A stretch of 36,166 nucleotides of DNA from Thermodesulfovibrionales bacterium (GCA_044450345.1 JBIOIY010000031.1:1-36166), one strand, 5' to 3'. Positions 1 through 36,166 are shown, numbered from the stretch's first letter. The notes: generated from the letters alone by a model not told the origin. A program made the numbers and translations.

Positions 1-139
1 AAGGAACGGTGTGCTATCCGGCGAATGCCTCGCCGCGAAAACCAATGGTAAGCCGTGTGCGGGAAATCCGCACGCACGGTTTGAAAGGGGGACTTGGGAA
101 CGGAGCGGTTTAACCGCCACCGCACCAGATTCTACCAAT
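1..139 (+). mobile_element. Group II intron, 3' end (domains V and VI); the 5' part lies outside the window
   Basis: Canonical DV AAGCCGTGTGCGG-GAAA-TCCGCACGCACGGTTT (50-82) with AGC triad (51-53), GAAA tetraloop and AC bulge. A DVI hairpin (87-136) with bulged A134 follows, ending ...CTACCAAT (AY 3' end at 139; 142 is an alternative in the same phase). Confidence 0.93.
3..113 (+). CDS. C-terminal fragment of the intron-encoded reverse transcriptase/maturase (partial)
   Basis: Frame 3 reads GTVCYPANASPRKPMVSRVREIRTHGLKGGLGNGAV* (TAA 111-113). This resembles C-termini of endonuclease-less intron RTs that read through DV. The RT motifs themselves are outside the window. Confidence 0.65.
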   Translation, partial: GTVCYPANASPRKPMVSRVREIRTHGLKGGLGNGAV

Positions 140-430
140 GATGTCACAACGGCCTGCAATGCAAAAAGGGGACTGGAAATATTCGAGCAGCAAAAAAATG
201 GGATTGCGGCTGTCGTTCTCGATGTGCTTATGCCAGATATGGACGGCAGGAGACTCTTTGGAAAAATTAGAGAACTCGATGAAAGCATGCTGGTTGTTCT
301 TTACTCCAATTACGGATACACGGATATGCTTGCCGAATGGGGAGTACCAAAAGACACGCCCTATGTAATCAAAGGGAACGAGCACGAGCTTGTTGATATC
401 ATAAGAAATGCACAGCAGAAAAAGGAATGA
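140..430 (+). CDS. 3' exon of an intron-interrupted response regulator receiver (REC) domain protein
   Basis: DVTTACNAKRGLEIF..VVLDVLMPDMDG..VVLYSNY..YVIKG shows the phospho-acceptor Asp and the conserved Ser and Lys. The N-terminal beta1/acidic pocket is missing and replaced by intron sequence in ORF 11..430. Confidence 0.85.
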   Translation, partial: DVTTACNAKRGLEIFEQQKNGIAAVVLDVLMPDMDGRRLFGKIRELDESMLVVLYSNYGYTDMLAEWGVPKDTPYVIKGNEHELVDIIRNAQQKKE

Positions 431-725
431 CTGCTCACGAGGGCCATATGCCCAAATCATAACTATGTAGATAAAGTGGGCACTGATAGGAACACATCTT
501 TCAACCGGAAAACGTGAATCATTTCGACGCGTCAGAAATATCACTTGGTGGCCGTACTTTTCACTATCAGTTTTCTACTAAAGTGTCTTATTCTGGGTGA
601 ACTCCTGATAGAGTTTCGGTTCCTTGAAAGTATCGGTTGGCCGGTGTCAGTCGTATTGAACAATTTGAAAAGGGAAGGGTTCTTTTCTAAGTGAAGGGCC
701 TGAAAGTACCGGGTGCGGCGGATCG

Positions 726-1859
726 TCAGGGCGCTTTGCGTCTGAGCTCGTCCGTGGCAGCGGCGATTATTCCTGCCGCACTGATAATTTCCTCTTCGGT
801 ATTGTCTTTTCCGACGCTGAGCCGCACTGAAGAGAGTGCGGCCTCATCGGACAGGCCCATATTCTTAAGTACCGTGGAGGGGACCTGCCCCCCTGAGTGG
901 CAGGCGGAACCGGTTGAAATGGCGACCTGGTCTTTTATCCTTTCGACTAGTTCATACGAAGATATACCCGGGATCGTGATGTTCGCCGTATTCGGAAGTC
1001 GGCGGGTCTTATGGCCGTTGAGCGTCATTCCCGGAATAAGGGGATGCAGGGTATCCAGTAGAAGGTCCCTCAGCCGGAGCGTGTGGACTACGCGCAATTT
1101 GATGTCTCTTTTCCCTATACTGCATGCCTTGCCTATCCCCACGATACCGGCCACGTTTTCAGTACCGGGCCTCAATCCTCTTTCATGTCCCGCCCCGAAG
1201 AGAAGAGGAAGGATGTGTGCGCCGGTCTTTACATACAGGGCGCCCACGCCCTTCGGGCCGTAAAATTTGTGTGCGGCGACGGTCATGAAATCTATTGCAG
1301 AGCCTGCAAGGCTGAACTGCATCTTCCCCACGGACTGCGCTGCGTCGGTGTGAAACGCGGCCCCGTGCGCTTTTGCGATCGCGCCGATCTCTTCAATCGG
1401 CTGAAGAATGCCGGTCTCATTGTTTGCGTGCATGACGGATATGAGGAAGGTGTCTTTCTTTAAGGACCGCTTTACTCCCTCCACGTCGACTATCCCGTCG
1501 CGGTCGACGGCAGCGTAAGTGACGTCGAACCCGAGAGATTCGAGGTGGCGGCAGGTATTGAGGACGGACGGATGCTCAACCGAGGACGTGAGGATATGTC
1601 CCTTTCTGTGAAACATTGCGCTGCCGATCAGTGCGAGGTTGTTTGCTTCGGTGCCGCCCGAGGTAAAATACACTTCGTCGGCGCCGCAACCGAGGAAGTC
1701 CGCAACTTCCCTCCGGGCATTCTCCACCGCTTCCCTCGCCTTTCTGCCTGCGAGGTGGCTGCTGGAAGGGTTCCCGAAATCACGCTTAAGCGAAGAGAAG
1801 ACCGCATCCGACACTTCCGGGTCGACCGGCGTCGTGGCGTTGTTGTCGAGATAGATCAT
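726..1859 (-). CDS. iscS: Cysteine desulfurase, IscS/NifS family
   Basis: MIYLDNNATT start, GNPSS, FTSGGTEANN, PLP lysine motif HKFYGPKG, catalytic GSAC. Confidence 0.93.
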   Translation of the reverse strand: MIYLDNNATTPVDPEVSDAVFSSLKRDFGNPSSSHLAGRKAREAVENARREVADFLGCGADEVYFTSGGTEANNLALIGSAMFHRKGHILTSSVEHPSVLNTCRHLESLGFDVTYAAVDRDGIVDVEGVKRSLKKDTFLISVMHANNETGILQPIEEIGAIAKAHGAAFHTDAAQSVGKMQFSLAGSAIDFMTVAAHKFYGPKGVGALYVKTGAHILPLLFGAGHERGLRPGTENVAGIVGIGKACSIGKRDIKLRVVHTLRLRDLLLDTLHPLIPGMTLNGHKTRRLPNTANITIPGISSYELVERIKDQVAISTGSACHSGGQVPSTVLKNMGLSDEAALSSVRLSVGKDNTEEEIISAAGIIAAATDELRRKAP

Positions 1860-2063
1860 TCTGGAAGTAATTATATCACGATGACTGTCATGATTGGAAT
1901 TTCAGATATGAAATGAAACCTCCCTTGCGATAGAAGAGAGCCCGCTGACAGTTAGATATCCTTGATATACATTGTAATGGGGGCGAAAATGCCACGAGAT
2001 AGTTGGTGTTTAGAGTGCGCCGTGCTTCATAATTTGTAGTTTTAGGAATATAATGTAGCTGTC

Positions 2064-3731
2064 ATGAATGATCTGGTGCTGCAATTCAACAGGGGCGGGA
2101 CCTTACTGGATATCAAGGGCGGTTTGAGAGATAGCCTGTTGTCACCCTCCGATGAAAGTGTAGGGAAAAACATCTGCGAGGTAATGCCATCAGACATTGC
2201 GGACCTGATCATGAGCCACGCGGAGAAGGCACTGCAGACCGGAGACCCTCAATGTTTTGAGTACCAGCCCTGGATGAGCGAGTATCACTATGAACTGCGA
2301 TTGGTCGGCGGAGATGACAGGGTATTCGTCATTATCAGCGATATCTCGGATTACAAGCAGACTGCGGAAAAGGTCAAATATCTTGCGCATCATGACACCT
2401 TGACCGGCCTGCCGAATCGTTACCTGTTTCATGATCGGCTGAGGCAGGCAATAGCGTATGCCGAACGCGAAAATCAGTTCCTGGCAGTATTGTTTCTCGA
2501 TATAGATAATTTCAAGCACATAAATGACACCATCGGGCACCGGGCAGGGGACCAGCTGTTGCAAGGCATCGCTTCCAGACTACTGTTCGGTATCCGTAAA
2601 GCAGACAGTATCTCCCGGATATCGACAGAAGATACGGAACATATGGTGGCCCGTCTTGGTGGTGATGAGTTCACTATGCTGCTTACCGATACTAAAAATG
2701 TTCAGGCCCCGGCAACGGCGGCCCAGCGTATTCTCACCATGCTCTCGGAGCCTTTTGTCATCGGTGCGCAGGAGGTATTTATTACGGCAAGTGTGGGCAT
2801 AGCCGTATATCCCCTTGACGGCAAAGATATCGACACGCTGCTCATAAATGCCGACGTGGCAATGTATCAGGCCAAGAATAATGGAAGAAATAACTATCAA
2901 TATTATTCTGAGTCCATGAATGCCCTCAGGGCCGAGAGATTTACCGTAGAGAATAAATTGCGGAAGGCACTGGACCAGAATGAATTTATGTTGTTCTACC
3001 AACCGCAGATAGACATTTCTACGGGGAAAATAATTGGCGTAGAAGCACTGATACGCTGGTTGCAGCCGGACTTGGTATTGATCAAGCCGGGTGAGTTCAT
3101 TCCTCTTGCCGAGGAGACAGGACTTATTATCCCCATTGGTGAATGGGTACTACGTACCGCGTGCGCCGAAAATAGGGCCTGGCAAAAAGAGGGGCTTCAG
3201 CCGATCCGTATGACCGTCAATGTGTCAAGCATCCAGTTCAGACAGGACAACTTTGTCGAAACCGTGACCGGCATACTGCACGACACGGGCCTGGACCCGC
3301 AATATCTGCAATTGGAACTCACCGAGAGTACGATCATGCAGGATTCCCAAAATACGATTAAGAAGTTGCATTCTCTGCAGTCTATCGGAATACAAGTCGC
3401 CATTGATGATTTCGGCACCGGGTATTCCTCCCTGAGTTATCTGAAACGGTTCCCCCTGTCGACGTTAAAGATCGACTACTCTTTTGTGAGGGATATCGTC
3501 ACAAGCCTTACGGACCAGGCAATAGTCAACGCTATTATCAGCCTGGCGCACAATTTTAACTTAAAGGTGGTTGCCGAAGGCGTCGAAAAAAGGAAACAGC
3601 TGAGTTTTCTGCGTGACTGCGGATGTGAAGGGGCGCAAGGTTACTTAATCTGCCCGCCGGTAAACACAGTCGTTCTGGCGGAGTTCATCAAGAAAGAAAG
3701 GTATCGGGGAGTATTGCGACATACACCCTAG
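2064..3731 (+). CDS. PAS-GGDEF-EAL diguanylate cyclase/phosphodiesterase
   Basis: HDTLTGLPNR, intact GGDEF, EAL (VEALIRW) and DDFGTGYSSLSYL motifs; N-terminal PAS-like segment. Confidence 0.95.
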   Translation: MNDLVLQFNRGGTLLDIKGGLRDSLLSPSDESVGKNICEVMPSDIADLIMSHAEKALQTGDPQCFEYQPWMSEYHYELRLVGGDDRVFVIISDISDYKQTAEKVKYLAHHDTLTGLPNRYLFHDRLRQAIAYAERENQFLAVLFLDIDNFKHINDTIGHRAGDQLLQGIASRLLFGIRKADSISRISTEDTEHMVARLGGDEFTMLLTDTKNVQAPATAAQRILTMLSEPFVIGAQEVFITASVGIAVYPLDGKDIDTLLINADVAMYQAKNNGRNNYQYYSESMNALRAERFTVENKLRKALDQNEFMLFYQPQIDISTGKIIGVEALIRWLQPDLVLIKPGEFIPLAEETGLIIPIGEWVLRTACAENRAWQKEGLQPIRMTVNVSSIQFRQDNFVETVTGILHDTGLDPQYLQLELTESTIMQDSQNTIKKLHSLQSIGIQVAIDDFGTGYSSLSYLKRFPLSTLKIDYSFVRDIVTSLTDQAIVNAIISLAHNFNLKVVAEGVEKRKQLSFLRDCGCEGAQGYLICPPVNTVVLAEFIKKERYRGVLRHTP

Positions 3732-3741
3732 CTCATTCGGC

Positions 3742-4638
3742 TCACGACATGTCCCTGTGTATCACATTTACCCCGAGTTTTTCTTTCCCGACAAGCCTTG
3801 CGATTTCCTCGACTATCGCCGGAGAGCGGTGGTTCCCGCCCGTGCACCCGATTGCGACCGAGAGATAGGCCCTCCCTTCCCTGCGATAGCGTGGCAGGAG
3901 AAAGGCGAGCAAGTCGTTGGCCTTCTTCAGGAATGCCTTCGCATCGGAATTGTTCAAGACGTATTCAGCGGTCAGTCTGTCGGTCCCATTGCGGTGTTTC
4001 AGCGCGGGGACGAAGAAAGGATTGGGAAGGAACCTGACGTCGAACAGGAGATCGATGTTCTGCGGAACGCCGTATTTGAACCCGAAAGAAATCAGGGTGA
4101 CGGTCATGTCCTGGGTATCCCCTCCACCTTTGGAATATAAGGAGGTGATGAGACCTCTGAGCTGGTGGGGCGAGTATGAGGACGTATCAATCACGCGGTC
4201 GGCATTTTGTTTGAGCGGCTCCAGTCCCAGCTTCTCCGCCTGAATCGCGGTCTCCAGATCTCCGCCGAGGGGGTGCGGCCTGCGGGTTTCCTTGAACCTT
4301 CTTATCAATACCTGTGTTTCGGCTTCGAGAAATAGTATCTCAAGTCTGTATCTCCCCCTCAGCGTAGCAAGGACTTTATCGATGCCCGGCAAAGACTCCT
4401 TTTCGCGGATGTCGACCCCTACGGCTATGTCCCCGTCCCCGGGATGGCGCGAAACCCTTGAAACCAGTGAATCAATGAGCGAGACGGGCAGATTGTCCAC
4501 GCAGAAAAATTGCATGTCTTCAACCGCCCGCAGGGCGACTGTCTTGCCGGATCCTGAAAGACCCGATATGATGACAACCCGGGGGAATTTTTTCTTCCCC
4601 CGGGTGCGGACGGGTCCCTTGCCGAGTGGTTTCTTCAC
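3742..4638 (-). CDS. rapZ: RNase adapter / nucleotide-binding protein RapZ (YvcJ family)
   Basis: GLSGSGKT P-loop, DNLP, ETRRPHPL, SFGFKYG, DVRFLPNP, GCTGGNHRS; lies downstream of rpoN-hpf. Confidence 0.95.
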   Translation of the reverse strand: MKKPLGKGPVRTRGKKKFPRVVIISGLSGSGKTVALRAVEDMQFFCVDNLPVSLIDSLVSRVSRHPGDGDIAVGVDIREKESLPGIDKVLATLRGRYRLEILFLEAETQVLIRRFKETRRPHPLGGDLETAIQAEKLGLEPLKQNADRVIDTSSYSPHQLRGLITSLYSKGGGDTQDMTVTLISFGFKYGVPQNIDLLFDVRFLPNPFFVPALKHRNGTDRLTAEYVLNNSDAKAFLKKANDLLAFLLPRYRREGRAYLSVAIGCTGGNHRSPAIVEEIARLVGKEKLGVNVIHRDMS

Positions 4639-4712
4639 AGAAGACTTCGGACGTTCTCCAAAGTGGATGACAGATGTTCCGCCGGCATTATTTCCCCACG
4701 GCCCGTCTGTCC

Positions 4713-5237
4713 TTATTTGACGGGCTCAATCAGTCCGAAATTCCCGTCGCGTCTTCTGTAAATGACATTGACGTCTTCACTGATATCATTTATGAAAACG
4801 AAGAAGTCCTTGTCGAGCAGTTCCATTTGCATGGCCGCCTCGTCCGGGCTCATCGGTTTCAGTTCGAACCGCTTGTTCTTTATGATCGTTCCGGTTTCGG
4901 GCGCGGCCGATATCTCGGCTGCCCCGGCGGTCCTGGCGCCGCCCTTTCTGTGGGCGACGAGTTTTTCCTTATATTTTTTGACGCGCCTTTCGAGTTTTTC
5001 GACGACCTCGTCTATAGAGGAATATATTTCGCCCGTCACCCCTTCAGCCTGTATGAGCACTCCATTGGCCCTAAGCAGGACGTCCGCCTTGTGCCTGTAT
5101 TTTTTCTCTATGCTCAGCGTGACGACAGCCTCTGATATATCGGAAAGATAACGCCCGAATTTGCCCACTTTTTCTTCCGCGTAGGTCTTTAATGCCGGTG
5201 TGATCTCCAGATGTCTGCCGCTAACGATGATATTCAT
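4713..5237 (-). CDS. hpf: Ribosome hibernation promoting factor, long HPF (RaiA family)
   Basis: MNIIVSGRHLEITPALK..YSSID..KPMSPDEAAMQMELL..YRRRDGNFGLIEP; start re-called at ATG 5237 after an AAGGAGG RBS. Confidence 0.95.
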   Translation of the reverse strand: MNIIVSGRHLEITPALKTYAEEKVGKFGRYLSDISEAVVTLSIEKKYRHKADVLLRANGVLIQAEGVTGEIYSSIDEVVEKLERRVKKYKEKLVAHRKGGARTAGAAEISAAPETGTIIKNKRFELKPMSPDEAAMQMELLDKDFFVFINDISEDVNVIYRRRDGNFGLIEPVK

Positions 5238-5275
5238 ATTTTCCTCCTTTTTCATAACGGTGCCTCGCTGAACCG

Positions 5276-6718
5276 TCATCTCTTTCGTTGACTCTGAGAC
5301 GGGATCTTCAGTTCTTCCCTGTATTTTGCGATCGTCCTCCTTGCAATATTGATGTTCTGACTCTTAAAAATGTCTACGATGCTCATGTCGCTGAGAGGTT
5401 TCGCGGGGTCCTCTTCCGCGATTATTTTTTTCACCATCTCCTTTACTGTTGTTGCCGATATTTCCCCTGAATCGCTGGGGATCGCGTTGCTGAAAAAGAA
5501 CCGGAAGCCGTATATCCCGCGCGGGCAGGAAAGGTATTTATTCGAAGTGACCCTGCTGATTGTGCTTTCATGGAGGCCCAGTTCCGTCGCGATGTCCTTA
5601 AGGTTCAGAGGTTTGAGAAAGTTCACCCCCTTGTCAAAAAAGTCCTTCTGGAAATTGAGTATGCACTCGGTGACACGGTATATGGTCTTGTTCCTCTGGT
5701 CAAGGCTCTTCATCAGCCAGATGGCAGAGCGGAGCTTGTCTTCCAGAAACTGCCTGTCCTCCTTAGGTATGGAGCTCTTATGGCTCAGGAGCCGCTGGTA
5801 ATATGAACTGATCCTCAGCCTGGGGAGCCCTTCGTCGTTCAGGACGATCTGGTACCCGCTGTCTGTCTTTACGATGTACACGTCAGGAGTGATATAATTG
5901 ACGGCAGAGGACGAGAAGTGGCTGCCGGGCTTCGGGTCGAGGCCCTCGATGATCTTGACCGCCGCCATAATGTCATCAACGGGCACATTGTAAATCTTGG
6001 CCAGCTGCGGGTACTTTCTTTTGCCGAGAAGGTCAAGGTTTTTTGTGACCAGATTTTCGACCAGCGTCCCTTCAAGGTGGAGCGCCCTGAGCTGCAACTG
6101 CAAACATTCCCTGATGTCCCTTGCTGCGATCCCGGGGGGGTCGAAGCTCTGGACGAGCCTCACCGCGCGTTCTACTGTTCCTATGTCGGCGTTGGCAACT
6201 TCCGCAATTTCTTCATTCGTGACTTTAAGGTAGCCGTTTTCGTCTATGTTGCCGACAATAATCTCTCCGATGCTCCTGACGACTTCGTCTTCTTTTGAAA
6301 GGCGAAGCTGCCAGATCAGATGATCGAAGAGGTCCGGCGCTGTGGTAAGAAAGTACTCGAAGGAGGGCTGGGTGACATTGCCGGGCGTAAAATACCCGAG
6401 GTCTCTTCCGTCATAACTCCGTTCATCGAAATAGTCGTCTGTCGAAGAGTACCCCATCAGCTTTTCGAGGGGTATTTCAGAGTCGTCGCGCTCTCCGGGT
6501 TCGTCAGGCTCCGCCGATTCCCTCTCTTCCTTTGTCAATTCCTCTTTCGAAACGACATCGGTGAGCTCCTCGAGAAAAGGGTTTTCCACCAGTTCCTGGG
6601 TGAGAGTCTGGGACAGCTCAAGCTGGGGCATCTGCAGCAGCTTGATCGCCATCTGCAACTGGGGTGTCAGCACCAGCTTTTGGGAAAGTTTTAATTCAAG
6701 ACGACCTTCTAGCGCCAT
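5276..6718 (-). CDS. rpoN: RNA polymerase sigma-54 factor
   Basis: Region I LTPQLQMAIKLLQM, HTH LHESTISR, RpoN box ARRTIAKYRE. Confidence 0.98.
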   Translation of the reverse strand: MALEGRLELKLSQKLVLTPQLQMAIKLLQMPQLELSQTLTQELVENPFLEELTDVVSKEELTKEERESAEPDEPGERDDSEIPLEKLMGYSSTDDYFDERSYDGRDLGYFTPGNVTQPSFEYFLTTAPDLFDHLIWQLRLSKEDEVVRSIGEIIVGNIDENGYLKVTNEEIAEVANADIGTVERAVRLVQSFDPPGIAARDIRECLQLQLRALHLEGTLVENLVTKNLDLLGKRKYPQLAKIYNVPVDDIMAAVKIIEGLDPKPGSHFSSSAVNYITPDVYIVKTDSGYQIVLNDEGLPRLRISSYYQRLLSHKSSIPKEDRQFLEDKLRSAIWLMKSLDQRNKTIYRVTECILNFQKDFFDKGVNFLKPLNLKDIATELGLHESTISRVTSNKYLSCPRGIYGFRFFFSNAIPSDSGEISATTVKEMVKKIIAEEDPAKPLSDMSIVDIFKSQNINIARRTIAKYREELKIPSQSQRKR

Positions 6719-7441
6719 CTAGAGCCTGAACTCCTCACCCAGATATACCTCTTTTACCCTCGGGTCCGCGATCAGTTTTTCAGGTGTGCCCTCATTGAGG
6801 ATCTCACCGTTATTGATGATATAGGCCCTGTCGGTGATCGAAAGGGTGTCTCTCACGTTATGGTCGGTTATGATAATCCCGAGCCCCTTTGATTTCAAAT
6901 ACACCAGCATCTTCTTCAGGTCGATGATCGCAAGGGGATCGATGCCCGCAAAGGGCTCATCGAAGAGGATGAAGATCGGTTTCGTAGCAAGCGCCCTCGC
7001 AATCTCCGCCCGTCTCCGTTCTCCCCCGGAGAGCCTGTAACCGTTCCTCTGGGAAAACTCTTCCAGATTGAATTCCTTGAGCAGACGCGAGACCTCGGCA
7101 TCTATATCAGCCGTAGAAAGCCCTTTGATTTCGAGTACCGCCCTGAGGTTGTCTTCGACTGAAAGTTTCCTGAAGATTGAAGGCTCCTGGGGGAGATAAC
7201 TCATCCCCATCAAGGCCCTCTTATACATCGGAAGGCCGCTTATGTCTTTCTGGTCCAGAAAAATACTGCCGCAATCGGGCCTGGTGAGTCCCAGGATGCT
7301 GTAAAACGTTGTTGTCTTCCCCGCCCCGTTAGGCCCCAGCAGTCCCACGATTTCCCCCGTCGTCACATGGAGATCGATGTTCCTGATAACCACTTTTTTG
7401 CTGTAGGTCTTGGAGAGGCCCTTTACATCGAGTAGATGCAT
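6719..7441 (-). CDS. lptB: LPS export ABC transporter ATPase
   Basis: GPNGAGKTT, YLPQEPSIFRKL, LSGGERRRAEIAR, DEPFAGIDP, TDHNVR, YLGEEF. Confidence 0.97.
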   Translation of the reverse strand: MHLLDVKGLSKTYSKKVVIRNIDLHVTTGEIVGLLGPNGAGKTTTFYSILGLTRPDCGSIFLDQKDISGLPMYKRALMGMSYLPQEPSIFRKLSVEDNLRAVLEIKGLSTADIDAEVSRLLKEFNLEEFSQRNGYRLSGGERRRAEIARALATKPIFILFDEPFAGIDPLAIIDLKKMLVYLKSKGLGIIITDHNVRDTLSITDRAYIINNGEILNEGTPEKLIADPRVKEVYLGEEFRL

Positions 7442-7911
7442 TAGTTGTCCTTCTTGTTTTTCAGGAATACCTTGCTTTTTTCGACGTAGGAACGGTCCTG
7501 AGATATATAATATGTCATCGTAACGCCGGTCACCACATTTTCGCCGTCCTCGGCCCGGGGCTCGCCGGTGAAGACGACTTTGTCTTCGTCGGCGTAGTAG
7601 GTCGCCATCTGCGAGGTGATCAGGCGGCCGCCCTTCAGGAGCCTGACATTCCCCGTCGACTCTATTTTAGTTACGTCCCCGCTGCCTTCCCTGTAAAAGA
7701 CGAGCATTTTGTCGGCGTAGATGGTCATGTCCGTTGTCTTGGCGACCACCTTTCCCTCAAAGAGCGCGGTATGGGCCTTGTTATCTGAAGTAAGGGTCTC
7801 CGAGGTTATATTGATCGGCCCCTTTACCTGCATCTTTTGCTCCTCCGCCGATGCGCCGGCTGAATACAGCAGGACGGACAGAACGCTAATTATGAAAAAC
7901 TGCTTTAACAT
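7441..7911 (-). CDS. lptA: LPS export periplasmic protein LptA (OstA family)
   Basis: Signal peptide, PINITSETL..FEGKVVA beta-jellyroll pattern; synteny with lptB. Confidence 0.88.
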   Translation of the reverse strand: MLKQFFIISVLSVLLYSAGASAEEQKMQVKGPINITSETLTSDNKAHTALFEGKVVAKTTDMTIYADKMLVFYREGSGDVTKIESTGNVRLLKGGRLITSQMATYYADEDKVVFTGEPRAEDGENVVTGVTMTYYISQDRSYVEKSKVFLKNKKDN

Positions 7912-8398
7912 CTTTTAGTATCCTCACTGTCTGCGCAGTATTGTCGGCTTCCATTCCGGTGCCTTGAACGCTGAATCTCTTGGCATCTATCTTCACCCCG
8001 CCGTCGGCCTTCAGCATGCCGCTTTCGCTGTCGAATCTGGCACCCTCAGAAGTAATAGAGTAGCTGTTTCCTTTGGCCGTAACCTTGCCGTCGACGGAGA
8101 GGTCCCGCGCGGTCATGTCGTATAGCCCCTTATCGGCGTATACAGTAATCCCCTTATTTTCGATATTCATTTCTATTCCCGAGAGATATGCCTTATCTCC
8201 TTTATCGCTTATGTCGGCCTTGCGGGCGGTCAATGTCCAATCCTCTTTACCGTTTTGCCTGTGGACCAACCTCAGGCCCTCGATGTAAGACTCGCCCTTT
8301 TTCAGGGCGTCTGTTTTAGTCCCTCTTTCGCCTTTGATCATATAAAACAGCAAGGAAAACAGCACTACCGAAAGGACGAGTAGCAAGCTTTTCTTCAT
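7886..8398 (-). CDS. lptC: LPS export protein LptC
   Basis: N-terminal TM anchor, WTLTARKA, ADKGLYD, VQGTGMEAD; upstream of lptAB. Confidence 0.85.
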   Translation of the reverse strand: MKKSLLLVLSVVLFSLLFYMIKGERGTKTDALKKGESYIEGLRLVHRQNGKEDWTLTARKADISDKGDKAYLSGIEMNIENKGITVYADKGLYDMTARDLSVDGKVTAKGNSYSITSEGARFDSESGMLKADGGVKIDAKRFSVQGTGMEADNTAQTVRILKDVKAVFHN

Positions 8399-8404
8399 GC
8401 AAAA

Positions 8405-8433
8405 AGTTTATCATATGCCGAGCATTAAGTAAA
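8405..8433 (-). promoter_or_regulatory. Sigma70-type promoter of lptC..rpoN operon (leaderless start)
   Basis: TTTACT-17 nt-TAAACT with extended -10 TG; ATG 6 nt after the -10; no SD. Confidence 0.6.
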
Positions 8434-8434
8434 G

Positions 8435-8451
8435 AGCAAATTGGATGCCAG
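8435..8451 (-). promoter_or_regulatory. Sigma54 (-24/-12) site upstream of the rpoN-containing operon
   Basis: CTGGCATCCAATTTGCT matches the TGGCAC-N5-TTGCW consensus with exact GG-N10-GC spacing. Confidence 0.7.
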
Positions 8452-8508
8452 GTTAAATAATTCCAGGTTTTCCAGGGGCTTGCAGGCGGTAAAACAGTGA
8501 TGCGTTTG

Positions 8509-9333
8509 CTATCGCATGCCCCTGAGAAGGGCGTTTCTCATCACGTCCACCGGAGGGGATACGGACGTCCAGAGTTCGAAGGCTAGGACCCCCTGCCAAA
8601 GGAGCATGCCGAGCCCGTCCATGGTCCGGCAGCCTTTCCGTGCCGCCAGATCGAGAAGAGATGTCTTTTTGTATATCAGGTCGCATACGGTCTGAGTCGG
8701 CAACAGCGCTCCGATATCTACCGGGGAAGGGTCGCCTTCTTTGAGGCCGAGCGGAGTTGCGTTGATGATGATGTCGAAACTCCGGGTATCGCCAATCCGT
8801 GCAAGGGAAGACACGTTTCCCCTTATCTGAGACAGGTCGGACGCCAGTTTATCGAGCTTCTTCTTATCGATATCGTGAATGAAGAGCCTCTCTGCCTTTT
8901 CACTCAGGTAGTATCCTATCGCCCGTGACGCGCCTCCGGCCCCGACAACCAGGACGCTCTTCCCTGCGATCCCGATCCCATTTTCTTCAAGGGAGCGCAT
9001 GAAGCCCCGGCCGTCTGTGTTATAGCCGGTGAGCCTTTCTTCGCGGTTCACCACGGTATTTACGGCGCCGATAAAGGACGCCTCTTCATTCACCTCGTCG
9101 AGGAAGGGTATAACAGCCTCCTTATGCGGCACCGTCACATTCACGCCTGCCATCGTGAGCGCCCTTACCGCCTCGACAGCCTTGCCGAGAGAATCGGGGT
9201 GGACGAGAAAGGGGAGGTAGCAGTAATCCAGCCCGAGGTGTTCAAACGCCGCGTTATGCATCGCCGGCGAGAGCGTGTGTTCGACCGGGTAGCCGAAGAG
9301 CCCTGTGATCCTTGTCTTGCCTGTTATGTCCAT
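8509..9333 (-). CDS. aroE: Shikimate dehydrogenase
   Basis: HTLSPAMHN, NVTVPHK, GAVNT, NTDG, GAGGA, NATPLG, GLGMLLWQG. Confidence 0.96.
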   Translation of the reverse strand: MDITGKTRITGLFGYPVEHTLSPAMHNAAFEHLGLDYCYLPFLVHPDSLGKAVEAVRALTMAGVNVTVPHKEAVIPFLDEVNEEASFIGAVNTVVNREERLTGYNTDGRGFMRSLEENGIGIAGKSVLVVGAGGASRAIGYYLSEKAERLFIHDIDKKKLDKLASDLSQIRGNVSSLARIGDTRSFDIIINATPLGLKEGDPSPVDIGALLPTQTVCDLIYKKTSLLDLAARKGCRTMDGLGMLLWQGVLAFELWTSVSPPVDVMRNALLRGMR

Positions 9334-9412
9334 TTCAAGCTCCGTTCTTCGATTCTTGTCTGTAAACTAACTCGTCAGCCGAAATAAATATAGCGTTGCG
9401 GCGATGCTCGAT

Positions 9413-10729
9413 CTACTGCCGGCTTTCTGTTTTGAGCCGGTCTTCTATTGCGTCGAGGAGCCCCTGGGGCGTGGACCCTATCCGCACGGTCGTAAGTCCG
9501 GTGACCTCTTCGACATCCTTGAGGGAGACGTTGTCGAGAAATATGTCCTCGTCTTCCTTGAGGGCCGCATCCGGGACCAGCAGCACCTTGTAGGAGTCTG
9601 TGTTGTCATGGAGTGTCTTGATAACGTCCCTGCCGGTGAGGAGTCCCGTCACGGTCACTGTCGTGCCGAAAAAGTGGTTTTCGACCCGGAGGACATCTAC
9701 GTGGATGTTCTCCTTGTCCGCCAGACGGTCCGTAAATTTCTTCAGAAAAGGATAAAAAGAAGTGCCGGTGAATGTGAGAAATTTCGTGCCCTGCGGTATT
9801 GTCTTCGGTACCCTGACCTTTCTTGACTGACTGAGAAATAGCGGTACCATCCCGACACCGTTTTCGATCTGTGGCAGTGAGCCGTAGTCCTTCAGGTGGG
9901 GGAAAGGGAAATCGGCCTTTATATACATCTCGTCCGAGCAATACACGATAGGGTCGCCATGCTTTTTTTGGAACCTTTTCTGAAAGGGCGTCACGACTTC
10001 TATTGCCCGAATGGCGTCTTCCTTCGTTACAGGGTCTATCTGCTGTTTCCTGTGCATCGTAAGTCCTACGGGGACGACCGCGGCAGATGAGACATACGGA
10101 TAGAATTTGTGAAGGTCCTTGATCGTATTCTGCAGTTCCGCCCCGTCGTTGAAGCCGGGACATAGCACGATCTGCGTGTGCATCCGTATTTTCTTGCCGG
10201 AAAAGAATTTCAGTTCCTTCATGATGTCCGAGGCCCTGGGGTTTCCTATCATTTTATTGCGCAGGGACTTGTTTGTCGTATGGACGGATATATAAAGAGG
10301 ACTCAGACGCTGATCGACGATCCTCTTGCGGTCGCATGAATCGATGTTGGAGAGGGTCATATAGTTCCCATAGAGGAAGGAAAGCCGGTAGTCCTCGTCC
10401 TTTATATAGAGGGGCCTCCTCAGTCCCTTCGGGAGCTGCTTTACGAAACAGAATATACAGTTGTTCCTGCATGTCTTTACTTTGAAGGGCTTGACCGTGA
10501 TCCCGGGGTCGCTTCCGTCCTCGGTCTTGATCTGCACCCTGTTTTTTTCCCCGCCGCGGCTGAATTCAACAAGGAGCCTTGCGGCGCTCCTGAAGAACAT
10601 GAAATCGATAGCGTCGCGAAGCGAGTGGGAATTTACCGAGAGGAGGACGTCGCCGGGCTTCAATCCCGCATTATCAGCCGGACTTCCGGTAAGGACGCTT
10701 TCTATTTCTATCCCGCTCCTAGGGCGCAT
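9413..10729 (-). CDS. PDZ + radical SAM DUF512 family protein
   Basis: N-terminal PDZ (GSPADNAGLKPGD), CRNNCIFC, KDEDYRLSFLYGNY, QIENGVG, VTGLLTGRD. Confidence 0.9.
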   Translation of the reverse strand: MRPRSGIEIESVLTGSPADNAGLKPGDVLLSVNSHSLRDAIDFMFFRSAARLLVEFSRGGEKNRVQIKTEDGSDPGITVKPFKVKTCRNNCIFCFVKQLPKGLRRPLYIKDEDYRLSFLYGNYMTLSNIDSCDRKRIVDQRLSPLYISVHTTNKSLRNKMIGNPRASDIMKELKFFSGKKIRMHTQIVLCPGFNDGAELQNTIKDLHKFYPYVSSAAVVPVGLTMHRKQQIDPVTKEDAIRAIEVVTPFQKRFQKKHGDPIVYCSDEMYIKADFPFPHLKDYGSLPQIENGVGMVPLFLSQSRKVRVPKTIPQGTKFLTFTGTSFYPFLKKFTDRLADKENIHVDVLRVENHFFGTTVTVTGLLTGRDVIKTLHDNTDSYKVLLVPDAALKEDEDIFLDNVSLKDVEEVTGLTTVRIGSTPQGLLDAIEDRLKTESRQ

Positions 10730-11258
10730 TTGTCAGTTTAAACCCCTTATGGACGTACTGGAGCCCTGAGAGGGCGGTGGCCGCCGCAGTCGCCAGAAAG
10801 ACCAGATCCGGAAGGGGCGGGAGGGAGGCCACGTTTATTCTTAGCAGGACATAGGCCAGGACGACCAGCTGCGTTGCGATCGCAATCTTGCCCGTCAGTA
10901 CGGGCTCGATCCTGGAGTTGTGGGTGATCATATAGAGGAGGAACCAGCCGATCACGACGATGACGTCCCTGCTTATTACCGTGATCGCAAGCCATTTGGG
11001 AATCCAGCCGTACACGGCGAAGAGGATGAATGACGAGATGAGGAGAAATTTGTCCGCCAGCGGGTCCAGAAAGGTCCCGAGGGCGGTTTTCTGGTTTGCG
11101 AGACGGGCGGAGAGGCCGTCGAGCATATCCGTCAATGCAGCCGCAACAAAAAGGTAGAGGGCGTATCTGTATTTTTGGTACAGAATGGCCGTAATGAATA
11201 CCGGGATGATGACGATCCTTGTAATAGTTAATGTGTTAGGTATGTTGAATACGCGCAA
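10719..11258 (-). CDS. CDP-alcohol phosphatidyltransferase (PgsA-like)
   Basis: NIPNTLTITR and the DxxDGxxAR..G..LDPLADK motif; multiple TM helices; TTG start. Confidence 0.9.
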   Translation of the reverse strand: MRVFNIPNTLTITRIVIIPVFITAILYQKYRYALYLFVAAALTDMLDGLSARLANQKTALGTFLDPLADKFLLISSFILFAVYGWIPKWLAITVISRDVIVVIGWFLLYMITHNSRIEPVLTGKIAIATQLVVLAYVLLRINVASLPPLPDLVFLATAAATALSGLQYVHKGFKLTNAP

Positions 11259-11281
11259 AGGCCCCCCCGGAGAAATATTGT

Positions 11282-12367
11282 CTACGGTATATTAAAAGGC
11301 GCCCGGTCAAACGCCAGTTTCAGCCCGAGTTTATTATAACATCCTGTCCGCATTTTTCCATCGAGATAGGATTTCATCATCTCGGCATGGCATCGTTCGA
11401 CCTTGAACCCGTAATCGACGGCCTGCGTGACGGACTTGTCGATATATCTTTCGGCCAGGGCCTTTTTGCCCTCGAGAAGTGCGACCTCTCCAATGCCGAG
11501 CATGCAGTAGATGAGTCCCCTCGGGTCCTTCGTCTTTTTGAAAAGGTCCTGGGCGGTCCTGAAACAGTATCGTGCTTTCTCATAATCTCCCAGCATCTTG
11601 TGGGTGGTCCCCATACTCCAAAGCGTATAGGAATAGCTGACCCTGTCGCCGATTTTCTTGTAAAGCGCAGAGGCGCGGGAGAAATTCGACAGCGCTTTTT
11701 TGTATTCGTCAAGCATCCGGTACGCGTTCCCGGTCCCGCAATATGAATAGGCGGTCCCGAATATGTCCTTCAGTTCCGAAAACAGCTTGTTGGCGTCCCT
11801 GTAGTATGCGAGCGACTCCGGAAAGAGGCCTGCGATACGATGGGTGCCCCCGAGGCCGCAGAGGCAGTATCCGACGGACGGTTTGAGCCTCAATTGCCTG
11901 AATATATTCAGCGCCCCTTTATATTCGCGTATCGCCTCAGGAATATCTCCCTTGATACGAAGGGCGCCTGCTATGGCCCATAACGAGAAGGCAACCGCCT
12001 GCCTGTCATTTTCTTTCCTGTAAAAGGTCATGGCCTTTTTTAATGCTATCAGCGCGTTTTTCCAGTCTCCTTTTCCCCTCAGGGACAGTCCTATGTTCGT
12101 TTCCGCGTCCGCGACGGCTGTCATATCGCCGATCTGTTTCCCAAGGACGACCGCTTCGGAATAGGACTTCCCGGCGAGATCGTAGTTGCCGATCATCCTG
12201 TGCACATCGCCTATCGAAAGCCTGCAGTCGAGCACTGCCTGCATGTCGCCGAGAGACGAGTATCCGCGGAGGGCCTTTCTGAAGAAATCCAGAGACTCCG
12301 TGTAGAGGCTCTTCTGCCTCAGCGACTCGGCTCTTTCAAAGTACCGTTGTATTTCCGAGCAGTCCAT
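11282..12367 (-). CDS. Tetratricopeptide repeat protein
   Basis: About 8 repeats of ~40 aa with TPR pattern (A/G-x-S-L-x-x-I-G..Y..A..Y..A...F); start overlaps the rpe 3' end by 32 nt. Confidence 0.85.
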   Translation of the reverse strand: MDCSEIQRYFERAESLRQKSLYTESLDFFRKALRGYSSLGDMQAVLDCRLSIGDVHRMIGNYDLAGKSYSEAVVLGKQIGDMTAVADAETNIGLSLRGKGDWKNALIALKKAMTFYRKENDRQAVAFSLWAIAGALRIKGDIPEAIREYKGALNIFRQLRLKPSVGYCLCGLGGTHRIAGLFPESLAYYRDANKLFSELKDIFGTAYSYCGTGNAYRMLDEYKKALSNFSRASALYKKIGDRVSYSYTLWSMGTTHKMLGDYEKARYCFRTAQDLFKKTKDPRGLIYCMLGIGEVALLEGKKALAERYIDKSVTQAVDYGFKVERCHAEMMKSYLDGKMRTGCYNKLGLKLAFDRAPFNIP

Positions 12368-13004
12368 TCAGTTTCTCCATGGTCGAGGCGTAATTGCCAG
12401 ATTTAAAAAAGGCGGACCCCATCACGAGGATGTCCGCGCCGGCCGCGGAGATCTCCTTTGCATTCCCCGTCTTCACGCCGCCGTCCACTTCAATGAGCAG
12501 GGGATATCCCGCATCCGAGATCGTTTTCCGGAGCAGTCTGAGTTTATCCAGTGTGCCGGGGATGAACTCCTGCCCCCCGAAGCCAGGGTTGACCGACATG
12601 ATAAGGACGACATCAACGTCGGCAAGGATATTGTCGAGTGTCCAAACCGGCGTGGCCGGGTTTATAGAAACGCCCGCTTTTATCCCGCCTTCCTTTATCG
12701 CCTGGACGGACCTGTGTAGATGGACTGCCGCCTCGAAATGCACAGTCAGGATGTCCGCGCCGGCTGAGATGAAATCTTTCAGATACCTGTCGGGGTCCTC
12801 TATCATCAAATGCACGTCCAGGGGGAGCCGCGTGATTTTCCGTATTGATTCGACGACGGCAGGCCCGATGGTTATGTTCGGCACGAAATGACCGTCCATG
12901 ACATCGATGTGAAGGAGGTGGGCGCCCGCATCTTCCGCTGCCTTTATCTCTTCCCCTAACCTTGTGAAGTCGGCAGAGAGTATGGATGGAGCTATTTTGA
13001 TCAT
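12336..13004 (-). CDS. rpe: Ribulose-phosphate 3-epimerase
   Basis: IAPSILSADF, HIDVMDGHFVPN, DVHLMI, MSVNPGFGGQ, EVDGG. Confidence 0.97.
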   Translation of the reverse strand: MIKIAPSILSADFTRLGEEIKAAEDAGAHLLHIDVMDGHFVPNITIGPAVVESIRKITRLPLDVHLMIEDPDRYLKDFISAGADILTVHFEAAVHLHRSVQAIKEGGIKAGVSINPATPVWTLDNILADVDVVLIMSVNPGFGGQEFIPGTLDKLRLLRKTISDAGYPLLIEVDGGVKTGNAKEISAAGADILVMGSAFFKSGNYASTMEKLNGLLGNTTVL

Positions 13005-13696
13005 TGAGAATTCCCTTCCTTTAGCTCGAGATACACCTTCTCGCCGGCCTTGAGGATCACCCCCGGCTTCGGCTTCTGGGCCTTTATGAAATCTCCCGTG
13101 CCTTTCGTCTCGACCAGCAGGCCGATTTTCTGGGCCGTTTCCTTTGCCTCATCGAGACTCTTTCCCTGGAAATCAGGACAGTAATACGTTAACTCATGGG
13201 GCCCGACACTGACAAGCACGGTGATCGGCCCGTCGAGCCTCTCGTCCGGCTCCGGGCTCTGTGCCACTATCTTTCCTTTTTCGACCGAGTCGGAGTGGAT
13301 GTTTATTACTTTTCCTATTCTCAATCCCTTCTGGACCAGCACCCCCTCCGCATCTCCGAGCGTTCCATTCACGAGGATGGGAACCGAGTAGACCTTCGGC
13401 CCCTTGCTGACCACGACCTTTATCGCCCTCTTTTCTTTCACCTTATTTCCCGCGGGGACATCCTGTCTGAGTATCTTTCCGCTCATGACAGTTGAGTCGT
13501 AGTCCTCACCTTCGATTCTCACGTAAAGACCGGCTTTACTGAGGGCCTCATTTGCTTCAACAAGCGACATGTTAGTCAGCGAAGGGACTTCCACGGTCCT
13601 GCTGAAACTCAGCGCCTTGAAGGTGATGTATCCGAACGTAAGCCCCAGCAGCACGAAGATCGCGAAGAAGAGGGGGACCCTGATGAAGCTGTTCAT
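13001..13696 (-). CDS. Membrane-anchored PASTA domain protein (3 PASTA repeats)
   Basis: TM helix then VEVPSL..QDVPAG..VSKG repeats; ATG 13696 overlaps the rsmB stop (ATGA). Confidence 0.88.
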   Translation of the reverse strand: MNSFIRVPLFFAIFVLLGLTFGYITFKALSFSRTVEVPSLTNMSLVEANEALSKAGLYVRIEGEDYDSTVMSGKILRQDVPAGNKVKEKRAIKVVVSKGPKVYSVPILVNGTLGDAEGVLVQKGLRIGKVINIHSDSVEKGKIVAQSPEPDERLDGPITVLVSVGPHELTYYCPDFQGKSLDEAKETAQKIGLLVETKGTGDFIKAQKPKPGVILKAGEKVYLELKEGNSQ

Positions 13697-15006
13697 TTTT
13701 TTCTGCAAAGCGCCACCCCGAAGAAACCGTCCATGGTGTGCAGGTGCGGATATGTTCTCAAGAAGCCATCATGCATAAAACTTTTCAAAAATTGTGCCTC
13801 AGCATCTATAATACGGAATTCCTTCGAGGTCTTCAAGAATTCATTTATGACCTGCTCCCCCTCCTCAGGCTCCATCGAGCATACCGAATAGACCAGTCTG
13901 CCGCCTTCTTTCAACAACCGTGACACTGCGTGAAGCAGATGTAGCTGCTTTGTCCTGTATCCTTCAAGGTCTTTGGACTTCCGCCGGTATTTTATGTCCG
14001 GGTTACGTCTTATAACCCCCGTGGCGGAGCAGGGCGCATCGAGGAGCACCCTGTCGAAAGGTCCTGCCCCGCGGAGTGTGGCGGCATCCTGATTGATTAT
14101 GATTACCGACTTTATCCCGAGTGCCCCGATATTGTCACGGAGCATGTCTATCCTTTTGTCGTCTTTCTCAACCGCGGTGATTTCGCCCGTGTCCCGCATA
14201 AGCTGCGCGATGTGAGTGGCCTTGCCTCCCGGCGCGGCACAGGCGTCCAGAACCTTCTCCCCGGGTTTCGGACCGAGGAGACATGAGATAATCTGAGACG
14301 CCTCGTCCTGGACCGCGAAAAGGCCATGGGCAAAGACCAGCTCAGTGTGGCTGCGGACATGCTTCAGCGTAATGCCGTCCGGAGAAAATCCGGTCGCCGC
14401 CGCCTCGACTTCATGCGCGGCAAGGAGCTTAATGAGGTCCTGCCGCGTAGACCTAAGGGTGTTTACTCTTATAGTCATCGGCGGTACCCTGTTGTTCGCC
14501 TCGGCGAGCTGGAGCGCCCCCTCTTCACCGAACCTGCGTATCCATCTCTTGACGAGCCATTTAGGATGGGAAGTGTTTACCGCTATGTTCGATACCGGGT
14601 CTTCCAGCGGAAGAGGCGGAGCAAAACGATCTCTCTGCCTGAGTACGTTCCTCAGCACCGCGTTGACTAAAGACGGTTTGCCGTAGCGGGAAGAGGATTT
14701 CTCCATCTCGACCGATTCGCTGACGACCGCCCAGTCAGGGACCCTCATGAAATATAATTGGTACAGGGCGGCCCTGAGGTTGCTACGCGTGAAATCCCCG
14801 GCCTTAGCCGGATTCTTCAGGAAATGGCCCAATATCCAGTCGAGGGTGTCCCTGTACCTGAGCACCCCGTAAACGATCTCCATGATGAACGACCTATCCC
14901 GTTTGTCGAGATGCTGCGAGAATGCGTCGACGGCATATTTCGGTCTCACATCTCTTGAGAGGATATCGATGAGGGCCCTTACGGCCGATGAGCGGGTATC
15001 TGACAC
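13693..15006 (-). CDS. rsmB: 16S rRNA m5C967 methyltransferase
   Basis: NusB-like N-domain, QDEASQ, DACAAPGGKATH, DAPCS, YSVCS, DGFF. Confidence 0.96.
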   Translation of the reverse strand: MSDTRSSAVRALIDILSRDVRPKYAVDAFSQHLDKRDRSFIMEIVYGVLRYRDTLDWILGHFLKNPAKAGDFTRSNLRAALYQLYFMRVPDWAVVSESVEMEKSSSRYGKPSLVNAVLRNVLRQRDRFAPPLPLEDPVSNIAVNTSHPKWLVKRWIRRFGEEGALQLAEANNRVPPMTIRVNTLRSTRQDLIKLLAAHEVEAAATGFSPDGITLKHVRSHTELVFAHGLFAVQDEASQIISCLLGPKPGEKVLDACAAPGGKATHIAQLMRDTGEITAVEKDDKRIDMLRDNIGALGIKSVIIINQDAATLRGAGPFDRVLLDAPCSATGVIRRNPDIKYRRKSKDLEGYRTKQLHLLHAVSRLLKEGGRLVYSVCSMEPEEGEQVINEFLKTSKEFRIIDAEAQFLKSFMHDGFLRTYPHLHTMDGFFGVALCRKK

Positions 15007-15016
15007 GGAAGGATTA

Positions 15017-16144
15017 CTAAGACTCGTCTTTGACGACTGAGGTTATCTTCAGCCTGCCGTCTTCTACCGCGAAATCCGCGCGTAGGCGCTGAGTGATTTT
15101 TTTGACCGTGGTGCTCTTCCTGGGACTGAAGTCCACCTCCCATATAACGGTCGCGCTTGCACCGGCAGGGCCGGTCCTGAGGTCTTCGACTCTGTAGGTG
15201 AGCGACTTGTAATCGACCTTTTCCCACTGCTCGACGATGTTCTCCTTTTTCTCCCTTGATGCGAGATAGCCCTTTGAATACCTCGACCTCCAGAGTGCAG
15301 GGTCTTTTCTGAGGTTCGCCGTCCTTATGTCGTCGAGCAGGCCGTCGATGTCGCGTTCGCCGATCACCCGGAGGTTCTCCGCCTTGGTTTCCGACCGGGA
15401 GCCCGCCGACCGGCCCGATGGCAGATTTGGCACGTAGGTGTAAATCAGCAAGGCGGAAATGATCGCGACAGCGGCAATGGCCGGGACAAGGACGATCGGC
15501 CTGAGCGTATCCATCAGCCTGAGCGCGGAGGGAGACTTCTTCCCGTCAATCACTGCGAGAATCAGTTTCTTGGTCTTTAATTCCGACGAGAGCATCCTGA
15601 AATAACGGCCTCTTTCGTTCGTGAGTCCTAACAGACCCGGCTTTTCGAGTTTCCCGAGATCCGTTTCCAGGGCCGAGATATCATCTCCTAATTTCATTTT
15701 CAGGTTATCGAGAGTCATCTCGAGCCGGGTTATTCTTTTTATGAGCTCGTCGATGGCGGTCTCGGCCTTTCCGGCCGCAGCGACAAGTTCGGGATATCCG
15801 GGGCCTTCGTTTTCCTGTATCCCGGCGAGAGACTTCTCCTTTTTTTCCAGCCTCCTTTTGAGCTGATCTATCTCCAGGAGGAGGGTGTAGACGAATTTAT
15901 TTTCGATGTCCACCCTAAGAGAGTCTATCTTTATATCCTCGATCTTTTCATCGGTGACGGCGGGCTCGGGCCGTTCATCCGTTTCTTTTTTAAAGCCTTC
16001 CGTCTGAGTGGCAGGCCCCTCCGGTCCGGCCTCAGCAGGTTCAAGCATGGCCGAGCACGTCTCGCAGTAGGGCTGGTCGAAGGGAAAACGCTTCCCGCAT
16101 TTCGGGCACTGCATAACGATGTTGGGGGTCTCTCCCATGATCAC
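15017..16144 (-). CDS. Hypothetical membrane protein: Zn-ribbon, coiled coil, single TM helix, NTF2-like C-domain
   Basis: CPKC..CETC, heptad-rich middle, hydrophobic IVLVPAIAAVAIISALLIY, C-terminal alpha+beta domain ending ..EDGRLKITSV. Confidence 0.65.
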   Translation of the reverse strand: MIMGETPNIVMQCPKCGKRFPFDQPYCETCSAMLEPAEAGPEGPATQTEGFKKETDERPEPAVTDEKIEDIKIDSLRVDIENKFVYTLLLEIDQLKRRLEKKEKSLAGIQENEGPGYPELVAAAGKAETAIDELIKRITRLEMTLDNLKMKLGDDISALETDLGKLEKPGLLGLTNERGRYFRMLSSELKTKKLILAVIDGKKSPSALRLMDTLRPIVLVPAIAAVAIISALLIYTYVPNLPSGRSAGSRSETKAENLRVIGERDIDGLLDDIRTANLRKDPALWRSRYSKGYLASREKKENIVEQWEKVDYKSLTYRVEDLRTGPAGASATVIWEVDFSPRKSTTVKKITQRLRADFAVEDGRLKITSVVKDES

Positions 16145-16857
16145 ATCGGGCTGATGGCTTCAGAGGCAGGAGAGGGCTTGCGGCCCTTGTCTTGCTTCTT
16201 GTCGCTCTTCGGTTTCTTCTCAATCTTCGGCAGGGCCTCAGGCTCCGCCGGCTTTATATCGGGCTTGCGCGGCGTCTCCGCAACAGGCTGCCGCACGGGA
16301 GGGGGCGCCGGGGGTTTTTCACGTGTGGCGATATTGGCCAGCAAAGGCCCGAACATCTTAGAGAGAAGCTCCCTTTGAGCATTCGGATCTATCGGCCCGC
16401 CCTTATGAGTAAAGTCAGCGGCCTGCCAGAAAAGCAGACGGGAATCTTTTGTAGAGATAAGCTGCACTATGATTTCGCCTCGGTCTACTCCCGTGATGAG
16501 AACTCCATTCAGCACCGCATCTGACCGGAGAGAGCGGCCAAGCGTTACAAGTGCTTCGCGTCTGTTGTCGGGTCCCAAAGTGGAGAGGTCAGTTCCGCCT
16601 GCGGTGACCACTGAAAGCCCGGGGATCGACAGTGTTTCCTCCGCCAACCCCTTCCAGTTGTTACTATCACTGAAAAAGGTCGCCACTGCCACTGAATGGA
16701 CCTCTTCAATAAGGTCCCTTTCCATGAGCGGCAGGCTGTTTTTCTGTTCTCCTGCGGTGAACTGCGTCGATGCGCATGCATGAAGCAGGAGCAAGGGCAG
16801 GGCGAAGTTTACGAATAAGAACTTTTTAAGATGAGGTAACAATTTCATGTCGGTCAT
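16141..16857 (-). CDS. Putative lipoprotein (CsgG/LpoB-like fold) with Pro/Lys-rich tail
   Basis: Lipobox-like LLLLHAC after a basic/hydrophobic N-terminus; VAVATF..LGRSLRSDAVLNG; start re-called at 16857 (or 16848). Confidence 0.6.
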   Translation of the reverse strand: MTDMKLLPHLKKFLFVNFALPLLLLHACASTQFTAGEQKNSLPLMERDLIEEVHSVAVATFFSDSNNWKGLAEETLSIPGLSVVTAGGTDLSTLGPDNRREALVTLGRSLRSDAVLNGVLITGVDRGEIIVQLISTKDSRLLFWQAADFTHKGGPIDPNAQRELLSKMFGPLLANIATREKPPAPPPVRQPVAETPRKPDIKPAEPEALPKIEKKPKSDKKQDKGRKPSPASEAISPM

Positions 16858-17029
16858 TAAAGAAATATCATTAAAATAATGCCATTCTTTTAAAGAAATT
16901 GCAATGTAAGCCCCGAAATCGCAATCCGCCATCAATGAAATAGCGATGATGCAGGAGGACAATATTCTCTCTCATATTCGGCCGAGGGTTTTGTCGACCG
17001 GCGCAGAGGAAATGTTTTATACTAATACT

Positions 17030-17539
17030 ATGGCAGTAATGGAGATCAGGAAATACCCGGACAGGGTATTGAAGCAGAAGGCCTCACCCGTCACGGCCCT
17101 TGACGGGGATCTGCAGAAACTAATAGACGACATGATCGAGACTATGTATGCGGCCCCGGGTGTCGGGCTTGCGGCGCCTCAGGTAGGGGTGTCAAAGAGG
17201 CTGGCGGTCATTGATATAAGCACCAAGGGCACCGAAATGCCCTTGCTGGTCCTCATCAATCCCGTTTTTCTGCTTAAGGAAGGTTCGTTAGAATTCGAGG
17301 AGGGATGCCTGAGTCTCCCCGAGTACACCGCGAAGATTGAAAGGGCCGAAAAGGTCGTGGTCCGCACGACGGACAGAAAAGGCAAGGAGTTCGAGATAGA
17401 GGCCGAGGGGCTCCTCGCGATCGCGCTCCAGCATGAGATAGACCATCTCGACGGTCTCCTGCTGATAGACAGGATCAGCCCGATAAAAAGGGAATTCTTC
17501 AAAAAACGTTATCAGAAGAAAATCAAGTCAGGGAAATAG
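17030..17539 (+). CDS. def: Peptide deformylase
   Basis: GVGLAAPQVG, EGCLS, QHEIDHLDG; start re-called at ATG 17030 (MAVMEIRKYPD). Confidence 0.97.
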   Translation: MAVMEIRKYPDRVLKQKASPVTALDGDLQKLIDDMIETMYAAPGVGLAAPQVGVSKRLAVIDISTKGTEMPLLVLINPVFLLKEGSLEFEEGCLSLPEYTAKIERAEKVVVRTTDRKGKEFEIEAEGLLAIALQHEIDHLDGLLLIDRISPIKREFFKKRYQKKIKSGK

Positions 17540-17543
17540 GGCC

Positions 17544-18473
17544 TTGCGGATCGTTTTTTTTGGAACTCCTGATTTCGCCGTCCCTTCTCTCAAGGCGCTT
17601 CTGGATTCCGGAGACGATGTCGTTGCTGTCGTTACTCAGCCGGACAAGGTAAAAGGGCGCGGCCGCCTTCTGTCACAGCCTCCTGTAAAAGGGCTTGCCC
17701 TGTCGAACGGCATCCCTGTCTTACAACCCCGAAATATCAGGACCGGTTCTTTTCTTGAAGAGTTGTCCCTGCTCAAGCCCGGGGCGATTGCGGTCGTCGC
17801 CTATGGAAAGATCGTCCCTCCCGCGGTTTTGAAACTTCCGCCTCTGGGTTGTGTCAATGTCCACGCCTCGCTCCTCCCGGCATACCGTGGGGCCGCGCCG
17901 ATCCAATGGGCTATCATCAACGGAGAGAGAAGAACAGGCATCACCACAATGCTTATGGACGAGGGTCTCGATACAGGGGATATCCTCCTCCAGAATGAGA
18001 CCGAGATACTCGATGAGGACAATGGCCTTACTCTCGGCAAAAGGCTCTCCGAAGTGGGAGCCTCTCTTCTGCCCGGGACACTTGAGGGTTTGAAGGCGGG
18101 TACCGTGAACCCGAGACCCCAGACCGGCGAACCGAGTTTTGCCCCGCCGCTTAAAAAGGATGACGGCAAAATAGACTGGTCTTTGCCGGCCAGGAGGATA
18201 TTCGACCTGATACGGGGGACCTATCCATGGCCGGGCGCTTATTGTTATCTTAAGGGAAGCCGGCTTGTAATCCTGCGGGCGAAGGCGCTGGACCATGAAA
18301 AGACCGGTACACCCGGAAGGATAGAGATGATCGGGTCCGAAGGTGTCCTTGTCTCGACAGGCAGAGGGATTTTGGCTATCATGGAAGTGAAGCCTGAAGG
18401 AAGGAATTCCATGTCTGCGGAGTCCTTTATGCACGGCCGGCGGCTGAAAGAGGGGGCTTTTTTCGATGCTTAA
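17544..18473 (+). CDS. fmt: Methionyl-tRNA formyltransferase
   Basis: FFGTPDFA, VVTQPD, NVHASLLPAYRGAAPIQ, GLDTGDI; follows def. Confidence 0.97.
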   Translation: MRIVFFGTPDFAVPSLKALLDSGDDVVAVVTQPDKVKGRGRLLSQPPVKGLALSNGIPVLQPRNIRTGSFLEELSLLKPGAIAVVAYGKIVPPAVLKLPPLGCVNVHASLLPAYRGAAPIQWAIINGERRTGITTMLMDEGLDTGDILLQNETEILDEDNGLTLGKRLSEVGASLLPGTLEGLKAGTVNPRPQTGEPSFAPPLKKDDGKIDWSLPARRIFDLIRGTYPWPGAYCYLKGSRLVILRAKALDHEKTGTPGRIEMIGSEGVLVSTGRGILAIMEVKPEGRNSMSAESFMHGRRLKEGAFFDA

Positions 18474-18990
18474 CAAAACGCTCAGGGGACTGGTCCTTAA
18501 GGTGCTTTATCCTTTTCTTATGTTTCTCGGCGCCTTTTTCAAGAAGAGGAGAGAGGGCTTTCAGCGTTATGTGATCTCTCTCAACAACAGGCTTATCCGC
18601 AGACGGAAGTTCAGTACGAAAAAGATACTTATCCTGCTTCCGCACTGCCTGCAGATAGACAAGTGCACGATCAGACTTACCCATAATATCCATAACTGCG
18701 AACGGTGCGGGAGATGCGAGATAAAGGACCTTATAGGGATCGCCGAAGAAAACGGCCTCGATATTTCCGTGGCGACGGGAGGCACCATCGCCAGGAAGAT
18801 CGTGATGGATTCCAGGCCGGAGGCGATTGTTGCGGTGGCCTGCGAACGCGATCTTTCGAGCGGGCTTGTAGATACCTTTCCCCTCCCTGTCATGGGCATC
18901 TATAACGAGCGGCCGTTCGGCCCGTGCTTCAATACCTGCGTCGACCTCGAAAAGGTAAAAGAGGCGATACGGTTCTTCAGCGGGAACTGA
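18466..18990 (+). CDS. DUF116 family Cys-rich protein
   Basis: LLPHCLQ, CERCGRC, ATGGTIARK, AVACERDL, GPCFNT. Confidence 0.88.
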   Translation: MLNKTLRGLVLKVLYPFLMFLGAFFKKRREGFQRYVISLNNRLIRRRKFSTKKILILLPHCLQIDKCTIRLTHNIHNCERCGRCEIKDLIGIAEENGLDISVATGGTIARKIVMDSRPEAIVAVACERDLSSGLVDTFPLPVMGIYNERPFGPCFNTCVDLEKVKEAIRFFSGN

Positions 18991-19102
18991 GAAGAAAGCT
19001 TAATCTGCATCCCTGACTCAGCTCCTCCAGACTTGCCGGACCCGTGTTTGTTTCCCCTTCGGGTGATGAATTATTCCAATCATTTTCTCTATATTTTCAA
19101 AT

Positions 19103-19130
19103 TTGACTGTTCACCGTGACTTGATATACT
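19103..19130 (+). promoter_or_regulatory. Sigma70 promoter upstream of the MoeA-like gene
   Basis: TTGACT-16 nt-TATACT with extended -10 TG. Confidence 0.6.
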
Positions 19131-19224
19131 GCAGGTATGGAGTTGTTCCTTTTAATGAGCGGATAATGCGTCGATAACAGGTTCGTGAGATATTCAAGGC
19201 GAATGATTTTTAGAGGAGGGTCGT

Positions 19225-20352
19225 ATGTGTGAGATATCCCATGAAAACCCCGGACCCGGCGTGAAGAAGTTGCCGGTTGACGATGCGGTGGGAACGGTCC
19301 TCGCCCATGACATTACAGAGATACGGCCCGGAGAGTTCAAGGGCCGCGCCTTTAAGAAAGGGCATGTCATCAGGAAAGAAGACGTGTGTCATCTCCAGAG
19401 ACTCGGAAAGGAACATCTCTTTGTGCTGGATATCGCAGATGATGAGATGCACGAAGACGATGCAGCCTATGCGCTTGCGAATGCCCTCATGGGCGACGGA
19501 GTGAAGATAAAGGGAGAACCGAGGGAAGGGAAGATAACTATCGTCGCTGAGATGGACGGTCTTCTTAAGATCGATAAAGACGCGCTTCTGGCCTTCAACA
19601 TGCTCGGGGATGTAATGTGTGCGACGCTCCATAGCAATTCGATTGTGAGAAAGGGGCAGACGGTCGCAGGCACAAGGGCGATACCATTGGTCGTAAAGAG
19701 GAGAATTGTTGAGGAGGCCGTGAGAATATGCGCCTCCCTTGATAAGGGGGGGATGGGGGGGGTTCTTCAGGTAAAGGAAATCAGAAAGCCGAAGGCAGGC
19801 GTAGTTATTACAGGGAACGAGGTATATTACGGCAGGGTTAAGGACGCCTTTTCATCCGTCATAACAGAGAAGATAAAGGCGATCGGCGGTGAGGTTGTCG
19901 GAATATACTACGCCCCTGATGACGAATCATTCATCGAGGCCAGACTTAGGGAACTGGTATATGCCGGCGCCGATTTGCTCATTACGACCGGCGGGATGTC
20001 TGTTGACCCCGATGACGTAACGAGGTTTGCAATAAGGAACTTGGGAGCGACCGACATTACATACGGTTCGGCTGTATTGCCGGGGGCGATGTTTCTGATA
20101 GCGTATGTCGAAACAATTGTGAGGGATTCGGAGGTCGGCAAAAAGACAATTTCTGATCCCCGGTCATCAATCCCTGTCTTAGGCATCCCGGCATGCGGCA
20201 TGTATGCAAAGGCGACGGTATTTGACCTTGTTCTGCCGAGGGTACTTGCAGGTGAAAGGATCGGCAGGAGAGAGCTCGCAGAGCTCGGGCATGGCGGCCT
20301 CTGCATGAAATGCGAGAGGTGCGGGTATCCGGTATGCCCTTTTGGAAAATAG
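19225..20352 (+). CDS. Molybdopterin-binding protein (MoeA-like) with C-terminal Cys cluster
   Basis: LAHDITEI, MHEDDAA, TGNEV, TTGGMSVDPDDVT, PGAMFL, GHGGLCMKCERCGYPVCPFGK. Confidence 0.88.
   Translation: MCEISHENPGPGVKKLPVDDAVGTVLAHDITEIRPGEFKGRAFKKGHVIRKEDVCHLQRLGKEHLFVLDIADDEMHEDDAAYALANALMGDGVKIKGEPREGKITIVAEMDGLLKIDKDALLAFNMLGDVMCATLHSNSIVRKGQTVAGTRAIPLVVKRRIVEEAVRICASLDKGGMGGVLQVKEIRKPKAGVVITGNEVYYGRVKDAFSSVITEKIKAIGGEVVGIYYAPDDESFIEARLRELVYAGADLLITTGGMSVDPDDVTRFAIRNLGATDITYGSAVLPGAMFLIAYVETIVRDSEVGKKTISDPRSSIPVLGIPACGMYAKATVFDLVLPRVLAGERIGRRELAELGHGGLCMKCERCGYPVCPFGK
19733..19764 (+). repeat. Intragenic short palindromic G-rich repeat
   Basis: CCTCCCTT-GAT-AAGGGGGG hairpin followed by GATGGGGGGGGTT, in frame (SLDKGGMGGV). 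Confidence 0.55.
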
Positions 20353-20483
20353 CGGGCCCGAAGTTGAACAGTAGTGTGAGCATAATTTCCGGTAAGATCA
20401 AGACCGCTGCGTGAAGTTGTAACGCCTGCCGATGTGTACTATGCCTAGGGGCTGCGGGGAAGGATGCAACCTCCTCATTAATC

Positions 20484-20512
20484 TTGACAACAATAAACCA
20501 TCATGGTATAAA
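20484..20512 (+). promoter_or_regulatory. Sigma70 promoter of the first csp gene
   Basis: TTGACA-17 nt-TATAAA with extended -10 TG. Confidence 0.75.
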
Positions 20513-20574
20513 ATTGTAACCTGTCTTGGCGGGTAACAGCACGCACTGTAAGGGAAAAAGGAGGATTAAGCAGT

Positions 20575-20778
20575 ATGTCGGCAGAAGGTACTATCAAGTG
20601 GTTCAATGAAAAGAAAGGGTATGGCTTTATCCAGCAGGACAACGGTCAGGATATCTTTGTCCATTACTCTTCGATTGAGGGGGATGGTTTCAAGACCCTT
20701 GCAGAAGGACAGAGGGTGAAATTTGAGATTGAGGAAGGGGCAAAAGGACCCAAGGCGGTCAACGTCGCAAAAATTTAA
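20575..20778 (+). CDS. Cold-shock protein (CspA family)
   Basis: [15 protein letters not shown] (RNP1), DIFVHYS (RNP2), [16 protein letters not shown]. Confidence 0.97.
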
Positions 20779-20807
20779 CCGAAAATATATCTGACGGCTT
20801 TCTTTCG

Positions 20808-20850
20808 GGCCCGTCTCATGAGTTTTTTTCATGAGATGGGCCTTTGATTT
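20808..20850 (+). terminator. Hairpin/intrinsic terminator after csp
   Basis: GGCCCGTCTCATGAG / TTCATGAGATGGGCC 15-bp stem followed by TTTGATTT. Confidence 0.7.
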
Positions 20851-20901
20851 CTGTCCCGCACCATTTGACAAAGTCCGGCGATTTATTTATTTTTAATAAC
20901 C

Positions 20902-21768
20902 ATGAGGCTCCCTGACTGGATAAGGACGCAATGCCGTGCGGACCTGCATGAAACCAAGCTTATTTTGAGGAAGCACGGGATCACGACGGTCTGCGAAGAA
21001 GCACGGTGCCCTAACAGGGGAGAATGTTTTTCGAAGCCGACCGCCACGTTCATGATACTTGGCTCACACTGCACAAGGAACTGCGGGTTTTGTTCGGTCG
21101 ATTCCTCGACGCCGGGACCGCCGGAGGAAGACGAGCCTGAGAATATTGCACTGGCTGCGGAAGAGATGGGACTGCAGTATGTCGTCATCACTTCGGTCAC
21201 GAGGGATGACCTCGCAGACGGCGGCGCAGGGCATTTCGCAAAGACGATATCGGCGGTCAGGAGAAGACTGCCATTAGCTAAGATCGAGGTCCTGACACCC
21301 GACTTTCAGGGCGATCCGGGGGCGCTCCGGACTGTTCTCGAAGCCCTGCCCGATGTCTTTAATCACAACATCGAGACGGTCGAACGCCTCTATCCGCATG
21401 TCCGGCCGCAGGCGATCTTCCGGCGCTCACTTGCTGTATTGAGAGAGGCCAGGACAATCGCCCCTGCTATCCCCACCAAATCCGGTTTCATGCTCGGTCT
21501 CGGCGAAGATCGGGAGGAGGTCCTTGAACTCTTGAAAGAACTGAGGCAGGCAGGATGCGATGTGATCACGATAGGACAGTATCTGAGGCCGACGAGGAAC
21601 AACCTTCCTGTGGTAGAATACCTGCACCCCGAGGTCTTCGCTTATCTGAGAACAAAGGCCCTCGGTATGGGCTTCACCTATGTGGCGTCCGGCCCGCTCG
21701 TCAGGAGCTCGATGAACGCGGCGGAGATGTATACCCCGGACCCTGGACCGCAGCGCCTGGCTTTGTGA
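20902..21768 (+). CDS. lipA: Lipoyl synthase
   Basis: CEEARCPNRGEC and CTRNCGFC motifs, ITSVTRDDL, NHNIETV, GQYLRP, VRSS. Confidence 0.96.
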   Translation: MRLPDWIRTQCRADLHETKLILRKHGITTVCEEARCPNRGECFSKPTATFMILGSHCTRNCGFCSVDSSTPGPPEEDEPENIALAAEEMGLQYVVITSVTRDDLADGGAGHFAKTISAVRRRLPLAKIEVLTPDFQGDPGALRTVLEALPDVFNHNIETVERLYPHVRPQAIFRRSLAVLREARTIAPAIPTKSGFMLGLGEDREEVLELLKELRQAGCDVITIGQYLRPTRNNLPVVEYLHPEVFAYLRTKALGMGFTYVASGPLVRSSMNAAEMYTPDPGPQRLAL

Positions 21769-21782
21769 GGAGGAGATACTGA

Positions 21783-22958
21783 ATGTTTGAATTCAACAGG
21801 ATCAAAAGGCTGCCGCCCTATGTGTTCGCGATAGTGAACAACCTCAAGATGGAGGCGAGGCGAAAGGGCGAAGACATCATCGATCTCGGCATGGGCAACC
21901 CTGACGGGGCCACGCCGAGGCATATTGTAGATAAACTGGTAGAGGCGGCCAAAAAGCCGAAAAATCACCGGTACTCCGCCTCGAAAGGGATCACTCAGCT
22001 GAGGATGGCGATATGCGAGTGGTATAAGAGGAGGTACGACGTCAACCTCGATCCTGAATCGGAGGCGGTGGTGACGATAGGTTCGAAAGAGGGATTATCT
22101 CATTTGGTCCTCGCTACGGTGGGTCCGGGCGATATTGTTTTGACTCCTACTCCGGCATATCCGATACACCCTTACAGCGTGATCATAGCCGGAGGCGAGG
22201 TGAGGACCGTCCCCATAGGTGCGGGGATAGACTTCTTCGAAGAGATGGAGAAGGCATATAAAACCACATGGCCGAGGCCGAAGATGCTGATCATGAACTT
22301 CCCCCATAATCCGACAACGCAGGTTATGGAAGGCCTCGACTTTTTCAGAAAGATCGTTTATTTCGCGAAAGAGAACAAGTTGATCGTCCTTCACGACCTG
22401 GCATATGCCGACCTCGTTTATGACGATTATAGGGCCCCGAGTTTTCTCCAGGTCCCGGGTGCAAAAGATGTGGGCGTGGAATTTTTCTCTCTTACAAAAA
22501 GCTATTCCATGGCCGGATGGAGGGTGGGGTTCTGCTGCGGAAACAAAGAGATCGTCGGCGCATTGATAAAGATAAAGAGCTACCTCGATTACGGCATGTT
22601 CCAGCCCATCCAGATCGCAAGCATCGTAGCGCTCCGCGGACCCCAGGACTGCGTAGAGGATATTCGGGGGGTTTATGAGCGGAGAAGGAACGTGCTGGTT
22701 AAGGGGCTCAAGCAGGCGGGCTGGAAAATAGAGCCGCCGAAGGCGACGATGTTCGCCTGGGCGGAGATACCGGATGCGTTCAAGAAAATGGGATCTCTCG
22801 AGTTCTGCAAACTCCTTATCAGGAAAGGCGGCGTGGCCGTGTCTCCCGGTATCGGGTTCGGTGAAGGAGGAGATAATTTTGTGAGGTTTGCGCTCGTCGA
22901 GAACGAACACAGGATAAGACAGGCCACGGCCGGAATAAAGAGGGTATTGAACAAATGA
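21783..22958 (+). CDS. alaC: PLP-dependent class I aminotransferase, AlaC/LL-DAP aminotransferase-like
   Basis: [49 protein letters not shown]; adjacent to hom as commonly seen. Confidence 0.85.
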
Positions 22959-24253
22959 TAAATGTTGGGATTATAGGCTTTGGGACAGTAGGGACAGGGA
23001 CAGCGAGTATTCTCCTGAACAACAGGGGCCTTCTCAGGGAAAGGACCGGCATAGACATCAATCTCAGGAGGATAGCCGACCTCGATATCAAGAGAGACAG
23101 GGGCATCAGGCTGCCGAAGGGGATGCTCACCGCGAAGGTGGATGAACTCCTGGGCGACCCTGATATCCATATCGTGGTCGAACTCATCGGAGGCACGACG
23201 ATTGCGAAAGACCTCATCCTCAAAGCCATCAACAGCGGGAAACATGTGGTCACGGCCAACAAGGCGCTTCTTGCTACACACGGGGCCGAGATATTCAGGG
23301 CCGCAGGCAAACGGAACGTCGAGTTGGGTTTCGAGGCTTCGGTGGCCGGCGGGATACCGATCGTAAAGGTCATCAGGGAGGGGCTGGTGGCCAACAGGAT
23401 AAAGGCCGTGTACGGTATCATCAACGGCACCACGAACTATATCCTTACCAAGATGACCGAGGAAAAGGCGGAATTTTCAGAAGTCCTGAAGGAGGCACAG
23501 AAGCTCGGATATGCAGAGGCTGACCCCACCTACGATATAGAGGGGATAGATTCGGCCCACAAGCTCGCAATCCTTGCCTCGCTTTCCTACGGCCCCCGGT
23601 TCAGCATCAAGGACGTGTACCGTGAGGGCATATCCTGGATATCTCCAATGGACATCGAATTCGCCCGCGAGCTCGGATATAAACTCAAGCTTTTAGCAAT
23701 AGCGAAGGAGTCGGACGGTAAGGTAGAGCTAAGGGTCCACCCCACAATGGTGCCCGAGGAATATCTTATTTCAAAGGTGGACGGAGTATTCAACGCGGTA
23801 TATGTGGAAGGCGATGCCGTGGGATCGACCCTGTATTACGGGAGGGGCGCCGGAGACATGCCTACGGGGAGCGCGGTTGTAAGCGATATCGCAGATATAG
23901 CGAGGAATATAGTAACGAACTCCGTCGGCAGGATCTCACTGGACTCTTCCGGGAAGAAGAAGAATCTCATGAAGATGGATGACGTCCAGTCTATGTACTA
24001 CTTCAGGTTTTCGGCGATCGATAAGCCCGGCGTATTATCGAAGATCTCCGGAATACTGGGGAAATACAATATCAGCATCGTCTCCGTTATCCAAAAGGGA
24101 AGACATGAGGGGAAGGCCGTGCCGCTCGTGGTACTTACCCACAAGGCAAGGGAAAAAAATGTCCTTGCTGCGTTAAAAGAGATAAACAGGCTCTCGATGG
24201 TGGCAGGCAAGAGCGTTTTTATAAGGGTAGAGGGGAAAGAGGCAGGCCGTTAG
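22955..24253 (+). CDS. hom: Homoserine dehydrogenase with C-terminal ACT domain
   Basis: [54 protein letters not shown] domain. Confidence 0.97.
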
Positions 24254-24265
24254 GCCTAAAAATTA

Positions 24266-24342
24266 TAGAACCATACTCAGGACTTCCCCCGTGACGGATG
24301 CTCTTGCGAACTCCCGAGACAAGGATCCTTAGTATGGCTCCA
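24266..24342 (-). ncRNA. 77-nt GNRA-capped hairpin appended 3' to the 6S-like RNA
   Basis: UGGAGCCAUACU/AGUAUGGUUCUA, AGGAU/GUCCU, CCUUGU/ACGGGG, CGGG/UCCG, GUUC-GCAA-GAGC; many G-U pairs favour the minus strand; followed by UAAUUUUU. Confidence 0.65.
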
Positions 24343-24343
24343 G

Positions 24344-24533
24344 TATAGCTTATTGCGATACCCCAGATTCGGGAAACCCCTGAGCTCTTTTTTATAATGG
24401 GTGCTTCGATAGATGCTTCAGGCTTCCTCTTGCGAGGCATGCACACCACATCTAACTCCCGCTCCCTGACCCAGTGGCTTACTCCTCTGGTTTAACCCGT
24501 CCGGGGCAACGCAAGCTCTATATCTCCATGTCT
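24344..24533 (-). ncRNA. ssrS: 6S-like RNA
   Basis: Rod of ~180 nt: UAUAG/CUAUA, UUGCG-U-UGCCCCGGA/UCUGGGGUA-U-CGCAA, CGGG/CCCG, AAACC/GGUUU, a central bubble, then the 6S-typical GGGAGC/GCACCC helix, UAGAUGU/GCAUCUA and CCUC-GCAA-GAGG apex. It has its own promoter. Confidence 0.78.
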
Positions 24534-24539
24534 AATTAT

Positions 24540-24568
24540 ATTTTAGCTCGCCTAAAGCGGTCCGTCAA
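24540..24568 (-). promoter_or_regulatory. Sigma70 promoter driving the 6S-like RNA
   Basis: TTGACG-17 nt-TAAAAT; predicted TSS ~24533. Confidence 0.75.
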
Positions 24569-24637
24569 GAACGAAAACCGGTCGTTGAAATTTTTTCTGA
24601 CAAGTCTGTCCCAGGACCGCCATTCCCATCGGGGGCA

Positions 24638-24743
24638 GTCATTCCCGCGCCATGCCTGCCGGCAGGCAGGAAGGCGGGAATCAGGTCCTTTCAGTGGGTT
24701 TCATCGGCAGATCGCAGGCTAGGGATTGCTTTTGCGGGAATAG
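24638..24743. repeat. REP-like palindrome (GTCATTCCCGCG..GCGGGAATC family) with nested 20-bp palindrome and degenerate inverted partner
   Basis: GTCATTCCCGCG (24638-49), CATGCCTGCCGGCAGGCAGG (24651-70), AAGGCGGGAATC (24671-82); degenerate GGATTGCTTTTGCGGGAATAG at 24723-43. Confidence 0.7.
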
Positions 24744-24820
24744 TGAGATATGTTTATGGCGTGTGCGGACCCGTTATATTTCAGTGGCTTATTATCTCAA
24801 GAAAAGGAAAGGGGAGAACA

Positions 24821-25156
24821 ATGAAGACTCATTTGAGAATGACTATTATCTGCATGGTGTGCATGGGTGCTTTTCTATGGTGTCTTGGCTCGGCCGAAGC
24901 GGGGCAGGCGGACTGGAAAGTCCTTCAGCAGAGTACTTATGGCGACACTTTGTCTTATGATGCCGCGAGCGTAAAACATACGGAGAGCAATACGATAACG
25001 GTTTGGGCCAAAACTCAAAGCAGCGAGTATCTTTACGAAATAGATTGCAAAAATAAGAAAGCGCGCTTTCTTGAGGCAGCCGGCGCCGCCGGATCAGAGT
25101 GGTTCACTATTACGGGCGGAGGAGACGAATTGCTGTACAAAGCAGTGTGTCCTTGA
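24821..25156 (+). CDS. Small secreted protein (surface-adhesin E-like family)
   Basis: Signal peptide, ADWKVL..YDAASV..VWAK..YEIDCKNKK..LLYKAVCP pattern; start re-called after a GGAG RBS. Confidence 0.65.
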   Translation: MKTHLRMTIICMVCMGAFLWCLGSAEAGQADWKVLQQSTYGDTLSYDAASVKHTESNTITVWAKTQSSEYLYEIDCKNKKARFLEAAGAAGSEWFTITGGGDELLYKAVCP

Positions 25157-25220
25157 ATTAATAGTAAGATAGCCGACTCGGCATTCTTTTTCTAAACTTT
25201 TACACCGAAAGGAGATTGCC

Positions 25221-26603
25221 ATGAAAAATATACCCAATGAGACAACTGGGAAGCTTCGGAGCAAAGTGAAGGGCCGGATAGTCCTACCCGGTGATCCGAG
25301 TTATGACGAGGTTCGCGAAATATGGAATGCAATGATTGACCGGCGGCCGGCTGTCATCGTGCAGTGCGCAGAAGCCGGTGACGTTCCACATGCAATCTCT
25401 TTTGCACGCGAGAATGGGCTCGAGATATCAATTCGAGGTGCAGGGCATAACATTGCGGGAAACGCTTTATGTGATAACGGCTTGATGATCGATTTTTCAA
25501 ACATGAAGAATGTCCGCGTTGATGCCGCTAAGAGGCGCGCATATGTTGAACCCGGGGCCACATTGGCTGATTTTGACGCAGCGGTGCAGAAACATGGGCT
25601 GGCCACACCAGTGGGGATCAATTCGACCACGGGCATTTCAGGGCTGACGCTGGGTGGCGGGTTCGGCTGGTTGACACGCAAATACGGCATGACCATTGAC
25701 AATCTCATCTCAGCAGATGTGATCACCGCGGACGGCAAGAAAATACGAGCAAGCGAAAACGAGAATGCCGACCTGTTCTGGGCAATTCGAGGCGGCGGCG
25801 GGAACTTCGGGGTCGTCACCCGGTACGAATTCAAACTCCATCCAGTGGGCCCTGAAATCCTGGCCGGGCTGCTTGTTTTTCCGTTCGGGCAGGCCAAGCA
25901 GGTGCTGACACGATATCGCGAATTTATAGAATCCGCACCTGAGGACCTCAGTGTGTGGGTCGTGTTACGTCAGGCCCCGCCGTTGCCATTTCTTCCGGAA
26001 GACGTTCACGGCAAGGAAGTGGTTGTCCTTGCCATCTTCTATGCCGGGGATGTTACCCAGGGTAAAAAGCTGATCGAGCCTTTGCGCCATGTTGGTGACC
26101 CCCATGGCGAACACATCGGGACTCAACCATACACGCTATGGCAGAAGGCTTTTGATCCGCTGCTTACGCCCGGCGCCAGGAACTACTGGAAATCCCATAA
26201 TCTCACAGTACTTGGCGATGACGCGCTGGACACGATGATCGGGTATGCGGGCAGGCTGCCCTCGCCTCAATGTGAGATCTTCATCGGGCTCGTTGCCGGC
26301 GCAGCCAATCGCGTTCCGGCAGATTCCATGGCATATGCCAATCGGGACGCAAAGTTCGTACTTAATGTGCACGGACGATGGGACCAGGCAGCAGACGATG
26401 AGAGGTGTATTGCATGGGCACGTGAGTTTTTTAAAGCCTCTGCACCCTATGCGTCCGGCGGCGTCTATGTCAATTTCATGACCGGAGACGAAGCCGACCG
26501 CATCGCAGCGGCTTACGGGACGAACTACGACCGTCTGGTACAGATCAAGAAGAAGTACGATCCCGAAAATTTTTTCCATCTGAACCAGAACATCAAGCCG
26601 TAA
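25221..26603 (+). CDS. FAD-linked oxidoreductase (berberine bridge enzyme/GlcD-like)
   Basis: WNAMIDRRPA, RGAGHN (covalent FAD His), GLTLGGGFG, RGGGGNFGVVT, YVNF, KYDPENFF. Confidence 0.92.
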   Translation: MKNIPNETTGKLRSKVKGRIVLPGDPSYDEVREIWNAMIDRRPAVIVQCAEAGDVPHAISFARENGLEISIRGAGHNIAGNALCDNGLMIDFSNMKNVRVDAAKRRAYVEPGATLADFDAAVQKHGLATPVGINSTTGISGLTLGGGFGWLTRKYGMTIDNLISADVITADGKKIRASENENADLFWAIRGGGGNFGVVTRYEFKLHPVGPEILAGLLVFPFGQAKQVLTRYREFIESAPEDLSVWVVLRQAPPLPFLPEDVHGKEVVVLAIFYAGDVTQGKKLIEPLRHVGDPHGEHIGTQPYTLWQKAFDPLLTPGARNYWKSHNLTVLGDDALDTMIGYAGRLPSPQCEIFIGLVAGAANRVPADSMAYANRDAKFVLNVHGRWDQAADDERCIAWAREFFKASAPYASGGVYVNFMTGDEADRIAAAYGTNYDRLVQIKKKYDPENFFHLNQNIKP

Positions 26604-26797
26604 CCTATATAAAATAGTTCGAGCATTCGTTCGAAAGGGAACGCTACAAGTTTAAAAGTAAGACAACTGATATCAAACACATAACCTGTGTTACGTCCAA
26701 AAGATGACACTACCAGTTCACGCTACTCTGCAGGGACAAGTACGAGATCACCCGCGGAGGATGAATTCTCCAGATTCATCGCAATTATCGAATATCA

Positions 26798-26826
26798 TTG
26801 ACTAACTGTATGAGACCTGCTAACCT
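26798..26826 (+). promoter_or_regulatory. Sigma70 promoter of the second csp gene
   Basis: TTGACT-17 nt-TAACCT with extended -10 TG. Confidence 0.55.
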
Positions 26827-26860
26827 AAAACTATAATTTTAGAAGTTTTTGCCGTTTATG

Positions 26861-26900
26861 AGGCCACAAAGACTTTTTGACTTTGCGGCCTTTTTTATTT
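26861..26900 (+). terminator. Terminator-like hairpin within the csp 5' leader
   Basis: AGGCCACAAAG/CTTTGCGGCCT stem (1 mismatch) followed by TTTTTATTT, 48 nt before the ATG. Confidence 0.6.
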
Positions 26901-26947
26901 GCTGAGACCTTCTGAGATTTAATCTAGAGATAAAGGAGGTACAAGAA

Positions 26948-27148
26948 ATGGCACAAGGAACTGTGAAGTGGTTTAACGACAGCAAAGGTTTTGGCTTTAT
27001 TACAAATGAAGACGGAAGTGAAGCGTTTGTCCACCATACGTCCATCCAGGGCAATGGCTTTAAAAGCCTTGCCGAAGGTGACAGGATCAGCTTTGATACT
27101 GAAAATGGTCCGAAAGGTCCTAAGGCGATAAACGTTGTCAAACTGTAG
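26948..27148 (+). CDS. Cold-shock protein (CspA family), second paralogue
   Basis: [39 protein letters not shown]. Confidence 0.97.
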
Positions 27149-27156
27149 TTAACCGA

Positions 27157-27188
27157 ATGAGGCCCTTTTCTCGATAAAGGGGCTTCAT
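27157..27188 (+). terminator. 3' hairpin after the second csp
   Basis: ATGAGGCCCTTTT/AAAGGGGCTTCAT 13-bp stem with G-U pairs; no clear U tract. Confidence 0.5.
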
Positions 27189-27512
27189 CACTCGGAAGAC
27201 ATATGAACATAAACTGGCATAGCAGGAAGACTGCGGCAAGGACGGAAAGGATGTGGGAAAAGGGGATCTCGGTTGTGAGGGCGATGGTTCTTCAACAGGT
27301 CATTCAGGTATTGTTTATAAGGGTGCCATAAAATACGTTTAATCGTTGCCAATCAAACGCTTTGAAGTCGATGGGACTGTCGAGATCTGCGCATCACAAA
27401 AAACCGTATCCACCGACGCATGATGGTCCAAAGCACACGGACATCACGTTCAGGTCGGTCTCGTCTTTGTCTTAATATTAATTATAAAAAATATTACCTT
27501 TCGGGAGGAGTC

Positions 27513-28058
27513 ATGAAGATGAAAAAGCAGGACAAAAAGATTATGATAAAAGAAGCCGGCGGAAACAAGGCGGAAATTACCGGGAAAAATCAAACTGTGG
27601 GAAAACCTTTAAAAACCGAGAAACTTCTGGCGAAGAAACCCTTTGCTGAGAAAGCCAGAGCAGCGGAGAAACCCGCTGTCACCGAGAAACCCAAAACGGC
27701 TGCAAATTCTGCAGCCCGTGAAAATCCGAAAGCAGAACCCCCTGGGATCAAGAAAAAGTATCTTGAGGCGCGCAATATTTGCGAGGTCACATTCAGATTG
27801 CCTAGTGAGGCTTCACTCGGGGCCAGGAAGGTAAGCGTAGTCGGAGATTTTAATAACTGGGAGAAGGAGGCCACCCTTTTAACGAAGCAGGAAAACGGCG
27901 ACTTCATTATAGCACTCGAGCTCGATGCAGGGAAGGAATACCGTTTCCGCTATCTCATTGATGGCCAGCGGTGGGAAAATGACTGGCATGCGGACAAATA
28001 TGTCAAGGGTCCCTATGATGTCGAAGACTCGGTAGTATACGCATGCGTTGCCGGTTAA
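27513..28058 (+). CDS. CBM48 / isoamylase early-set domain protein with Lys/Ala/Pro-rich N-terminus
   Basis: CEVTFRLP..VSVVGDFNNW..YRFRYLIDGQRWENDWHADKY; start re-called after GGAGG (27513 or 27519). Confidence 0.85.
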   Translation: MKMKKQDKKIMIKEAGGNKAEITGKNQTVGKPLKTEKLLAKKPFAEKARAAEKPAVTEKPKTAANSAARENPKAEPPGIKKKYLEARNICEVTFRLPSEASLGARKVSVVGDFNNWEKEATLLTKQENGDFIIALELDAGKEYRFRYLIDGQRWENDWHADKYVKGPYDVEDSVVYACVAG

Positions 28059-28274
28059 AATGTAAAAATGTTCGCACATACAAGTACAAACCCCAGCCCT
28101 AAGAGGCGGGGCATTATGACACAGCCTAAGGCGGTGCAGGCAATGGCAAGTCAATGGCCAAAGGATAAGGGAGCGCCTTCGCGTCTCCCTTATAACCCTC
28201 TGTGTACCTGTAATCCGAGTAGACTTGAATTAACCAGAATGAATATCGTTTCATAATTACCCCCCTCCGGCTCC

Positions 28275-28290
28275 CGGCATGGAGAATGCG
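28275..28290 (+). promoter_or_regulatory. Candidate sigma54 promoter of the Pat-like gene
   Basis: CGGCATGGAGAATGCG has GG-N10-GC spacing; predicted TSS ~28301, just before the AAGGAG RBS. Confidence 0.4.
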
Positions 28291-28316
28291 CAGGGTAAGC
28301 GCAAGAAGGAGAAGAA

Positions 28317-31025
28317 ATGCTGATAACGAAATCAGACAAGCCAGAAGTGATGAGGGTAATACTCAAAGACGGCCAGACCTTCAAGGTGAGGCCCATAACA
28401 CCTGACGACAGAGGAAAGCTCAAGGACCTGTTCTACCGGCTGAGTCCCCAGACGCGTTACTTCCGATTCGGGTACGCGAAAGACCATATCAGTGACCAGG
28501 AACTTTCCCACTTTACAGAGGTGGACCCGCCCGCCATGTACGCATATGCCGGACTGACCGGCGAAGGCGAAGACGAAAAGATCAGGGCCATCGGCCGGTG
28601 GTTCCTCACTGCCGAGAAGAGGACTGCAGAGATAGCCTTTGTTGTTGAAGACAATGTACAGGCCAGGGGCATCGGCACCGCACTGCTTGAGATACTCGCG
28701 GAAACCGCCTTTACGTACAGGATAAATAAGTTTGTTGCCCAGGTCCTTCGCGAGAATACGCGCATGCTCAGAGTATTCGAGGAGAGCGGCTTTATCATGA
28801 CCAAGAGGGTTCATGAGGGCGATTACGAGTTAACCTTCGATCTCGATCAGCAGGAGGAGTTCTCGAAACGTCAGGCCTTCCGGGAGCATATCGCCCGTTC
28901 GGCCGGAATGCGCAGGATGCTGTACCCTAAGAGCATCGCCGTGATCGGCGCATCCCGTGATCCCGAAAGTGTGGGTGGAAAGGTGTTCCGCAATCTCCTT
29001 TACAACAATTTCGGCGGCACGATTTTCCCCGTCAATCCGAGGGCGGCGGCGATAAACGGTGTCATGTGCTATCCGTCGGTGACTGGCATACCCGGAGATG
29101 TTGACCTCGCGGTAATAGTGGTACCGGCAAAAAGAGTTCTCGATGTGGTCGAAGAATGCGGCAAAAAGGGCGCCTGGGGTGTTGTCATAATATCCGCAGG
29201 GTTTGGTGAGAGCGGTCCGGAGGGCAAGGAAAGACAGAGGCTTCTAAGGGAAAAAGTCCTTTCCTTCGGGATGAGGTGCGTCGGGCCCAATTGCCTCGGT
29301 ATTCTGAATACCGACCCGGAGGTGAACCTTAACGCTACGTTTGCGCCTATGACCCCGCCGCGCGGAAACCTGAGCATCGGTTCGCACAGCGGCGCTCTCG
29401 GCCTGGCGCTGCTCGATTATGCGAAGAGCAACAACCTTGGCATAGCGCATTTTGTGAGTCTCGGCAACCGCATTGATATCTCCTCCAATGACCTCCTGGA
29501 GTTCTGGGAGGACGACGCGAATACCAGAGTCATCCTTCTCTATCTCGAGAGCTTCGGCAATGTCCGGAAGTTCAGCCGGATCGCACGTCGCGTCTCGCGC
29601 AAAAAACCGATCATCGCGGTGAAGTCGGGCCGGAGCGATGTGGGGGGCCGGGCCGCAAGCTCCCACACAGGCGCGCTCGTTGTGTCCGACGTGGCTGTGG
29701 ATGCACTTTTCAGGCAGGCGGGCGTGATCAGGGTCAATACGATCGAAGAGATGTTCAACGTCGCAAAGTTACTGGCCCATCAGCCACTCCCGCAGGGTCC
29801 CAGAGTGGCGATACTTACGAACGCAGGAGGTCCCGGCGTTCTTGCTGCCGACGCCGCAGTCGGCTGGGGCTTGTCCGTACCAACGCTTTCGGAAGAAACC
29901 CGAAGAAAGTTATCCGCGATCCTGCCGGAAGAGGCGGCGCTCGCGAATCCCGTTGATATGATCTCCTCCGCGCCCGGAGAGCAGTTCGAAAAATCCCTCA
30001 GAGTATTGCTCGAAGACCCTGATGTCGATGCGGTAATTGTGATCAATATCCCGATCAGACAGCCTGAAGAAATAGCGGCGGGCATCAAGAAGGCGATGGT
30101 GGAGTATAAGGGAGAAAAGCCTGTGCTTGCCTGCTTCATGATGTCCGAGGCTTCAGGTGTCAACCTCCGTTATGAGAGCGATGCTCTCGTGCCCGTTTAT
30201 AAGTTCCCTGAAGAGGCAGTGCAGGCCCTGGCGCTCGCCTGGCCTTATTCCCTGCACAGACATTGTGAAGAAGGACAGATCGTGGTATTTCCCGATATCG
30301 ATGATGAGAGGGCGCGGAAATATCTCTACACCTCCGGAGCGCTTCAAAAGGAAGGAGGCTGGCTGGCCCCGGACGTGGCAATAGGACTTTTGAAAGAGTA
30401 CGGAATACCCACCGTGGACACGAAAGCCGCCTTCGGTCCCGAAGAGGCTGCAGAGGCTGCGCGGGAGATGGGGTTTCCAGTGGTGATGAAACTGCGCTCC
30501 ACTTCGATCACCCACAAGACCGATGTCGGCGGCGTCGTACTCAATTTGAAGAATGAAGAAGAAGTGAAGAGGGCATTCCTGGGGATGGAAGCACGACTGA
30601 AGTCGTCGGGGCACAGTTCCGGGATGGAGGGTGTGATTCTGCAGCCTATGCTGAAAGGCGGCCAGGAAGTCATCATCGGGATGTCCCAGTATCCTGTATT
30701 CGGAACCCTGTTGATGGTGGGGATCGGCGGCGTGCAGGTGGAGCTTATCAAGGATGTTGCTTTTTCCCTCCACCCGCTCACAGACAGGGACCCCGACTAT
30801 ATGCTCGGACAACTCAAAGGCCTGCCATTACTGAAGGGATGGAGGGGAAGCAGCCCGAAAGACATCGCGTCACTGAAAGAAGTGCTTCTTCGTTTCTCAA
30901 CGCTCATCGATGACTTTACGGAGATCGCCGAGATGGAGATAAACCCGCTCATGGTCTTCGACAGCGGAAAAGGATCTGCGGTTGTGGATGCCCGCATACT
31001 GTTCAAGACACAGACAAATAAATAA
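28317..31025 (+). CDS. GNAT + NDP-forming acyl-CoA synthetase (CoA-binding, ligase, ATP-grasp) fusion; Pat-type protein lysine acetyltransferase
   Basis: N-terminal GNAT (LSPQTRYFRF, AEIAFVVED..QARGIGT), PKSIAVIGAS, GPNCLG, SSHTGAL, NAGGPG, HKTDVGGV, EINPL. Confidence 0.9.
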   Translation: MLITKSDKPEVMRVILKDGQTFKVRPITPDDRGKLKDLFYRLSPQTRYFRFGYAKDHISDQELSHFTEVDPPAMYAYAGLTGEGEDEKIRAIGRWFLTAEKRTAEIAFVVEDNVQARGIGTALLEILAETAFTYRINKFVAQVLRENTRMLRVFEESGFIMTKRVHEGDYELTFDLDQQEEFSKRQAFREHIARSAGMRRMLYPKSIAVIGASRDPESVGGKVFRNLLYNNFGGTIFPVNPRAAAINGVMCYPSVTGIPGDVDLAVIVVPAKRVLDVVEECGKKGAWGVVIISAGFGESGPEGKERQRLLREKVLSFGMRCVGPNCLGILNTDPEVNLNATFAPMTPPRGNLSIGSHSGALGLALLDYAKSNNLGIAHFVSLGNRIDISSNDLLEFWEDDANTRVILLYLESFGNVRKFSRIARRVSRKKPIIAVKSGRSDVGGRAASSHTGALVVSDVAVDALFRQAGVIRVNTIEEMFNVAKLLAHQPLPQGPRVAILTNAGGPGVLAADAAVGWGLSVPTLSEETRRKLSAILPEEAALANPVDMISSAPGEQFEKSLRVLLEDPDVDAVIVINIPIRQPEEIAAGIKKAMVEYKGEKPVLACFMMSEASGVNLRYESDALVPVYKFPEEAVQALALAWPYSLHRHCEEGQIVVFPDIDDERARKYLYTSGALQKEGGWLAPDVAIGLLKEYGIPTVDTKAAFGPEEAAEAAREMGFPVVMKLRSTSITHKTDVGGVVLNLKNEEEVKRAFLGMEARLKSSGHSSGMEGVILQPMLKGGQEVIIGMSQYPVFGTLLMVGIGGVQVELIKDVAFSLHPLTDRDPDYMLGQLKGLPLLKGWRGSSPKDIASLKEVLLRFSTLIDDFTEIAEMEINPLMVFDSGKGSAVVDARILFKTQTNK

Positions 31026-31203
31026 TGCGGGAGGGGGGCAATAATGCAGGTTGACAATAATTAAGAAAATTTAATAAACTTCATTCCCGTGTTGCATTTC
31101 TTATTGCTCTGAAGAGAGAGATAATTCAAGTTTTATACTTATCGGTCAACAGTTGGGGATATATCACCATGAAAAAGGAATCTTCTAGCAGAAGCTTGCT
31201 GAC

Positions 31204-34200
31204 ATGAAAGCGCGTTATATAATTGCCATACTCTTTTTCGCAGTACTGCTCACCTGCAGCATCGTCTTTGCCCTCGAACCACCAAATCCGAGCGAGATTG
31301 AGCGTCTCCGACAAACAGGGGAATTACCCGCCCGTCTGGAACAGGCCAAGGCTATCGGCAACAACCTGATTGACTCGTACCGTCTCGAACTGGCCATTGC
31401 CAAGGCTAAACGCGAGGCACTCACTCAACATGGTTTTTCCGCAGACATGATTGATTTGGCTAATCCTTTGCCGACGCCGCCACAAGCCTGGAGAGGAATG
31501 CCGACCACTGGCACTGTAAAGATGTTTGCCCTTCTCATTGATTTTTCCGACTGCCCGCATTATAACTCTCGCGCCGGCATCAACTCGGCCTTGTTCGGCG
31601 ACGGAAGCCTTATCCCGGACAATACCTTTCCCTACGAAAGCCTTGCGTCTTACTACGGGCGCTCATCGTACGATCAGCTTGACCTTTCTCATGGAGTGAC
31701 ACTCGGCTGGTATCGTCCGGCATATACCCGCGCTTCCATGCCCATGACCGACGCAGCTCGTGAGAGTCTCATCAAAGAGGCAATCAGCCATTTCAAAGGG
31801 CTGGGACAAGACTTTTCCCAGTTCGATAACAACGGGGACGGGACTATTGATTATTTCGCTGTAATCTGGACCGGGCCGGACAACGGCTGGGCGAATTTCT
31901 GGTGGGGACAATGTTTCAGTCGATTCCTTGACCCCACCTTCACTGTGGACGGCAAAAAACTCGGCAGGTATTCCTGGCAGTGGGAATATAATAACGGGGG
32001 CTATTCGGGGCCATTTTCACCACGTACGATCATCCATGAAACGGGACATGCCCTTGGGGTGCCAGATTATTACGACTATGACGATACTGTCGGACCTAAG
32101 GGCGGGGTTGGCGGGCTCGACATAATGGATGCGGTTTGGGGGGATCACAACAGCTTCAGTAAGTGGGTGCTCGACTGGCTGTCTCCCACAGTGGTTGCCA
32201 GCGGGACTCGGAGTCTTACCCTCAATCCTTCCGGCGTCTCCAAGGATGCTGTGCTCATCATGCCGGGAGCATCAGCCGGAGACCCTTTCAGGGAATTCTT
32301 CATTGCTCAGAACAGGTACCGTATCGGCAACGATATTTATTACCCCGCCGACGGCATGCTGCTTTGGCACGTGGATGCCACGCTGGACGCGAGCGGGACT
32401 AATTATCTCTACGACAACTCCAACACAACCTACAAGCTCTTAAAGCTCATGCAGGCAGACGGTCTTGACCGGATAGAAAACTTCTCCGCGGTAGCCGATG
32501 CTGCCATGTACTACAAACCGGGTAATTCTCTCAGCCCTTTCTCAACTCCATCGAATAGGGACTATCATGGCGTGGACACACGGGTCATCGTAACCGGCAT
32601 TTCTGAGCCTGGCCAACAGATGTCAGCCACATTTGCAGTGGCAAATACCAACAAAATTCTGAATGTTTCGAAGGCGGGAACTGGCAGCGGAACTGTCACC
32701 GGCCTGCCGGCAGGTATTGCCTGTGGTGCGGCATGTGTCGAATCTGTTGGCGTCGGTTCCATTATTACCCTTTCTGCAACGCCTGATGATGGCTCTCAAT
32801 TCATCTGCTGGCAGGGCTGGGGATGCCCCGGCACAGGAAGTTGCGTTGTCGCTATGCGGGACGATGTGAAAGTTACCGCAAGATTTTACTGGCCGGCAGT
32901 CCTGCATGAGAACTTCGATGCGGAAATTCTTCCGGCTGACTGGACATGGCAGGACAATGCGAGCGGCGGCTGGTGGTGGTTCATGGATGAAGATGGTTAT
33001 GGTAACACCGGAGGGAGCGGTGGATATGCGCTCGGCGCATCGTACGCCGCTGGCGACCCGAACTTCGACATCGAATTGAGAAGCGTAACCCTGGATTTAA
33101 GTACTTACAGTACCATCGGTCTGGAGTTCAAGACGGACATACGGGGTTCAACCGCCGATGTCGATGTGAGCGTTACGGGAGCAACCGGTCCCTGGACAAA
33201 TGTGTGGAGAAGGACAACACCCTTACCTGGACCGGCTACCGTCAACGTCGATCTTTCTGCCTTGGCAGCAGGCCACAGCGACGTCATGCTCCGCTTTCAT
33301 CACTACGGGAGCTCAGTATGGTGGCTCCTGGACGACGTAAAGGTCACTGCCGGACCGGCCCCAAAGAATTTGACAATTACGTCATCAAATCCCGACAGCG
33401 GCGTGGACATCACCTATAGTCCAGCCAATCCCTGTGGACATGGAGGTGGGACGACTCCGTGGACAACAGGGTTCAGCGGCAATACATATGTCACACTGAC
33501 AGCACCATCAACCGCAGGCGGGAATAACTTCAGCAGTTGGAGTGGCTGCGACTCTTGGTCAGGGACTACATGCTACGTGACCATGAACGCAAGTAAAACT
33601 GTAATCGCTAACTATATTACGTCATCGATATCTCTCACCATATCAACTTCACCTTCAGGCAGGCGGATAACAGTAGATGGGTTAGACTATACAGCTCCTC
33701 ATGAGTACCGCTGGATGGTAGGTTCAAGCCATACGATAGGGGTTACCTCGCCGCAAAGTGGAGATTCCGGAATACAGTATGTCTACTCCTCTTGGAGCGA
33801 CGTAGGTGCGCCGACGCATGCAATCACCACCCCTTCCTCAGCCTCAACATATACTGCCAACTTTACAGTGCAGTATCAGTTGACCACTTCCGTGAATCAG
33901 ACCAGTTTAGGAAGCGTAAGCCCTGACTGCTCAGGTGGCTGCTGGTATAACAGTGCCGCTTCAGTGAGTTTGTTCGCAACCCCCTCAGACGGTAACACTT
34001 TCATCTCATGGTCGGGAGACATTAGCTCACTGAATGTCCCGCTCTCATTTACCATGGACGGTCCAAAAAACATAACAGCCAATTACGACTCGGCTGCTGT
34101 AACCGATACGGTAAGAATCGTGGGGTCGCCCCCTGCGTATTTCCACTCTATCACCACAGCCTATGGCGCTGCTGTCAATAAAGATGTCATCCAGATGCAA

Positions 34201-34377
34201 GCGACGTCATACGGCGGGGCACTTGCGTTCAATCGCACTGATATCCATGGCCTATCCGTAACGCTCAAAGGCGGATATAACGCCACATATTCAGATAACA
34301 CTGGGAAAACAACCGTCGGCAGTCCCTTGACAATCCAGAGTGGGACGATCATAGTCGATAATATTGGTATCCAATAA
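31204..34377 (+). CDS. Secreted M6 (immune inhibitor A) family metalloprotease with beta-sandwich repeats
   Basis: Signal peptide, LLIDFSD, FDNNGDGTID, HETGHALGVPDYYD zinc motif, LLWHVD; InlB-B-like repeats (GTGSGTV..FxxWxG) and a distinct C-terminal domain. Confidence 0.9.
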   Translation: MKARYIIAILFFAVLLTCSIVFALEPPNPSEIERLRQTGELPARLEQAKAIGNNLIDSYRLELAIAKAKREALTQHGFSADMIDLANPLPTPPQAWRGMPTTGTVKMFALLIDFSDCPHYNSRAGINSALFGDGSLIPDNTFPYESLASYYGRSSYDQLDLSHGVTLGWYRPAYTRASMPMTDAARESLIKEAISHFKGLGQDFSQFDNNGDGTIDYFAVIWTGPDNGWANFWWGQCFSRFLDPTFTVDGKKLGRYSWQWEYNNGGYSGPFSPRTIIHETGHALGVPDYYDYDDTVGPKGGVGGLDIMDAVWGDHNSFSKWVLDWLSPTVVASGTRSLTLNPSGVSKDAVLIMPGASAGDPFREFFIAQNRYRIGNDIYYPADGMLLWHVDATLDASGTNYLYDNSNTTYKLLKLMQADGLDRIENFSAVADAAMYYKPGNSLSPFSTPSNRDYHGVDTRVIVTGISEPGQQMSATFAVANTNKILNVSKAGTGSGTVTGLPAGIACGAACVESVGVGSIITLSATPDDGSQFICWQGWGCPGTGSCVVAMRDDVKVTARFYWPAVLHENFDAEILPADWTWQDNASGGWWWFMDEDGYGNTGGSGGYALGASYAAGDPNFDIELRSVTLDLSTYSTIGLEFKTDIRGSTADVDVSVTGATGPWTNVWRRTTPLPGPATVNVDLSALAAGHSDVMLRFHHYGSSVWWLLDDVKVTAGPAPKNLTITSSNPDSGVDITYSPANPCGHGGGTTPWTTGFSGNTYVTLTAPSTAGGNNFSSWSGCDSWSGTTCYVTMNASKTVIANYITSSISLTISTSPSGRRITVDGLDYTAPHEYRWMVGSSHTIGVTSPQSGDSGIQYVYSSWSDVGAPTHAITTPSSASTYTANFTVQYQLTTSVNQTSLGSVSPDCSGGCWYNSAASVSLFATPSDGNTFISWSGDISSLNVPLSFTMDGPKNITANYDSAAVTDTVRIVGSPPAYFHSITTAYGAAVNKDVIQMQATSYGGALAFNRTDIHGLSVTLKGGYNATYSDNTGKTTVGSPLTIQSGTIIVDNIGIQ

Positions 34378-34430
34378 AAAAGGTTCGCTTCCCTTTGTCC
34401 AGTGATCCTGCGGCCGTAATTGTAAGCCCG

Positions 34431-35813
34431 TTAAATATTCGAAGGTAAGTACCCGATCCTGAGACAGCCCCAGTGTTTTTTCATAACCGTTATAGGGCAG
34501 GAAATATCGACCACGAGCTCGCCGCCGGCCTCAACCGGCCTTCTGAAGGCCTGGCCGATGATGCCCGCGGATTGAGCGCCGCGCTGCGACACCGTGTCTT
34601 TCATGATCACACCCGCTCGCTCGGGTTTGACGTGCGTCGGCATAAATCCCTTGCGGTCCATTACGACGACGTAAATAATGCTCCGGTTCGCCGAGGACCA
34701 CTCCTTTAGCTTTGGAAGGATTACGCTGCTGAAATATCCTGTGGCCCTGTTCCTGTGCTTGATCCCATCATCTGAAAGGTATTTTTCGTCAAAAAGATCT
34801 TCCGTCATGATCCGGCCGCCGGCGACGTCAGCGGCAAGCTTTTCCTGAAATTCCCGGGCTGTGGCAATAAGGAGACTCTCAATAGTCCGGTCTACCTCAT
34901 TGAGCCTGAATGCGCAAAGCCGTGAGTAGATGTCCATAGCGCTCCGGGCCACAGCCTCCCCTGACTGGGCGATGCGCTCTGCAACCACCCGGGCGTTGTT
35001 CGAGTGGGTCGAAACTGAATCCATGCTTGAGGAGACTTCCCCGGCGATCCGTGACGCTTTCAAAGCGATCTGCCGAAGCGACTCGTCCGTAGCGTGGGCC
35101 TTCTCAATGCTTTCCGCCACAACTGAGAGAGTATCCTTCATATTCACAAGCGAGTCGTCCGCCTTTTCCTCGATCTGTTTGAGAGTGCCGGCAATCTCCT
35201 CGATATACTGTGCTGTCCTGTCCGCAAGTTTTTTGAGCTCTGCGGCTACGACCGCAAACCCCCTTCCCTTATCTCCCGCGTTTGCCGCCTCGATTGCGGC
35301 GTTCAGCGCAAGAAGGTTCGTCTGATCCGCGAGATCGTCAATGACATCGATGAAACCCGAGATCTCCTTAGCTCCCTGGGACAAAGCCTTGTTCGTTTCG
35401 GCCCACGAGGATATTCTCAAGGACAGCTTTTTGATGCTTTCCAGTGACGAATCGGTCTTCCGGAGGGAATCGGCGCCGCTCGCACTTGCGTCTGCGCGGC
35501 CGGCATTGATCTTCCTCGCAATCTCGGCCACCGCAGTTGTCATTTCGTTCATGGACGCCGAAACCTGAGTGGAAAGGTTTTTCGTCTGATCAGCCGCGTT
35601 AACCATCTCGGAGGCATCTTTTTTCACGGTGTCGGATATTCGGGTCTGCTCAAGGCCCTGCTCGAACAGGTAATTAAGGGCAGCGCCGACTTCGCTCAGA
35701 AGATCGTTTACGTCGGACGTCGTCTTCTCCTGTCCGGGCGCGATGATTCCCTTTATCCGAAGTTCGAGGTCAGGCCTTCCGTGAATCTGTTCCGGATGTT
35801 CTGCTTGGTCCAT
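34431..35813 (-). CDS. Cytoplasmic methyl-accepting chemotaxis protein with C-terminal domain
   Basis: [32 protein letters not shown] hairpin; no TM helices; start re-called at ATG 35813 after GAGGAGG. Confidence 0.9.
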
Positions 35814-36045
35814 TTCTTTCCTCCTCAACCGTGATCCCTTATGCTAACCCGATCATATGGCCAAAGTAAAATGATCTGAAGAACAGAATCGGGGACCCTG
35901 GGCAGCATAGCGGGTCCTCACGGCGTGAAACAAGAATATCCGGATTTTGGGCAGAAATGTCGGATTAGTGTATACTTTTAGAAACGTACGTTCTGAAAAT
36001 ATAGGAATTCAGACTCTGAATCCGCACACAGTAAGGAGAACATCG

Positions 36046-36166
36046 ATGACAGAAAAGGATAAGAAAGTTGCAAAGAAGGGATCCCCTAACCCGGCATTTA
36101 TGAAGGCCATGAAACCCAGCGAGGCGCTGGCGAAGATAGTGGGGAATGAACCGCTTCCAAGGACAG
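36046..36166 (+). CDS. SWIB/MDM2 domain protein (partial, runs off the window)
   Basis: AAGGAG RBS, then MTEKDKKVAKKGSPNPAFMKAMKPSEALAKIVGNEPLPRT, matching the start of stand-alone bacterial SWIB proteins; not in the ORF track. Confidence 0.8.
   Translation, partial: MTEKDKKVAKKGSPNPAFMKAMKPSEALAKIVGNEPLPRT

Follow-up and report, generated by a model that had tools for sequence, protein, structure and literature searches.

The 6S RNA is a very widespread bacterial regulator, the architecture of which is treated as a single rod. The locus described here raises the question of whether a 6S-like RNA can carry a second structured domain at its 3' end, and of what such a domain would do. It lies within a stretch of 36,166 nucleotides from a Thermodesulfovibrionales bacterium (GCA_044450345.1 JBIOIY010000031.1:1-36166), the whole of which is referred to as the window, and was first noticed in a first-pass annotation as a putative stand-alone RNA composed of a rod and a long hairpin.

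Layout of the locus and its promoter

The following features were assigned, all of them on the minus strand except for the convergent hom gene.

24563..24568, minus strand: -35 hexamer TTGACG of the 6S-like RNA, from the promoter scan, and conserved in position as TTGAC(A/G) in the alignment of 29 relatives
24540..24545, minus strand: -10 hexamer TAAAAT of the 6S-like RNA, separated by a 17-nt spacer, from the promoter scan and the alignment
24517..24533, minus strand: purine-rich 5' leader, from sequence and fold, with inferred boundaries
24352..24516, minus strand: 6S-like rod of 165 nt, from the fold and from covariation in 104 homologous rods
24398..24466, minus strand: apical stem-loop of the rod, aligning to Rfam 6S (RF00013) with 35.0 bits and E 1.9e-5
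24343..24351, minus strand: A/U-rich single-stranded linker of 9 nt from rod to hairpin, from the sequence and the linkers in relatives
24266..24342, minus strand: 3' hairpin module in its short 77-nt form, from the fold, base-helix compensation and a match to covariance model R1
24258..24262, minus strand: U5 tract after UAUAA, the inferred termination point, from the sequence
22955..24253, plus strand: hom (homoserine dehydrogenase), convergent with the RNA, with Pfam matches Homoserine_dh (4.2e-65), NAD_binding_3 and ACT

The near-consensus promoter TTGACG-17-TAAAAT (24568..24540, minus strand) that the first-pass annotation had reported was recovered by the promoter scan with 10 of 12 consensus matches, and the other elements that it had listed likewise lie where it placed them or a few bases away. 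One promoter-like site was observed in 1.6 kb, compared to 1.7 +/- 1.3 in shuffled sequences, and the promoter carries weight because of its conservation in relatives, not because of a single scan match. It stands at the same place in 29 aligned loci, and the strict pattern TTGACN-16..18-TANNNT was matched by 23 of 37 further loci. From this promoter we infer a transcription start near 24533 on the minus strand, followed by a leader that is predicted to pair partly with the linker. At the other end, the U5 tract (24262-24258) finishes 5 nt from the hom stop codon (24251-24253). In agreement with the earlier statement that no credible reading frame follows the promoter, the RNA contains a 76-aa GTG open reading frame (24219-24449, minus strand) and otherwise only short plus-strand frames, and no open reading frame inside the RNA region had a Pfam match. 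The minus-strand transcript from 24540 to 24255 (286 nt) folds with -107.5 kcal/mol (z -4.16), and 0 of 200 shuffles were as good. The locus probably represents a stand-alone non-coding RNA of about 275 nt transcribed from its own sigma-70-type promoter, a view covered by the joint probability given in the Discussion for the explanation as a whole.

Two further features of the window were recorded. A small open reading frame (24812-25156, plus strand) with a signal-peptide-like N-terminus and a GGAG-type ribosome-binding site is oriented divergently from the RNA promoter; it had no Pfam hit and was absent beside the RNA in 28 loci of relatives, among which no conserved protein neighbour of the RNA emerged. 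At the contig start (48-120, plus strand), a group II intron catalytic domain (RF00029) was matched with 44.1 bits, above the cut-off of 40, and the rest of this intron would lie upstream beyond the contig end.

The rod as a relative of 6S RNA

The rod region (24527-24343) folds with -65.6 kcal/mol (z -3.08) on the minus strand versus -51.6 kcal/mol (z -1.56) on the plus strand, and its minimum-free-energy fold has the closing stem (GCUUGCG...AUCGCAAU), large central bubble (5' strand at about 24495-24470) and apical stem of the rod-like 6S fold. The rod of about 180 nt described earlier thus corresponds to a 165-nt structure (24516-24352), in which the alignment to Rfam 6S falls on the GGGAGC/GCACCC helix. 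At curated thresholds, an Rfam search of the whole window returned nothing at the RNA locus. Under permissive settings, 24466-24398 aligned to positions 59-132 (74 positions) of the 187 positions in the 6S model RF00013, with a score of 35.0 bits (E 1.9e-5) that is lower than the gathering score of 46.4 bits, which places the rod outside the family by score. A full-length match over the two-domain RNA, which according to the first-pass annotation would have removed the novelty, did not appear in Rfam, the 6S match being partial, sub-threshold and confined to the apical part of the rod. Within that alignment the apical stem follows the 6S consensus almost base for base, and the 6S apical signature GGUGNGCA...GGAAGCCUNAA with its GGG/CCC flanks, present in the rod, is nearly invariant among 104 rods.

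Homologous rods were found by two routes. With the window rod as query, BLAST matched 33 of 60 related genomes, including 29 of the 36 that belong to the same family, and a pattern scan of species-representative genomes yielded 43 rod loci, all of them in MAGs titled Nitrospirota, Thermodesulfovibrionia or Thermodesulfovibrionales. A copy with 93% identity (L004/L041) is present in a MAG of the 'Candidatus Sulfobium mesophilum' type. When 20 pattern-matched loci were submitted to Rfam, each gave a 6S match at E<=0.1, and six reached the 6S cut-off of 46.4 bits (46.7-56.7 bits), five of them at full length and one, L054, in part (46.7 bits); L065, also among the six, is without the module. One more rod reached the cut-off among 20 module loci, and a 6S match of any kind was found in only 7 of the first 20 module loci. 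The window-type rod subfamily therefore straddles the Rfam 6S cut-off.

Covariation was assessed by mapping the predicted structure of the window rod onto the alignment of 104 rods. In this alignment 80.9% of the cells were paired and double changes occurred in 40 of 50 pairs, values somewhat favoured by the origin of the structure in one of the aligned sequences; 0 of 500 shuffles reached any of the five measures, and slid controls were 28-50% paired. Since the compensatory counts are large, though the structure was derived from one aligned sequence, the rod is a real, structured RNA of the 6S family.

A canonical full-length 6S gene is located on another contig of the same genome (L001, G000:C61:6399-6581; 71.7 bits), with no 3' hairpin module behind it. 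Likewise, the genomes G014 (85.8 bits) and G101 (69.1 bits) contain a canonical 6S apart from their module copies. Because a canonical 6S exists elsewhere in the genome, the window RNA is a divergent paralog of 6S, and the presence of both suggests that they divide their tasks in the manner of Bacillus 6S-1 and 6S-2.

The 3' hairpin in this genome

The hairpin region behind the rod (24345-24262) folds with -41.8 kcal/mol (z -6.55) on the minus strand versus -23.5 kcal/mol (z -2.28) on the plus strand. As proposed in the first-pass annotation, a second long hairpin extends from 24342 to 24266 and ends near the hom stop; it comprises 31 pairs, seven of which are G-U, and is closed by a GCAA loop (24307-24304). 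Its base helix GGAGCCAUAC/GUAUGGUUCU is followed by UAUAAUUUUU, which contains the U5 tract. The earlier argument that wobble pairs indicate selection at the RNA level holds in view of the far more stable folds of the minus strand and the seven G-U pairs. A consensus terminator scan, the loop and stem limits of which exclude long hairpins, did not flag the 77-nt hairpin. Searching the 3.19-Mb assembly with an 88-nt hairpin query at E<=10 recovered the self-match only, and this single copy rules out a REP or other dispersed extragenic palindrome, a possibility raised at the outset.

Among congeners, the rod and the base of the helix are 81-92% identical, the hairpin interior 47-55%. Within the genus of the window the interior is shortened and the interior loops conserved elsewhere have been replaced, and the short form scored 26.6 bits (E 1.6e-4) against covariance model R1 and was missed under stricter filters. 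As judged from these sequence comparisons, the 77-nt GNRA hairpin evolves fast and derives, by shortening, from a longer module found class-wide.

Just past the U tract of the window, overlapping the hom stop, there is a small hairpin AGGCC-UAAC-GGCCU (24243-24256, minus strand) with a pyrimidine-rich stretch, and comparable GC hairpins are found behind the U tract of the closest relatives (L004-L006). The hairpin at 24243-24256 may serve as a back-up terminator.

Conservation of the module across the Thermodesulfovibrionia

A hairpin occupies the same place in 58 of 61 unique related loci from Thermodesulfovibrionia MAGs, while in the other three (L038, L056, L065) the RNA ends right after the rod. 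Its base helix GGAGCCAU.../...AUGGCUCU is conserved and carries compensatory changes in 7 of 10 predicted pairs across the 58 sequences. Position 3 of this helix is G-U in 39 sequences, G-C in 13 and A-U in 5, a distribution consistent with selection acting on the RNA strand. The module of most genera has a long form, about 105-120 nt in length, the inner helices and loops of which are conserved, among them GGUCAUCC, a GGC-13 nt-GCC apex, GGUUGUCCAA and an asymmetric GAAGCAG bulge. The helix is followed by a U-rich tail in most relatives and is separated from the rod by an A/U-rich linker of 8-12 nt.

Because indels misalign the interior of the module, RNAalifold resolved no more than its outer helices when applied to MAFFT alignments. 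Therefore, the module fold of one sequence was mapped onto the alignment, which was then realigned with a covariance model (R1) built from 30 long-form sequences, with the module ends of L019 and L045 set by eye. After realignment of 32 strong R1 matches, 80.3% of the cells were paired, with double changes in 20 of 33 pairs and 0 of 500 shuffles as high, in an alignment that was fitted to the structure and leans towards it and in which the inner P4 region is poorly resolved. Covariation of the 3' hairpin in homologues, which had been suggested as a check, was thus observed in the base helix and in the long form. The hairpin is a conserved module and neither a chance palindrome nor a REP.

No Rfam family was found for the module in 40 loci of relatives, and a permissive scan of the module alone (E<=10) gave one chance-level hit. 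Its size and GAAGCAG motif had suggested bacterial SRP RNA as a candidate, which was rejected: the module had no Rfam SRP match, and a canonical small SRP RNA is encoded on another contig (68.5 bits). What appears to be new here is that a conserved 3' module exists, that it is linked to extra 6S-like RNAs throughout the class and that it is also used behind other rods. Among the papers covered by a literature search on 6S RNA in Thermodesulfovibrionia or Nitrospirae and on retained terminator hairpins of paralogs, none described such an RNA. The rods may already be listed as 6S paralogs in the main 6S survey, which lies outside that set, and automated annotation would already name the higher-scoring rod copies 6S.

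Distribution of the module and its 5' partners

Searching 151 sampled genomes of the class with R1 detected the module in 47 of them, with 63 hits and one to three per genome. The hits are concentrated in two families, f18 (34 of 50 genomes) and the family of the window itself (4 of 5); in other families such as f10 (0 of 11) the R1 search did not find the module. A phylum-wide sample returned 0 of 151 genomes, which says little because the sample was without module-rich families and the model, under its stricter filters, also misses the short form of the window. With respect to copy number, two groundwater MAGs each contain three copies of the two-domain RNA on different contigs (L035/L052/L059 and L048/L066/L073), which points to a recent expansion of the RNA family.

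The upstream DNA was examined for 57 of the 63 hits. In 46 of these 57, the module follows a homolog of the window-type rod (nhmmer E<1e-5). A second type of rod, type B, precedes it in 7 (L085, L087, L093, L094, L125, L128, L130). Type B has the same closing stem, GCGAU/AUCGC, around another core (GUGAGCGGUAGG...ACACCUUAUCACUCAC) and carries small hairpins on both strands of the bubble. Four scanned members (L085, L087, L093, L094) had no Rfam 6S match, similarity to the window rod was at chance level, and type B may be one more 6S-like RNA that has escaped recognition. In 2 of the 57 (L088 and L089; G014:C21 and G026:C1) the 5' domain is of another kind again, type C, with about 150 nt behind a TTGACG-17-TAAGAT promoter that precede a long-form module. 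The type C module is a second copy in genus g8, in which the window-type copy has a degenerate module and a separate terminator. Behind the module, members of this genus (L013, L015, L019, L069) show a decayed U tail and, 10-15 nt further downstream, another GC-rich hairpin that has its own U tract; this second terminator was seen in the sequences and in the folds of L013 and L015, and the terminator scan flagged it in L019, not in L013.

Two loci depart from these arrangements. In L091 (G170:C1:1572590-1573204) the module, scoring 32 bits, has no rod in front of it but a promoter of its own (TTGACA-17-TACAAT) about 25 nt upstream, and this locus possibly encodes a stand-alone hairpin RNA of about 135 nt. 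In L105 (G130:C99) the module follows the 3' half of a rod only, the 5' half being replaced by unrelated sequence, and the locus is probably a disrupted copy.

Contigs from metatranscriptome runs

Metatranscriptome runs contained small shares of the RNA region, and four of them yielded short contigs. In run X1, two contigs of about 153 nt with 95-99% identity cover 24204-24357 (the hairpin and the end of hom) and 24338-24490 (the rod), and in run X6 a 208-nt contig from a more distant relative runs from the rod across the linker and then continues into unlike sequence at the start of the variable interior. The uncovered parts (24496-24627 and below 24204) are uninformative in these contigs. 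The contigs are compatible with co-transcription of rod and hairpin, although contigs of this kind from RNA libraries carry no information on strand, ends or abundance and could also stem from DNA.

Discussion

The results support the proposal of the first-pass annotation that the locus encodes either a variant of 6S to which a 3' domain has been added or a new 6S-related class, in that a partial Rfam 6S match is combined with a conserved, covarying hairpin. The explanation that we favour as a whole, with a probability of roughly 0.6, is that the RNA is a 6S paralog with a lineage-specific module that functions in this genome as a terminator and 3' cap. Judging by family resemblance, the rod most likely acts as 6S does. 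With its central bubble it would mimic an open promoter and, bound to the housekeeping RNA polymerase holoenzyme, fill the active-site cleft; the polymerase would copy a short product RNA from the rod, which would lead to release of the RNA. The module would provide an intrinsic terminator, consisting of base helix and U5, as well as a 3' cap against exonucleases, and the hairpin would probably be retained on the mature RNA. Because the interior drifts and the loops conserved elsewhere are gone, the hairpin in this genome is most simply viewed as a terminator and protective 3' structure. According to cryo-EM of the E. coli RNA, the closing stem of 6S reportedly sits in the downstream-DNA channel; by analogy, a 3' appendage would project from the polymerase and be free to bind something, which we regard as a lead and not as evidence.

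At least outside the genus of the window, the conserved loops, the several 5' partners and the persistence of the module in g8 beside a separate terminator argue that it does more than terminate and suggest a function beyond termination. The module might accordingly be a functional domain of its own, that is, a protein- or RNA-binding platform that stays attached or is cut at the linker to give a separate small RNA, with the short form of the window being degenerate. Conservation of the internal loops and the asymmetric GAAGCAG bulge of the long form across many genera speaks for such a platform, as do the occurrence of the module behind three kinds of rod-like 5' domain (window-type in 46 of 57, type B in 7 and type C in 2), the copy behind its own promoter in L091 and the fact that g8 keeps the module despite a decayed U tail and a separate downstream terminator. 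The single-stranded, A/U-rich linker of 8-12 nt between two stable structures points in the same direction; in the window this linker (24343..24351) is a possible nuclease site, cleavage itself being speculation. However, with an interior that is 47-55% identical within the genus of the window, a sequence-specific partner is unlikely there, and the stand-alone arrangement was seen in one copy of weak score (32 bits). As an account of the window RNA, an independent domain is unlikely, if still worth serious consideration. For the class, the comparisons allow the tentative proposal, doubtful as it stands, that the module is a portable functional RNA module of the Thermodesulfovibrionia, which is carried by rod-like polymerase-decoy RNAs (6S-like, type B and type C) and rarely occurs alone, and which recruits a partner or is released as a small RNA.

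A simpler scenario would treat the hairpin as an unusually long intrinsic terminator that is trimmed off, leaving an ordinary 6S paralog of about 180 nt as the mature RNA and conserving the base for termination efficiency alone. The U tract directly after the helix base in the window and most relatives, as well as the free drift of the interior within the genus, would be expected in this case, and trimming of the 3' ends of 6S RNAs is known (PMC10578484). Ordinary terminators, however, do not keep about 105 nt of internal structure class-wide, nor would one be kept where a second terminator follows, and the module is confined to rod RNAs at one to three copies per genome instead of being a general type of terminator, all of which makes this scenario improbable.

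We consider it very improbable that the rod resembles 6S in shape only and has another target, such as core polymerase (the case of Ms1), a holoenzyme with an alternative sigma factor or a partner other than polymerase. Its Rfam 6S score is partial and sub-threshold, the genome already has a canonical 6S, and the sister rods of types B and C that share the module are without any 6S match; yet the apical stem agrees with the 6S consensus at almost every base, homologous rods exceed the 6S cut-off at full length, and the architecture of closing stem, bubble and apical stem covaries. A DNA-level or chance feature, such as a REP-like palindrome or a bidirectional hom terminator, was largely refuted, for although hom ends 5 nt from the U tract and the plus-strand hairpin retains -23.5 kcal/mol (z -2.28), the hairpin is single copy in the genome, its plus-strand fold is much weaker, with the 7 G-U pairs becoming A-C on that strand, and hom lies downstream in only 12 of 28 loci of relatives, all 12 of them with the module. 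Because hom is convergent downstream in these 12 of 28 loci only, the hairpin is not primarily a hom terminator, and in this genome it may also stop hom transcription.

The favoured 6S paralog with its 3' module can be compared with several known systems. Similar to 6S/SsrS (RF00013), the window RNA has its own sigma-70-type promoter and no coding potential, and its rod, about 165 nt long, is built from a closing stem, a central bubble and an apical stem; the apical signature aligns to the consensus, and homologs pass the cut-off. In contrast, the window copy scores 35 instead of 46.4 bits and is a second copy beside the canonical 6S, and window-type RNAs carry a conserved 3' hairpin of 77 to about 120 nt that is matched by no Rfam family. 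The terminator hairpin of Bacillus 6S-2 is short and is not known as a conserved structured domain, whereas the window-type hairpin is 77-120 nt long and covaries, its loops are conserved in most genera, and rods that are not of 6S type carry it as well. Both RNAs are paralogs beside a main 6S (here as well as in G014 and G101), in two paralog pairs that arose in unrelated phyla. As a documented precedent, B. subtilis 6S-2 (bsrB) comes closest: its mature form has 211 nt, keeps a putative terminator hairpin and is trimmed by a few nt only, and its transcription, as proposed for the window RNA, starts at or near the mature 5' end (PMC10578484). Ms1 of mycobacteria (about 300 nt) is, together with 6S, one of two known types of polymerase-binding RNA (PMC11077062). 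Like Ms1, the window RNA is rod-like and longer than 6S, yet its extra length is a discrete 3' hairpin and not a longer rod. Ms1 reportedly binds the core enzyme. No sequence or model match linked Ms1 to the window RNA in an Rfam search that gave 6S and two chance-level hits and that may not have included an Ms1 model. Finally, the module resembles an intrinsic terminator in that a stable helix runs straight into a U tract where the transcription unit is predicted to end, and differs from such terminators in its 77-120 nt with internal loops, in a sequence that is conserved class-wide and in being kept beside another terminator.

In summary, a class of mostly uncultured, environmentally abundant sulfate reducers keeps one to three extra 6S-like RNAs beside the ordinary 6S, fused to a 3' hairpin that lies outside any RNA family library, and the same module is found behind other rod-like RNAs that current 6S models miss. 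A two-domain covariance model would improve the annotation of non-coding RNAs in Nitrospirota, where the present threshold misses the window copy. If the module is only a terminator and cap, it would represent a structured terminator under long-term selection and a marker for divergent 6S-like RNAs. If it binds a partner, 6S-type RNAs can be bifunctional, and if the tentative proposal of a portable module proves true, these RNAs would be 6S-type regulators with two functions, for which no phylum has so far provided an example.
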